In this document: piece by piece, positions 1 through 64,000 of the stretch
How the letters are laid out: every line of letters starts with the position of its first letter
Numbering within the stretch: position 1 is the first letter of the stretch
From: Oopsacas minuta
Lineage: Eukaryota > Animalia > Porifera
Length of the DNA stretch: 64,000 nucleotides
Assembly: GCA_024704765.1 (NCBI GenBank)
Contig: JAKMXF010000001.1
Location: 29,493-93,492 of the forward strand
Direction of reading: 5' to 3'
Notes under the pieces: model-generated
Seen by the model: only the letters and a program-made list of their open reading frames with translations
The model's database searches: none
What the model was told of the DNA's origin: nothing
Translations under genes and position numbers: made by a program

Positions 1-702
1 TTCTTTGCCAAGCAGTTGGAGGAAAATGTCTAAAAACCGTGAGTTTATTATGTAAGGGAGATCAATCCATTGAGTATATAATCCCACTACCCGTAGCGTG
101 GTGCATAGGGTCTCAGGTGTGAAAGAAGTGGAATCAATGAGGATCTGTATCCAGGATTCTACCAGCTGACTGATACACCCCTCTCTCATGTTATCCTTTA
201 TGAGATTAGCTCGTTGTTGATCCTCTAGAGATCGTGGTATAGACTTATCCATGACTTCATCATTCATATAGAGGAGTATGTGTAGATACAGCTGGGTAGG
301 TTCATGGCTGTATGAAGTGAGATAGGAGAGGATGTCGGAGAAGAATGAGGGCCAGTAGTCAGGATAATCCTGGAGGAACACGTGAATAAATATTTGACAC
401 TTCTTATTGAGGATGAAGGAGGGTTGGGGAGAAGAACTCTGTTCCAACCAGGAGAGTAGTAGCTTTCTGAAGAAGAGCTTATTGTCAGCTGATTCCTGTG
501 AGTATCGAGTCTTTGAGAATTCCTCCAGGATTCTGAGACAGAAGAATATCACATGTTGATCGTAAGTATTAGACTCCTTAATAGTGTCAGCACATAGCAT
601 CCATCCGTTAGGAGCTGTCAATAGCTGGTTGAAGTAGATTAGGACTTGAGACTGGTTTGAAGTGTCAGGGGAGGATAGGAGGGATGACAAGTTGGGATCC
701 AT
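1..702 (-). CDS. XPOT: Exportin-T (tRNA export receptor), N-terminal part; runs off the window edge
   Basis: Not in the ORF track (no stop in window). Manual translation from ATG at 702 gives 234 open codons: MDPNLSSLL...YFNQLLTAPNGWMLCAD...DQHVIFFCLRILE...DYWPSFFSDIL...RANLIKDNMREGCISQLVESWIQIL...TQWIDL, colinear with the exportin-T N-terminus. Confidence 0.9.
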   Translation of the reverse strand, partial: MDPNLSSLLSSPDTSNQSQVLIYFNQLLTAPNGWMLCADTIKESNTYDQHVIFFCLRILEEFSKTRYSQESADNKLFFRKLLLSWLEQSSSPQPSFILNKKCQIFIHVFLQDYPDYWPSFFSDILSYLTSYSHEPTQLYLHILLYMNDEVMDKSIPRSLEDQQRANLIKDNMREGCISQLVESWIQILIDSTSFTPETLCTTLRVVGLYTQWIDLPYIINSRFLDIFLQLLGKE

Positions 703-991
703 AGGATTGCCTGAGTGAGTAATACGTAATAACTGATTGAATACTAACTACATGCTGTGAATACTATTAGAGTAGTAATTTTAGCAATCATTCATGATCA
801 GATGTCTGGAATGAATTATTCAAAATATCCAGGTTTTGCCAGATATTCGGAATGATATTTTGAGGATAGAACCAAAATTGGATTTCAATTTCCTAAAATT
901 TGATCATTATGATGAGGATATGGGTAATTAGAGAGAAACGAAAAATCTTTGTGATGTTAATTCTTCGGACTAATTCATATGAATAATTCAC

Positions 992-1024
992 TCGCGCGGT
1001 TAGCTTTCTAGGTCGCTGCGCGAA
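992..1024 (-). mobile_element. Degenerate Helitron-like 3' terminal hairpin (copy 1, no CTAG end)
   Basis: Reverse complement TCGCGCAGCGACCTAGAAAGCTAACCGCGCGA closely matches 20788-20817. Confidence 0.4.
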
Positions 1025-1309
1025 GGCTAAAGTATCCTTGAGCTTTGTCCCTTGCTAAAACAAGGGACAAAGCTTTTAAGGAAGAAACAGCTATATTTGT
1101 CAGTACTTTTTGGGTCTCTACGCGACGGGCTATACTCAACAATATGTGCCTCGTGGTTAATTTTTGCAGGAAATTTTAATTTGTTATCCATGGTCCATCC
1201 AAATTCCATTAAATGACATTCTGTGGTAATACTGGAGCTGTACGTGGCTTTTGGTTAGTAATCTCGGAACTTCGTACCTCGTGTATTAAGAATTTCTCAT
1301 ATTACACAA

Positions 1310-1420
1310 ACGATCGGGACCGCGATCGTTTTTGAAATAAGGATCTTGATCGGGATTGCCGATCATAATTTCAGCTAAGATCAGGATTGGGATCGCGATC
1401 TTGTTTAACACGATCGACTA
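1310..1420. repeat. Cluster of short GATC/GATCG motifs, probably the subterminal region of a DNA-transposon relic
   Basis: Repeated (c)gatc(g) motifs within about 110 bp (acgatcggg, gcgatcg, tgatcggg, ccgatc, ggatcgcgatc, acgatcg). Confidence 0.35.
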
Positions 1421-2603
1421 ATGCCTTAAACATAGGTCAAGTTTCACGGCACCAAGGATACTCACATATTATAGTCTATTAAATTCAATTTGTTTAAAAA
1501 GTGGCACTATTAATAGGAAGCACTATGTGTAATGAGATTAAAACTAACCTCTCATAGTGCCTCCAATTAATGTATTCTATATCATTATTATAACTTGGTA
1601 TCGGTTATTCCAAACGAATGGCGGACATTTCGCAGAATTTAATTTATAGAATAACTTAAATTTAGGACTGAATGTGTTCAAATTGAGATCCTGTTACACT
1701 TTACATGGTCCAAGGACTAGATACAGATATGGCCGACCATAAGTGGTCCAGGGAAGACCAATTATGGAAGAAAATCAATTATAAGCAATATTGATAACAA
1801 ATCCGAACAAAATCCAATTCAGTAAGTACAATAGATTCTAAAGACCCAAACCAACAACCTAAGGTAGTCAGAGATCCTGACAACTTCCAGGAACAAGCCT
1901 GCCACTAATCCAAGGTATATTTGTACACTACAGTTCGATCAAAAACCGTCAACAATAAGATATCGCTCCCAAATACACACCAACCAACACCCAGTAAGGT
2001 AGGGAGGCACTAGGTCTAGAAATAGTCAGACAATATATGTATAGATTGATAGAAAAGTCTCAGATACGGTCTAGGCACCTAGCGACGAAATGTCCGTTTA
2101 CCATTTCAGACGTTGATCATGTCTGCATAGAGTTCCTGGAGGATTTCAATTTGAAATCGAAGCGAAGCGAAGTAATTGAACACCCTGATGATTCGTGATA
2201 TATATGCGCTGAGTGCAGGTTAAGCCACCATACACGATGCAACATTATTGCACCTTGTATGGTAAGAGTTGTTTTATAGGTACATAAATTGCAGTCCTGA
2301 CTATCTTCCTATAGTTTCATGCCATACATTTTGTAAGATATAATGGTGCAAACATGAAGTCAGGCATAGTCGCCAAGTTTGGGTACCTGGGGGACTAGAC
2401 TCCCCAGGTTTAGTGGTTGAGACAGTACTTTGTGTGAATTTACATAGAGGTAGCAACAATTTCCCATGGTGGTCCCCACAGGTCGGATTTTGTTTCCTAA
2501 AACTTGGCGCCAATAAAGTGAGGTATTATTTTAGGTGCATATTTTTGCCTATATAAGTATACTCAAACATATCTTGAATACATTATATAGATATACCATC
2601 ACA

Positions 2604-3446
2604 ATGAACTTGGATATACATCAAGTACTACCTCTCCTGGCTAAAATAGACCCCGGTCTCACGAAGGAGTTCCTCCTTAGTTCTAGTATCCCCCTTATCG
2701 TCTGCAGCAGCGGTCTCATTTCTACATTCAACGTATATGAACATGGATTTCCTCTCTCCTTTGCTATACTTCCAATATACAATACTATTTCTGCATGGAA
2801 GAGTGGCACAGTTCTCTCTACACCCGTTCTCCTCTACAACAGTACTATGATGTTTCACGGAATAATACTTAGTTTATACATGTACTATAGAAAGAACAAA
2901 ACATTTCTCGAGCATTTCAACACTCACATAGTTGAAACAAGTAATGCTTATACTGCATTACGTGATGCCTCTCTACTGGTTAGAATTATTAACTGGTTAG
3001 CTATAACTGGGGTTATGACCTGCTGGAATGCTATCCCCTATATATACACACTAAGGGGGGATGGTTCATCTCCTACTGGGGTGCTTGGCCTGTCTCTCAT
3101 TGCACTAGGCTCTGTTCTTCAAGCAACCGCTGACCATCAGAAGAAGAGACATAAATATATACACGGACCTTACTCGTACTGTAAGGATGGTGTGTATAAG
3201 CTCTGTAGACATCCTAACTACCTTGGAGAAATTCTCTACCATCTGGGAGTTTTAATTTCCGGTTATTCTCTTTTTCCAAGTATTTCTCGCTGGCTTTTAG
3301 TAGGAATAATCCCTCTATGCTTTGTCCCAATGATGTTTTTCGTAACCTATGACATGTCTGAAAAGCAAGCAGCTAAGTACGAACGTGAATCAACCTACAA
3401 AGATTATCAGGCTAGTGTAAAGCGACTCATCCCCTATGTGTGGTGA
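2604..3446 (+). CDS. DUF1295 / steroid 5-alpha-reductase C-terminal-like polytopic membrane protein, single exon
   Basis: Several hydrophobic helices and the motif G-VYKLCRHPNYLGEILYHLG typical of DUF1295. First ATG is at 2604; the track ORF starts at a GTG at 2535. Confidence 0.8.
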   Translation: MNLDIHQVLPLLAKIDPGLTKEFLLSSSIPLIVCSSGLISTFNVYEHGFPLSFAILPIYNTISAWKSGTVLSTPVLLYNSTMMFHGIILSLYMYYRKNKTFLEHFNTHIVETSNAYTALRDASLLVRIINWLAITGVMTCWNAIPYIYTLRGDGSSPTGVLGLSLIALGSVLQATADHQKKRHKYIHGPYSYCKDGVYKLCRHPNYLGEILYHLGVLISGYSLFPSISRWLLVGIIPLCFVPMMFFVTYDMSEKQAAKYERESTYKDYQASVKRLIPYVW

Positions 3447-3883
3447 CTAGTTGGTTGTAAAAGCAACTACTAACCTATTGTTTGTTTCTACGTCTTTATT
3501 TTAGCTACTATAGTTATCTATTTATTGATTCTATTACTTAAAATTCTATTATTGTTTGTCCACTTTGTATTAAACAAATTGAGTTTAATAGACTAAGCTG
3601 TCGGCACAGGTTGTGATTTATATTTTATCTCTCTGTTACGGCGATCATTCTTCAACTGTCCCCGGAGAGTAATCAATCTCTCTTCTATCAAGATGGTCTC
3701 TGATTCTAATTTCTCCCGAACCTACTTTTCTGGGATTTGCCCTATATGAGATGCCATTGTTAATAATGTAAGTATTTATAATACTATTATGATTCAAGGT
3801 GTCAAAAGGCTATAATGATGCCAATTGCCCCCCTCACCTCCAATGCGGCTCTCAATCCAATCCAATTTTGGGAAACCGTAGAG

Positions 3884-3951
3884 CCGCGGTTCCTAACCTT
3901 TTCATCCGTGGACAACCAAGGAGTCCATGTACCCTAGGTCGGGAACCGCTA
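3884..3951. mobile_element. Miniature hAT (Charlie-like) MITE, 68 bp
   Basis: Imperfect TIRs CCGCGGTTCCTAACCT / AGGTCGGGAACCGCTA, flanked by 8-mers CCGTAGAG / CCTTAGAA (6/8 match). Confidence 0.55.
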
Positions 3952-4058
3952 CCTTAGAACACAAAACAGCATAAGTATGGTACTCTTTGGCAACCATGAA
4001 TCTATAATATAGTGACTTGCAAAACTACAAAAAATATTGAAAAATATGAGAATAAAAA

Positions 4059-5269
4059 TTAAAAGAATTGTAGTTTGTGACAATCCTTCCGGTCCACTAC
4101 AACAATACGACCCTCCTCGTCAAAATGTCAATGCCAAGATGTTTATAGAATTCTCCAGGTCCTGTCCCTTCATGTCCAATAGTAGTCACAATATGTCCCT
4201 CAATAGAGATTACTTTAATGTTATGAGCTCCCATGTCACTAACAACAATGTTCTGATGTCTGTCTAGACAGATATGGGAAGGATTAGTGAGTAGTTCCTG
4301 TGACGCAATCACTTGAAAGATGTTCCCATCTCTTGAAAATGATTGTATGAGAGAGTCACACTTAAACAGGACTACGAATAGAGATGGAGTTGTTCTTAGG
4401 CGCCTTAGCCTTGTGTCTTGTGTTAAGTGAGGAGAGTTAAGTACTGTTATCTTGATTATACTCAAATCCTCCAAACTGTGATGAGCTATGTGATTAACTT
4501 CACGCATTCCTGTATACAGTGTATCTACGTCAGCTGATATACAGGATATGCTATATTCTGTTTCTACTTTACACATTATTTCTCCTGACACTTTCTCCAG
4601 CTTGTAGATACCATCTGGAAGTAAACATTTAACAAACAGCTGATGAGGTGTTACAACTATATCAGAAGGAAAAGATATTCCTTGTAGCTTAACGGTCCTC
4701 GTATAAGAGCCATCATTACAGAACACCTGAATCCTACCAAGCAAATAATCACACACATAAATATCTCCGTTACTTCTATCTATTGAGAGACAAAGAGGAG
4801 CTAATATCTCATCACTTCCCTCTCCATACATGATGCCAGACCACACTGGTTTGTGTCTGTTCACGCAAGACACTCCTTCAACTACGCGACATAATGCTGC
4901 CATGCCACCTTCCAACCACCCGTCATGCCATTCGAGCCACACAGATGAAACCCGATCAATAATCGCCTCCAGTCCTTGGATTTCATTGTCTAGCTCTCTT
5001 GACACATCTACCAAATTAACATTCAACTCATTGTATACCAAATTTTGTGTCACCTCAGCTTTGGTGATTCGCAGCTGATCCAATTTGTTTTGCCTGTCCA
5101 CCACTTTAGCATCTGTCACACAGACCACTTCATCTAGTTGTGCCTCCACTTCTAGATGTTTCTCCCGTAGCACACGGAAATAGAACTGAAATCTGGCTCG
5201 GAGTTCTTCTTTCGCCATCAACACCTCTCTTCTAAGCCTTTCCAACTCTCTAGCTGTCTCTTCTTGCAT
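4059..5269 (-). CDS. Coiled-coil + NHL-repeat beta-propeller protein (TRIM-NHL-like), frameshifted near the C-terminus
   Basis: N-terminal coiled coil followed by NHL repeats (PLCLSIDRSNGDIYVCDYLLGRIQVF, PSHICLDRHQNIVVSDMGAHNIKV). The last repeat continues as DEEGRIVVVDRKDCHKLQFF* in another frame, with the stop at 4059-4061. Confidence 0.75.
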
Positions 5270-6519
5270 ACCAGCGCCAAATTCAGTACCATGTTCCTCA
5301 AGATATTTCTTGTGAGCACTATTCTTATACTCTTTTATGCAACTAATCTACTCTTCTACAATCCGCTTACACCACAGAACATACTGTACACTTAGTTACA
5401 GGTAGTCACTGATCTCTCTAACATACACTACACACTCTAGCAACCTACGAAACGATTTATTATTATAGAATTGATTTAATCGATTGAATATAGCACTAAA
5501 CAATATTATGAGTAGTAAAATATATAAGTGATAGTTCCATATTTCAATTCGGTGTTATAATGAACCAATCGCCTTTGAAAGGCTCGATCACTTCATCTTC
5601 AGTTAGTATAACTATTTTGAACTATTTGTATAGTTCTTACATTTGAGACTTGTTGACAGGGGTGTAATCCTAAGTATAAAAGTAAGGGAACGCTCCAAAA
5701 CACTGCCTCTTCCACTGAATTTGCGCCTCTTATGTGGTATAATCGGCGGCTTTGATGTCCTAGTTTTCCAGGCTTGTCTACACTGACATCTTATGAAATA
5801 CAAGATATTTAAACTAAATATGTAATATTCAAAGTAAAAAGCATGGAAGCTACCATATTTAGTACTTTTTAGCTGAAAATCGAAGGAACATAAGCATTTC
5901 CACATGTAAACGATTCTTACATAAAAATTGGATAATACAAACTATACTACTAAGCAATAAAATGTTGGCTATAATGTTGAACACAATTTCTAAACTGAAA
6001 AATATAGTTAAATAATCCAATATTTACAAAAAGAAGCGCATTCACGTTCCCCCATTCTCCCTCCAATACGCCCCTGAAGTGAAGTATATAATAGTGAGCT
6101 GTGATATCATGTTGTAAATGTTCATGTAACGAGCGAGCGGGGTCTTATATAATCGCTGAGATGGTCTCCTGTTATGAAGATGATAATCCAAGCTGAAGAT
6201 TTCCATAAAGAATTCAGATTTTTTGAAATGCTGGTTTTATTGAGACTTGGCTGGTCCGCTGGTTTGGCCAACCAAATGCTGGTCACTTGGGGTCTATGTA
6301 ATAATTTCATTAATATTCCATAATATACTATAAATATATCAACTTGAGGTTATTTCTGACACAAAATCAGAGTACATGGAAGAGGTCACACTAAACACGG
6401 AAGTTATTCTACTTTAATAATTGTGTCAGTTCAGCAGTTTTGGCTACAAACCATTAATTCTATTAGAATCTATAAATTAAATTTTGATAACAAAACAATA
6501 ATCTAAACGAACTCAAACA

Positions 6520-7245
6520 AATTCCAACATTTATGCGGTAGATATGAGCAACAGTTGTATCCAAATATTCTCACATGTAGGAAAACACCTCAACATATTC
6601 GGAGATCAACACCTGAAACAGCCATGGGGTATCCTAATCCATGAGGATAGCATTTATGTCACGGATATAGGTCATCACGCTATCTTTCAATCCAGCTACC
6701 AGACCTAACAATGATAAAGCAAGTAGGTTAGGAAAGTTCTGGCAGTACAGAGTTCAATACTCCTGGACAACTCTTCATCTCTCCCAATCAACACCTTGAT
6801 GTCCCAGATAGAAACAACAACAGACTCCAAATTCTAAAAACTAATCTGGAATTCAAGGACTCGCAACATCACGAATGTCTAAACTTGTTGATGTAAAGTT
6901 CTCAAACAATGAAATGTTTGTGTTGAGCTCTAGAGAGTATCCGTGTATTCATGTGTTTACGCTCTCAGGCGAGAAGTCCCGCTCCTTACTAGGTACCAGA
7001 GGTTATGAAACACTAGTGATCGGAACATTTTTCTTCTGCCTAGACGGAAAAAATAACATTCTCATTAGCGACTTGACAGCTAACATAATTAAAGTATTAT
7101 CACCAGAAGAAGACATCCTATACACGATAGGACAGAGTAGACATGGCGCTGGAATTTTTTACGTCCTTTTTGATATTGAATACACAAACAAAACTCGTTT
7201 GAGTTTCTGAAAACAAGAGTTTTTGTTTACAAATATTTTGTAATT
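6520..7245 (+). pseudogene. NHL-repeat pseudogene
   Basis: IYAVDMSNSCIQIF...PWGILIHEDSIYVTDIGHH / QVG*ESSGSTEFNTPGQLFISP...VPDRNNNRLQIL / MSKLVDVKF...FCLDGKNNILISD. NHL motifs are spread over several frames with an internal stop; no start was found. Confidence 0.75.
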
Positions 7246-7631
7246 AATTTGCAATTTTGTATTGACTGTCTGTGTTCTCAATGGAGTATAGGAGACAAAG
7301 AATAACCTTCAAATATCCTATCTATATTAGATTACTATGTAAATTCCAAATATCGAAATTGTGTATTGATATCACTACAAAGTTGACATAAGTAATTCTC
7401 AAGAAGACGGCCCATATTGGCTATGTCTGACTAGCTTGTTAATTAGGGAGGAGACAGACAATATTATAAATCCATCTGCTCTATCTAGAATATCTCCCAG
7501 TACAAAATGTCAACGCAAATACTAAATATATAATTGAATTCCGAAATAATTCAATTTACAATTTGCATATCTAAGTTCAGACATTAAAAGTATGCAAATA
7601 TTTAATTTATAACCATATATCGACTGAGCAG

Positions 7632-8198
7632 TTACATACAACTACAACTAGACTTCTTCTTGCTTTTCTTTACAAGAATTTTGGTCTGATCTCTAATCTC
7701 AGTAATTAGCGTGGTGAACACTTCGTCTACGTTAATATTGTATTTAGCTGACGTCTCAATGTAAGATGCCTTTAATGCTCTCGCAAGTATCTCTCCCTCC
7801 CCCATCTGAACAACTCTGTGCTGTGATAGATCTGATTTATTAGCTACGATAACAACCGGCAATGACATGCTATCATCCATGCGTCTAGCTGTTCGTATAC
7901 ACTGATAAGTCTTCTTGACTCTAAGGAATGACTCTCTGCTGGTGATGTCATAGACAATAATGAAGCTATGTCCTTGTGTGTAATACATGGACCGAGTTAG
8001 ATTCTCTTCTCCCTTGCCGTCCGTATCAATAATGTCCAGTTTATACATGAAATGCTCGTACGGTACATTAGTACTGTACGTGTCCTCTATCGTGTGTATG
8101 TATGAGAGAGGGAACTCTTCTCCGATATATCTTTTCAAGAGAGCAGTTTTTCCAACTTCTCCTATTCCGAGTACAATCACACGATAACATGTAGACAT
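7632..8198 (-). CDS. Ras-family small GTPase, atypical, with CAAX box
   Basis: G1 GIGEVGKT, G2 YIHTIED, G3 DTDG, G4 NKSD, G5 ETSAK, then a polybasic tail and CSCM. Confidence 0.92.
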   Translation of the reverse strand: MSTCYRVIVLGIGEVGKTALLKRYIGEEFPLSYIHTIEDTYSTNVPYEHFMYKLDIIDTDGKGEENLTRSMYYTQGHSFIIVYDITSRESFLRVKKTYQCIRTARRMDDSMSLPVVIVANKSDLSQHRVVQMGEGEILARALKASYIETSAKYNINVDEVFTTLITEIRDQTKILVKKSKKKSSCSCM

Positions 8199-8689
8199 TG
8201 TTCAATTGTAGAGTTGGGCATTGTCCTCCTTATAAATTTATGATATTGAATGATATGATATTTGATCCTACTCATAAACATACTATAAATATTCAGAAAG
8301 AATGTATGGATTAATTAGAGATTACACTCTAATTCATTGAAATAATGCAAAAATATTAAAATTGGTTTTGAGGGTGGATTTGAGAGGTATGACTATACAA
8401 ATTAGATTATCATACCCTCTAAGTATGATCCGGAGTACCTTGGAGTCATGCAATTAATTAACTGAATTAGGCGTATGAAAATTGACAGGAGGAGCATCAG
8501 AAGCGTACTCCCAAATCCTATATATCTCTCTGCTTGTAGTTGTAGGAGTGTCTGAGTCAGGAGAAGAATTTAGCCCAACTAAATGTAATACACATTAACA
8601 ACTATATCTTATAATAATTTAATATACAATCTAACTTCTATGACATCCACTGAGGGGACTGGCCAAAAGTGGCCGTGAGAAATTTGAAG

Positions 8690-8821
8690 TTAATGACCGT
8701 ATATAGAGGTAGTTATAGAAATGCCGTTATAAACAGACTCAATTCGTGTGAGGGTCCAGAAATGGTGGCCGCTGCCTGCAGATATTGCTATAAAAGGTGG
8801 CGGTTAAGCTACTTTACTGTA
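8690..8821. mobile_element. Tigger/pogo-like MITE right-end relic
   Basis: Internal GACCGTATATAGAGG / GCCGTTATA motifs; ends ...CTTTACTG|TA (CAGTA-type TIR plus TA). Confidence 0.35.
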
Positions 8822-8877
8822 TTTAAATAGTACGATATAACAATTCAATACAAATGACAAAATATAGCAGTATTAAT

Positions 8878-10041
8878 TTATACGTACTCACATTCACTAG
8901 AAAGGTCTTCACATTTTCTGAATAGGGTGCATACGCCCAACGTATCCCAAATATACACAAACGTATTCTCATCTGCTACATACATTGTTCCAGGACAAAA
9001 GCATGATGATAAATAACCAAAATCGGCTATTTGTCCCTCTCCAGTGTAACTAACGATGAATTTCTTAGGGTAGAGATCTGAATCCAAGCTACAAAGAATC
9101 CTTCCTCCCCGTGTGATATCAACATACACTGGTGTTTTTGTGTTCAGTTTATTCAAATGCTGACATCTAATTGAAATCTTGTCTCCAGGGATGTTGCTGT
9201 CCCCAGCTAGTTTCCTAACAAATATCATTCCATCTTGGTAGTAGACTAGTAGTAGCTCAATCCCATGTATAAAATAGTCACCTCTGTACACGCCAGGTGA
9301 CAACAGCTGTGGTTCATCGGTATGTACTTTACACACAACTACCTTGGTTAAGTTAAGCTCACAGGTAGTATTATTATAGGATGAGTTGAGGTCTGAATAT
9401 CTGTCAATACTGTATACATCCCGTGAGCCGAGGTCTTTGAGTTTAGGATTGTTGATTTCACATACGAGATTCTTACAAGCAGACTTACTCAACCGGATAA
9501 TTTTGAGAGGGTCTACTCTCTCTCCCTCTTCAAATCTTCCTGAGCACGAAAATGTTACATTTCTCTTAGAAATTTTAAAAGAACTATCGTAGAGAGAGAA
9601 TTTCGCAATTTCGTGATACTCAAGTGGATTATTCATAAATTTAACATGTCTTAATCCTGGCATTTTTCCGATGAATTCTAATGGGTTAGTTGATGATTGA
9701 GCTATGCTTATTACTATGTTGTAAGGATCAAGATGGAGAACCCATAAACCTCGTAATTGGCATAGAAAATAGTAATATTTGTGGTACAGAGATTTGTTTG
9801 AGAGATCAGGAAGGAGATGAAATACACTTACATCGCGATACCGATATGATATAATGTATTTCCAAATAATATCAGTGTTACAGAGTACATAGAGTTCTTT
9901 ACAACAAACTGATAAAGCAGATAAAGATCTTGGAGTACATACGATAACAATTTTAATGAGAATATCTCGAGGAAGCTCCAACAACAGTAGAGGTTTGTGA
10001 GCAGGATTTTGCTTAACTAATTCAGAATTTGACTCTGCCAT
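8878..10041 (-). CDS. FBXO31: F-box protein FBXO31-like, single exon
   Basis: F-box (LLELPRDILIKI...CKELYVLCNTDIIWK). The C-terminal PGVYRGDYFIHGIE...KLAGDSNIP...GEGQIADFGY...FVYIW matches the FBXO31 substrate-binding domain. Confidence 0.82.
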   Translation of the reverse strand: MAESNSELVKQNPAHKPLLLLELPRDILIKIVIVCTPRSLSALSVCCKELYVLCNTDIIWKYIISYRYRDVSVFHLLPDLSNKSLYHKYYYFLCQLRGLWVLHLDPYNIVISIAQSSTNPLEFIGKMPGLRHVKFMNNPLEYHEIAKFSLYDSSFKISKRNVTFSCSGRFEEGERVDPLKIIRLSKSACKNLVCEINNPKLKDLGSRDVYSIDRYSDLNSSYNNTTCELNLTKVVVCKVHTDEPQLLSPGVYRGDYFIHGIELLLVYYQDGMIFVRKLAGDSNIPGDKISIRCQHLNKLNTKTPVYVDITRGGRILCSLDSDLYPKKFIVSYTGEGQIADFGYLSSCFCPGTMYVADENTFVYIWDTLGVCTLFRKCEDLSSECEYV

Positions 10042-10187
10042 TTACAAATTCCATTCTACTAAAGAAATACGTATATATGAAATATAAGGAGGTTTATAAC
10101 CTAGTAATGAGCTACAGTAGAACTCTCTTAGTACGTTCCGGGCATGGGCAGTTCCGGCCTAAGCTTTACTCCGGTTAGTATGTAGTA

Positions 10188-10921
10188 CAGACAATTCGAT
10201 ACGGACATATCGCTATGCAGAGTTCCATAAGGACAGTTCGCTACTGGATAATTCGCTACACGGGAGACGAATACATGAATTAGACAGCTGACCCAGTCAG
10301 GCTTGTCCATAGGTCCTACATAGTCAGGCCTTGTATAAATATGTGAGGTCAAGTCAGGTCAGGTAGGTCAGGTCTCAAGATTAATCAGATCAATTAACAA
10401 TCAATTAACAATCAATTAACTACAATTAATCAACATAGGAACGGGGAAACCATACACCAAGGGACGGACACACTGCCAGTATATATTTTGACAAAAGCCT
10501 ATTACATTGAAGATATATCATACTCGAAACTAGTTAACCGTATTAGGGAAGTAATTCAATTCTATTTACGAGTTAATTAGTGACAGGATTAGCAAGGTAA
10601 GATTATTAGAGTCCCTGAAGCCTGAAAATGAGCTGTAAATGACGTAAAAATGACCTGCAAGTTGCTCAAATAATTTAGTCAGGTTTGGTCAGGTCATAAC
10701 CAAAAATATTCACGGGGAACGTTCTTCACTGTGACACCGGTATGCTAGTATAGAGTATACCCGGATATATTCCAGGAGGGGATAATCTGGGTTTGCAATT
10801 TGGTCTAGCTGGGCTAAATTTATCAGGCAATTATGGTCCGGGTTGATTTGGGTCTTATCAACAAATTTCTGATTTTTCGTAAGTGTCCGTGTAGCGAAGT
10901 GCCGTATCCCGAGTTCTACTG
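10188..10921. mobile_element. Non-autonomous Tc1/mariner (Tigger/pogo-like) element, about 730 bp
   Basis: TA|CAG...CTG|TA ends with imperfect inverted termini. TTCGCTACACGG (~10253) is the reverse complement of CCGTGTAGCGAA (~10887). Internal (TCAGG)n and AATCAATTAAC tandem copies. Confidence 0.5.
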
Positions 10922-11400
10922 TACATATATGGCAATTATAACAAATACTCTGTTTGATACGTAGGTTATTCCATAACCCATATGATTATAAAATGCAACG
11001 TTGTGGAATATTGTAGGGTATATTCCAGTAAATTGACTAACTATACAAATTTTGTAAATTACAGTATTAATAAGTATCCACAAACCATAAATATACATTA
11101 TGGTAAAAACATTATTAAACTAGGTTTGTTATTTGCAAAGTGCAGACCGAAAGATTAACATTTTTAGTTGATTATTCAATCTGTCGAGCACATATCTCCC
11201 TGAAAATAGTATTGGATAGATTATGTAGAGATTACAGAGGAAATAATACATTTTAAAAGTACAGCAATTCTTTTGATTTCCTAGGTTCCAAATTGTATCT
11301 AGTCAACTTCTGATAGCGTAAGTTTGGGGAAATAAGTAAATTAGTCTGACTTATATTTGGGATTCATAATTTAGGATTATTAGTAAATTTATCTCTGTTG

Positions 11401-11404
<4 letters not shown>

Positions 11405-11443
<39 letters not shown>
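11405..11443. repeat. (TTA)n microsatellite
   Basis: About 12 TTA units. Confidence 0.95.
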
Positions 11444-11791
11444 GTCTCTACCTCGGAATAGGATGGAAGACTTCCTGTGATTATAATCTCTCACACAAAT
11501 TGACAATTTGGAATTATAAACACAATATAACCAGAGAGGAGGATAGACCCATTAGATAGCAGACTAATTACTCTATTTTCAATATTTACTACCCAGCACT
11601 GATATATGTATTGTATCATTTGTATGTATTCAGTGTTTCTCATGGCTAACTAGACAGAACAGTGCAGATAGTCTACACACATAAATGTATATAAACCAAA
11701 TTAGATACACACTTGTAATAATATAATTCTTGATTTACTTCTTCATTTCTAACTACAAATTTGTAAATATTGTTATTCCGATATTAATAAA

Positions 11792-14700
11792 ATGGGACAG
11801 CAAATATTTCTCCTAACTGGACTTCTTTTGCTACAATTATTATTCTACAGAAACACAAACGGATTAGAACAATCAGGTGAGAGTTTAAAATCCAATTTTA
11901 TTTATACGCGTATAAGACATAAATAATAATATTACATAAATTTGTAATTAAATATAGTAATTTCTTTACAGATATCCATATTTGCAATATATAATTTGAA
12001 GAGGTCCAATGTGCCTATTTCTTATAGTTAGAAAGTGGATAAGGTAGTATCATAAGTGTAGGATTCTATTCAGCATGAGGCAGATAGTATCTGTACATCT
12101 GCATATTGCCATAATAGAATCAAATGACATCCATAAACTTATCTCAGAACCTGCAAACACCACACTTGTCTGAATGTCAGAGCTTTCTCATTTGCTGTTT
12201 GGCATTTTCATTTCCTAATTTAGATTGACGTGTTAAGTTGAGAAATCGATCAACAAATAGAGAAATTCACCATGTAGCCAGTCTATTGTTCGCCCCCGGT
12301 ATCCTTAAGTTGATCATAGATAAACATTTTCTAGACAGAATACATTTACAGGAGAATATACTTTATAAGAAAGTATAATTAACAATCCAAAACCAAATTG
12401 AGCTATCAAGTACTGTATTCTACAAATAATAAATGCAAGTTAGTTTATTCAATACAAATATTCTCTTCAGAATTAACTATTGAGTACGTATTAATGCGAA
12501 AATGTAAAATTCAGATTTCTTTCGTATTAAGAACTAGGTAATTAGGGATCTATGCTTGAGTATAATATTCATGGACAGGGTCGAAACAAAATATTCAACC
12601 ATATGTGTTTGGTACATATTTTAAGTTCAAATTGCCAAAATGCTATCTATGTTGAACCTGAATTCACATACTACGAGTGACAACACGCCAAACTTCAAGA
12701 ATGTCATTTGATTATTAGGGAGCAGATTACGAATAACTAATAAAATACAGTATTCAGGTGGAAAGGATAAATTCATATTGAGTTCTATTTTGAAAACAAA
12801 GCCAAACATTGTTTGTCATTGAGACCAACAACTTAAATCTGATAATAAAGATATGCCATGTGATTACTGGATACGATAAACAACACTTGTACACTGGTGT
12901 GGTAATTACTGTACATACTACATAGGTTTTGTGGAAAATTGAACTTAATGAAAAGCTTAAATGGAGTTAGGACGTGTATGTACAATTTTAATTACGCTTA
13001 AGCAATCAATATTAAAGTGGTATTTGACATGTTTAGTTTAATCTTGATTCTACATAGAAGATATAAATAAGTGAATTTATCGAATAAATATAAGTATAAA
13101 TCTATAGAATTTCATCAGTTCGAGAATACTTTACGAGAAGTTCGTAATTCTTCTCAACTAACTGAACCGCTTCTTCTACAGTATCAAAGTATTCAACATA
13201 TTTCAGCTGGCGTCGATCGGAAGAACCCTTCATTAGCTCCCAAGAGGTCTCTAGCACAACCTGCCAAGGATCCCTACACGCGATTATAGCTCTAGGAAAT
13301 CCTGGGACAGAATATAGAGCATCTACTGTTGTCATCCCCAATCCTACTAAGAGCTCTGCGAGAGTACCCACTCCACCTGGCATTGCTATTAAGATGGATG
13401 AATCCTCCACCAATTTATCCGTCCTTTGGTTGAGACCATGAGTTACATACCTCTTTGACATACTCTTGTTTCCTTTAATATTTCGGAAGAATAGAGTTGG
13501 TGATAGTATTCCTTCTGACATGTACTCGCCACTGCATTTCTTTTCTCCTATAATTGCGCCAGAATTAGCAGCTTCCATTATCCCAACATAGGCTCCTGTA
13601 ATCACTTTAAATCCCTTAGAAGCAATTGACAATGCTATCTCGTGAGCTATCTTATAAGCATGTACATCCGGTTTGGTGTCTCTACCCCCGAATATAGCTA
13701 CTCGTTTAGGAGGAGTCCTTACAGCATATCTCATGTCTGTTAGACGTAGTATATCCAGAAAGCGACTCTCCTCATATACACTGAGAGATCCTATCTTGTA
13801 AGCATTGTGTATGAGCTGACTAGCTTCATTGAGATTTATAGATAATGTTCTCATAATGTCTGAGAGAGGTTCTGTGTCAATAGATTCTCTACTCAAGCAG
13901 AAACAGATCCCTCTTCCAAAGAGCAAATGTAATATATTACTAACTACTTCTAACTCATTCTGTTTGACTGATAATGTGAGTTTGTAATGAGATGGAAGTT
14001 CATTGAAAATGTCTTCCAATTCCGCCTGACTAACTGTAGATAAATCTTGTAATAAGATTCTGTTAGTTGGGAGAATAGGAAAATCATTTGTAGACAGTTT
14101 TACCAACTGTTCAGCTCTAATCACTATACATGATATTTGAGCACCACTTCCTTGTAACTCCTCAATAATTTCATTGGAATGTTGTATAGTTTCAAAATCT
14201 ACACAAAACCCTGCGAATAGGTCACGCCAGAGCTTAGAGATAGATAAGTTTAATTTCAAATTGAGTGAATTTGGGTATTTACAAACGAATCTACATCCTG
14301 TAGTGAGTGAGCTCATTTTCTGAGAACATATTTGACGTATTTTGCTAAACGTTCTATCCAACTCCCCTTCTGACGTCAGGAGACTAAGATCTTTGAGTAG
14401 GAATTCAGTATACAATAGTTTGTGATAAAGGACATTCCTTTAGGTATTCTTGTAACCAAGTTGAGAATGCTTTGTCACTCTGGACGAATGCGGGTGAGAT
14501 GTATAACTCTAATTTTGGAGCAGTCCACAGATAGAAGTTTACTCTATCTTCTATTTTAATGGGTTTGATAGCCATTTGTTGAATACGAAACTTGGTTAAT
14601 TTCGTAGAGCTAATGTATGATTGTTAGTTACAAACTTACAATACGCAAAATACATGTAGCTGAAGTTGTGCTGTAATTCGTATTAGAACTATACAATGCT

Positions 14701-17700
14701 GTCAGCGAGTGGGATGTAGTGGTGTGTTAGGTTAATTTACAACATTCTAGACATAATGATGGTGTTACAGATAGTAAATAATGGTCTAAACAGCAATTAT
14801 GAATAATTTATGATCACCTTTCTGGGTGAAGAAAAGCTAATTTCTATTTATTTCAAGTCCTTATGATGGAATTATGGGTCAGTTAATTATTCATTAAATA
14901 TTTTGAGGTGAAATGCAACATCCCTATGCAATATATCAATGTTTTATTCTCTTGCTCAATTACATGTTACAATTTCAAATCGCCATTTCACAGCCAATAA
15001 TTGCACCATTTCAGATAGGTTACAATGATGGATAAGAAACGAACGTTATCTCAGCTGTTACACTAGAAACGTTTTTACCAAATAGCTTAATTAGTTCATA
15101 TTAATATGAGTGTTAAGAATTTATTAAAATATGAGATTAGCTTACAGTGATTAAGTGTTAATTAAGTTGAGTTGGGTATTAATAAGAATAATTATACAAC
15201 AATTATAGTATGAGTATATTCATTTTTAGATCCACAAATTACTTTATATTATTCTGATACGAGACACACTTACAGAGGACAGTCTGCCGCAAACTATCTG
15301 GAAATTCCAGTAGCTACAATAACCATCCGTCTCACTTGTGAGGGATCTGGTGTGAGATGGGTTACCCCTAGCTCTGAATCTGGTAACATCAATGATAACC
15401 AATGGGGAACACTCACCATCAATTTGCTAACAGTAGGAGAAACTGGACTGTACAAATGTTACGGAGCTGAAGGAACATCTTCAGTGTACATCCAAGCAAT
15501 GGGTATGTATTGGTAGATATTAATTGTATGAATAAATATTAGTAAATTATTGCATAAATGATTTAGGTCTGGGAATGTATACTATACGAAGTGATAGAAA
15601 TACTCCAGAGAGACTTTATCCTGGAAGAAACTACTTCATTGAAGATACACAAGATGTTAATTACGAATTTTTCTGTCTTATGAGCAACCCTTATTCCTCA
15701 AATGTGCCAAGTTGGACTTATCCTAAATACGTAATAGGAACAGTTCATGAAGATAGTTACGTCATAGAATCTGATGTAATACAAGCAATAACATCACTCA
15801 GGGTTATAGAGGATAATTGGAATATTCTACTAAGCGGGAGGTATACCTGTGTGGGAGAGGATATAGATGGAGTAGTCATGAATGTTAGCATCAATATATG
15901 GAGTCACGGTAAGAGTAAAGTACTACGTATGTATATTGCAATATGTAATACAGATAGATGTTTTAGACTTTGGAATTGTGTATATTATTTTGGGCTAGGT
16001 ATTTAAAATTGGTACAAAAGTCTTGAAATGTAATTTGATAAAATGTACTAGTATTATCTAAATATTATCTGTATAGCTACTCCAATCCAAAGAACAGCAA
16101 TAACATCTGCACCCATTACACTCACATATCCTGACAATGATATAACAGATAAGATGGTAGCAGACACTACAACAGTTGCTAGCACACAAACAGAGACTAA
16201 ACAACCAACTTCTACTCCAACTAACACTGAGATAGTTATAGAAGAAATAACTTCAACTACAACTGATTATGGTAAGGATGAATTGATAATTTTATAGAAA
16301 TTAATCCTATATTAGATGCAGTGAAATATAAGAGTAATTACTTCTTGTATAGGCTATAGAAATTAATATGTATATCGATGTGTTGAATTAATTTCAACTT
16401 GAATCAGACAAAACAAGACTTATGGTTATATTGCACTAGCACCTACACTAATGCGCACACAAAAGTTAAAAATGTGAACTATCATTGTTATAGCTCGAAT
16501 AGCAAGTCATAACATGGCTGGTATAATCTATATTATTAAATCTCAAAATGTTGTTTGTCTGTTTGTTTGTCCGTTGTCAAGGAAAGGATTTACGGTATGC
16601 AATTTTGAAATTGTCGCATAACTATGTATTATCGTGCTTATCAAGGAAGTGAATAGAGTTTAATAAAACTTCACTAAATATATCCAACATGCTGAATCCG
16701 ATTTTCACACTTTTGGATTATCTTGGGAAATCGATCAACAAACAAAGAAATTCCCCATGTAGCCTGTGTATTGTTCGTGCTCGGTATCCTTAATCATATG
16801 TAAATTTATTGTTGTTTTATGAATATAAAGTAAAAAATTAGCAAATCTCCAAATTTACTTAGACATTTGCTCTCAAAGGGTACAAAGGAGATTTATCTTA
16901 CAAAATAATTTAATAATACATATGCCATATACGTATATTTGTGGATTACATTGTTCTAAATATATCTATATTATAAAACTCGTAGGCCGTCAATTGGAGG
17001 ATAATGGATACCTCGAGGCGGAATGTGCCGACTTCATCGCGAAGCAACGAGCCAAAGGCTCGTTAATGTATGAAATAATAACTAGCAATAATTATAGTAT
17101 GACATAATCTAAGAAGGGCAAATATGATTGAATTGTACAATACTTGTAATATAACTTGGCATAACAGTAGTTATATAAAATTAATAATAAGGAAAAATGA
17201 TGGATAAAGTGAAAGAGATTCTGAATCTATATAATAAAAGTATCTTCTTCCCTGAGAATTTTTGGTAAGGTCCGTAGTTTTTAGACAGAGAATCTTCGAG
17301 ATTAAGATTTCAGAGACCCGTGACAGTTTGAGATAATGAAATATTTGTGAGCATACATCTAATAATGATGTATCGTATTTAGTCATCCAGCAGGTGCAAT
17401 ATGTGTAAACGAATCGTTATTTTATGGATATAATTACCATATATGACTTTGGGAAGATAGAGATGCTATGAATAATACATTACATAAACTTATTGTATAT
17501 AATCTAAATGTGTACTGTAATCATAGCCCACTTTATAGTCTCTAGTATTTGAATTTATTTCAATTTTTAGAAATCACCACTAGTCAACCTGGCAACTTTC
17601 AGAAAGAAGATATTATGAGTAAGCTAGTAGCTAGCATATAGAAACTAATATACTCTATTACTGTATATATTTCCATTATATTATTAATAATACATTTTTA

Positions 17701-18036
17701 GTTAAAGCTGGCTTTGCACTAGCCCTGCTAGTAGCCGTACTTGGCTGGGTATTCTCTATGACGATTGTATGCTGTCTGTGGTGCTATATCAAGAAGAGAA
17801 GAGGATTGAAACGAGTTTCCTATAAAACTAGTGACAAATCTCTATCTTATGAAGAGGCTAATGGGAATTCAATTGAGAACCACTTAAATCCTCCAAGCAA
17901 AAAATTCTCATTTAACGGGTACTATCCGTGTACAATCAGAAATTTTGAGAAGGAACCTAGTCCCATAGGAAGCAACAGATTCTTACGTACCTCTACTCCT
18001 ACTTATAGAGTCCAATCTCAGGAAATGTTGATTTAA
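11792..18036 (+). CDS. Type I membrane Ig-superfamily receptor (signal peptide, 2 Ig domains, Thr-rich stalk, TM, cytoplasmic tail), multi-exon
   Basis: Manually assembled exons with phase-1 GT-AG junctions: 11792-11876 (MGQQIFLLTGLLLLQLLF...), 15229-15502 (RLTCEG...VRW...GLYKC), 15567-15908 (FFCL...SW...GRYTC), 16077-16271 (Thr-rich), 17571-17618, 17702-18036 (AGFALALLVAVLGWVFSMTIVCCLWCYI-KKRR). Possible 18-nt microexon at 16316-16333. Confidence 0.75.
12242..12308 (+). repeat. 67-bp dispersed repeat, copy A
   Basis: About 8 mismatches versus 16727-16793. Confidence 0.85.
13102..14575 (-). CDS. Degenerate adenosine-deaminase-like barrel fused to a LOG-family (SLOG) nucleotide phosphoribohydrolase; frame break at ~14405-14410
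   Basis: C-terminal domain RVAIFGG...VITGAYVGIMEAANSGA...QRT...IAMPGGVGTLAEL is LOG. An upstream 56-aa ORF (ATG 14575 to TGA 14405) overlaps the long ORF in another frame. The N-terminal part resembles the ADA strand/helix order (by-eye alignment). Confidence 0.75.
16727..16793 (+). repeat. 67-bp dispersed repeat, copy B
   Basis: Matches 12242-12308 (GAAATCGATCAACAAA...CGGTATCCTTAA). Confidence 0.85.
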
Positions 18037-18595
18037 TTAATCACACAAACTTCAAAACACATCTCTTACCATTCTTCAATAGAGAAAATTCCCGGTTATT
18101 ATTCTTATTGTATAATAATCGGTCAATTCAATGGAAGTGACTGGACTATTGTATTTGTAATAAATAGAATTTATGATTTTAATAAAAGATAATAATTGAG
18201 TTAGTCTATCTCTGGGCTTATTAGGGGTTTAATTAGTTTGCTATATAGAAAATTGTAAGGGTAATGGATTTGCATGATTAGATACTAGCAAAACAACAAT
18301 AGAAGAATCTATCTTTACTAAAATATTTTCGGAAAATTGTTTACACGGTATGCTCTAATTATTATGTTCCGTCGGGGCGTCTTATAGGATAGGAAAACCC
18401 CCTCTACCCGCTAGGGGTGCTTAACCTAGAACAGCGCCTGAATTAGAACGAATACGTCAATAGGATATACGCCCATAATACTTAGATGAAAGAGAAATCT
18501 AGGTTATTGGTATCATACCGATTACTATGTTCGGATAATATTCTAAACGAAAATAGAAATTTACTTTATTACTTCAATCAAATATTTCTGCTAAC

Positions 18596-19639
18596 ATGGA
18601 AACAGAAAATCTAATAAGCAATGGATTGCTAGAGCGATGTAGAGAGTATATGGGAGATTATTGGACTCTGAACAAACCCAATATATCTGTATCAGTTGTT
18701 ACAGGTGGATTAACAAATTCACTATTTCTACTCAAAATAGAATCTAATGATATAGGAAACATTCCAAACAGCCCAATATGTTGCTTGCTGAGAGTATTTG
18801 CTAATATCTGGTCACAAGAACAGGTAGCTACAAATAATGTCATAAGCACTGTCCTAGCGGAGAGAGGGTTCGGTCCAAAGATATATGGAGTCCTCCCAGG
18901 CATGGAAGGAAGATTAGAAGAGTTCTACTTTTGTCGACAACTCCATACATCTGAAATGATACCTAATTTTGATACTATTGCAGAGATTACTGGAAAGTTC
19001 AACAGACAAACATTACCTCTGCCTAAGAATGGAAATTTCCTCACTAACTCAATGCAGGGATTTCTTGAGAAGATTAATTGTACTCCAATCAAGATAGAAG
19101 CGAATAAACACAATATAGAGCAATTAAGGAATGAAGTGAATTGGAAGGAGGAAATACAGTGGATGGGTGAGTACTTACGTTCAATTGGTTCTCCTCTCCT
19201 CTTATGTCATAATGACATCAATGAGAGTAATTTACTTCTGCTAACTGACGGACAACTGAAGCTAATTGATTTTGAATTTGTGAGCTATAATTACAGGGGA
19301 TTTGAATTAGCTCAGCTCTTTTACGAATGTTCTATAACCATGACATACCCTGACTACCCATATTTTAAACACTCCCCCGGTGATTATCCAAGTTACGAAG
19401 CGAGGAGGGAATTTGTGGCCAAATACTTAGCAGTATACCAGCCAGGTAATATTCCCTGTGAAGAAGAGATACACTCAGTAGTTCTAGAAGTTGAGAAGAT
19501 GAAGATAGCAGTGGATTTATATTGGGTTCTATGGGCTATTGCAATGGCATTCACTGACGATAGATTCGGATATCCTGAGTATGCTCAGTTGAGGATTGAT
19601 CTATATCGCTTGGAGAAAGCTAAGCTACCAATAACCTGA
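18596..19639 (+). CDS. Choline/ethanolamine kinase (copy 1)
   Basis: TGGLTN ATP loop, Brenner motif CHNDINESN, choline-kinase motif LIDFEFVSYNYRGFELAQLF. Confidence 0.92.
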   Translation: METENLISNGLLERCREYMGDYWTLNKPNISVSVVTGGLTNSLFLLKIESNDIGNIPNSPICCLLRVFANIWSQEQVATNNVISTVLAERGFGPKIYGVLPGMEGRLEEFYFCRQLHTSEMIPNFDTIAEITGKFNRQTLPLPKNGNFLTNSMQGFLEKINCTPIKIEANKHNIEQLRNEVNWKEEIQWMGEYLRSIGSPLLLCHNDINESNLLLLTDGQLKLIDFEFVSYNYRGFELAQLFYECSITMTYPDYPYFKHSPGDYPSYEARREFVAKYLAVYQPGNIPCEEEIHSVVLEVEKMKIAVDLYWVLWAIAMAFTDDRFGYPEYAQLRIDLYRLEKAKLPIT

Positions 19640-20403
19640 TGAGTAATTTAGCATCAATTTGATTACAGGATATTATGGACAATTGTCTCTAAATATGAGC
19701 ATGATTATTCACCTGAATCTCATTTAGGATGGACTATAGCATTTATGTATCATAATTTAAGTCTACATAGTATTAGGAGAGGGCGGTACAGACCAATCGT
19801 ATATACTTATTAGGATATAATGTTACCTCGTGCATAGTGCATAGCTCCAGTGATTCGTGCTATCATTATAAGGTCATTCAGTTAGGTGGTCGGTCATTAA
19901 CATGACACGAGTAAGAAATAGACAAATAGAAAAGCTAGATAAACTACTCTTTAATTGTGAAACAATTGAAATCAGCAGTACATATAAAAGTGCTAGTAAT
20001 CAGTTAACTATCAATGTGTCCCTCATATCAGTAGAGTATACACATCTCAAGTACTGGTTGATATATGCATTAAAGATCTAGAAATCTAGATTAGTGTAAA
20101 AGCCAGTACGAGTAATGCATTGATTGGTAGTGACACATTGATAGTTATGTGATAATTAGCACTTCTATACTGTTAGATTCAAGTGATTCATTATTAAGGA
20201 CTAAATATCAATTAATGAGACAATATGTTGTGTCATGTCTACCTACAATAGTAGATCTGTATTAATTGGAGCACATTGACACTCCTGGTAGGATTCTCAG
20301 CACCATATCTAACTTGTTGTATGACATATAACATTTTACCAGATGTAGCTCAGCTGGTATAGGATAACTAGACTTTATGGCAACATTAGTATATACTCTA
20401 TAC

Positions 20404-20480
20404 CAGGGGTGTTCCAACTTTTAAATGTACGAGCCACTTGAATAAATAATTAGGCTCCGCCTTACGGGCCACAAATCATA
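20404..20480 (+). mobile_element. hAT-like solo left terminus
   Basis: CAGGGGTGTTCCAACTTTT is a Charlie-type TIR; no partner end was found. Confidence 0.4.
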
Positions 20481-20787
20481 GATCGCTTCTGGCTTTAGTT
20501 TAATCAATTTCCAAGCTATACTATTTGACTTGATATTGTATTAACAATGGATTCTACTTGTAAATTCAGGTTATTGACTTAAATTATATTCTTTTAAAAT
20601 TTAAATGGATTCGAATCATTTGATGTCTCTTTGTGACTCAGCTTGTTTCTAGCAAGTGGACAATAGAACTGTTGTATGAGGATTCAACTACTTCTATTAT
20701 AACAACCATGGATACTTCACAACCATGAGGGTTTAACTAACTTCTATTTATTGCTTAAGCTAACCTGAAGCACTAAGGCCTAAGCTG

Positions 20788-20825
20788 TCGCGCAGCGACC
20801 TAGCAAGCGAAGCGCGATAGTTAGT
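20788..20825 (+). mobile_element. Helitron-like 3' terminal hairpin (copy 2)
   Basis: TCGCGC-18nt-GCGCGA stem followed by TAGTTAGT. Confidence 0.45.
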
Positions 20826-21024
20826 AATTACATGTATAAACTCACTCTTTCACACCCACTAGATTTAAGATTATCAGGAATAATGTTTTTGTATGTTCTA
20901 TAATATTTGGCACACACCTAACTGCCATAATTTGATTTATTTTTGTAAATAATGCAAATTATTCATTCCCGCTACCTCAATACCATCAGTAACACAATAA
21001 TTATAGCACAGTTAACATTGCTTA

Positions 21025-21768
21025 TCATTTAACAGGTTGTAAATCGAAGAACAAGCTAGGGAAGTAGTATCTTGTTTGAGGAGCTTGTTGGTCTACCCAT
21101 ACCATCCCCTCCTTAATCAGATGCTCCATAACGTGGCTAGCTCTCTCTGTAGTCCAGTTAAGGGGCGGGGCAGTAAGAGTACTAATGGTCGTGTAGCCTG
21201 TAGCCTCAGCTTGCTGCATAGTGGTAGTATGATCCATGTTAAGCTCACCAGGAACTGATTGCACTAGTTTCTTACCACCTAGAGGAATTATCTTAAACCC
21301 ATTCCCTAGAATTGATAACTTCTTAATTGCTCTTGTTAAATCGTCTAAACTGACATCTTGCTGCTGAGTCTTGCTCCTGGAGGCAATCACTCGCTTCCTC
21401 AGATCTTCAAGTGTTATCAAACCTCCGTTTAAGTCCCTGGTAGCTAAACATATCTCTATTATCTGTATCCCTACCTCGAAATAGAAGTCCCCCACTCCTA
21501 GAAGCGAGGCCCAGAAACCCTTACTAGAGGCCAGAGGATCAACACCGATACGAGCACACATTTGTTGAAACTGAGCTCTGAATTCTGGATTCTTTTTAAT
21601 CTCATTTTTGTGTTTTGCTGCAAAAGTTTCCAAATAAGATCGGAAGGACTCAATCTGAGTACTGACGTGTGACATCTCTACATCAGCTATCTCTGCTCCT
21701 TTCTCTCCATACTTTGCTTTCTCAAGCTTTTCTTTATTGATCGCTCCCAGTCCTCTTCTCCGAGCCAT
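21025..21768 (-). CDS. SNF8: ESCRT-II subunit VPS22/EAP30
   Basis: [51 protein letters not shown]...NGGLI...[11 protein letters not shown] is colinear with SNF8; single exon. Confidence 0.97.
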
Positions 21769-22268
21769 TCTAACAAACTAGCTAATAATAATTTTATTAT
21801 ACAATCAAACCTGATAATAAGTGTAAGTGTGTAAGGGATTTTATATTCAGTTGGATACAGTTCGAGAGTTCCCCCGGGTACGAGCCCATGGAGCTGCTAA
21901 TTGTATACTGCATATAGAATATATGCAATATACAATAGGACTCATAAGAACTATGACATTATAGCTAATACCAACATCGTGAACATCAATCAACCTCGCA
22001 CGGATATCTTTTCTAATTGTTTGCCTTCAATATAACGGGAGTTAACTGTGGGGCCAACTGATGCCCTCTAAAGTGTCCAATATGATACAAAAACTATCAC
22101 AAGCTATGTATAACTATGTTATCATTGTCGTATTTTACATCATGTCCACTATGTATTACCCTACACTTTCACAATTCAGTGAATTTCAGTCAAATAGCTT
22201 TCAATAATTTCCACTATTCAGTCAGATTGTATAACATTAGCGAGTAAAATGCACAATTGCTGAAATAA

Positions 22269-23336
22269 TTAGCTCTCTAATAACTTAGCCTTTTCAGATT
22301 TATACATGGACAGTCTAGTTTGTGCAAATTCTAGATAACAAAACGTAGCACGAGGTGACTCTATCATAGACAGAGCCCAGATGTATGCCAACATATCTGT
22401 TAGTATTCTACAACTCTCTATCTCTTCTACTATGCTCTCTATCTCAGCAATTGAATGAGTGATATTAGGTTGTAGTGCATGTAGATACATTCTAACAAAC
22501 TTACATCTCATGTGGAAAGATGGATAAGCTGCTTCTGAGTAGGAGTAGTATGGAGGTTCTTTAACTGAGTAGTCAAATGCTGATTCCTTGAAAAGCTGAG
22601 CTATGTCAGCTCCTCTGTAATAGTAACTACTGAATTCAAAATCTATACACTTTATAGTTAACTCATCTCTGTCTGTGAGTAATAGGAGGTTAGCTTGACT
22701 GTAATCATTATGACAGAACACTATAGGATAGTTGAGTTGTTTAAGATGTTGTTCTAACCAGTCTAACTCTTCCTCCCATTTCTTCTCACTCAACATTCCA
22801 TTCAACATACTCTGTCTCTTGGAATCAGATAGACAAACTTCCTCAGTCTTCTTCAACCATCTTCTCATACATTTGAACACGAAGCTTGCATCCTTAGGTA
22901 CTGGCATATCCTGTAGATGCATCTCTGCTATAATTCTGGTAGTGTGTGTGAGAACATTCTCTTGATACAACTCTAGATTAGTTAGAGTTCTACACTGATA
23001 GAAATGTTCTAGTCTTCCTTGTGAGTGAGACAGGACTCCGTACAGCTTAGGAGCTAGTCCTCTCTCAGAGAGGATAGCGTAGACAATATTCTGAGTGATT
23101 ATCTCTTCTTGTGACCAGATGTCAGAGAATAGTCTCAGAATGACAGTATCAGGAGTAGTAGCACTGGTAGAGGGTGTATGTTTCAGTTTTAGAATATACA
23201 GTTTATTAGTTTGTCCTTCTGTAATGGATTCTATATGGATTGGTGCTAGAGGTAGTGAGTACCAGTCTCCTCCCAGTAGTCTCCTACACATGAGTACTGT
23301 AGTGTCAGGAACTGGGATATCTACAGAAGTTGCCAT
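22269..23336 (-). CDS. Choline/ethanolamine kinase (copy 2)
   Basis: CHNDYSQAN and CIDFEFSSYYYRG motifs; ATG at 23336. Confidence 0.9.
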   Translation of the reverse strand: MATSVDIPVPDTTVLMCRRLLGGDWYSLPLAPIHIESITEGQTNKLYILKLKHTPSTSATTPDTVILRLFSDIWSQEEIITQNIVYAILSERGLAPKLYGVLSHSQGRLEHFYQCRTLTNLELYQENVLTHTTRIIAEMHLQDMPVPKDASFVFKCMRRWLKKTEEVCLSDSKRQSMLNGMLSEKKWEEELDWLEQHLKQLNYPIVFCHNDYSQANLLLLTDRDELTIKCIDFEFSSYYYRGADIAQLFKESAFDYSVKEPPYYSYSEAAYPSFHMRCKFVRMYLHALQPNITHSIAEIESIVEEIESCRILTDMLAYIWALSMIESPRATFCYLEFAQTRLSMYKSEKAKLLES

Positions 23337-24403
23337 CACACAAATACTTACTTGCTAATTTGATTAATAAATAATGTAAGGTCAAGGGTTGGTGGGCAAA
23401 TTAACTTAGCTTTACACAGTTACACCATGTTACATCACCAGATTTTACCATACGTATACGTATTTGCAATTTGCATTAATTAATGGAAGTGTGACAATAG
23501 TCACAAAACCATGCGATACACTCGAAATGGTCAGAGTCGAGTTTATTTACTAACAGAGTTTAGTATGCACTATCAGTACATCCAGTATCCATGCTTGCAT
23601 ATACTGGATGGCATATTATGAAATCATTCTAGTACAGATTTACCTTGGATTGATGTAAGAAATGCCCAAGGACATGTACTCGAATTATAATACCTCATAA
23701 TTTGACATAATTGATAATATAATTAGTAATTACCAATAAATTTCATTTTGTAGCAAAATGGTAGAGTCTAATAGCAGTAGTGTAGATATCCCAGTTCCTG
23801 ACACTACAGTACTCATGTGTAGGAGACTACTGGGAGGAGACTGGTACTCACTACCTCTAGCACCAATCCATATAGAATCCATTACAGAAGGACAAACTAA
23901 TAAACTGTATATTCTAAAACTGAAACATACACCCTCTACCAGTGCTACTACTCCTGATACTGTCATTCTGAGACTATTCTCTGACATCTGGTCACAAGAA
24001 GAGATAATCACTCAGAATATTGTCTACGCTATCCTCTCTGAGAGAGGACTAGCTCCTAAGCTGTACGGAGTCCTGTCTCACTCACAAGGAAGACTAGAAC
24101 ATTTCTATCAGTGTAGAACTCTAACTAATCTAGAGTTGTATCAAGAGAATGTTCTCACACACACTACCAGAATTATAGCAGAGATGCATCTACAGGATAT
24201 GCCAGTACCTAAGGATGCAAGCTTCGTGTTCAAATGTATGAGAAGATGGTTGAAGAAGACTGAGGAAGTTTGTCTATCTGATTCCAAGAGACAGAGTATG
24301 TTGAATGGAATGTTGAGTGAGAAGAAATGGGAGGAAGAGTTAGACTGGTTAGAACAACATCTTAAACAACTCAACTATCCTATAGTGTTCTGTCATAATG
24401 ATT
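22703..24403. repeat. 623-bp inverted repeat (22703-23325 / 23781-24403) with a 455-bp spacer
   Basis: Identical translation from VDIPVP to CHND. Boundaries give equal lengths; spot-checked nucleotide blocks match exactly. Confidence 0.92.
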
Positions 24404-24843
24404 TATACTCACAGAATATAATCAGACTACTAGACAAAGATGAGTTCAATATTCGTGTTATTGACTTTGATATGGCTTCATACAATTATAGAGGTTATGA
24501 ATTTGCACAGCTGTTCCATGACTTATTATTTGACTATTCGTGTACGGCGCATCCTGGCTTCAAGTACTTACCAGATCAGTACCCTTCTCTAGAGCAGAGA
24601 CAGAATATAGTCAGACTGTATTTACAGAGATTATATGACAGGGATACTACCAAGGAGGAAGTAGATCAGCTGGTGAATGAAATACAGCAGACAAGACTGT
24701 ATTCTTGTCTGTTCGTGTTTTTATGGGGCTTGAGAGCCTCAGTGGTTTATAACTATCCTTTCGATTCTTTATACTTTGCTAAGGTATATCTTTCAATGTA
24801 CAATACTGAGAAAGAAAGATTATCTAAACAAAAATTTGAATAA
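23758..24843 (+). CDS. Choline/ethanolamine kinase (copy 3)
   Basis: CHNDLYSQN and VIDFDMASYNYRGYEFAQLF motifs. Confidence 0.9.
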   Translation: MVESNSSSVDIPVPDTTVLMCRRLLGGDWYSLPLAPIHIESITEGQTNKLYILKLKHTPSTSATTPDTVILRLFSDIWSQEEIITQNIVYAILSERGLAPKLYGVLSHSQGRLEHFYQCRTLTNLELYQENVLTHTTRIIAEMHLQDMPVPKDASFVFKCMRRWLKKTEEVCLSDSKRQSMLNGMLSEKKWEEELDWLEQHLKQLNYPIVFCHNDLYSQNIIRLLDKDEFNIRVIDFDMASYNYRGYEFAQLFHDLLFDYSCTAHPGFKYLPDQYPSLEQRQNIVRLYLQRLYDRDTTKEEVDQLVNEIQQTRLYSCLFVFLWGLRASVVYNYPFDSLYFAKVYLSMYNTEKERLSKQKFE

Positions 24844-25015
24844 CTACGCGTAGATATTAAAGCTTGAATCCTTGAGTTATTTATTACATATTATATCAAG
24901 TTAGTGTGAAAATTGAATTGAATAGTCAGTGGTTTCTGAATTAACGAAAGTCCACTGCATATTCAATACAATTTCTATATATCTCTACGATCCTAGTGTA
25001 TATATCAAAATTGTA

Positions 25016-26452
25016 CTAATTAGCTAACTTTACGCAACACCATAACTCAGAGTTATCTAGGGGAATATGTATTGTACCATCTCCTCTGTATTGTACAGCC
25101 TTGAGGGTGAGATCTTTTGAATGATTAAACTTGAAAGGATAATTTTGAAAATTAATCACATGTTTGTAGTACCATTTATCCAGGATATGGTGTAGTGATA
25201 CAGGAATATCATTCTTCAATTCACTCATGTGATCATTAGTAAGGATGTACCCCCGCTGTTTCATGCTCAGAGCTCCGTAAACTGCGAATAGATCGTCTCT
25301 TGAATCATAACTAGTTGTGAATAAGCTATTTTGTTTTTCAAGTAATTTCCAGTTTGTAATATTAGAAGGAGTTCTCAGGACCACGCGACGGACAACAATA
25401 AAAGCATTCGAGATGGAAAAGACGTTTTTAACTTCTGCAATTCTATCCTTTAAGACTTCTATTCTAAAGCCTTTTTGGTTAATATAAGATACATTCATAC
25501 CATCAACGAACAAAACTTTATTTTTAGTGTTGGCTACTGAATTAGAAAAAGTATAGAAAATATCCTGAAATGCTGAGAGCTCTGCCTTCATCTGTTCTGT
25601 ACGTTGATAGTTTATATATTGATTAGTGAATATGCGATTTACTTCTGAAAATAATATTTTGTACTCTTCATCTGTTACTTCTAGATCACGAAGCTTTGTT
25701 TCACAGTTAGAACAAAATCCTCTTTCTAAACGTACGTCACTATTAATGGATGGATTCAGTTTAGAAAATGTGGCAATCAGCTGATTGAATACTTCACTGG
25801 CAATTACAGCTAGTTTATGGTTGTGATAATGTAATAAAACTTTTTTGAATGTTCCTAATAACACAGAATTATTTGGATCCTTCTCAACAGCTATACTGAG
25901 AGCATTCAATAAGTAATCTATCTGTTTACAGTTCAAACTAAGGAAGCTACTTACTAGGTTATCTACTGCTTGATAGTCTTTTGTTTGTGACAGTAAATAA
26001 TCCATTGCTGAGGTAAATGCAAACTTTCTCAAAGGAAGTTGTTTAGAGAATATTCTATCTAACATCTCTAGCAAGAGGTCTGTCTGTTGATTAGTTATCG
26101 CATTAGATATCAGTGAGGATAGTAGAGCAGGTTCTGGTTGTATCGATAGCTCCTCGAGATAACTACACAGTTCATTGAAAGAGATTGGATTGCCTGTTTC
26201 AACAGATAAGTCTACACCAATCTTCAAGACTTGAGGTGAAAATTTACTCTTTTGTTCTTTCAAATTGGTGAAAAGTTGAAACGCATTATTGTAGTCTTTT
26301 GATTTAGCCAATCTATACAATTCTTTTTCTTCTGTAGAAGAGAATGTTTTCAATTTTGGAATTCTTAAACGATATTCAGTGTCATGAAATGAATTATTTG
26401 AGAACGATCTCACATTTATGCCTGGAATAATTCTCCGATAGAAACAAAACAT
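25016..26452 (-). CDS. PRORP: Mitochondrial protein-only RNase P catalytic subunit (MRPP3)
   Basis: Mitochondrial-type presequence, PPR-like helices, Zn site GFCSNC plus C-terminal WCC, NYN motifs VDGMN, SRDDLF, LTNDHM. Confidence 0.85.
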   Translation of the reverse strand: MFCFYRRIIPGINVRSFSNNSFHDTEYRLRIPKLKTFSSTEEKELYRLAKSKDYNNAFQLFTNLKEQKSKFSPQVLKIGVDLSVETGNPISFNELCSYLEELSIQPEPALLSSLISNAITNQQTDLLLEMLDRIFSKQLPLRKFAFTSAMDYLLSQTKDYQAVDNLVSSFLSLNCKQIDYLLNALSIAVEKDPNNSVLLGTFKKVLLHYHNHKLAVIASEVFNQLIATFSKLNPSINSDVRLERGFCSNCETKLRDLEVTDEEYKILFSEVNRIFTNQYINYQRTEQMKAELSAFQDIFYTFSNSVANTKNKVLFVDGMNVSYINQKGFRIEVLKDRIAEVKNVFSISNAFIVVRRVVLRTPSNITNWKLLEKQNSLFTTSYDSRDDLFAVYGALSMKQRGYILTNDHMSELKNDIPVSLHHILDKWYYKHVINFQNYPFKFNHSKDLTLKAVQYRGDGTIHIPLDNSELWCCVKLAN

Positions 26453-27187
26453 TCAAGCAATCGAGAGATTATATAGCTATTCACAAGAGTAAAATAATGA
26501 TAATGCTTATATGTATATACGTGTATTAACATTTTGCATGAAAATTCAAAATCATGCAGCATATATTGCAAGAAAATACTCAAATAGAATATGTCATTAT
26601 TTTGATGCAAACTCTCAGCATATATGGCGTAACAAGCAAAGTATCTAGAGTCAGAACTAAGTAATCCGAGAAAAACCGAAAATTGTGACTATCTTCAGTC
26701 ACTATTATTGGAAATTTTGCTAACGCCCCATAGCAATATAGCCCACCATAGTACTTTGCATACAATATGCAAATTCGTTGCATCGTGTATGGTAAGAGTT
26801 GCATACAACAACGTTACAGGAAACTTGTTGCATGTAATTATATTTTTCATGAAACATTATTGCATTGTGTATGTTGCCTTGTAGCATAAACAGTTGAACA
26901 CAATTACATATAACGGTAGCATTGTTGTGGGCTTTAGATGCTTCTTTTTATCGACTCTTAATAACAAAAAATTGATTTGATATAAAACTCTGTTGATCAA
27001 AACCCTCGCCCTCCTACCTCCAATGAGAATACGAAATTAATTAATAATATTTATTGAAAATATCAATCAAACAGTGAATCGTGTCCAACTTGAAGAGGGA
27101 ATATACTTGTAATTAGAAATTAAATAAGAAAAGTTATAAAAGTTACCTAAAAACACAAAAAATGTATTAACAATATACAATAGAATA

Positions 27188-30100
27188 TCAGTGTAGTGGA
27201 GATCCACTAATAGCTGAGAAGATTAGATGAGAATGGAAGGAGGATCGGTCTCCCATGAATGAGTGATCGTGTTTGCCGGTATAGAACTCATTACCGTCCT
27301 TTCGTCTGCTTCCAACAGCTGAGAAGTGTAGTATCGGCTCCAGGGTATCCACCAGCTCCTGGTAGTTACCAGAGAGCTGCTCTTGATAATCTAGTCGTGT
27401 CTCTCCCAGAGTAAGACTGACTAATTCAAGAGCATGGAAAGAAGATTGAATGAAATATTTGAACGCATTTTTAAGGGATTCTACATGATTGACTGCTTGC
27501 TTCCTAACCTTATCAGCTGACAAGAATACTCTATAATACTCAAGAGGCCCTTCATTAACTGTAGTACCTACACATCCTTGTAGAGTTAATTCTAACAGGT
27601 TTAAATCTGGAGGATCACATCTGATCATTTTATCTAAATCAGATGTTTTATTCTTCAGTGCTGATATAGCTACTTCAATAGGAGTCTGTTCTATCGTCTC
27701 AGAGTCTATTACTTCTATTCTACGTTTAATATAAGGGAATACGTTACGAGTACGTAGTATAGTGATTAACATGTATTGAGAGTCTGCAGAGCCGTGAGGA
27801 CGACCTGATTTAGTGAAGGGAGTTTGAAAGAAAAAGTGAGAAAGATTATTTTCTCTTTCGAATTTAGTTAGTCTCTCTTCTTTATTTTCTCTTAGGAAAT
27901 AAGGCTCTACATGTGTTATCTGTATGTAGTTCTTGTTAGGAACTACAGATTTAGGTCCCATAGAGTTGGAGTCTTTGAATATGATTAGATCTCCTAGCTT
28001 AGTAGTGAACTTATCTGTCATTTTATCTACGAATTCTGCTAGTGCTGTAATCCCTGGTTCTCTGTATATAAACTGTTTTTCATGATTACCTTCGAATCCT
28101 TTTCCATAGAACTTACATCTAAAGTATGTACCGAGGAAACGTTTACCGGTTTTCATCACCTGTTTTGTCTTCACCGTAGATTCGTGCATTTTGCGAAATA
28201 ACCTCTCCATCCCTTCGAAATCGCGGTTTTTCTCTAACAAAGGTAGAATAAGCTTGAATACAGGTAGCATTAGTTCAAACAGTTCTGACTCGTATAAAAA
28301 CCGCAGACATTTCTCCAGCATCATGATGAGATCTTTTTCTGAGTAAGATTGATTCCCGCGTAATTCCTGATCAATCTTCATACGGCCTTCATCTTTAGGG
28401 ATATTATGTGAAATGTTCTCAAAGTCACTGCTATGCAATTTGCCAATCGCGAAATTGTATAAATACTGTGCTACAATAGCCGCGATATGAAGATAGCACT
28501 GAGCTGCCTCTGCTTGGAACCCCTCCTTAAGATGCATACTAGCTAGATTATCTAACCAGGTTATCCTCAGTTCAGGGGTGTTAGAATATGAGGCTGCTAA
28601 CCTCCAGTGTACTTCCACCAGCTCATCATAATCATGCTGTACATTCCTCATCTCATTCTGACTACTCAGTATATCATTCAGTCTCCTCATAAGGTCCTGA
28701 ACTTCATCCTGGAATTGGATGTACTTCTTAACAGATGTTTCTGAGCTGGAGAAGGTTGTTATGGATTTGAGTGACCTCTTCAGGAATGTGTCTGATTGTC
28801 CTATTAGCCCTGCAGCAGATAGCTTAGATATTGAGATGGTGGAGTACAGCTGAGTACGTACAAAGTTTTCACCGGAATACTCCAAATTACTTCTGAGAAG
28901 GAAGTACAACAGAGTACAAGCTTCATTCCTGACTAAAGCTAGTCTAGAGTTACAGTGAGCTAAGCATTTGAATATGATAAACTCACAGAACTCATTCTGA
29001 CCTTTGAATAAGAGAGATGGGAAGTTGTACACAAATGAGAACAGGTACGCATACCAATGTACCCATATTGCATCTGAGTGCTGTAAACTGAAGAAGGTTA
29101 CGATAACTTTAAAATAACTCTTCATCATAGGAGAATTACTCTCTAGGTAGTTATGATAACGAGAGGAGAATACGTCTAACACTCCTATCAATATGAGTGA
29201 CACTTCGTGGGACACTTCTGAGCGGGCTTTGGCAAGTTTCTGCACCCTCATGGCATGACTATCCTCAGAAGTAGTACTCCCATCCTCTGAGACTGTAGTG
29301 ATGACTGTGTTGGTCTTTCCTTTATCACGTCCTCCCCGAGTAACTAGAGGTAAGGTTTCGTTATAAATCGCCTTCTTCCCGAAGTAAGAGAATGTGTATA
29401 GACACTCAATGAGAAGATCAAAGAATGATAGAAGGGCACAGAAATCAGATGGTAGCTGTTCATCATCATCCCAGGTCTGTGCTGGGAGAGAATTAAGAGT
29501 AGAGAAGTATTCGTCCCACCACTTAGCTAGCTGTACAGAATCTGAATTTTTGAGAAGGTTCAGGAAACACGCTAGTAACAGCTGTTTCTCCTCCAGACTG
29601 AAATCCGCCTGTCCTAATCCTAACTCCATATCAGTAGAATTATTCTGTCTACCTAGCTCAGAGCTATCCTCATCATGTAGTGTCATGTAGCTACTGCTTT
29701 GATTGATACTGCTGATCTTCTTTCTCATCTGTATACTACTCTCAGACTCCCTCTTCCCATCTATCACTGACTGAGAGCTAGAGGACATAGGTCTCTCGTT
29801 AATCTCAGTCAGACGCATATCACTACGAGAGCTCTGAGTACCGTAGGTATTCCTGCTTGAATCAGAGCGTAGTGTAGTCGGAGGGCCCCGAGGAGAGCTG
29901 AAGGATAGCTTCTTGCCTTTAAGGTTACGACTAGCAGGAATCATACCAGAGGATTCTGTACTGATTGACTTGTTAAACTCAATCTGTGGGGATTGATATC
30001 CATGTGTATCGTAACCGGATATAACACGGGGAGCAAACTGTAACATCATGGACAGGAAGGGGAGATAGAGAGAGGTGACCCTTGACCTCTTGAAGTGGTC

Positions 30101-33100
30101 ATTACAGTATCGAGGATCTGTATCATGTTTAGCTAACAGATCTTTAAGCATGTGTATAGCTACTATCCTAATATCATTCTTCTCGTACTTTAGAGTTATG
30201 TAGAATTCTCTTAGCAAAATACCCACCAAATAATGGTTCTGACAGAACTCATCACCTAGCTTGAGACTATCTCCAGTTGTATCATCACCTATAGGTAGAT
30301 TTAGCTGTATATAGTGCTCGTGACTAAACACTATCTGAAGGAAATTAAACTTCAGTTTAGTGAGGTGTACTGCTTCTCCTGGTGAGGAAGGTTGCGATAC
30401 ATATTTATAAACCAACGTGAATACATCTCCTCTGTCCATGTAGGAGAATGCATCACGTACAAACACTGCTATACTCTGGTTAGCTATGTACGCTATTGAT
30501 TTGTCTATCTTACTGCGAATAAGAGCGATTAGAGAAGAAAGTAAGCTGTTGAGATGAGTGTAGAAACCTTGACCAAATCTACCCTTCCTATTACTTCTGA
30601 GAGATTTCTTATTGAATATATGATAGCCAATAGACTGAGACACACAACCCAGGAGGAACCATAAGTACTTTAACAGATTAGTACAATCAATTCCCTCCTG
30701 TTGTGTAAAGTACAGCATATAACGTATTAACTCTGTGTATATTTCCTTAGGATACTCCTGATAAGCTTCTGATCTGAATTGATATTTAACGTATGTAGCC
30801 AGATGGTGTAGAGAGCCGTGTTTGTCCAGTGTATGTGCGTAATCAACAAGTAGTGCTAATATCTTAATTCCTGTATCATTATTATTCAGTGTCTGTAGTG
30901 TAAATAGTTTTAACAGCTGATTGAGTATGACAGGAAGATGAGAGATAAGACTATCTAATGTTATAAAATGTAAATCTTGTAGTCTCTGTTGTATTTCTAA
31001 CTCATCAACTCCTCCATTCAATCTCTGTATCTTCTCTAGGAATACAAAGAAACTATGTACACATAGATCTTGTGGGGATATGGAGCTGATAGGTCGTATT
31101 AATACCCGGAAGAGATGTTTCCGGTTATCAATCCATTTAATGTCTCCACTCCTCCCGTCAAGTCCGTGACTGAGATAGTTAGGAGGTAGACTGGAGGAGA
31201 TAGCGAGGGAGAATATGTCTCTATTCAGCAGAGTATCGTTATGAGGTTTAAGTACAGGTAGCCATGAGTATCCTATCACTACTTCAGGAGATGTCTTCTT
31301 AGGAAGTTTCTGTATATTACAGCTGATATGTGAATAAGTAAATAAGAGGTGATGCTTAGAGTCTAGATGTATAGGTAAGTATATCTTAACCTCTTCTGCG
31401 AAATCCGGGTTAGTGTAGTGATATATGACAGATGTCAGTGCTTTGTCTACGAAGATATTGCCAGGAGGTTTCCCGAATATATTGGGGAGGGGTCTAGCGT
31501 TCTTCTCGTCCGAGTCAAAGAATTGTATTTTTACACACAAGTTCTTGAACTTATTACCGAGCTTAACTCCCTCTAGCTTGAGACTCTGTGGATATACGTA
31601 TAGGATATGGAAGAACTCTTGAAAGGGCTGTAACTTGGTTGGGGAGGGTAGGATGTCTGAGTGTGTGGGGAACTCTTGGACCTCTCGGATAAATGGTGCT
31701 TGGTTATATGTCGGCATCATGGGGATTAGGGGAACAAGACCTGTTGTAAATATACCAGGCTCTTCTGGAGTGAGGGGGGAGAGAGTAATTGAGAGAGAAC
31801 CAGGAATCACTTGGATTCTCAGACGCGGGATGTTCCTGAAGTCCTTGAGAAGTTTAATAATCTCCTCCTCACTAATTCTCTCTTTCTCCTGCTTGAAGAT
31901 GAGAGGGAAATGTCCGTCAGTGTCCAAATCTCCATTCTGTAGAAATACTGGCTTAGCTGACCAAGCGAAAGGCTGTTTATAGTTACCAAGCCTTGGAAAT
32001 ACAGTTTTCATCTGGTCTGCAAGCTTCAGAATATTCTTTCTACCTTCTCCTCGTTGATAAGGCTCGACACATGAGTTAATTGATCCTTGTAGAACCTTAT
32101 CTATCCTCACAACAAGGTAGATGTCAGGGTGTGGGTAGGAGACTGTGAAGAGGGCACGACGAGCTTCCACTGGCCAGACTTCAAACCCCGGTTTCACAGG
32201 TATTGAGGTAGATACTCCTAATAAATTGCATATTTAATAAGATTGCATTGAAAGTAAGTAACAGAGAGTACAGTGGAGTTCGTCTATTAGCAAATCATAT
32301 TTTGCATGAAATTTCCTTGCTAATATACGCACTATTTACCATACAAAATGCTATGAAAAAAGTTTCTAACAAATATACCACTCTAGTGTATTTCCTATAC
32401 TAAATTCCTCCTTGAGTCAAAATAAATAAATACATAATTGAATCATTCGCTGTGGGAATAGCAGACCAACAGAGAGAATAGGAAACTGGAAACCCGTAAC
32501 ATATAATCATATAAATCCTCCATAAAAGAGGTTGTCGGTTGATGTTATGTAGTAAGTGATCTTTATCATAAATATAATTATAGACCACCAGCTACAATTC
32601 GAGGAAATACAGTATACCTTGTATATCCATATCAAACTGCTCCAGCTCTAAAGTAGAGAGAAACAGATCGAACAGTTCCCTCTCTTCTCCGTTCAGATCA
32701 AAATGAAACTCTTCAGATATCTTCTTACCAAATCTAGCATCATATAGAGCAGCTGATGTGAAGAAGGGCTCTATGTGAGTACGAGAAGTAGCAGAGCTAA
32801 TGCGTAGATCAAAGTTAAGCTTCTCTGGAGTAGCTATGAATTGAAATCCTGGAGTCAAGACTAATAAAAGAAACGTAGAATTAAGTAATAGTCGGAATAT
32901 GTTATATTCCAATCCATTATTGTAAATAGTGGTTACATCATATATTAATAAATTGTTCATGTCCTCTAACTATTATAATATATATACTATGTATATGAGA
33001 TATCTACCATTCGAACAGCACTCTTGCATCTACTGTATTTTGTTTGTTTTTAGCAAATAGTAGACTAATCGGTAGATATGCAATTTCCGTTAAGGAATAT

Positions 33101-35096
33101 ATTTTCCTGAATAAGGCGCTGTGGTATACATACAACGTTAACATCAGTTGGCAGTCGGTATCTCTAACAGATTTGATATCCCCTGATGGTTCAATATAGC
33201 TGATATGCAAAAAGAAAGAAATTAATATCATCAGTTAAACACACACGTTACATACCTGGAGGAGAAGCACTCTGTACATACATCATATCATTATCATATT
33301 TGTTAACCTTCCTTCTAGCCAGGTTCTCATACAACCAGAATATCTTCTTCCTATTTATACGTCTCTGCTTAGCATTATCAGCTGATGCATCTCCTACACG
33401 CTGTAATCTCCCTGATAGGATGGTGGTTCTCTGTTGGGAATGAGCTCCTGTCATTGCTCCTCTCTTAAGAGTATCAGCTGTGTAGATAGAGAATCGAGAG
33501 CTACCTCTACTGTCCATATATATGTCAGAGGATAGTACTGATGCTATAGCATTAATCCACTCAATCATCTCTTCGTTAGAATCAGCCATAAAACAATGAG
33601 ATACCTTAAAATCAAATACGAACATAAAGCACTATGTATTATTATTAATTGAATTCAATACAAACCTTATTCCCACTGTTAATGAGTTCAAATGAGTATT
33701 CAGGACCTCTGATAGACTTCCTAACAGATATACAGGTGACTAGTGATACCACACTCTTACCACCTACCCCGGGGCCTCGTCCCGGCTTAGAACTCTCAAT
33801 AAGGAAACCAGTTCCATCCGAATTCATTTTGAGGGTGTGCCATCTCTTCTTGGAGGTTTGGATGGTCCTATTAGCTCCTATAAGTTTCCCTGTGCTGGCT
33901 ATGTTTAGCTGGAGTAGATAACCAGAGCGTGTGAGAGCACTGTCTCGATTGGGAGTCAATTCTGAATCTTTCTGAAATACAACCAAAATATAACATAGTA
34001 ATTAGATAGCATGTAAATACCAGACATTTCGTCTCCAGAAATTTATTCTAAGAATCTTAAGGGTAAACAGTTCCCTAGCAACAGAAAAGCATCCCTGACA
34101 AACTCAGGAATGTTGTATATAGGATATCTATTCCCCGTATAAACGTCCAGTGTATATACTAACCTGTTGCTGCTGTTGCTCCTCTGCTTCTACAATATCT
34201 ACCTCATATACAGGAGGTAGGTCAGGTAGAGAGGATGATCTCCTGCTCCCTCCCTTAGTAATCAGAGTATCAGTATCTGTTACAGGAGCAGGACCACTCC
34301 CCTCTGCTTCCTGAGCCTGTCCTGCCTCTAGAGCCATGAACTGGGGAGAAGTTCCGCAGAAATATTCTTCTGTTCTTCTCAATACATTCCAGTTCTGTGA
34401 GAATAGCTGTAGACACTCTTTAGCGAATAGTCCTGTTGCTTCAAACATCGCATGTTCTATGAGAAATATACTTTATAAGACAAAATTTACACAAACTCAC
34501 GTATTTTACGGAACTTAGGATATGACATTTAATTATTTCCTTCATATGTATTTACATGAGAATTACCTCAATTATCTGCCAGTGTAATTGATAAACAATA
34601 ATAGGTACCAATTGTCTGAATATCAAACGAGTGTACTGTATTTTGGTTAAGTATTGATGGCAGCCTCATAATTATTAGACATAGATTTGATAAAGCTTTT
34701 CGCGATTAGTGACGAACCAGATATATAAGCGATACCTGCCACAATCTTTGTAAATATATCATTATGGCACAATGATATGATATTTACTACAACAGTATAT
34801 GTATAATACACACCAGGAACAGTGCTATACTCAGTTCTGAGGTCACGTAGCTCTTCCTTCAGGAACAGATCATCTTCTGGGAATAACAACATAGTTCTAC
34901 ACAAATCTAATTCTATCTGTTCGCTCTTCTCTTGTAAGCTAGACTCATAGTCAGAGGGCGGCACGTGACCCCGAGATATCGGCTCCAGACACATACTCCG
35001 TCTACGTACAGCTAGAGAAACACTCTCTCGCATCTTCGCTGCTGGGTGTGGATTCAGATGCTGTATGAAACGACGTGTCTTCTGATAGTCAGACAT
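27188..35096 (-). CDS. DOCK-D/zizimin Cdc42 GEF (DOCK9/10/11 family), multi-exon
   Basis: Exons 35096-34814, 34456-34164, 33971-33666, 33604 to ~33256 (3' end ambiguous), 32860-32628 and 32217-27188. N-terminal DOCK9-type motif (LLFPEDD), PH domain (W-INAI), DHR-1/C2 (PDFAEEVKIYLP) and DHR-2 (LQGCVGTTVNEGPLEY). Confidence 0.93.
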
Positions 35097-35326
35097 GTGC
35101 TATATTCAAAATATAGTGTATACGTTAATTCACAAATTGAATAATTGCTCAAATACGGTAATCTTCTCTGTAAATACTAGTTTATATCTGAGAATATTTG
35201 AAATATTGTCAATTAATTTCTATATTTATACGTAAAAGTATAATGATAGCATGATAGCAACATGTATAAAATGATCAGAATACAGAGTTCGATAACAAAT
35301 GATCCAAAAACTATTAGAAACTAATC

Positions 35327-35348
35327 GAGAGAGAGAGAGAGAGAGAGA
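35327..35348. repeat. (GA)n microsatellite
   Basis: About 10 GA units. Confidence 0.9.
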
Positions 35349-35351
35349 CCT

Positions 35352-36905
35352 TCATAATTCATCCTTATACAGTCTCCCATGTCCTGTGATAGGACTATCC
35401 ATAATCTTATAGTCATGCTTCTTAACCTCCTCAAATGAAATCTTCCCATCTCTGTTGTCATCAACCTGACTTAGCATATGCTCTACTTCCTGTAGGTGGT
35501 ATTTAGACTCTAGCATAGATATCCACTTCCAAATCTCTTCTCTGTCTAGAGTACCGTCTCCGTCTTTATCCAGAGGTCCATTGAACATGTCAATACCGTC
35601 AGCACTGTTTGGAGGCCTAACACTCTATAAATTCAAACAAATTATGCTATTACATATAGTAATAAATATTGTGAATAATCAGCTGACTATTTACTCGTAT
35701 TTTTGAGGTATTATTTACAAACTTATTTACCTCATCGAATAGAGAACTCTCTGGACCTCTGGAATTAAACTCTTCAATTTCTATCAGTCCATTTGCATTC
35801 TTATCGTGATCCTGCAGGGTTTCATTAATCAACAACTCCTTCATCTCAATGTATGCCTCTGGATGCAAGTAATATTTCAATTCATTGTGAGACAGGTATC
35901 CATCTTTATCCTGATCAGCTTGCCTAACACAAATAACACAATATACATAATCATACAATGTAAGAACAGATAACATAGCCCCTCCCTTGTACCTTGTAGA
36001 ACAAGTGGATTATACATGTGTATCTGTAATAATTTATTAGGAACAATATACGTACATATTCCGTGCGGTATGTCACCAAACATCAGAAAGTATTACCTGA
36101 TTATAGCCGAAGTTTTCGTTATTAATGAAAAAGAACACTAAAAATTTAAAACTTCGTTTTAACCAATACTCGCACCAAAAAAATTTTTAGCACCTTTATG
36201 ATGTCATATAAAATCACACATTTTCCCAGTGTAGCGGCCAAGATTATACCTGGGGTTAATCTGGCCCCTGGACATTTCAGTTTATGCAGTATTATATTAA
36301 GCAAGTGGCTACAGTGCCAGGACGGTACCCAAATATATCAACCAGTTAACGGAGCTTTAATGCTGACTGTAAAAGCGACGAAATGTCCACCAATCGAGCA
36401 CCCGAATAACAGGGTGGGTATGTGCTTACTCGAAATGGCCCTAGTTGCTGGCCCGGCTACTATTCGAGTATTAAGATATGTATTATTTCTCTAACCACCT
36501 GAACTTTCCAATAGTACGCTGAATCCAGAATTCAGTTTCAGATTTAGTATATTTCCCATTCAGAATCCTCTCTGCATCCTCTTCTGTCAATTTCCTATCA
36601 AAATGATTGTGTATACATTCATCTATAGAAATAAGATCGTCCATATTATGATCTAAACTATCAAATTCATGCTCTACATTATCTTGTAGCTGTAGAGTGT
36701 CCATATGATTAGCAACTCTTAGTAATTCAGCCTTGTCCAAGAAGTTATCGTTATTTGTATCAATCTTCTTGAATAATCTGTTTAGTAGCATTTTATGTTC
36801 TTGTAGATGTGCCTGCATGTTACTACTACGACCAGGTTTATGTGCTACCAGTGTGTATGTGAAGAGGATGAGACAACTGTTGAGGAGAAACCATCGAGGA
36901 GTCAT
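35352..36905 (-). CDS. CREC-family EF-hand ER protein (calumenin/reticulocalbin-like), 3 exons
   Basis: Exons 36905-36499, 35923-35731, 35624-35352 with compatible phases. Signal peptide, six EF-hand-like loops (DTNNDNFLD, DHNMDDLIS, DQDKDGYLS, DKNANGLIE, DKDGDGTLD, DDNRDGKIS), C-terminal KDEL. Confidence 0.9.
36088..36482. mobile_element. Tc2/pogo-like relic in calumenin intron 1
   Basis: Right end CCGGCTACTATTCGA is shared with 55562-55576; degenerate left end TATTACCTGATTATAGCCG. Confidence 0.35.
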
Positions 36906-37340
36906 ACCTGTTACAGAGGAACATGCATTAGTTCGAATTTGATGTTATCAATAGTTAGTTGACTGTCATTAGTTTGGATGAATTTTCAGTTGACTGTCAG
37001 ATATTCGAAACGATGTTGATTTCAGTAACATATCTCCCATGTAGGAATTGCACGCCTCTCCTCTATATCACATGATAAATACGATAGACAACAACCAGAC
37101 TAGTGTGGTAAAATACGCTGGCACAACACATTTTACATTGGAGTTGTTACCTAAAATATGTCAGTTAGTAACTGAGTTGACTGGTTCGCGATTTCCTGGA
37201 TTTGATGTGATCAAAATTAATTAGAACTAATGCATATATGTAATTAACTTTCGTACTATTGAGGCTAACATAAAAATTCAAACTAATACAGCGCAACATT
37301 AAAATTAAAATTCATTCGAATTAATGACAGTCCATTGAAA

Positions 37341-37444
37341 AACCCATTCAAACTAATGATAGTGAACTAAAACCCATTCAAACTAATGATAGTGAACTAA
37401 AACCCATTCAAACTAATGATAGTGAACTAAAACCCATTCAAACT
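37341..37444. repeat. 30-bp minisatellite, about 3.5 perfect copies
   Basis: Unit AACCCATTCAAACTAATGATAGTGAACTAA, head-to-tail without spacers. Confidence 0.97.
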
Positions 37445-38038
37445 TTTGAGGGTTAAAAATATTCGAACTACAGTAGTGCAGCGCTTCTTAGAGCGACAGA
37501 TACGCTATCTAATGCAATACATTGATCTATAGCACTGCATAAGTATATTGAATAACTAGCCAAAAGCACACAGACCAAGGACTGGTAGTAGATATACAGG
37601 TGGATAATGAGGGCTAGGTATTATTACAGAATATTGTACTCATAGGTTAACTTATCGTGACCTACTATTTTAAAACTCATAGTATTAGTCATCTGAGTTG
37701 ATTGAGCACTGGATACTGGAATTTTGTAATTGGAAAGATTTTGTATCGGGGTACAAATAACTGAAGCTGAATCCCAATTTCGCATTCACAGTTCGTAATA
37801 TATAAGTTTATTGTTGTTTGTTTTTAAGAATAAACAATTAAAATGAGTAAAAATTTATCACAAAAAAACCGAAGATCTCTTCAGTCAAAGTAAAACAGTA
37901 TCAATAGGGGAATATTAAACTATTAAATGAAAATCAGAATACGTATAGTGATAAGTATGACCCTAACAATATACTCAAAGAGTGTAATTATATGCTGTCT
38001 GTACTCTGTAGCCATTTAGTAATGTTTGAATGAAAGAA

Positions 38039-39820
38039 TCAGAGTTTCGAATCTTCCAATCCATTATAAGATTGAGTTACCATAATATTCATTAATTCTA
38101 ATAGACTAACCTCTATTTCTCTACACAGCTGGCTTGAATTGACACTTGTCTGAGATAGAGTACTAGTAACGGAGAGTCGAATTAAATCAGTATGGAGAAG
38201 TAATATAATGAAATGTCCGTTGAGAAGAGAAAATGAACCACGGAATGGGAATGAAGTGAAGATAGAGCTAATAGCTAGATTAGGTTCAATGAACAATTTA
38301 AAACAAGAATTCTCAAACAATTCAACAGAGATATTCTCTCTCTCTGCTAAATACTTCAGAGCTTGCATGTGCTTAACAAACACATGACCTCTACTAGTAT
38401 CAGATAACAATAGTTTGTATCTATGAATAGCTCTTAACATCAGTTTCCATCTCTCTCTATCAGTATAACCGTGTGATGTCATTGACTGTACAAATATTTT
38501 CATATCTTCACTCACAGTGATAGGATGCTCTAACCGTCCTTCTCTGAAGCTAGCTAGAGAAACAGTTTGATAGCTAGCAGTCAGTTGCTTGTATAACTTG
38601 TAGTAGGCTAGCTGTATAGCTAGCTGAATGAACCCTTGATAGTATAGTCCGTGTTTCTTAATCAAATCCTTACCAAAACTCTCAAAATCTAAAAAACACA
38701 CGTCATAATCGCTATACCATTTATTCATCTTTTGCTTGGTTTCTTCCAAGTGAAGCAAACTCTTAGTAGAGAGTTCCCATTTGATTAGTTCTACATTCAA
38801 ATTAGTATTAATAACTTTACTAGTATCTAATTTATATTCTGTATCTGGAATAATATTTAATAGGTAAGGGACTGCTCCATCTATCAGGGCGTGGTCATAT
38901 ATCAGAGACATGTATCCACTTGCGGTAAATAGAATCTGTAAACCCAATCCAAACCAACGATTATAGCACTTGAAATCGTCTCTTATATCTCCAAATCTGT
39001 GTAGTTTTGATTCGTTAAACGTATGTTCATCAGTAAACTCATCTATACACAATCCGAATAGGGAGGTTTCAATCTCCCTCAGCGAGTTTCTATTAACAGA
39101 AGAGTCTTGTATCAGCTGTTCTCTGGCTGTGTACCAGCTATCTCTGTCTAAGGCTGTTAACAGACACACAGGTGTGTGACTTTGTGTCTCATCATTACCA
39201 TAACTCAACACCTGAGACAGCAAGTGGTGTATTTCCTCTACACTCATATATCTGTCTATATCTGTATCGCTGTAGATAGGCATTTTAAATATCCTACCAG
39301 CATACATCACTATAATATGCTTGCTGTATGGAGAGAATACATGCGAGTCTCTTCTAAGATGTGGTATTCTGTACGCACCGAGCAGCCGTCTATACTGACT
39401 CATACTCTGAGGGATATCACCAATCATTTCTTGAGGTAGTTCTTCATCACGAATAGTCTCCAATACTCTAGCAAGCTGACAAAGATACTGTGAAGTAATA
39501 AGCAACATTTCACTAGGAATGGATAAGTTATAAGGTGTTTTGATTGCAGGTTTTCCATTTGTGAAAAGAAGAGAACTTCTGTTGGAGAGAAATCTGATGT
39601 CTACCCACACACATAAAGCCCAATTATCTGTCTCCTCTGCGAATTTTATCAATCTATCTTGAAAAAAAGGTCCCTCTCTTTTTGAGAAGGAGTTAGTAAT
39701 CTCAAGTAATCGTGAGAACTGAGATTGTGTGATTAATGGCTTCATAGCTGTCAGGAATCTGTCTAGTGAGTCAGATAAGGCAGGAACAGGTAGTTTTGGT
39801 AAAATAGCATAACGAGACAT
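38039..39820 (-). CDS. Carnitine/choline O-acyltransferase family protein with PTS1
   Basis: LPKLPVP N-terminus, NRW, catalytic-His region YDHALIDG, FIQLAIQLAYYK, FREGR; ends in SKL. Confidence 0.88.
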   Translation of the reverse strand: MSRYAILPKLPVPALSDSLDRFLTAMKPLITQSQFSRLLEITNSFSKREGPFFQDRLIKFAEETDNWALCVWVDIRFLSNRSSLLFTNGKPAIKTPYNLSIPSEMLLITSQYLCQLARVLETIRDEELPQEMIGDIPQSMSQYRRLLGAYRIPHLRRDSHVFSPYSKHIIVMYAGRIFKMPIYSDTDIDRYMSVEEIHHLLSQVLSYGNDETQSHTPVCLLTALDRDSWYTAREQLIQDSSVNRNSLREIETSLFGLCIDEFTDEHTFNESKLHRFGDIRDDFKCYNRWFGLGLQILFTASGYMSLIYDHALIDGAVPYLLNIIPDTEYKLDTSKVINTNLNVELIKWELSTKSLLHLEETKQKMNKWYSDYDVCFLDFESFGKDLIKKHGLYYQGFIQLAIQLAYYKLYKQLTASYQTVSLASFREGRLEHPITVSEDMKIFVQSMTSHGYTDRERWKLMLRAIHRYKLLLSDTSRGHVFVKHMQALKYLAERENISVELFENSCFKLFIEPNLAISSIFTSFPFRGSFSLLNGHFIILLLHTDLIRLSVTSTLSQTSVNSSQLCREIEVSLLELMNIMVTQSYNGLEDSKL

Positions 39821-40250
39821 CTATCACTGATTCAGTATGTATTACCACCTAATTATAAAGTACAGTAATATCGAAATTCGGGATAATTATCGATATACGC
39901 GGACCCGATGAAAATATTTATCGTAGAGATTCGAATCTCTGAGACTGTCTTAAAGATGAGGACTTATCCTTTCCAGAACCTTGGTGCTCAGATGTAATGA
40001 AGAGTAAGTCCGAATATGTCTGAGTCAGATACAAATATCCCCGTATCACAAGTGTCAGCCATGGAGTAATACAGTTTCTGAAACAATTAAGGACTACAAT
40101 CCTTTGCATTAATTAATCCTGTTTTAATAATATATACTTTCACTCTTTTTCTAGTGACACTATTACGACACAATTTGTGAGAGTATTTAGTGCTTAATTA
40201 TTAGAATAAATTACGTGTATAAGATTATCATTATTTTCACACTAAGGAGA

Positions 40251-40817
40251 TCAAAGATTTCTGGCATCCCTGGTTTCAGTTGGTATTTTCAACACAATCC
40301 CTTCCATCTCATCGGTCACATCTATCTGACACACTAATCTGGACGTATCGGTAAGGCCGTATGCCATTTCTAACAAATCCAATTCTTCATCAGTCGCAGT
40401 TTCCGGAATTTTATCAAAATCTACTTTCTCGAAAATTAGGTGACAAGTGGAGCATGCTAATGTACCACCACAGGCACCTTCTACATCTATATCATTTTCT
40501 TTTGCCACATCCAATAGTGTGTCGCCTACCTTGGCTGCCACTTTAAATGTGTCGCCGTCTCTGTCAATAAATGTTATGTTAACAGTCTTAGCACCCTTTT
40601 GAGAATAGTTATCCAATCCTAATTCAGGATTCATTTGTTGTGTTTTGATCAAAAAAATTGCTCGATTTTGACTGAAGACACGCGCTTTAAGAAATGTATA
40701 GATAGAAGCTGATTGGTTGAAATTAGAATTCCAAAAAGGGAAGGTGTGAAAATATATAAATTGAGTTTTCCGCAATAAATACGATCCAAACCTTTGGAAT
40801 CTCAACAGTACAGCCAT
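40251..40817 (-). CDS. FDX1: Mitochondrial [2Fe-2S] ferredoxin (adrenodoxin-like)
   Basis: GACGGTLACSTCHLIF...SRLVCQ, preceded by a presequence-like N-terminus. FDX1 versus FDX2 assignment is tentative. Confidence 0.85.
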   Translation of the reverse strand: MAVLLRFQRFGSYLLRKTQFIYFHTFPFWNSNFNQSASIYTFLKARVFSQNRAIFLIKTQQMNPELGLDNYSQKGAKTVNITFIDRDGDTFKVAAKVGDTLLDVAKENDIDVEGACGGTLACSTCHLIFEKVDFDKIPETATDEELDLLEMAYGLTDTSRLVCQIDVTDEMEGIVLKIPTETRDARNL

Positions 40818-41301
40818 GTTATTATAGGCTACACAGGGATAAATGTTAACTGAGTACTCTCATTCAGAATTTCACATTTCCAAGTTTCTAATATGTAAAT
40901 ATATTTGTTTTTTTTTGAATAAAAAGTAAACAAATAAACGAAAACTCAAAATATACATAGAGACATTCTCTCGACTATTACATGGTACACAAACTGCACT
41001 GGCTCCACAACCTGGGTTTTTCAGGCCGCATGGGGACTGAAATGAGCTTGTTATGACAAAATGGCTCCCCACATAGGCGAAAGTAGGGTCATTTTTGGTG
41101 GGCACGTGCCCATCCTGGAACTTTAGTATCCACCCAGAATTGACTCCACCATAATACAAAAAGTAGAGGGAGGGTGCTTCAGGGTGGGACAGACCTATCC
41201 TAGAGGCTAGATGTGTCTATAAAACTCAATATAGAAAATAAATACACCCCTGATCAGCAAGAACAGAGCACAAAAAGTAAAATGATAATCTAAGAAAAGA
41301 C

Positions 41302-42921
41302 TCATAATGTTCTCCATAAAAGAACACTAAGATTGACTGCAACAATTAAGGATAAGATCCACAAAGTCTGCATCAGAAAATTAAGCCTTTTGTTCAATGA
41401 ATAAAGAGCAGATCGAGAAGATAGAATTTTGGACCTCAGCTCATCTAATTCATTTGTTTTTCCTTTATATGAATTTGATTTTTCAATTGAATTTGGTTCA
41501 AATCTTGTGTTAAAAATTGCATTACCAATTTTATCTTTTTCAATACTTTTCCAAAATCTCATAATGTGTCCTAATGTGGTTGGCTTATCCAGTGGATATG
41601 ATGCGGTCATTACTAAGAACCTATCTCTTCCTACTTCCAAGGCTAACTTCTCAAAAGATTGAAATTTTGAGAGGTTTAAAGTGATGTTTATACGATGAGT
41701 CAAATCTAAATCTACAACACCCATTGTAGGAGAGACCTTGTAACTATCCAAGTTAGTAGCTTTAATTTTATAAGCAACCAGATGTTGGGAGATATTCCTG
41801 ATAGATAGTATAACAGTACAGGGAGGAGAGAGAGGCTGTCCATTAGCGCTGAATACCAGAGGTCCGTTAGGCGAAATCTCCACCAATTCATTAGCTTTAG
41901 CTACAGCTGATTCTTGAGTAACCTGAGTAAGAGGTAGTCGGTTGATTTGTGGAATTTGTAGTGTATTATCACCTCTGTCTTTAACTTCAATATGATCCAA
42001 AAGATCTCCAGCAGTTACTTTAGAAACAGCTACACTAGCAGATTCAAATGAATTCATAAAATCTCTCTCATCATCTTCATCTCTTATATAAATCAGCTGT
42101 CCTAAGAGAGTATCAGCCTCAGGATAGGGGATAGGGTACTGATAAGTCCAGGTCGCATTCCCTCCGTACTGAGAGAGCAACTGACTCTTATCAACGTAAT
42201 TGGTGATGTCATTCGGTGTTGTGAATATTAAACAGTCTCTAGCTTTAACAGGTAGCCAGCGTTTCACTATATTCCAAGTAGCATTAAGTACCCAGGGCAT
42301 ATTGTAGACCAGGACCCAGTTTAAACGGAGTGGAAAGTATATTTGGAACAGATCCATGAGGAAGCGAAGAAAATCCAAATCAATATTAGATATACCAGCT
42401 CCTGTAGAATCAATGAAGAATGTTATTCTCTGATCAGGACAGAGGAGAGAGTGTTTGTACATAATGTATACTGCATAGAGTTTGGAGGCCTTCTTCAGCT
42501 CAGCATCTCTCTTGTTTTTACGAGCTATCAAGTAGAATATTGTATTGCCTTCATTATCCATTCCATAGGTGTAGCAGAAACCTAAGTTTAGTACAGAGGT
42601 GGGGATATCACGAGGGGTGAGATCGTGGACATTGTACTCCTGTCGGAATATGAGAGATTGTAGAACGGTGTTATATAGAGTTGTTGAGTCTGGATATTTT
42701 GAAGAATCGGGAGTCAGGAAATAGGCTTGTTTTACAAAATTCTTAACAAAGTTTGGATCATTTTGCACAAGCTGGAGATCTCTAGGATCTACCGCTTTGC
42801 ATGCTGAAGGATCAATATATTTAGACCGGAATATTAGCCGTATTTCTGATACAGCTTGTTGTAATAGGTCAGGGTCAAAGTATTCCCAAGGAGGGAGGTC
42901 TGCTGGTAGTTTGGTTGCCAT
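41302..42921 (-). CDS. MOSPD2: Motile sperm domain-containing protein 2 (CRAL-TRIO + MSP + C-terminal TM)
   Basis: CRAL-TRIO (FFIDSTGAGISNIDLDF...YNMPWVLNATW.IVK.WL), MSP (VAYKIKATN...YKVSP..G), tail anchor. Confidence 0.9.
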   Translation of the reverse strand: MATKLPADLPPWEYFDPDLLQQAVSEIRLIFRSKYIDPSACKAVDPRDLQLVQNDPNFVKNFVKQAYFLTPDSSKYPDSTTLYNTVLQSLIFRQEYNVHDLTPRDIPTSVLNLGFCYTYGMDNEGNTIFYLIARKNKRDAELKKASKLYAVYIMYKHSLLCPDQRITFFIDSTGAGISNIDLDFLRFLMDLFQIYFPLRLNWVLVYNMPWVLNATWNIVKRWLPVKARDCLIFTTPNDITNYVDKSQLLSQYGGNATWTYQYPIPYPEADTLLGQLIYIRDEDDERDFMNSFESASVAVSKVTAGDLLDHIEVKDRGDNTLQIPQINRLPLTQVTQESAVAKANELVEISPNGPLVFSANGQPLSPPCTVILSIRNISQHLVAYKIKATNLDSYKVSPTMGVVDLDLTHRINITLNLSKFQSFEKLALEVGRDRFLVMTASYPLDKPTTLGHIMRFWKSIEKDKIGNAIFNTRFEPNSIEKSNSYKGKTNELDELRSKILSSRSALYSLNKRLNFLMQTLWILSLIVAVNLSVLLWRTL

Positions 42922-43684
42922 TCATACTCTATTCGTCTTATGGTAGTATGTGCTAAAATATAATAATAAGTATTACATAGAAAAATACAATGCAATTTAT
43001 TCGGACAGTTTTACATGTTAGTATACGTATAAATGTATCTTATGTATGGCGAAAACAAGATATTCAACCTGCAACAACGAATTACTGAGAACTAAAATGA
43101 AAACGTCGCATTTGATATCAACACTATAATCCGAACGGATTTGAGTGTTGCTTTAAATGATGCATGATTTGTGTTAGAAAAATATTACATGGACAGATCT
43201 AGGATTTATCAGAAGGTGGATTGTGGTAATATGAATCAGTGAGGTCGAGGGGCTAAGCCCCTATAAGCCAGATACAATAGAGTGCTGTTTGCCTTATTTA
43301 CGTATACTACGTTATGGAAGAGAAGGTTATATTTGCATAGGTTATCTTAGACCTAAACTAAAGTCTCCAGTGATGGAAATAGCGATCATTTGGGGGGGAA
43401 ACAAATATTTTTGGGGTAGAATGATGAATTTTCAAATTTTCACATGCAGTTTTACAAATGTTTTTGGGGACCTACAAGCTACAGCTGTAAGGATAATTTT
43501 TAGGGGCAGTACCCTCCGGGACTATGCCAAATGTCTCCAATGAATAATTAATTACCATTCGCTAAATAATGTAACGTGAGAATCAGCTGATGAAGAATGA
43601 TTGGCAATTTCTACAGAAGTAAAATTTAAGATATTAAGCACATTGTATAAGAGGTTGTGCGAAAATTGGTATGGGTAGGCGGGG

Positions 43685-43868
43685 CAGGGTTTCATCCAGG
43701 CGTATGCGACGCGGCTACAGGCGCATAAATTTCAGCAAAAATAGACCTAGACGCGCCAAAATTAGCGGAAGACCACATACCGTAATACTAAATGTATACT
43801 CTAGGCGCGCGTAAATATGAAGGCGAAGATTTTAGGCGTATGGTTCAGAAAATCTGGATGAAACCCTG
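43685..43868. mobile_element. hAT MITE, 184 bp
   Basis: Perfect 15-bp TIR CAGGGTTTCATCCAG / CTGGATGAAACCCTG; 8-bp TSD AGGCGGGG / AGGCAGGG. Confidence 0.88.
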
Positions 43869-44192
43869 AGGCAGGGTGTCCATGGAACCCTAAATCCTGC
43901 ACCTTTGATTCGATAATTCATATTAAAGATCTTATGTTTTTATACAAAATACAAAATTACATGATAATATAATTGTTTAATGCACTACATGAAAAATACT
44001 AGATAGGTCTTCACAAGTATTTCTTCAATGGAAAGATCGAGGACAAAAGGGAAATACAATATTCTTATTGAAATATATTAGAAGCATTCTGTGGCGTATT
44101 ATCCATCGATGTGTCATTATGTATCTTCAAATTTCTTGTAGCTTAATTAATTAAAGTAATTCAAATAATCCAATAATATATACTATTACTAA

Positions 44193-44230
44193 CTAGTGTG
44201 CTTCGCTTGCTGACGCTGCACGGCTTGCGA
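44193..44230 (-). mobile_element. Helitron-like 3' terminus (copy 3)
   Basis: Reverse complement ...GTGCAGCGTCAGCAAGCGAAGCACACTAG|T: hairpin followed by CTAG and a T target base. Confidence 0.5.
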
Positions 44231-44579
44231 ATATTTCGTGTTCACATATAGAGCTGGCACTCCATGCCTCGAATTAAGCAAAGTAAAATATATAAAATAA
44301 ATATCTAATACATTTACATATAACAAATGTATGAGAAACTTACAAAATGCTAATTCTAATTCTAATTATAAATATAATTCAGCATCTTTAGTTATTCATA
44401 TAGTGGGTCAAACAAACAATCAAAGAACTATTCGAGAGTAATTAGAAGAAAGAAATGCACATTATTAGACAAGATAAATATACTACTAGAATTCTAGATA
44501 CACGAACTATGCTCAGGCAAGTAGTTATTCAGAACATCAGGATGACGGACGTGGAGAAATTCGTTAAGTAAAGGAATAG

Positions 44580-46091
44580 TTAAATAGATCGTAGTTTAAC
44601 TTTAAGTCCATCTTCAGGTTTTAGAATCATTTGTGCCAATCGCTTGATATCTTGAGGAACAGATTCCAGCTCAAAACTGTGAATAATACGAGCTACAACA
44701 ATCAATTCTTCTGTTAATGCGAATTTCTGTCCGATACAGTTACGGTGACCAGCTGAGAAAGGAATGTATGAGAAATTACTACCTCCTGGTTTCTGGGAGT
44801 AGAATCTGGTAGGATCATACTTGTCTGGATTCTCCCAGTACTTAGGATGACGGTGTAACAGTAAAATGGGGATGCTGACAGGTGTACCTTTGGGAATTAT
44901 GTAATCATCAACTACCAAATCTTCGTTGATTATGCGAGAGATGAATGGAACGGGTGGGAATAATCGCATGGATTCTTTGATACACATAGATGTGAATTTA
45001 AGGGAATCTAAATCATCCCATTCTATTCGTTCTCTCCCCCCTAAAACAGATTGTATTTCCTCTCTACACTGACTCTGAATATCTGGATGTTTTCCTAACA
45101 TGTACAGAGCCCATGCTACTCCAGATGCAGTAGTGTCATGTCCCTCAAATAGAAACGTGTTCATCTCACTCATTATATCACTGTCAGAGAGAGTATTTCC
45201 AGAAGAATCAGGTGACGTCAGTAGGATATCGATAAAGTCAGGTCTGATCTTGACAACTTTCTCTCCTGATACAATAGCCTTTCTTCTTGCTTGCACTACT
45301 TTAAGAGATTCCTGTTTGATTCTGTTACATACTTTACGCCATTTAAATCCACTAGGAGACAAGCGGAAATATAATGGAAGCAAATATGGCCAATAGCTAA
45401 GTTGTTCTATCGTTAATTTACCCGAATCAAAAATTGCTGAAATGTACTCATTCACTTCACTAGTTACGTCTAACTGACAATTAGATTTATAGGAACAGGC
45501 ACATTGTAGTATAACATCCAAGGTGTAGAGAGTAGAATCTTGAAATACATCAACAATAGCAGTGTCACTCCCTACTTGTGATCTCCATTTATTCAGTAAC
45601 ACATCTGTCGTGTCATTATAGGTAGACATGTATGATTCAATTATACCTAAATGGAATGCTGGAGTTAGCAGTCGTCTGCGAGAGAACCATTTCTTGTAAT
45701 TTATAACCAGTAGACCAAAACCTAAGAAACTAGTTACTAACGAATAAGTAAATGGAAACTTAGGTGTTAGGTCAGGTCCCATTGAGAGTACTTTTCCTGC
45801 TAATTCTGGGTCTACCACTCTCAATATATCGATAAAAGGTCCCATCCTTGTTCTTATTATTTTATCGTCTTTATGATCTTTCAGATAATTTTCAAGATTA
45901 GTAAGTCTACGTTCATCATTTCCAAAAATATGCAATGTTCCCCAGAGAGGGTGTAGCTTGGGTCCTGGTATCTTATTCAATATTGATCTTCTCTTAAAAA
46001 ACGAGGTTGCTTTTATCACAATAATCGTTAGGATTAGTGGGATCAGTATGTAACTGAGAGAAGGTAAATATACTTCAAATCTTTCCCACAT
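44580..46091 (-). CDS. Cytochrome P450, clan 4 (copy A)
   Basis: N-terminal anchor, FEGHDTT, KESMR (ExxR), PTRF, PFSAGHRNCIG heme motif. Confidence 0.95.
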   Translation of the reverse strand: MWERFEVYLPSLSYILIPLILTIIVIKATSFFKRRSILNKIPGPKLHPLWGTLHIFGNDERRLTNLENYLKDHKDDKIIRTRMGPFIDILRVVDPELAGKVLSMGPDLTPKFPFTYSLVTSFLGFGLLVINYKKWFSRRRLLTPAFHLGIIESYMSTYNDTTDVLLNKWRSQVGSDTAIVDVFQDSTLYTLDVILQCACSYKSNCQLDVTSEVNEYISAIFDSGKLTIEQLSYWPYLLPLYFRLSPSGFKWRKVCNRIKQESLKVVQARRKAIVSGEKVVKIRPDFIDILLTSPDSSGNTLSDSDIMSEMNTFLFEGHDTTASGVAWALYMLGKHPDIQSQCREEIQSVLGGRERIEWDDLDSLKFTSMCIKESMRLFPPVPFISRIINEDLVVDDYIIPKGTPVSIPILLLHRHPKYWENPDKYDPTRFYSQKPGGSNFSYIPFSAGHRNCIGQKFALTEELIVVARIIHSFELESVPQDIKRLAQMILKPEDGLKVKLRSI

Positions 46092-46245
46092 TATCTATAA
46101 ATTAATTTTATTATTACTAGACAATAATTATAAACACAATAGACCAATATTTCCGCTACCCAAATCATATAACATCCTTCGATCCAGGAATTGCTGGTGG
46201 GAGGATAATAATTCAGCAGAGAGCGCTGTAAATCCCCTTGGGATC

Positions 46246-46358
46246 CAGGGGGTTGCTGTGGGAAAGGAATTTCAATTCCCATTTCCATCCCATTCCCACA
46301 GGATTTCTGTGGGAATTCCCATAGGATAACTACGATTCCCATTCCCACGGCAACCCTG
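46246..46358. mobile_element. Small TIR element (MITE)
   Basis: Imperfect TIR CAGG(GG)GTTGCTGTGGGAA / TTCCCACGGCAACCCTG, internal TTCCCA repeats, no clear TSD. Confidence 0.55.
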
Positions 46359-47451
46359 CGACAAGCCCTATATGCCATTACATTTGCCTGAGGCAACTTC
46401 CAATCTCCAAATAATTTCTCTTAAATTTATCATTGTAGTGTGGCTCCAACCATAGGCGCCGAAAGTGGGGGGGGGTCAGGTTTGGCCCCCTGAGTGAGGA
46501 AACAGTCAGGGATGGTCAGTAACGTAACGAGCATTATTGCTATGTGTTATTGGGTATGCATAGAACGAGTTATTTCACCCTTTCGTTACAAAGCTATTCA
46601 TTCCAATAAATGTATTGAAATCTAATTAACTGTATGACTATTCTTATTCCAGCACTCTGATTTGCAAAATACGATGATTTTACAAGCATAAAAGCCGAAA
46701 GTGGGAGGATTTGTGTGGGTAAACCCTAAGTAGTATGAGAGAGCTATACCTCTACAAGTCAATATTAGCTTATTCCCATGTATATACTTTGCTTTGGTCT
46801 ATGGTGACGGAAGTTGTGTGAGCTGTAACGGTGTGTATGCCCAAGTATTATGAGCAAGACAACACATAAGTAGCTTATGATACGTTTGTACAAAACTTAT
46901 GTGTGGTTTTACTTGAGGAAAATTAAAATTTGTCGTTTACCACACAATCACAGAATATTTTGAACAACCTTTATCAAACTTTTTGTTGTGACTTTTCAGA
47001 TGGAATCAATTTGTCAATTTTGTAGCCAATTCTATAAAATAGTTGGTAATACCTCCTGAATAATGTTAATCTTGAAAATTACAAGAATCAACTTTCGGCT
47101 GAATGGATAGTTAACTACCTCTCGCTAGTCAAGCAGAGGTCAAAAATTAAGAGAGAAAGCTTCTAGGCAGTACATATTACTGTAATTTTCAAGTTCACAT
47201 GTATAGTAATCGACATTTCAATTATTCTCTAAAACTTACCCGTTCCATTCCGTTAAGTAGGGGACAATAACGACAGGTAGGTCAGGCGGTAAGCTGAAAA
47301 TAAGTTGTAAATATTATTTCACATTTACAGAATATCCGTGCTTGACCACCGCCGGAGAAATGTTAAAGTGCTTCTGGCGCCGCTATTTAATAGGGAATAA
47401 TGTTCGGGGAGCATTAATCCCTGAGTGAAAATGGGAATAGGATAGGAAACG

Positions 47452-47646
47452 GTACACACTAGTTATGTCTCCAGAAGAAAAGAAAGGCTGTTGATGAGGT
47501 ACAAATTGAAGGAGACTCAGCTACCTAGGATACAACATACAGACCCTGTAGCTAGATATCTGGGACTCAAGAGAGGAGAAGTTGTAAAGATTATTAGGCC
47601 CAGTGAAACAGCTGGACGTTATATTACTTATAGACTTGTTCAGTGA
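47452..47646 (+). pseudogene. POLR2E: 5'-truncated RNA polymerase subunit RPB5 fragment
   Basis: VMSPEEKK / [52 protein letters not shown] matches the RPB5 C-terminus. One frameshift; no N-terminal part is recognisable upstream. Confidence 0.85.
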
Positions 47647-47993
47647 TTCAATCTGATTATTCAAATATCAATTGTTAATTGTTTGATATGAAATTGTTTT
47701 CTAATCAAATACAATATTCGTGAAGACGATACCCCTATCGCTTATTCACTCTAGAAATTAAGCTTATTTACAATTTGTGTATTGCTATGTCAGAGCAATA
47801 AGGTAGTTTTACATTATTTATCCTAAACACATAATTGATGAATATTTTAATAAACCAAATGCCATTGATCTGTAATTACTTTCATTGGTCATTGATTTGT
47901 GGCCACTTAACTGAGAATATCGTGCTATTATTTTCGTGATTTACAAAAATATTCAAAAATTGTCAGATCTACTGTATATCAATTCAGTATTAG

Positions 47994-49774
47994 ATGTTTG
48001 GAAGGAAAGCAAATCCTACCCCTCCTAAGTCAATCACACATCAACGACACAATACTTCAGTAACCTCTCATCAGACAAAACCTGAAACTTACGGTGGTAG
48101 TGAGTCTAGAAGCAGTAAGACAGCTAATAGAGACTTGTTTAATGAAGATAAAAGCTCACCCACTAAGAAGATGTATACACCACAAAAAGAGATAAAAGAT
48201 AAAGATATTCAACCTCTCAAACAGAAACGTAAAGATTCTCACGACTCTACAACTCCACGACATAATGACGCCAATAGAAACAGTATACGTACACCAAAAT
48301 TGGATGCTAATACCAATCCACCTTGTGCAACCGATACCAGGGATACGGATAAAGTCAAATCTAGGTTCAGTTTAAGATCTCACTCGTATTCTAAAGATTC
48401 TGGTAAAATTAACTCTGTTCCTAAGCATATTTTTGACACAAACGTAAGTACAAAACTAAGTGATTTGGAAGATAGCAAGTCACATCCTTTTACCTCAGTA
48501 TCTACTGCTACAGCTTCTAAATCTACTGATAAACAGGCCAGAATATATCCAAACCAAACTTACATATTGGATCGATTCACTACAAATACATCACAGCTTA
48601 CAATAGACAAATCACCTCAATCAAGCATTAATCCAGCTTTGAACACTCTACCGGCTGGAAGTCAGACTGGAATATCTGCGCTGACCCACCTGTTGAAAGA
48701 TCTATCAGTTTCATTACAAATAATAAATCAAGTACTATAGTACTAAATGCACAGAAACCTAATCGCGGCCTTAAGAATCTAGGCAACACCTGTTTCATGA
48801 ACTGTATTCTACAGTGTCTCAGCCACACGCTCCTACTCAAACAATTCTTCGTTTCAGACGATTATAAGAAAGATCTTGCTGGTCGTAAGGGAAATCTTTC
48901 TTATGCGTTTAAATGTGTAATGACAGAACTATGGATCTCCAGCAAAGACCCGTACCCTCCATATGATCTGAAGAAACAAGTGGGAATTGTAGCGCCTAGA
49001 TTCTCCGGATACAGTCAGCAAGATGCTCAAGAGTTCATGCGTTTCCTGCTTAACGAAATTCATGACGAGATTAATAAGGCAGAATTGAAGAAACGTCAGG
49101 CGCCAAAGAAGAACGAGTCTCTGAAAGAAGCTTTTGATAGATACCTGACCTGGGAGAACAGTAAGATATCTGACTTGTTTAGTGGAATGCTACGTAGAGA
49201 GGTTTGCTGTTCTGCCTGTAAGAGTAAATCTATCGTATACGATCCTTTCATGGATCTTGCCCTCCCTATCCCGAAAATCAAAAACGTATCCCAATCGTTT
49301 ACTTCTTACTCAATATCTTACGATAATACTACTACAGATTGTGCTGTCAAACTAAATGATTGTCTCCAGCTGTTCACACACGAGGAAACTCTAGATGATG
49401 AAGAGAGACCTTACTGCAATAAATGTAAGACAATGACAAAATCTACCAAACAGTTAGGTATAGAAAGGCTACCTAGCTTCCTTGTTATTCAGCTGAAGCG
49501 ATTTTCTGGTTACAGTATACGCAGCAAGCTATCAACACCTGTAGAGTTTGAAGAGAATTGGGAGATACAAGATTACAATAATAACACTCATTCCTACTCT
49601 CTCTACGGTATTGCTTGTCATTCTGGTGGAATATATGGTGGTCACTACACTGCATATTGCAAGTATGACAAACAATGGCGCTATTTTAATGATCATTATA
49701 CTATGCTATCTAGCTGGGAACATGTCAAACGTCAAGAGGCTTATATACTATTCTACGAAAAGAATACTCAATGA
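47994..49774 (+). CDS. Ubiquitin-specific protease, USP2/USP21-like, probably 2 exons
   Basis: S/T/K-rich N-terminus (47994 frame). Cys box GLKNLGNTCFMNCILQCL lies just upstream of track ORF 48797; QQDAQEF, QLKRF and His box HSGGIYGGHYTAY follow. Candidate intron 48708-48754 joins the frames. Confidence 0.88.
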
Positions 49775-50125
49775 ACTTCTTCCCGTCACTTACTCTAACT
49801 AAGTGACTATGCTAGGCTTTTACCTCATGCACTGTTTCTTACTATTTCTCATGCGTACCCTAAATATATCGAATATATATGTTATCAACTCACTTATTAC
49901 ATTTGATTTTTACCTTGTTTCCCTCTTATGTAACAATATATATGTACGTGTATGTCCACTACTTTTCAATTATACAACACTGAATTGAAATACTGATTCC
50001 TATTGCGATATTTATTATGTACCAGTTGTCCCTGTATTCAAGTATTTGTATTCGAACTACTACTTCAATACATTATATTCCTAAGTAAATAATTTGTTTA
50101 TTCCCCAGGGTTCTAATAGTATCTG

Positions 50126-50728
50126 ATGAATTATTTCCAAAGTATCCCTAATCATTTCCCAGATATAGAAGAAGGCGGTTGGATCCCTACTGATCACTTC
50201 CTGACTGCTTGTAACACATTCATAACATTCACTGATCTGTTAGGCCCTGTTCTGTCACGTGCTAAGGATTCTGTCACTGTGAATATCAATATACTACGCA
50301 AGCGTTATGATCGCGACAACACAAAGTACATGTATTTACATGAACTTATTCTCGATGAAGATTCAGAACCAGACCCTGCTATATACATATCTCTAATCTG
50401 GTTGAAGCGAGCTATAGAATTTATTTACATATTCCTCAAACAACTCACAACATCTACTCACACATCTCTCCCACAAGATGCATATCATGCTTACCAGATA
50501 TCTCTGAAACCTTACCATGGATTCATTATACGTAGTTTGGTATATATGTTGATTAATATTGCGCCTAGCAAAGACAATCTTATCAACACTTTAGTACAAG
50601 GATCACTGGGAGGTAGGGAACAATTGTTTTTGGATATAAATGAGTATATAAAGCCAATGGCTACTAATTTAAGAGCTGTTGATAAGCTTCTGGATGATAA
50701 CCAACTTGTGGATAATACTGTTGTTTGA
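50126..50728 (+). CDS. Glycolipid transfer protein (GLTP) family
   Basis: IPTDHFLTAC...LGP...NI..LR...LIWLKRAIEF...AY..SLKPYHG. Confidence 0.85.
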   Translation: MNYFQSIPNHFPDIEEGGWIPTDHFLTACNTFITFTDLLGPVLSRAKDSVTVNINILRKRYDRDNTKYMYLHELILDEDSEPDPAIYISLIWLKRAIEFIYIFLKQLTTSTHTSLPQDAYHAYQISLKPYHGFIIRSLVYMLINIAPSKDNLINTLVQGSLGGREQLFLDINEYIKPMATNLRAVDKLLDDNQLVDNTVV

Positions 50729-51246
50729 ATTTCAGATTACATAGCACTAGGGGTTCATTATTGCATTGTTTAGGTTCATTTTGTTGTACAGGATTTTTTC
50801 ATATATTTGATATTATGACTGAGTCTATCCAGTTTATATAAACCTACGGGCTAGATTGGGTGCAAAGACGTTTATTCAAATCTCTAGCGCCTTTTTGAAT
50901 TTTACTATATATGGTGTGAAAATATGATTAATCACTAAAATGTATGGAATCTAACAAAAACTGACAAAAATCAATCTAGTGGCAATTTTACTATTTATCA
51001 AACTGCTAGTTTCGCAGGAATATACGGACAGAGTCCGTCCATCCCGCATCGTCCTTGGCGTAAGCCGTAAGGACATCTCCCTATAGCAACTAAACTAAAA
51101 ATATATTTGCAAACAATCACTAAATTGCGTGAAATTGCATATCACTATGATTATAGAAAGTATCTTACATAATTACAATTTGATCTGCCACTTCATCACC
51201 CAACACCTGCGAGCCACTGTAAGCCACGCAAGTGACGCAACTATTC

Positions 51247-52110
51247 ATGAGTAGTCCTGAAATTTCTTTCACTCACCTCGTTACTATGGAAACAGATCCT
51301 CAGCGTCCATTATTTTATCCATTCCCTTCACTCTCCATGGAATCTCATAAACTTAGAGCTCTGATGATTACAGTTGATTATGTAAGAGAGCTTGTATTTC
51401 TTTATGATGAAGACAGACAGATACACACTTTCAATAAACAGCTGCAACACCTGAATCAATTCAAACTGAATTTCCATGTAGAATCTATTACAACAGCTCC
51501 TGACTCAAACCTCATATTTCTCAAACAATCACTTTGTAAAGAAACATTTATACAGGTGGTTGATATGTTTAGCGGATCGCTGGTTACCAGTTGGAAGTTA
51601 TCAAGTTGTCACATGGGAATAACATGTGATTCTTCTGGCAACCTGTATACCTGTGATTATCTTAATTCTCGCATCAAAATATTCGATATGTTTGAGCCTG
51701 TGTCTACATCATTCACTCTTTCTCCAATGAATTTCCAATTAACTCCATACACTGTAAAGTTAGCTCCTGACAAATTCTCGATATTAGTTCAGAATTTAGA
51801 ACCTGCCTTCTTCTTTCAGGTGTACGATCTGTGTGGAAATCTTTTGAAAACTTTCTCTAACAATAAGGAGAATTACGTAAGAGATTCCTTCACTACTGCT
51901 AACATGAATTGTGCCATAGTTTGTATACACCATGAATTGCATTTCTTGGATCAGCAAAGTGATACAATGATTACACTAGGAGGCTTTGGTAGGACAATTG
52001 GTAGCTTTATCCGTCCATTTGCTATAGCATTTCTACCTCCTGACCTGTTTATCATCTGTAATGAATCTGTCTCTTACCCTATCCAGTGTCTTAACTTTCA
52101 ACCATTTTGA
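51247..52110 (+). CDS. NHL-like beta-propeller protein
   Basis: GITCDSSGNLYTCDYLNSRIKIFD and GGFGRTIGSFIRPFAIAF; first ATG at 51247. Confidence 0.7.
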   Translation: MSSPEISFTHLVTMETDPQRPLFYPFPSLSMESHKLRALMITVDYVRELVFLYDEDRQIHTFNKQLQHLNQFKLNFHVESITTAPDSNLIFLKQSLCKETFIQVVDMFSGSLVTSWKLSSCHMGITCDSSGNLYTCDYLNSRIKIFDMFEPVSTSFTLSPMNFQLTPYTVKLAPDKFSILVQNLEPAFFFQVYDLCGNLLKTFSNNKENYVRDSFTTANMNCAIVCIHHELHFLDQQSDTMITLGGFGRTIGSFIRPFAIAFLPPDLFIICNESVSYPIQCLNFQPF

Positions 52111-52122
52111 TTTTCTATTAGC

Positions 52123-53379
52123 ATGTACTCTTTGTGTTCAAAGTTGCTAACGAGTTTTAATCCTACACACTGTTTGATACGTTGGAAGCATTATGATGTG
52201 ACTATTGTGGGAGGAGGAATAATGGGGATGAGCTCTGCTTTCTTTCTCTCCAAGCGAGTACCCTCTTCGAGTATTTGTGTGTTAGAGCGTGACCGCACAT
52301 ACTCAATGGCCTCTACACCTAGGTCAGTAGGCTCCATCAGACAGCAATTCAGTCTGAGAGAGAACATACAACTCTCTTCTTACTCATTCGATTTTCTTCA
52401 GAATATCAATTCTCAATTGAGAGTAGATGACCCTATAGATATCGGCTTCACGTCAGGAGGGTACTGCTTCCTTGCCACAGAAAGAATGCGGGACAATCTA
52501 TTAGAAAATAATAAAATTCAGTTAGAGAACGGAGCTGAGGTTGAACTCATTGAAGCTTGTGACTTGAAGCAGCGTTTTCCTTGGATTAACCCTGAAGGAG
52601 TGAGTTTAGCTTCTCTTGGCAGAGGGAGAGAGGGATGGTTCGATCCTTGGTTACTTCTCAATGCATTCAAGATTAAAATACACAGTTTAGATATCGATGT
52701 TATTAATGGTGATGTCATTAAAATTGATATGAGTCGAGGGAAAATTTCTGGTTTGACATTTGTAGACTCGAATGGAAGCAAATCTGAAATAACTTGTTCT
52801 CACTTGATCATTGCAGCTGGCGCATGGTCTGATTCTGTTATTAAGATGGTTAATCCAGAGTTTGGCTTACCTATCCGCCCCAGAAAACGAATGGTGTTTG
52901 TATACAAATGCAAAGATTTCCATGACACAACATTTCCTATGCTAATCGATAGCTCAGGTGTATATACCAGGAGAGAGGGAACACATGATACTTTTATTTG
53001 TGGCAAGAGCCCCGATACAGACAAAGATACAGACACGCTAGATCTAGAGGTAGAATATGAATTTTTTGATAAAGAGATATGGCCTGCTCTTGCTCACAGA
53101 GTCCCTGCCTTTGAGGCTATTAAGGTTGTGAGTGGGTGGGCAGGTACATACGAATACAACACTTTAGATCAGAATGGCATCATGGGTATACATGATAAAG
53201 TTAATAATCTATATTTAGTGGGTGGATTCAGTGGTCATGGGATACAGCAGAGTCCTGCAGTAGGACGAGTAATGAGTGAGCTTGTATTGGATGGAGAGAC
53301 ACATTCTATAGATTTGAAGAGGATGGGATATGAGAGGGTTAGAGACAGGAACCCCCTCAAAGAGAGGAATATTATATAG
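52123..53379 (+). CDS. FOXRED1: FAD-dependent oxidoreductase domain-containing protein 1 (complex I assembly factor)
   Basis: GGGIMG FAD motif, RSVGSIRQQFS, EGWFDPW, WPALAHRVPAFE, GFSGHGIQQSPAVG, ends ERNII. Confidence 0.93.
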   Translation: MYSLCSKLLTSFNPTHCLIRWKHYDVTIVGGGIMGMSSAFFLSKRVPSSSICVLERDRTYSMASTPRSVGSIRQQFSLRENIQLSSYSFDFLQNINSQLRVDDPIDIGFTSGGYCFLATERMRDNLLENNKIQLENGAEVELIEACDLKQRFPWINPEGVSLASLGRGREGWFDPWLLLNAFKIKIHSLDIDVINGDVIKIDMSRGKISGLTFVDSNGSKSEITCSHLIIAAGAWSDSVIKMVNPEFGLPIRPRKRMVFVYKCKDFHDTTFPMLIDSSGVYTRREGTHDTFICGKSPDTDKDTDTLDLEVEYEFFDKEIWPALAHRVPAFEAIKVVSGWAGTYEYNTLDQNGIMGIHDKVNNLYLVGGFSGHGIQQSPAVGRVMSELVLDGETHSIDLKRMGYERVRDRNPLKERNII

Positions 53380-53451
53380 CAATGTTATTATATCCTCATT
53401 GAATATATTATACTATTTGTATACCTGATATTGTATCTGTTAAACATTGCT

Positions 53452-53452
<1 letters not shown>

Positions 53453-53500
<48 letters not shown>
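53453..53500. repeat. (TTA)n microsatellite
   Basis: About 15 TTA units. Confidence 0.95.
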
Positions 53501-53501
<1 letters not shown>

Positions 53502-53845
53502 CCTTGATTAGTGAACAATTGGGCATATTCCTCTTTGAAATTACATCATCTCACAATTAGTAGAGTGATATATAGCCAGTAATATGAGTGGTAAGATTGA
53601 TCCTGATGCTTTCAATGAGAGAACTAGGACAATGCCCAGACCTCTATGCGATGGTCAAATCATCGTATCTGAAAATGATAAGGGTGAAATAATAGAGCAG
53701 AGAATTACAATGCTAAGGGTATAGCTGTAGAGCTGTCCAGCAAAACCAATACAGCCCAGGCCATCTGTGGTGGGAATTTACGGACTCTTGCATCTCTGCT
53801 GTACTTACATTTTTAACAAGCTATTATATTGGGTAATTAGATAGA

Positions 53846-55360
53846 ATGCGGGAAATTTTACAAGAGAATTTTCACTCTATTCTCTATTACATTTTGCTAC
53901 CAATTTGCCTAACACTAATCGCATTAAGAATAAACTCTGTTTTGAAGAGAAGATCATTATTCAATAAGTTACCAGGACCTAAGCTACACCCCCTCTGGGG
54001 TACCATGAAATTATTCGGACCTAAAGAAGTTGGACTAAGTAAATTCGAAAATTATCTCAAAGAACATATAGATGATAAAATCATAAGATTGAGAATTGGA
54101 CCCTTTCGATATCTTATAAGAGTTTTGGACCCAGAATTAGCCGGCAGGGTACTCTCAATGGGACCGGAACTAACTCCTAAATCTCCCAACAGTTATCGCA
54201 TGCTAACTGAATTCTTAGGTTTTGGTCTACTGGTTATAAATTACAAGAAATGGTTCTCTCGCAGACGACTGCTAACTCCAGCATTCCATTTAGGTATAAT
54301 TGAATCATACATGTCTACCTATAATGACACGACAGATGTGTTACTGAATAAATGGAGATCACAAGTAGGGAGTGACACTGCTATTGTTGATGTATTTCAA
54401 GATTCTACTCTCTACACCTTGGATGTTATACTACAATGTGCCTGTTCCTATAAATCTAATTGTCAGTTAGACGTAACTAGTGAAGTGAATGAGTACATTT
54501 CAGCAATTTTTGATTCATCAAAATTGACGATAGAACGAATAAGTTATCTGCCGAACTTGCTTCCATTATATTTCCGCTTGTCTCCTAGTGGATTTAAATG
54601 GCGTAAAGTATGTAACAGAATCAAACAGGAATCTCTTAAAGTAGTGCAAGCAAGAAGAAAGGCTATTGTATCAGGAGAGAAAGTTGTCAAGATCAGACCT
54701 GACTTTATCGATATCCTACTGACGTCACCTGATTCTTCTGGAAATACTCTCTCTGACAGTGATATAATGAGTGAGATGAGCACGTTTCTATTTGAGGGAC
54801 ATGACACTACTGCATCTGGAGTAGCATGGGCTCTGTACATGTTAGGAAAACATCCAGATATTCAGAGTCAGTGTAGAGAGGAAATACAATCTGTTTTAGG
54901 GGGGAGAGAACGAATAGAATGGGATGATTTAGATTCCCTTAAATTCACATCTATGTGTATCAAAGAATCCATGCGATTATTCCCACCCGTTCCCTCTATT
55001 ACTCGTGTTGTCAACGAAGATTTGGTAGTTGATGATTACATAATTCCCAAAGGTACACCTGTCAACATCCCTATTATACTGCTACACCGTCATCCTAAGT
55101 ACTGGGAGAATCCAGACAAGTATGATCCTACCAGATTCTACTCCCAGAAACCAGGAGGCAGTAATTTCTCATACATTCCTTTCTCAGCTGGTCACCGTAA
55201 CTGTATCGGACAGAAATTTGCATTAACAGAAGAATTGATTGTAGTAGCTCGTATTATTCACAGTTTTGAGCTGGAATCTGTTCCTCAAGATATCAAGCGA
55301 TTATCGCAACTGATTTTGAAATCGGAAAATAAGCTTAAAGTAAAGATACGGACTATTTAA
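53846..55360 (+). CDS. Cytochrome P450, clan 4 (copy B, inverted relative to copy A)
   Basis: Same P450 motifs as copy A, with long identical tracts. Confidence 0.95.
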   Translation: MREILQENFHSILYYILLPICLTLIALRINSVLKRRSLFNKLPGPKLHPLWGTMKLFGPKEVGLSKFENYLKEHIDDKIIRLRIGPFRYLIRVLDPELAGRVLSMGPELTPKSPNSYRMLTEFLGFGLLVINYKKWFSRRRLLTPAFHLGIIESYMSTYNDTTDVLLNKWRSQVGSDTAIVDVFQDSTLYTLDVILQCACSYKSNCQLDVTSEVNEYISAIFDSSKLTIERISYLPNLLPLYFRLSPSGFKWRKVCNRIKQESLKVVQARRKAIVSGEKVVKIRPDFIDILLTSPDSSGNTLSDSDIMSEMSTFLFEGHDTTASGVAWALYMLGKHPDIQSQCREEIQSVLGGRERIEWDDLDSLKFTSMCIKESMRLFPPVPSITRVVNEDLVVDDYIIPKGTPVNIPIILLHRHPKYWENPDKYDPTRFYSQKPGGSNFSYIPFSAGHRNCIGQKFALTEELIVVARIIHSFELESVPQDIKRLSQLILKSENKLKVKIRTI

Positions 55361-55852
55361 GCTTCTATTCATCTGGGACACTATTATATGTGTACTACTA
55401 TATAGATTGATTTGTTAGAACTGTAGCATACATTTTTGAGTTTTTATATGAGAATTCTCATACCCACTGCTGGTTAGATACTAGAGATATACCCTATTCA
55501 AATAATCGCCCCCCTTTTGGGGGGGTTTGAAATTAATAAACGCCTACCCCGAATAATCTCCCCGGCTACTATTCGAATAAGTACGTTATGTTGGATAAAT
55601 ATAGTATATGCTTTATACATAATAAAGGTGGAGAATTCAAAGTTATATACAGTAGACTCCGCTCAATAGAGCCACCGGATAATCGGGTTACCTGGCCGGA
55701 AACAGTACCATACAAATAGTGTTAAATTACTCTGGTTAACTAAGCCACATAGTTCAGCATTTGGTTTTCATAGCACACTTTTCCTTGCTTTTAATGAATG
55801 TAATTGCTGTATTCATCCTTAAATAAATAATAATAATAATAATAATAATATC

Positions 55853-56509
55853 CTATGTCTCTTTATCAATAAGTGTTCCTTTCTTTTTCTTGATACCAGA
55901 TTTCTCCTCTATAGCCAGTACCTCAGCAGCTCTCTTCCTAGTGATAGAGTCTGTCTTTACTAATTGTCTCTGAACCAGTCTAGCATTTGTAGCAAAGGAA
56001 TTCTCATATTCTCTCTGCTCCAACTCTTGCTCATCTTCATCTATAGTAGATACAGTAACTGAGCTGTATTTGCCATATTCTTTTAACATTTTTGTAACCA
56101 TCACTTTCTTAGGAGCTGGTTCTTTCTTAGTCACTTTAGCGCCATCTTCGCGGTTTTTAACAAGAGATCCTTTGAAAATGAAGAGTGCTCGTGTGTCGTT
56201 ATCAGAGTGGTTGTAGTAGAGAGGGAGGTGACATTTACCACATTTGTGTCTGAGCTGTCGTTCTACTCCCTCCTCTCTCCTAATGTATACAACATCTCCA
56301 GGCTGTGACATTGATTTAAAAGCACGCTGAGATTTATCTATAACTCTAGCTCCATCTCTCCTACGACAGGGCAGTTTATCAATCACTGAGTCTATGATTA
56401 GCGCCATTTCTCCACATAGACAGTAGTATACATGGAGAGGAGAGTCTTCATACTCCTGCTTGCCTTTAGTATCAGAGCAAGCAACACTGTTAGATATAAC
56501 CTTTGGCAT
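55853..56509 (-). CDS. STEEP1: STING ER exit protein 1 (CXorf56/UPF0428)
   Basis: MPKVISNSVACSD...PLHVYYCLCG...LPCRRRDGARVID...EGVERQLR.KC.KC.LPLYY. Confidence 0.92.
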   Translation of the reverse strand: MPKVISNSVACSDTKGKQEYEDSPLHVYYCLCGEMALIIDSVIDKLPCRRRDGARVIDKSQRAFKSMSQPGDVVYIRREEGVERQLRHKCGKCHLPLYYNHSDNDTRALFIFKGSLVKNREDGAKVTKKEPAPKKVMVTKMLKEYGKYSSVTVSTIDEDEQELEQREYENSFATNARLVQRQLVKTDSITRKRAAEVLAIEEKSGIKKKKGTLIDKET

Positions 56510-56832
56510 TATGCTAATACACATACATAATATTTAATTATTCTTAATCAATGTATTACCTCGAATAAACTTCACTTTGATGGATCTTAAATTTCTTACA
56601 GCGAAAATACGTAATCTCTTCCCAGAATACGATACATCTACAGTTACTGAGGGCAAATCACCGAGATAAGTATATACAATAGAACTAAGATAAGACTTAC
56701 TACACGTTTTTCAGAAATTACAATATTACTAGGAGATTAAGTTACCAATAAGAGAGGCTAAGAATGAATAAACGTCTCGTCTACTATTGGAGGTAACACA
56801 TTACTATATATTGAATACATCAGGAAGGTTAA

Positions 56833-57729
56833 TTACTGTGTAGTGAGAGAACAGAGAGAATCAGAGAAGAAATCAGGTATGAGGTTATCAGGGAGATCTT
56901 TATATCCAGCTAGGAACTCAGCTCTCTTTGTAACTCCGGTCAGAATTAATAAACTCTTCAATCCTGCCCTCTTAGCGAATAGGATATCACTGTTCAAGTT
57001 ATCTCCTATCATAACAGCTCTGCTACGTTCAAACGGAAACTCAGACTCAATACAATTAATAAATGGCAAATATGGCTTTCCTATGACTGTAGCAGTACGA
57101 CCTGTACTGTAATTAATGGCTTGTATAAAGCTCCCAGTAGCACCTGGTATTATGGTACCATTCCCTACAGGAATAACTCTATCCTCACTAGTACCTATGT
57201 AATGACAGGCAGGATTCTTGAGATAGAAAAATGCTTTGACTAACTTTTTGTAACTAAAGTGATAATCAGTAGCTACCACTACAGCTTGTACTTCTGGGTC
57301 TATATGTATATTTTCTATTTCTCCGGGCTCTCCTGTCATTGTATCAGGTCCTATGTCCAGGCAGGTGAATCCTGCGTTCTCAATCTCCGTCTTCATACCA
57401 GCCTCTCCCATTAAATATACTTTTCCAGTTAGTTTCAGTACATGTTTGAGGTAGTGAGCTGTTGCATAAGAACTCGTATACACATTCTCAATAGCTATGT
57501 TAGTGAACCCAAGCTTAGAGAATTTGTAAAATGTATCAATTCTGGATTGTGTGTTCTTATTTGTAACGAAGTATATCTGCTTACCAAGCTTTTGGAGACA
57601 ACATATAGCTTCTATAGCACCTGGGAGAGGAGTCACACTCTGCCAGACAACTCCGTCACAGTCAAACAGGTATGTATCTGTTGAGTGCAGAAGTTCCTGC
57701 CATTCAGAACTACACCTAAGTTCATTCAT
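56833..57729 (-). CDS. PGP: HAD class IIA phosphatase (phosphoglycolate/pyridoxal phosphatase-like)
   Basis: FDCDGVVW, FVTN, GKP, MIGDNLNSDILF. PGP versus PDXP is not resolvable by eye. Confidence 0.85.
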   Translation of the reverse strand: MNELRCSSEWQELLHSTDTYLFDCDGVVWQSVTPLPGAIEAICCLQKLGKQIYFVTNKNTQSRIDTFYKFSKLGFTNIAIENVYTSSYATAHYLKHVLKLTGKVYLMGEAGMKTEIENAGFTCLDIGPDTMTGEPGEIENIHIDPEVQAVVVATDYHFSYKKLVKAFFYLKNPACHYIGTSEDRVIPVGNGTIIPGATGSFIQAINYSTGRTATVIGKPYLPFINCIESEFPFERSRAVMIGDNLNSDILFAKRAGLKSLLILTGVTKRAEFLAGYKDLPDNLIPDFFSDSLCSLTTQ

Positions 57730-57911
57730 TACTTATTACAAACATGGTAGAGATTGGATATTTGACATACTCATATAATTGTGACTTAGATATGTCATCA
57801 TCCTTGGATATCTTATACGAAATCTATTGGATATACGCGTAGTGATATCTCATAGCCATGGGTATTAGGATTAAAGTGATAATTTGGTCAAAAATTTCTC
57901 ACACCTTAAGG

Positions 57912-58035
57912 CATTGGTTTTCAACCTTTTTTCTTCCGCGGACCTCTTTGGGCCATTTTATGGGGTCCGCGGACCCCTGCCAATGAACATAACGAAAACA
58001 TTTTAAGGCCGCGGACCCCAGGTTGAGAACCACTG
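57912..58035. mobile_element. hAT (Charlie-like) MITE, 124 bp
   Basis: TIR CATTGGTTTTCAACC / GGTTGAGAACCACTG; perfect 8-bp TSD CCTTAAGG (57904-57911 and 58036-58043). Confidence 0.92.
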
Positions 58036-59010
58036 CCTTAAGGTATAACTATATGGTGAGACCTGATGGCTTGGACAGGCAAGTTTGATTTGAAAAATTA
58101 TAGAAAATATTCGTTTGCAAGAAATATTTAGCAAGAAGACGAGAACTTGAGCTTTCCAAATTATATACATGGATATGTGCCTGTCCGTGTATTTTGTTAC
58201 TTTGTTTACCTAGTATGTAAATTCGTTTGGAACTATCTAAGAGGATGGGAATTGCTAACGCCATTAAAAGCGAAAGAGTCAATACTTGTAACTCCCAAAG
58301 GAAAGATTGCCAAAATTAATCAAAAATTATGGTGGATATAGCCACTAAACCACCGGATTAGTCGAGCACTGCAAATTATCACAATATTTGTATCACCATA
58401 TCCAAATTAATCCAATAAAAGTTGTATGTAAAATTGACAGGATTTATAGGAAACTGCGAGGGACGGCATTTATTGTAAAGATATTTAGTAAAGAACAATT
58501 TGTAGGTACATATTAGTAGTCCGTCTGATCGACATCGTTCAAGTTAATGATTCACAGCCTGCCCTATATTCTTGCATTCGTATCAAATTATTTCATTGTT
58601 TCCGAAGGCAAAGTTTACTAATTAATGAATTACTCAAAGAATAAGAGAATATTCAATGTAGTTAAATTCATTCTATATTATTTGGACCGAAATATGATCA
58701 CCGCACCCTCCAAGTTTCCTAGAAAATCATAGCAAATTGCTTCGAGAAATTTGAAAAATACTCAATATTTTAACAATTTCCGAATAGACTGCCGTATTCG
58801 TTCTAGGTTAAGCGCCACTGGCTGTTAAAGGCGGGTTTCCTGATCCTGTTAAAAGGCAATCCCAAAGGAATAATTCATTCAGGGCCATCTGTATGATGTA
58901 AGGCCATGCAAATTGATTTGAGCCATTCCCCAAAATTGCTTTTTCAAAATATACTACAACATTTACATCTTGTGATTTATTACTATCGGGTTTTCTAACA
59001 ATCAGTTATC

Positions 59011-59733
59011 ATGAAGACTGTAAGAACATTTTCCAAATTATTACGTCTACTACACAACACATCCTGTATCCCCTCGTGTGACACATCAAAAGTCCGTGTG
59101 CATGCCAGATTCATACATAATACTGTTGTCCTGTCAGCCCCTATTCAGAAGAAACCTGCTAATTCCTATGCAAGGTTCGTAAAAGATATGTACCAAGAAA
59201 TTTCACAATTCGAAGAGAAGGCTAAGGCTCCTAGAGTAATGTCAATGATTGCTAATAAATGGAAGACAATGACAGAAGAAGAGAAAGAAAAATACACACT
59301 AGCATATGAGGAGGATAAGAAAGAATGGTTAAAGAATTATGAGAATACTACAGATGAAGAGAAAGTAGCTTACAAAGAGAAGATCAAAATAAAGAGAGAA
59401 AGGAGAATAAAAGCTGAAGTTAAAAAGAAAAAGAAAAAGAAATCTGATGTAGATCCCAGAGAAAACTACCAGAAATTAAGTTCTTTAGCTGTATTCAACT
59501 ACGAACGCTATTACACGATACGTAGAGAGTTCCCAGCTCTAAAACAGCAGGATTTATTCAAGTTGATGATACATGAATGGAATAACCTTCCCCATGATCA
59601 AAAGAAACGCTATCAAGATATGGCTGCTGCAATGCGAGCTAAATCCAAAGCGACAATGTTGCTATACACCTTTATGGAATTATACGATGAATGTTATATT
59701 GCTCGTCCTGGAGAGAGTCTCTACCATAATTAA
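59011..59733 (+). CDS. TFAM: Mitochondrial HMG-box protein, TFAM-like (copy 1)
   Basis: Presequence-like N-terminus, HMG box KKPANSYARF...IANKWKTMTEEEKEKY, second HMG-like box (EWNNLPHDQKKRY). Confidence 0.72.
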   Translation: MKTVRTFSKLLRLLHNTSCIPSCDTSKVRVHARFIHNTVVLSAPIQKKPANSYARFVKDMYQEISQFEEKAKAPRVMSMIANKWKTMTEEEKEKYTLAYEEDKKEWLKNYENTTDEEKVAYKEKIKIKRERRIKAEVKKKKKKKSDVDPRENYQKLSSLAVFNYERYYTIRREFPALKQQDLFKLMIHEWNNLPHDQKKRYQDMAAAMRAKSKATMLLYTFMELYDECYIARPGESLYHN

Positions 59734-60311
59734 TAAAATGAATTCTATTCTTTAGAGATTAGATTAGATTTCGCCTTATAAAAGTAAAGCTATTCGTGCT
59801 TTTTCAACAATTATTTGAATCTTTATGTAATTTCATACTTATTTAATATCGAATAATTACAAATCTAAAGCCCACTATACACAAAGGCGTTGTGTGTGGT
59901 GGGCTTAATGCTGTTTTCAAGGCAAGTAAAATTCCAGAATTTATACATATTTACGATGATAGTCAATTTACTTGTGTGTTTGTAAAGTTCTCATAGAGTC
60001 AGTTAACTTGTTGGAGCTAAATATTTAATAATTAATGGTAATCGTAAGAAGGACGTCCATTGAGAACTTGCCAATAGTCTCCATGAATACAAAAATCACA
60101 AGTAAGATCACTTGGCTTAATGATACGAGTGGGGGGTCCTAGGATTTTGCATACCCGGGGCCGGGTCGGGGCCAGGGTTTCAAATTCGGGGCAAATGCCC
60201 CGTTTGCCCCCTGGATACGAGCGTTAGGTGTCATAAAATTGAAACTAGGCCATGGGTAGAATTTCGCAACATCTAGAGGTTTTCTCAGTTATCTAAAGCA
60301 CTTAAGTTATC

Positions 60312-60980
60312 ATGAAGACAGTTAGAACATTCACATCAATAGTCCGTGTGTATACCAGATTCATACATAATACTGTTGTCCTGTCAGCCCCTATTCAGAA
60401 GAAACCTGCTAATTCCTATGCAAGGTTCGTAAAAGATATGTACCATGAGTTTTCACAATCCGAAGAGAAGGCTAAGGCTCCTAGAGTAATGTCAATGATT
60501 GCTAATAAATGGAAGACAATGACAGAAGAAGAGAAAGAAAAATACACACTAGCATATGAGGAGGATAAGAAAGAATGGTTAAAGAATTATGAGAATACTA
60601 CAGATGAAGAAAAAGTAGCTTACAAAGAGAAGAAAATTTTACAAAAGGAAATATTTAAGAATTCTTCCATGTATAAGCAAAAAATGATTGAGGCAGAAGC
60701 TAGAAAAAAATTTCTTAATATTGACTCTAGATCTATTTATATTTTCGAGCGCTATCATTACATACGCAAAGAGTTCTCTAAACTCAATCAAAAGGAAATA
60801 ATGAAGTTAATGATGTATGAATTGAGCAAACTTGATGAGCTTCAAAAGAGACGCCTTGAAAATATTGCCTCTGCAATAAGAGTTAAAGCCAAAGAGAACA
60901 AATTACCGTTAATATTCAATGATCTATACGATGAATGTTATCTTCCTCGATTAGGGGAGAGTATTATGATAAAAAAATAA
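60312..60980 (+). CDS. Mitochondrial HMG-box protein, TFAM-like (copy 2)
   Basis: Tandem paralog. First HMG box is near-identical to copy 1, the second is divergent, and the presequence is 17 codons shorter. Confidence 0.72.
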   Translation: MKTVRTFTSIVRVYTRFIHNTVVLSAPIQKKPANSYARFVKDMYHEFSQSEEKAKAPRVMSMIANKWKTMTEEEKEKYTLAYEEDKKEWLKNYENTTDEEKVAYKEKKILQKEIFKNSSMYKQKMIEAEARKKFLNIDSRSIYIFERYHYIRKEFSKLNQKEIMKLMMYELSKLDELQKRRLENIASAIRVKAKENKLPLIFNDLYDECYLPRLGESIMIKK

Positions 60981-62149
60981 ATGTATATTTATACATACAA
61001 AATATTGTTCACATCATTGATTGAATATTATGTCCTTTGTATGTGTCATATTATAGTTTACATTCATTGTTTTATAATTAAGAGCTAAAACGAATATACG
61101 TTTGGTATATATCAAACGGACATTCTTTGATAAATCAAAGTTTAATGCATATACTTTCACCCAAAGATTGCTGAACACAGCCATATTAGTTAAATTTATA
61201 ATATTCAGATATGCGAGCTAAACGGAAATTACAATTATATCACAAAATGGGTATACTTAATAGTTTTGGACGATATTTTAAAGCACACCAATATGTAAGT
61301 TATAACTATTACTATCGCAATGAAAGCAATGGATCTCTAATAGTACTTTTCCTGTTAGGAATATCGATATATTTCCCAACATTGCTTTCAATAAGTCTCC
61401 TGATAAAGTCTTCGTTGGATACTGTTTCATCAGGATTAGGGAATAATTCAGAAATTAATTTATTCGAAATATTGGGTTTCATCTTTCTCAAATAGAACAT
61501 AGCCATTCTCCCAGAGATAACCCCCGATTTAGTACTAAATAGTGTTCTTGTCATAATGTGATTATATTTCATTTTCGCTCATTCTTTGTATCGGCCAAAC
61601 CTGGTCTAACAGTTCTTCTTTATGACTGATCTTTTTCTTCGGACTACCTTTAGAAATCTGCTTAAATTTTCTTAATTCTCTTTCTAGTCGATTCATCTCT
61701 CGAATAACAGAACCATCTATAAAATCTCTCCCCTCGCAATAAGACTTAACCTCCAGACATTGTTCTATTACCCTGTTGATTATAGTTTTTTCATTTTGTC
61801 TAGGGTTATCCTCACCCTAATGTACCTGTTATTGCTTTTACTCACAGTCCTTGATAGAGCTACGTTTCTTCTAAGATTCTCACGTACATTCAATAATGCT
61901 ATATATCGAACTTCGGCAAATTGTAAGCTATATTTTTGACATGATGAAACAGTAAGAGCTAAGTGTGTAAGCGGGCCTTACATCATACAGAGGGTACAAC
62001 ATAATATACGTATTACATCTTACAGCAAATGAGATTGTAGAGCATAAATCAATATGAATTATATCATAATTTAATTACCTATAAGTAAGACTAAATTTAT
62101 ATATTCAAACATAATAACAATATCAATAACTAACACTACTTGTGAATAA

Positions 62150-63531
62150 TTCAACACACATGATACAAATTGTAGCCAATCTCAAAAAGAAGCTTTATTC
62201 GATCATGATGGTGAAACTTCTCACAGAATAGTTTATTTAGTTCTTGGTTCGTTGGCATATGTAATCGTGTGGCCTTTCTTAGTGTACGATTTCAAATGTG
62301 TCCCATTTGGAAGGATCACAGCGGTTCTTGTGAAAGCTCTCTTGATGGTAATGTTTCAGGTAATCTCACAGGATGATGTGTTTTGTATTTTGGGAGAGAA
62401 TGCCAATTTACAGACCCTTTGTCTGCTTTTGGGTATGATGATATTTGCGTATTATTTGGAGAGAGAAGAAATGTTGTCGTAAGTATTGAGGCCACTAATG
62501 AGAACATGTCGATCCTTCTATGCGATTCTCTGGCTCTTGTGCCTCTTGTCAGCATTCCTATCAGCTCTGATTACAAACGACGCTACCTGTGTCCTCCTAA
62601 CCCCGCTTCTTCTACAAGAACATAAACGTCAAAAGCGCAGCAAGCAAGAATACCTTCCCCTATTGCTAGGCATTGCTACCTCTTCAAACATTGGCAGTGT
62701 AGCTACTGTAATGGGTAATCCTTAAAATGCTTACATTGCAGCCAAAAAGGTATCAGTCTTCATCAACACATTCCTTTCCCTTTTTCTTGCAGCTATGATA
62801 GGACTCGTCATCAACACCTTGCTGCTGTACTATACACATAGCCCTAGTTAATGTCAGGAATATTCACTTAAGGAGATTCTTCTGGTGTTCTATCCTATTC
62901 TTCCTTGCCCTAACAATCATCCTGCTATGTTTCCCAGACGAACCTAACAGCACATACCATTTCGACTTAGGACTGATTCCAGTTGCATGTGCTAGCATCT
63001 TGATGATAATAAACGGAGTTGTGAATAAGGAAAGTGGCAATAGAGTGGTGAGACATATCGACTGGGGGTAATATTACTGTTCTGCGGTTTACTCGTGTGG
63101 TTAGGTGGCTTCAAGAAAACCAACCTTCCCATAGCGCTTTCCTGGTCCTCAAGGATGCAATGAAAATGAGCCAGGTCGGAGGTGTTTTGCTATTTACAGT
63201 GTTTATTATTGTAGGTTCCAACCTGCTCAGTAACGTACCCATGGTATTTCTGATCGTGGACTACATCAGCTGTCTACCAGGAGTGAAAGGGGGACATGCT
63301 AACACACTAGTGACTGGTTTGTTGCTGGCATGGATATCCACAATAGCTGGTAATTTCACACTGTTTGGAAGTGTTGCTAACTTGATAGTTGCAGAAAAGG
63401 CGAAGCAACACATCGACTATCAATTTGGATTCTTCTCGTATTTGTTTTTTGGACTCTTGTCAACATTTGTTGTTTTGTTTGTTGGTCTACCAATTGTTTA
63501 TTTCTTAGGACATCTTGTTGTCAAGATCTAA
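62150..63531 (+). pseudogene. Lsi2/ArsB-NhaD-type transporter pseudogene
   Basis: GRITAVLVKALLMVMFQVISQDD, ITNDATCVLLT, SSNIGSVATVMGNP*N, IDWG, SNLLSNVP, WISTIAGNFTLFGSVANLIVAE. In-frame TAA at 62480, 62723 and 62849, plus frameshifts (~62850, ~63065, ~63135). Confidence 0.88.
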
Positions 63532-64000
63532 GTTTTGTTTATGTATATTTGTTTTTATAATTCGTGTATTGATTAGTTACATAGTTTTTCCTCAGACATC
63601 ATATGGTTATATTATACTATGTATTGCATGTTTATACTGTACTGTGAAACTCGCAGGTATTAACTCAATATACCTGGACAAACGAAAGTTTATACAAAAT
63701 AAACTGAGTCGTGGACGCGTGATTCTCAGCTGATTGATTATTACACAGCCCTGCGGAAAAAAAAATTTTATTTGCTGATTGTTATTGCAAAACATTTTCT
63801 AATCCACATTTTAATTCTGATTTTGAATAATGTTGTAAAATATACGTATCACGTCTAGTTTTTTTACAAAATTATTTTTAAATATTGGTTATTTATCGAT
63901 GAATGCATATACCTCTCAAGTAAAATAGTGAAAATCTGGCATTTATAAATTTTTACTAAGAATTACAATAAAATTTTTATTGATAATATAATCTTAGTTA

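Follow-up and report, generated by a model that had tools for sequence, protein, structure and literature searches.

A gene on the minus strand of the 64,000-nucleotide stretch of Oopsacas minuta DNA analysed here (the window) probably encodes a two-domain, cytosolic glass-sponge protein, in which a non-catalytic barrel derived from the adenosine deaminase (ADA) family serves a LOG-type nucleoside-5'-monophosphate phosphoribohydrolase. Sequence comparisons and structure predictions support an architecture composed of a catalytically dead ADA-fold barrel and a LOG domain that retains its catalytic residues. The features of the gene are as follows.

13102..14575, minus strand: whole gene, a single exon of about 490 codons if read through (reading colinear with the orthologues)
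14575-14405, minus strand: ORF A, 56 aa plus stop
14415-13102, minus strand: ORF B, 437 aa plus stop
14426..14428, minus strand: frameshift site, TTT of the T-run within TGTCCTTTATCAC (comparison with the intact allele and the orthologues)
14495..14545, minus strand: N-terminal helix and β1 motif RVNFYLWTAPKLELYIS (hhalign, including alternative alignment 2)
13833..14536, minus strand: putative zinc-less ADA-like (β/α)8 barrel, about 250 aa (AF2 models, fold searches, hhalign, dN/dS)
within 13833..14536, minus strand: predicted barrel strands PKLELYIS, YTEFLL, GCRFVCKY, FAGFCVDFE, AQISCIVIR, NRILLQD, YKLTLSV and GICFCLSR (AF2 models)
13714..13832, minus strand: junction helices EASQLIHNAYKIG and SLSVYEESRFLDILRLTD (conservation; AF2 pLDDT below 50 here)
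13105..13713, minus strand: LOG-family (type-II-like) phosphoribohydrolase domain, about 200 aa (Pfam, PDB, Foldseek, motifs, dN/dS)
13599-13564, minus strand: LOG motif TGAYVGIMEAAN (motif position)
13425-13423, minus strand: catalytic Arg of QRT (motif position)
13380-13354, minus strand: PGGVGTLAE, with the Glu at 13356-13354 and the preceding Ala at 13359-13357

The coding unit proposed in the initial annotation, 13102-14575, was borne out, with an ATG at 14575 and a TAG stop codon at 13104-13102 on the minus strand. Full-length orthologues consist of 479-515 aa, and P0002/3/5/6/7 (479-501 aa) are colinear with the window, with no gap over the ORF A/ORF B junction. The joined protein of that annotation is seen as an architecture in intact orthologues, but in the window its frame is broken by an extra base, which the annotation did not mention. 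The window has a GC content of 36% and single-exon genes, in line with published glass-sponge genomes.

The extra base is a T on the minus strand, at 14428. The frame shifts after Pro49 (...LKECP) and runs into a TGA at 14407-14405. At the true junction, ECP is directly followed by YHKLLYTEF; the sequence IVYTEF, given initially, was incorrect because the two frames had been spliced five codons downstream of this point. In the X2 contig of the same sample (depth 194), one base fewer is present at 14427, and the frame is intact and accompanied by linked SNPs. The base at 14427 is likewise missing from X5, which derives from organism B, and the frame is intact there as well. The extra base was found in the X1 and X3 contigs of the same sample. 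Of the two alleles in the sample, the assembly copy in the window is the frameshifted (null) one and the other is intact. An intron at the frame break was rejected, as the orthologues are colinear and removal of a GT..AG segment leaves the frame unrestored. An assembly error is excluded, since the short-read contigs of X1 and X3 bear the extra base independently. A programmed frameshift was also rejected: both alleles are seen, the intact one with linked SNPs, and every orthologue reads straight through, so that recoding is unneeded.

The AlphaFold (AF2) model of the N-terminal domain consists of eight β/α units, with a pTM of 0.62 and a pLDDT of 62.9 overall and 72-87 in the core. The confidence is low at residues 1-32 and 225-290, which take in β1, β8 and the length-adding helices. 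A Foldseek search with an AlphaFold model, which the initial annotation had suggested, placed adenosine/adenine deaminases on top for the predicted (β/α)8 barrel, and the result held over five libraries. The ADA family provided the top structural match of the model in the PDB (5.7e-5) and in the AFDB clusters (3.4e-5), and 28 of the 30 best matches in the Swiss-Prot AFDB. In the ESM Atlas, the best four rows were ADA-family structures, with TM scores of 0.59-0.65 as compared to about 0.50 for other barrels. The VIA search of the PDB, which is independent of Foldseek, returned ADA-family structures as nine of the 14 best matches with the longest aligned lengths, the extra length being supplied by the helices in the low-confidence residues 1-32 and 225-290. 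The VIA matches also included two enzymes acting on N6-modified AMP, ADAL and plant MAPDA. The model, of moderate confidence, thus predicts an amidohydrolase-type barrel, for which ADA-family structures give the best superposition.

To compare the sequences, we built an ADA profile from 12 bacterial ADA sequences, taken from plasmid-borne add genes; a homologue search with E. coli Add gave only enterobacterial sequences with at least 84% identity, which were unsuitable for a profile. The hhalign score of the N-domain family against the ADA profile was 31.2 in local and 24.1 in global mode, while column shuffles gave 14.7±2.5 and 3.7±2.8, respectively, and none of 150 attained the real score. 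When the gap penalties were relaxed, the alignment was colinear, took in PKxEL and scored 44.9, exceeding all 300 shuffles. Control profiles of PyrC and LOG scored 13-16 against the N-domain, about half of the ADA score. The default-parameter hhalign probability for the N-domain against ADA was 16-26%, and hhalign controls run with single sequences lacked the power to tell the profiles apart. The independent alignment against the ADA profile reproduced all of the ADA correspondences listed in the initial annotation, namely β1 PKxEL, β2 YTEF, β4 FAGFCxD, β6 NRILL, β8 CFxLSR and the C-terminal helix. Furthermore, RVNFYLWTAPKLELYIS is the counterpart of the ADA signature (F/L)xxxPKxELHxH, with both His residues gone (Tyr and Ser). 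On the other hand, Pfam A_deaminase (PF00962) matched no family member at either E<=1 or E<=10, an hmmsearch of PDB sequences with the N-domain family profile returned nothing, and a language-model atlas search with the N-domain likewise returned nothing (scores of 0.48-0.57). Searched with a profile, 1.84 billion representatives yielded the family itself and P0010, and nothing else. As part of the preferred explanation, the N-domain would descend from a TIM barrel of the adenosine/adenine-deaminase type (PF00962-like).

At the active-site positions of ADA, the family has Y/L/F for H12, S/A for H14, R/K/Q/N for H197, Q/N for the catalytic E200 and Q/R/D for H221. All of the His zinc ligands of ADA (the HxH and the β5 His), the β6 His and the catalytic Glu are therefore replaced, as had been proposed for the zinc site. 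The accompanying claim that the Asp-Asp pair is replaced is ambiguous, since the alignments disagree on its first Asp: one sets the ADA NTDD of β8 opposite LSR and variable residues, whereas the other sets it opposite a conserved S-T-D-T, in which the first Asp is kept. In addition, the lid of about 50 residues that follows β1 in ADA is absent from the N-domain. Lacking this lid as well as all of the His ligands and the catalytic Glu, the barrel would be unable to deaminate.

Between the domains, the junction helices are better conserved than any other part of the N-terminal half. In the AF2 model, β1 of the LOG domain comes after a strongly conserved helix, SLSVYEESRFLDxLRL (pLDDT below 50). 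This helix aligns equally to the C-terminal helix of ADA in hhalign, and BLASTP left it unaligned to the bacterial LOG P0008. The junction helices may be either the C-terminal helices of ADA or the α1 oligomerisation helix of type-II LOGs. The proposed match to the C-terminal ADA helix is reproduced by hhalign, but the additional helix at the N-terminus of type-II LOGs is an equally plausible counterpart.

The LOG domain exceeds the gathering cut-offs of Pfam PF03641 (Lysine_decarbox; 34.6 bits for ORF B and 48.4 bits for the LOG domain of P0002, cut-off 27) and PF18306 (LDcluster4; 39-40 bits, cut-off 26.3). Its best PDB sequence matches are the type-II LOGs 5zi9 (1e-13), 5wq3 and 9us2, and Foldseek on the LOG domain gave the same ranking. 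The QRT Arg and the PGGxGTxxE Glu are present, as noted at the outset, and in the window they lie in the segment QRTDKLVEDSSILIAMPGGVGTLAE, with the Arg 15 residues upstream of the motif. Both residues, the catalytic role of which has been described (PMC5379747), are invariant in all family members, including the distant P0010, in the bacterial P0008 and P0009, and in PpnN. In known LOGs, an acidic residue before the catalytic Glu binds the adenine ring (PMC5379747), Asp in type II and Glu in type I. This residue is Ala in the window, Thr in most orthologues and Leu in P0010, and the bacterial relative P0009 also has Ala. Judged from these substitutions, the non-acidic residue argues against a textbook cytokinin/AMP LOG. 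Moreover, the domain falls under the curated cut-off of NCBIfam TIGR00730 (46.2 versus 96.35 bits), and together these two features mark it as divergent. The GGY loop carries a G-to-A change in this species, and PGG varies to PGS or PGT among the orthologues.

The fusion occurs in about eight clusters among 5.8 billion proteins, all apparently from glass sponges (Hexactinellida). A scan of JGI metagenomes yielded no fusion, and the relatives that it did return (26-31% identity) had the LOG domain alone. We found no description of an ADA-barrel plus LOG architecture in the literature, in agreement with the initial impression that it had not been described. The dN/dS ratios (ω) are 0.14-0.34 for the N-terminal barrel and 0.07-0.12 for the LOG domain, values by which both domains are under purifying selection. 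A Trinity transcript of identical length from the glass sponge Vazella pourtalesii, in the P0002 cluster, reveals expression of an orthologue; a look for RNA runs of the window's own organism turned up none. The gene is conserved, syntenic and transcribed in an early-branching class of animals.

These features suggest how the protein may work. The LOG domain retains both the PGGxGTxxE loop, which binds phosphate, and the catalytic pair of Arg and Glu, and it most likely still cleaves the N-glycosidic bond, which would yield the free base and ribose 5-phosphate. With no acidic residue at the adenine-binding position, its base pocket appears to be altered. The purifying selection on the barrel and the conserved residues at the C-terminal ends of its strands point to a non-catalytic module for the LOG domain, which might bind a ligand, regulate the enzyme or contribute to its assembly, as the accessory domains of PpnN would suggest by analogy. 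The initial annotation had suggested nucleoside sensing or regulation by the barrel, with N6-modified AMP as a possible substrate or cytokinin-like bases as possible products. It seems unlikely that glass sponges encode, in their own animal genome, an enzyme that disposes of N6-modified AMP or uses it in signalling, with domain fusion having replaced the deaminase route by a glycosidase route. In such an enzyme, the ADAL-like barrel, unable to deaminate, would capture m6AMP or i6AMP from RNA turnover and would hand the nucleotide to, or gate, the fused LOG domain, which would then release the free N6-modified adenine (a cytokinin-type base) and ribose 5-phosphate.

The origin and the function of the barrel can each be read in another way. 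The N-domain might be a TIM barrel that is unrelated to ADA or whose origin can no longer be traced, and its likeness to ADA might be convergent or generic, perhaps amplified by AlphaFold memory. We regard this as rather unlikely, given that three methods ranked the ADA family first over five libraries, that the ADA profile scored about twice the PyrC and LOG controls and above every shuffle, and that the AF2 strands and the hhalign register agree one-to-one from β2 to β8, with the ADA-typical N-terminal helix and PKxEL falling exactly at β1. Alternatively, the barrel might still be an enzyme with new, metal-independent chemistry, making the protein bifunctional for two steps of one nucleotide pathway. 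The domain is under purifying selection, and polar residues are conserved at the strand C-termini (E of PKxEL, T-E of YTEF and C-I-D-x-E) as well as after β8 (S-R plus S-T-D). However, the residues that replace all four His of ADA and its proton-shuttle Glu are chemically varied and differ between orthologues, which is atypical of a catalytic site and leaves this second activity improbable.

A similarly small probability attaches to the LOG domain being a nucleotide sensor, with SLOG-type ligand binding, in a wholly non-enzymatic regulator. The divergence of the domain from TIGR00730, its non-acidic base-binding residue and the GGY and PGG changes would be consistent with a sensor; nevertheless, the Arg and Glu are invariant and correctly spaced in every family member, including P0010, and the ω of the LOG domain is typical of an enzyme core. 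It is very improbable that the gene is a decaying pseudogene in this species, or that its frame break stems from misassembly or programmed frameshifting. The reference haplotype carries a private E46K change besides the frameshift, and the listed differences between organisms A and B comprise 17 non-synonymous and 18 synonymous changes. Against decay, the intact allele with linked SNPs is found at full depth in X2 and also in organism B, and the window lineage has four changes at invariant sites versus 0-6 in other lineages, which is no excess. A non-catalytic, ADA-derived barrel on an active LOG enzyme remains the reading that we favour.

To our knowledge, LOG enzymes are essentially unreported in animals. 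Here, a LOG domain occurs in a conserved animal gene and is fused to a pseudo-enzyme from a deaminase family that handles the same kind of molecule in other organisms (adenosine, adenine and N6-methyl-AMP). Should the barrel bind purine ligands, a dead enzyme would have been reused as a specificity or regulatory module by a different enzyme of the same substrate class, and glass sponges would seem to have a purine or modified-nucleotide pathway of their own. If it is merely a scaffold, the fusion would be a lineage-specific curiosity.

The known range of LOG enzymes covers bacteria, archaea, plants, fungi and amoebae (PMC11228631). The best matches of the C-terminal domain are the type-II LOGs CgLOGII/Cg1261 (5wq3), S. 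coelicolor (5zi9), T. thermophilus TT1465 (1wek) and N. meningitidis YgdH (9us2), which have a Rossmann-like fold and a GGxxGxMEA loop in common with the sponge protein, as well as the catalytic Arg and the Glu of PGGxGTxxE. The conserved sponge helix lies directly before β1, the position also taken by the hexamer-building α1 of type-II LOGs, to which it may correspond. However, type-II LOGs have Asp before the catalytic Glu, where the sponge proteins have Ala, Thr or Leu, a GGGPG loop instead of GGY(V/F)G, and a short disordered N-terminal region in place of the barrel of about 250 aa. With the ADA family (PF00962: ADA, adenine deaminase and the N6-methyl-AMP deaminase ADAL/MAPDA), the sponge barrel shares the predicted fold, the helix plus PKxEL and the strand register, but it is about 100 residues shorter and lacks the Pfam match, the lid of about 50 residues, the HxH, the β5 and β6 His residues and the catalytic Glu. 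E. coli PpnN (YgdH) is a (p)ppGpp-regulated nucleotide 5'-monophosphate nucleosidase with a LOG core inside a larger protein. Its accessory domains, DUF4478 and PpnN_C, contain no TIM barrel, and according to Pfam both are absent from the sponge protein. Since the extra domains of PpnN regulate its LOG core allosterically, PpnN may offer the best functional analogy for a LOG domain combined with an accessory domain.

The gene under study lies on the minus strand, and its coding sequence is divided between two overlapping reading frames:

14575 (ATG) to a TGA at 14407-14405, minus strand: first open reading frame, 56 codons
14415 to a TAG at 13104-13102, minus strand: second open reading frame, in the next frame, 437 codons

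A search of 5.8 billion proteins returned seven close clusters, five of which contain full-length proteins of 479-501 aa whose reading frame runs unbroken over the junction (...LQEYLEECPYHKLVYTEFL...). Translated in both frames, the window follows the family in frame 1 as far as ...LKECP and in frame 2 from YHKLLYTEF..., revealing that the initial annotation, which read 'IVYTEF' here, had switched frame five codons too late. Since the family match switches frame at this point, a single surplus T within CCTTTAT (14426-14428 on the plus strand) breaks the gene. This base accounts for the break, with no intron at the site, and recoding is needless because every orthologue is in frame.

To test the extra base, we compared the Logan contigs of four public runs over 13000-14700. 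It is present in X1 and X3 (two runs on the X2 sample, whose short-read contigs still bear remnants of Nextera adaptors), and absent from X2, in which a single 3.5-kb contig covers the stretch at a depth of 194, as well as from X5, a run of the related organism B (about 96% identical). The frame break is therefore a genuine allele, and an assembly error is excluded. X2 further differs from the window by five linked SNPs, which together restore Glu46, the family consensus. Thus, an intact allele coexists with the broken allele in the same sample. The window lineage carries four changes at otherwise invariant positions (E46K, Y227C, G329A and A467V), as compared to 0-6 in other species; with no excess of such changes, the null allele looks recent in origin.

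The encoded protein has a two-domain architecture. The C-terminal half matches Pfam Lysine_decarbox and LDcluster4 above their cut-offs, while NCBIfam TIGR00730 matches, but under its cut-off. By sequence and fold alike, the closest solved structures are the bacterial type-II LOGs 5zi9 (1e-13), 5wq3, 9us2 and 1wek, followed by type-I LOGs and PpnN. Across the family, E. coli PpnN and two bacterial LOGs, an alignment shows TGG..G.MEA, an Asn, an Arg and PG..GT..E, including its Glu, to be invariant. The LOG motifs reported earlier, with the Arg and the PGGxGTxxE Glu, were thus borne out. The same Arg and Glu (Arg155/Glu178 of CgLOGII) are the catalytic residues kept in every LOG subgroup, and the PGGxGTxxE loop binds phosphate (Seo and Kim, PMC5379747). 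Judged from this alignment, the catalytic residues are intact in the fusion protein.

On the other hand, the adenine ring is bound by the residue preceding the Glu, which is Asp in type II and Glu in type I (PMC5379747), whereas the sponge family has Ala, Thr or Leu at this position. Because the acidic residue is replaced, the family probably recognizes its base differently from the textbook cytokinin/AMP LOGs. In the window the residue is Ala (13357-13359), and in organism B and most orthologues it is Thr. In the TGGY loop, invariant elsewhere, the window likewise has Ala in place of the second Gly (13591-13593), a change that organism B appears to share, as none of its listed differences (a list short of 17) falls at that codon. 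The GGY(V/F)GIMEA loop together with a non-acidic residue before the Glu is also found in a few bacterial and metagenomic LOGs (the bacterial P0009 and the metagenome contig L110). The L110 protein (2968-3594, plus strand, 208 aa) is LOG-like, with a sponge-like GGYFGIMEA loop and the non-acidic residue, but RGS replaces PGG, and its Cys-rich N-terminus resembles a zinc ribbon; small ORFs of phage-like look surround it.

The N-terminal domain had no Pfam match, even at E<=10, and the family profile found nothing at E<=10 among all PDB sequences. Against 1.84 billion representative proteins, the profile recovered only the family and one distant member, P0010 (515 aa, E 1.4e-15), which shares its architecture. 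An AlphaFold2 model built on the shallow family alignment is of moderate quality (pLDDT 62.9, pTM 0.62; residues 55-220 at 72-87, both ends <50) and consists of eight strands alternating with helices. The proposed resemblance to the ADA fold was upheld by Foldseek on this model, and the adenosine/adenine-deaminase family ranks first in five libraries by three methods.

Best structural matches of the N-terminal domain model
Foldseek, PDB: 3ou8 (5.7e-5), then 3rys and 7rtg, all ADA-family
Foldseek, AFDB clusters: best match ADA-family (3.4e-5); ADA-family 8 of the 24 best
Foldseek, Swiss-Prot AFDB: ADA-family 28 of the 30 best
ESM Atlas shape search: best four rows all PF00962; TM 0.59-0.65 over 238-264 residues, versus about 0.50 over about 200 for other barrels
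VIA (Foldseek-independent), 48,161 PDB chains: ADA-family 9 of the 14 best, with the longest aligned lengths

The ADA-family matches of VIA comprise ADA2, COG1816, ADA1, ADAL, the plant N6-mAMP deaminase and a CRISPR-associated deaminase. Among the AFDB clusters, several annotated adenine/adenosine deaminases (e.g. of 499, 530, 589 and 593 aa) carry an unexplained extra 200-280 aa before the deaminase barrel.

The family profile was also aligned by hhalign with an ADA profile of 12 sequences (E. coli add plus eleven add genes from plasmids, 22-36% identity). With default settings the scores were 31.2 local (P 1.7e-3) and 24.1 global (P 1.4e-4), at a probability of 16-26%, as compared to 14.7+-2.5 (maximum 25.1) and 3.7+-2.8 (maximum 18.4) for 150 column shuffles, and 15.2 and 3.6 for the reversed profile. 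Relaxed gap extension gave one colinear alignment of residues 14-284 with ADA 1-333, in which FYLWTAPKVELYIS falls on the PKxELHxH motif of ADA and a deletion of about 50 residues after β1 corresponds to the ADA lid. This alignment scores 44.9, a value that no shuffle reached, whether of columns (150 shuffles, 21.5+-5.2, maximum 40.4) or of blocks (150 shuffles, 25.0+-4.9, maximum 43.8). Control profiles of comparable depth stayed at background, both for dihydroorotase (PyrC, another amidohydrolase barrel, 14 sequences; 13.5, 4.3 and 15.5) and for LOG (9 sequences; 13.3 and 16.1). From β2 to β8 the hhalign register agrees one-to-one with the AlphaFold2 strands, and it reproduces the strand pairs with ADA that had been drawn by eye. 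Descent of the barrel from the PF00962 family is very probable.

The deaminase site itself is lost. In the alignment, the E. coli Add residues H12, H14, H197, E200 and H221 are replaced in the family by Y/L/F, S/A, R/K/Q/N, Q/N and Q/R/D, respectively. The β8 Asp is ambiguous: NTDD falls on LSR plus a variable residue in the default alignment and on a conserved S-T-D-T in the relaxed one. Of the zinc-site loss proposed in the initial annotation, the replacement of the His ligands therefore stands, while that of the Asp-Asp is ambiguous, as the two alignments differ. With three His ligands missing, no ADA-type zinc site is possible, and on these aligned residues zinc-dependent deamination by the barrel is excluded.

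Pairwise dN/dS, taken from unsaturated dS only, ranges from 0.14 to 0.34 in the barrel and from 0.07 to 0.12 in the LOG half; both halves are under purifying selection, which is looser on the barrel. The residues invariant down to P0010 (PK.EL, E..L..D, DLF.G.C, F-Y-L-S-R and S.S.YE..F) are concentrated in the junction helix and at the ends of strands. As the ligand face of TIM barrels is formed by the C-terminal strand ends, this clustering suggests that the barrel keeps a putative pocket. The best-conserved stretch is the junction helix, SLSVYEESRFLDxL, which may be either the last helix of ADA or the α1 helix of type-II LOGs, which builds hexamers (PMC5379747). A BLASTP alignment with a type-II LOG begins only at β1, without the junction helix.

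Eukaryotic, animal-like genes surround the fusion gene and encode EAP30, protein-only RNase P, an F-box/cyclin-D1-binding protein, a Ras-like GTPase and three choline/ethanolamine kinase paralogues:

18596-19639, plus strand: choline/ethanolamine kinase paralogue
22269-23339, minus strand: choline/ethanolamine kinase paralogue
23758-24843, plus strand: choline/ethanolamine kinase paralogue

A single kinase lies beside the gene in L001, the Vazella contig carrying the orthologue P0002, and in L004, the contig carrying P0005. The order EAP30, choline kinase, LOG fusion, F-box/cyclin-D1-binding protein and Ras-like GTPase (window 7632-24843) is kept in L001 and partly in L004. The nearest atlas clusters of the CYP4 genes in the window are arthropod and chordate. 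The GC content of 36% and the mostly single-exon genes agree with published glass-sponge genomes (O. minuta, 61 Mb, G+C 36 +/- 2.1%, PMC10280926; single-exon transcripts 9,872/16,340 in O. minuta and 12,409/19,578 in Aphrocallistes vastus, PMC10282587). A Trinity transcript in EukProt, from the glass sponge Vazella pourtalesii, falls in the 90% cluster of P0002, one residue apart from it; the orthologue is therefore expressed. For the window's organism itself, the search turned up no RNA run. Together, these features place the window in a hexactinellid sponge. Upstream of the fusion gene and divergently transcribed, a small ORF (15575-16006, plus strand) without a Pfam match shares 81% identity over 113 aa with an ORF in the corresponding place of L001 (5565-5912), and is thus better conserved between the window and Vazella than the LOG fusion (68%). 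Its GRYTCVGED motif recalls an Ig-like domain, and since similarity ends at ...SHGK, the ORF may represent only exon 1 of a longer gene.

No description was found in full-text literature of an ADA-LOG fusion, of SLOG with adenosine deaminase, or of a phosphoribohydrolase in sponges or Metazoa, and neither domain is mentioned in the two glass-sponge genome papers (PMC10280926, PMC10282587). NCBI and UniRef record no family member save the window's own product, and the JGI metagenomes hold LOG-only relatives, but no fusion. Both component kinds, the LOG domain and the ADA fold, are already known; the domain architecture and this pseudo-enzyme branch of the ADA fold are, as far as these searches reach, new, and so far restricted to Hexactinellida.

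By eye, the N-terminus (MAIKPIKIEDR...) is not hydrophobic, and our guess is that the protein is cytosolic. The LOG half would hydrolyze a nucleoside 5'-monophosphate at its N-glycosidic bond, while the barrel would mediate assembly or bind a purine-type ligand, be it substrate, product base or effector, and thereby tune the LOG activity. N6-methyl-AMP is a substrate of ADAL and MAPDA, and N6-substituted AMP one of LOGs; the earlier proposal of a role with N6-modified AMP is therefore a coherent candidate, although, with its base-binding residue changed, the LOG domain should not be assumed to be specific for adenine. In its logic, the barrel on the sponge LOG domain would be the analogue of the accessory domains of PpnN.

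Follow-up and report, generated by a model that had tools for sequence, protein, structure and literature searches.

Interlocus gene conversion and retained divergence at putative substrate recognition sites in two inverted CYP4-like cytochrome P450 genes from the glass sponge Oopsacas minuta

Two inverted cytochrome P450 genes of Oopsacas minuta, lying in a 64,000-nucleotide stretch of contig JAKMXF010000001.1 (the window), form a mosaic: nonreciprocal recombination overwrote ∼70% of the gene, and the old divergence persists in codons 1 to 122 and in four short patches. The data strongly support interlocus conversion, confined to coding sequence, between old duplicates. A preliminary description of this DNA had proposed that selection preserves two substrate specificities in the pair. 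We favor this reading, in which conversion homogenized the scaffold of two old duplicates and selection kept the divergent islands; it seems to us probable, though well short of certain.

Both genes are intact and intronless and were recognized as CYP4-like P450s by their open reading frames and Pfam. Gene A (positions 44580 to 46091, minus strand) encodes 503 amino acids and gene B (53846 to 55360, plus strand) encodes 504. The protein of gene A is named “Cytochrome P450 4B1 [Oopsacas minuta]” at NCBI (P0002), with a slightly different start. Nearly the whole Pfam profile PF00067 (gathering cutoff, 22.8) is covered by A (327 bits, E value 2e-97) and by B (336 bits, E value 3.8e-100). The motifs FSAGHRNCIG (heme-ligand Cys loop), ESMR (K helix ExxR), and EGHDTT (I helix) are present in both genes and invariant across a 60-sequence alignment. 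The best sequence match of gene B is rabbit CYP4B1 (5T6Q; E value 1.8e-85), and Foldseek searches with the gene B model placed CYP4B1 entries at ranks 1 to 3 (TM score, 0.85 to 0.90). The I-helix glutamate through which most CYP4 enzymes are esterified to heme has a counterpart in both copies: Glu317 (B numbering) aligns with chain residue 293 of 5T6Q, which corresponds to native Glu310, described as the heme-linking residue (PMC9916508). The pair is predicted to be heme-esterified omega-hydroxylase-type CYP4s, each probably with a lipid or hydrocarbon substrate of its own. The CYP4 family name is given to proteins with >40% amino acid identity to a named CYP4. Identity of the pair to named animal CYP4A/B/F-like proteins is 37 to 43%, borderline for this rule; assignment to clan 4 is safe, and the family name is left to the nomenclature committee.

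The two copies are separated by a 7.8-kb spacer (46092 to 53845) with genes unrelated to the P450 pair: an unnamed ORF, a UCH-type ubiquitin protease, GLTP, an NHL-like ORF, and an FAD oxidoreductase. The arms of the inverted repeat, 44580 to 46059 and 53881 to 55360, are 1,480 nucleotides long and 90% complementary, and the codon alignment of A and B contains 153 nucleotide differences. These are confined to codons 1 to 122, 224 to 237, 312, 383 to 389, 407 to 413, and 486 to 503 (gene B numbering), plus three lone synonymous changes at codons 438, 458, and 466. The tract coordinates and all six peptide differences that the preliminary description had listed were recovered exactly, as was its diverged stretch of ∼120 codons at the 5′ end.

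The 5′ block, codons 1 to 122 (53846 to 54211; in A, 45729 to 46091), has a dS of 0.76 and a dN of 0.30. [quoted passage not shown] The first converted tract follows, 305 identical nucleotides (54212 to 54516; in A, 45728 to 45424) that encode the C, D, and E helices and the start of F. The island at codons 224 to 237 (54515 to 54556; in A, 45384 to 45425) covers the C-terminal half of the F helix and the F-F′ turn (SRS2/F-G loop) and carries five nonsynonymous and four purely synonymous codon differences (pS, 0.80). The second tract (54557 to 54993; in A, 45383 to 44947) is 437 nucleotides long, with identical runs of 223 and 213 nucleotides broken solely by the change at 54780. This change sets residue 312, which is Asn in A and Ser in B and lies in the I helix (SRS4), five residues ahead of the heme ester Glu317; all 11 closest relatives have Asn. 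Codons 383 to 389 (54992 to 55012; in A, 44928 to 44948) form an island in strand beta1-4 (SRS5), 9 to 15 residues past ExxR, which reads PFISRII in A and PSITRVV in B. Beyond the second tract, identical runs of 76, 59, 59, and 54 nucleotides reach 55302. This stretch includes the island at codons 407 to 413 (55064 to 55084; in A, 44856 to 44876; SIPILL in A, NIPIIL in B), at the end of strand beta1-3 and the start of the K′ helix, and the third tract, codons 414 to 485 (55085 to 55300; in A, 44640 to 44855), with its three lone synonymous differences. The last island, codons 486 to 504 (55301 to 55357; in A, 44583 to 44639; pS, 0.66), comprises the beta4 hairpin (SRS6) and the C-terminal strand beta3-2.

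Synonymous divergence is strongly heterogeneous along the pair. By the Nei-Gojobori method, dS is 0.76 in the 5′ block and 0.014 in the 335 tract codons and is saturated in the islands; pS is 0.48, 0.014, and, over the 47 island codons, 0.68. Third positions differ at 51 of 121 codons in the 5′ block, 21 of 47 in the islands, and 3 of 335 in the tracts. Given 48 differences in the 1,146 nucleotides past codon 122, an identical run of 305 nucleotides has a permutation P value of 3e-5. In the same region, 17 codon differences are purely synonymous, and 14 of these lie within three codons of an amino acid difference, a position expected for 14% (binomial P = 6e-10; permutation P < 5e-6). Because synonymous differences adjoin amino acid differences, we conclude that the islands are old sequence and did not arise as adaptive changes in a young copy.

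The same data bear on a recent whole-gene duplication followed by rapid positive selection at the SRSs and the N terminus. The concentration of differences in SRSs and the faster protein evolution of copy A in the 5′ block (dN to P0003, 0.37, versus 0.23 for B) would fit such a history, but it is already contradicted by the saturated or near-saturated synonymous sites of the islands and 5′ block, by the coclustering of synonymous and nonsynonymous changes, by a dN/dS of <1 throughout, and by unrelated flanks, and we give it almost no credence. Neither the upstream nor the downstream flanks of A and B showed homology above shuffled controls, and no similarity extends into the spacer or past the stop codons. 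In a tree of the tracts, A and B are sisters (support, 100/99), and grouping B with the nearest foreign clade is rejected (AU test, P = 0.0004); the best tree of the 5′ block and islands places B with P0003 to P0005 (91/96), with A plus B not rejected (AU test, P = 0.19). In the best trees, the sister relationship is limited to the tracts. Gene conversion, as the preliminary description had it, is strongly supported. Its further suggestion that conversion was recurrent finds a hint in the residual differences, three in the 216 nucleotides of codons 414 to 485 versus one in the remaining 789 tract nucleotides; these weakly suggest two or more events, and the third tract may stem from an older one than the first two. 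GC-biased conversion was considered and rejected: GC3 in the tracts (0.32) is not above that of the 5′ block (0.27 to 0.32).

With at least 20 further P450 loci in the genome, the islands might instead have come from a third, diverged P450 by microconversion into a young duplicate pair. A donor search among 18 other P450 loci found none that matches an island. Aligned without gaps, the island versions reached nucleotide matches of at best 55 to 71%, no better than A versus B, and the nearest other paralog is only 48% identical in protein, none exceeding this value; we hold a third donor to be highly improbable.

A mosaic of this kind could also be made by assembly, if de Bruijn bulge collapse and Pilon cross-polishing had made moderately similar paralogs look identical or had chimerized them. 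The genome was assembled by hybrid SPAdes (k up to 99) and Pilon with 150-nucleotide Illumina reads, and the identical tracts exceed the read length. However, four single-base differences survive inside the tracts, so not all paralog-specific SNPs collapsed, and a divergence of 25 to 40% is not erasable by polishing, so that the tract-island contrast has to be genuine. The assembly also drew on PacBio reads, other pairs in the genome are graded rather than all-or-none mosaics, and a paralog pair from a related sponge, P0003/P0004, taken from independent short-read metagenome assemblies, peaks at the same places. We therefore regard an artifact as very unlikely, although the tracts may look slightly more alike than they are, and successive islands on either side of the 305- to 437-nucleotide identical tracts could be misphased.

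To place the SRSs, we combined the secondary structure of an AlphaFold model (pLDDT, 89) with homology, using an alignment to CYP4B1. On the model, the divergent segments map to the B′ helix (SRS1), the end of the F helix, F′ helix, and F-G loop (SRS2), one I helix residue (SRS4), beta1-4 (SRS5), and the beta4 hairpin (SRS6). The earlier equation of most islands with SRSs 1, 2, 4, 5, and 6 holds for most of them, and the exception, codons 407 to 413, is noncanonical, consistent with the word “most.” The 59 residues of SRS2 to SRS6 take 11 of the 19 nonsynonymous differences past codon 122 (P = 3e-5); counted by block, four of five touch an SRS, and the P value is only 0.017. Outside the SRSs lie the island at 407 to 413, part of the C-terminal island (495 to 503), and most of the 5′ block.

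Conversion may be real and the islands may nevertheless persist mechanically, if heteroduplexes fail to extend through the fastest-diverged segments or if patchy mismatch repair restores these segments. Discontinuous tracts are a familiar feature of conversion. Columns that differ between A and B are also more variable among relatives (0.61 versus 0.31; Mann-Whitney P = 1.6e-5), as expected if SRSs merely evolve fast, and third-position divergence of the F-G region is raised even between orthologs. On the other hand, segments 173 to 179, 208 to 214, and 478 to 484, which vary most among relatives outside the SRSs, are entirely homogenized, and A and B differ at only 13 of the 89 highly variable columns. 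Islands of 21 nucleotides amid hundreds of identical bases should eventually be coconverted in long tracts, dN/dS in the islands is ∼0.13, with both ORFs intact, and an unrelated P450 cluster is spared at the equivalent structural positions. Mechanical escape appears to us a rather unlikely rival to selection.

That second cluster, also in the O. minuta genome, has 44 differing codons, of which 19 belong to the island set defined by A and B (P = 3e-7); changes specific to one member, L009, cluster at SRS1, at SRS5 and beta1-3, and at SRS6, and segment 407 to 413 also differs in the unrelated pair L007/L009. In P0003/P0004, third-position divergence rises at SRS1 (P = 0.001) and in the island set (P = 0.017), a modest replicate, since the F-G part is raised between ortholog pairs too. 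The coincidence with SRSs, the homogenization of variable non-SRS segments, and the second cluster together make selection for two specificities the best reading, one that draws on a single genome and on an SRS map from homology and secondary structure.

A and B, inverted and 7.8 kb apart, descend from an old duplication of a single CYP4-like (clan 4) gene. Under selection, haplotypes in which conversion moved the substrate-contacting residues of one copy into the other would be purged. The scaffold would thereby be homogenized, and the B′ helix, the F-helix end, beta1-4, and the beta4 hairpin would each persist in two forms. Since crossover between inverted repeats would flip the spacer without deletion, such a pair could persist. 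By synteny, the P450 next to STEEP1/HAD in related glass sponges is the positional ortholog of gene B. An ancient trans-species pair is suggested by PVPSITRV in B and P0003, by PVPFIxR in A, P0004, and P0007, and by the best tree of the 5′ block and islands, but it is not supported: the AU test does not reject A plus B, the A-B synonymous distance of 0.76 is smaller than that of B to P0003 and P0004 (0.9 to 1.2), and synteny is limited to STEEP1 and HAD. We place the duplication in the Oopsacas lineage alone, with A as the copy whose protein changed faster. A single derived, neofunctionalized copy was likewise rejected: both copies carry derived states, and the commoner state of close relatives is that of A at 13 columns and that of B at 9.

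If selection is indeed responsible, the pair is a natural mutagenesis experiment in which conversion removed nearly all background differences. The candidate specificity determinants in this CYP4-type enzyme of an early-branching animal are the 19 amino acid differences past residue 122, among them the 11 in SRS2 to SRS6, and the N-terminal block that ends in SRS1. Conversion between nearby paralogs seems common in the compact O. minuta genome; that many neighboring pairs, for example at least two P450 clusters and the choline kinase pair of the window, are held in a lasting balance of conversion and selection is a tentative idea that we think may well fail. Were it true, the divergence peaks would amount to a natural residue-level map of specificity determinants, and for P450s this map would add a noncanonical one at beta1-3/K′ (residues 406 to 418), a segment that two unrelated P450 pairs have in common as spared.

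The pattern itself is already known from primate CYP2D genes and opsins, and A/B is a very clean new example, from a sponge, for theory on duplicate-gene evolution under conversion. Primate CYP2D6, CYP2D7, and CYP2D8 are homogenized by conversion; non-SRS trees cluster the paralogs and SRS trees do not, which was read as purifying selection on SRSs that holds specificities apart (Yasukochi and Satta 2015, PMC4419802). A and B are likewise P450 paralogs widely homogenized with SRSs kept apart. Unlike CYP2D, they are CYP4-like (clan 4), intronless genes of a glass sponge, inverted with unrelated genes between them, and their contrast is far sharper, from a dS of 0.014 to saturation in islands as short as 21 nucleotides. 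In the Teshima-Innan neofunctionalization model and in human red/green opsins, frequent conversion keeps duplicates alike and a divergence peak marks functional sites (PMC3924837); the opsin pair has one peak with experimentally known selected sites, whereas A/B has several, whose meaning is deduced from P450 structure. A report on GOT1 paralogs of the copepod Tigriopus californicus describes divergence islands that withstand conversion and are read as under selection (PMC3728101), in another enzyme family and backed by population-level data. Rabbit CYP4B1 (PDB 5T6Q, 6C93, and 6C94), a covalent-heme fatty acid/alkane omega-hydroxylase, is the best match in both sequence and structure, with the I-helix motif FEGHDTT conserved, although identity is only 31 to 32% in structural alignment.

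Genes A (44580-46091, minus strand) and B (53846-55360, plus strand) are inverted, intronless cytochrome P450 genes, each a complete single-exon open reading frame (ORF), encoding 503 and 504 amino acids, respectively. Both match the whole Pfam p450 profile (E values of 2e-97 for A and 4e-100 for B). A heme-thiolate loop and an ExxR motif are present in each, as is a CYP4-type I-helix motif, the glutamate of which corresponds in alignment to heme-ester Glu310 of CYP4B1. Gene A is annotated at NCBI as "Cytochrome P450 4B1 [Oopsacas minuta]." Rabbit CYP4B1 (5T6Q) is the best solved relative (E value of 1.8e-85), and when B is modeled with AlphaFold (pLDDT 89.4, pTM 0.89), the top three structural matches are CYP4B1 entries (TM 0.85 to 0.90). 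Because identity to named animal CYP4s is 37 to 43%, we classify A and B, from their sequences, as CYP4-like, clan 4. They lie 7.8 kb apart, separated by five unrelated ORFs: a ubiquitin protease, GLTP, an NHL-like protein, and a FAD oxidoreductase, these four being assigned by Pfam family match or NHL-like appearance, and one unnamed ORF.

The inverted repeat comprises 1,480 nt of each coding sequence and ends at the stop codons. Aligned by codon, with one gap of one codon, the two genes show 153 differences, confined to codons 1-122 (the 5' block), 224-237, 312, 383-389, 407-413, and 486-503 (numbering of B), except for lone synonymous changes at codons 438, 458, and 466; identical runs span 305, 223, 213, 76, 59, 59, and 54 nt. 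This alignment bears out all coordinates and divergent peptides quoted in the preliminary description. By the Nei-Gojobori method, the 122 codons of the 5' block have a dS of 0.76 and a dN of 0.30, the 335 codons of the homogenized tracts have a dS of 0.014 and a dN of 0.001, and the 47 codons of the four islands, the short diverged patches past the 5' block, have a dN of 0.22 and a dS of 1.76 (pS 0.68), a value somewhat inflated because the differences themselves set the island borders. Of the third positions, 51/121 are different in the 5' block, compared with 21/47 for the islands and 3/335 for the tracts. The islands are at least as old as the 5' block, and A and B are old duplicates whose coding sequences, but not their flanks, later underwent interlocus gene conversion; conversion had been proposed from the sequence.

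A young duplicate with adaptive changes at substrate-recognition sites (SRSs) is excluded because synonymous differences sit beside amino acid differences: past codon 122, 14 of the 17 synonymous-only codons are within three codons of an amino acid difference, against an expectation of 14% (binomial P = 6e-10; permutation P < 5e-6). The 1.5-kb upstream and downstream flanks of A and B show no similarity above shuffled controls, and homology confined to coding sequence is what an old duplication followed by conversion is expected to leave. A third donor of the islands is unlikely, since identity to A or B exceeds 48% for none of the remaining genes in the genome and none of the 18 other P450 loci compared matches an island. 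GC-biased conversion is not indicated either, the tracts showing no rise in GC3. Conversion had also been called recurrent; that codons 414-485 (216 nt) retain 3 differences and the remaining 789 nt retain 1 hints, weakly, at more than one event.

The assembly of the glass sponge Oopsacas minuta (61 Mb, 365 scaffolds), in which the window occupies 29493-93492 of contig 1, is a Pilon-polished SPAdes hybrid of Illumina 150-nt and PacBio reads (PMC10280926). Bulge collapse or cross-polishing could mask small true divergence within the tracts, and linkage of the islands across identical tracts of 305 to 437 nt depends on long reads. However, four isolated single-base differences were kept inside the tracts, and polishing could not produce a contrast of 0% versus 25 to 40%. 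We therefore conclude that the mosaic is real; the "perfect" identity of the tracts and the phasing of the islands are less secure.

Which structural elements carry the SRSs is well established for P450s (Gotoh 1992, cited in PMC4419802); here, their exact boundaries were set by homology and the elements were taken from the AlphaFold model of B. The end of the 5' block (codons 108-122) corresponds to the B' helix (114-124) and SRS1. Island 224-237 covers the second half of the F helix (213-233) and the F' turn, matching SRS2 and the F-G loop, and the lone site at codon 312 belongs to the I helix (304-335) and SRS4 and precedes Glu317 by five residues. Island 383-389 coincides with strand beta1-4 (384-389), 9 to 15 residues after ExxR, in SRS5. 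Island 407-413, at the end of beta1-3 and the start of K', is not a canonical SRS, and island 486-504 comprises the beta4 hairpin, assigned to SRS6, followed by the last strand, which is not. The earlier placement of most divergent positions at SRSs stands, with SRS1, SRS2, SRS4, SRS5, and the SRS6 hairpin represented and codons 407-413 and the last strand as exceptions. Counted downstream of residue 105, there are 27 amino acid differences. Past residue 122, the 59 SRS residues account for 11 of the 19 amino acid differences (P = 3e-5); because these differences are clustered, a block-level test of the coincidence is fairer (P = 0.017). Judged by model and homology, the short unconverted islands lie mostly on SRS elements.

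Among relatives, columns that differ between A and B are more variable than the rest (0.61 versus 0.31). High variability is not enough to predict an island: the most variable segments (173-179, 208-214, and 478-484) show no difference between A and B, which differ at only 13 of 89 highly variable columns. Both copies carry derived states: the commoner state among close relatives is that of A at 13 columns and that of B at 9. We infer that the two enzymes would need different substrate-contacting residues, so that conversions spanning the islands would be removed by selection. It is improbable, in our estimate, that the islands instead escape conversion mechanically, with selection playing no part.

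A word-indexed protein search found close relatives only in ENA metagenome assemblies (55 to 77% identity), which we take as related glass sponges. On their contigs, the P450 gene adjoins STEEP1 and HAD genes that are 88 to 90% and 67 to 80% identical to the window copies, and this conserved position is occupied by B, not A. The position is kept in loci L021, L022, L023, and L026 (compared with window positions 53846-57729) while orientation to STEEP1 flips, being convergent in Oopsacas and the species with protein P0006 and co-oriented in those with P0004, P0005, and P0007. In tandem upstream of P0006 lies the truncated 3' half of a second P450 (L022:7032-7748), 2 to 10% diverged from P0006, with the biggest difference at SRS5 and a degenerate heme loop (HMNC).

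In the tract tree, A and B are sisters (100/99), and forcing B into the P0003-5 clade is rejected (AU test, P = 0.0004). In the best tree of the 5' block plus islands, B joins P0003-5 (91/96) and A falls outside that group, but the AU test does not reject a tree that keeps A and B together (P = 0.19). Within the 5' block, synonymous distance is 0.76 for A-B, 0.9 to 1.2 for B-P0003/4, and 1.2 to 1.3 for A-P0003/4. From gene position, trees, and distances, we take the duplication to be old but confined to the Oopsacas lineage, with the protein changing faster in A, and we set aside an ancient trans-species pair. The SRS5 motif PVPSITRV is common to B and P0003 (L024, another species), and PVPFIxR is common to A, P0004, and P0007. 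Orthology of B and P0003 is backed neither by synteny nor by synonymous distances, and the shared PVPSITRV could be convergence or old polymorphism.

Other pairs were compared with A and B. P0003 and P0004 are paralogs from two loci in one sample of a related sponge and have a background dS of 0.27. Their third positions are more diverged than elsewhere at SRS1 (8/15 versus 52/335; P = 0.001) and across the island set defined by A and B (P = 0.017), but this support is modest because the F-G region is raised between orthologs, too. On contig 111 of the Oopsacas minuta genome (G000; ~1358151-1368606), four P450 genes in alternating orientation (L007 to L010) are 96 to 98% identical in nucleotides to each other, but in protein only 33 to 34% identical to B, and about 34% to A and B alike. 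Differences peculiar to L009 cluster at equivalents of SRS1 (113-117), SRS5 plus beta1-3 (381-413), and SRS6 (477-489), of the 44 codons at which L007 and L009 differ, 19 belong to the A/B-defined island set (P = 3e-7), and site patterns alternate along the four genes as in a conversion mosaic. The beta1-3/K' segment (B codons 407-413, window 55064-55084; L007/L009 codons equivalent to 406-418) escapes homogenization in two unrelated P450 pairs; lying beside the SRS5 strand in sheet beta1, it may covary with that strand. A tandem pair on contig 11 (622689-626512; L012 and L013; 98.2% nucleotide identity) diverges in small peaks over codons 60-80 and 100-120, and its differences show no enrichment in the A/B island set (P = 0.34). 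Within the window, a head-to-head choline/ethanolamine kinase pair (22269-23339, minus strand; 23758-24843, plus strand) is nucleotide identical over ~180 codons near the 5' end (~21-200) and 28 to 62% diverged elsewhere, and is a further conversion-type mosaic.

The divergence pattern of A and B, and the same reading of it, have been published for primate CYP2D genes (PMC4419802). That conversion leaves a peak of divergence where sites are under selection is an established general principle, from opsins as well as from theory (PMC3924837), and a copepod study applies it to an enzyme pair (PMC3728101). The pattern is therefore already known; what is new here is its occurrence in a sponge, in a CYP4-type enzyme, as an unusually clean example.
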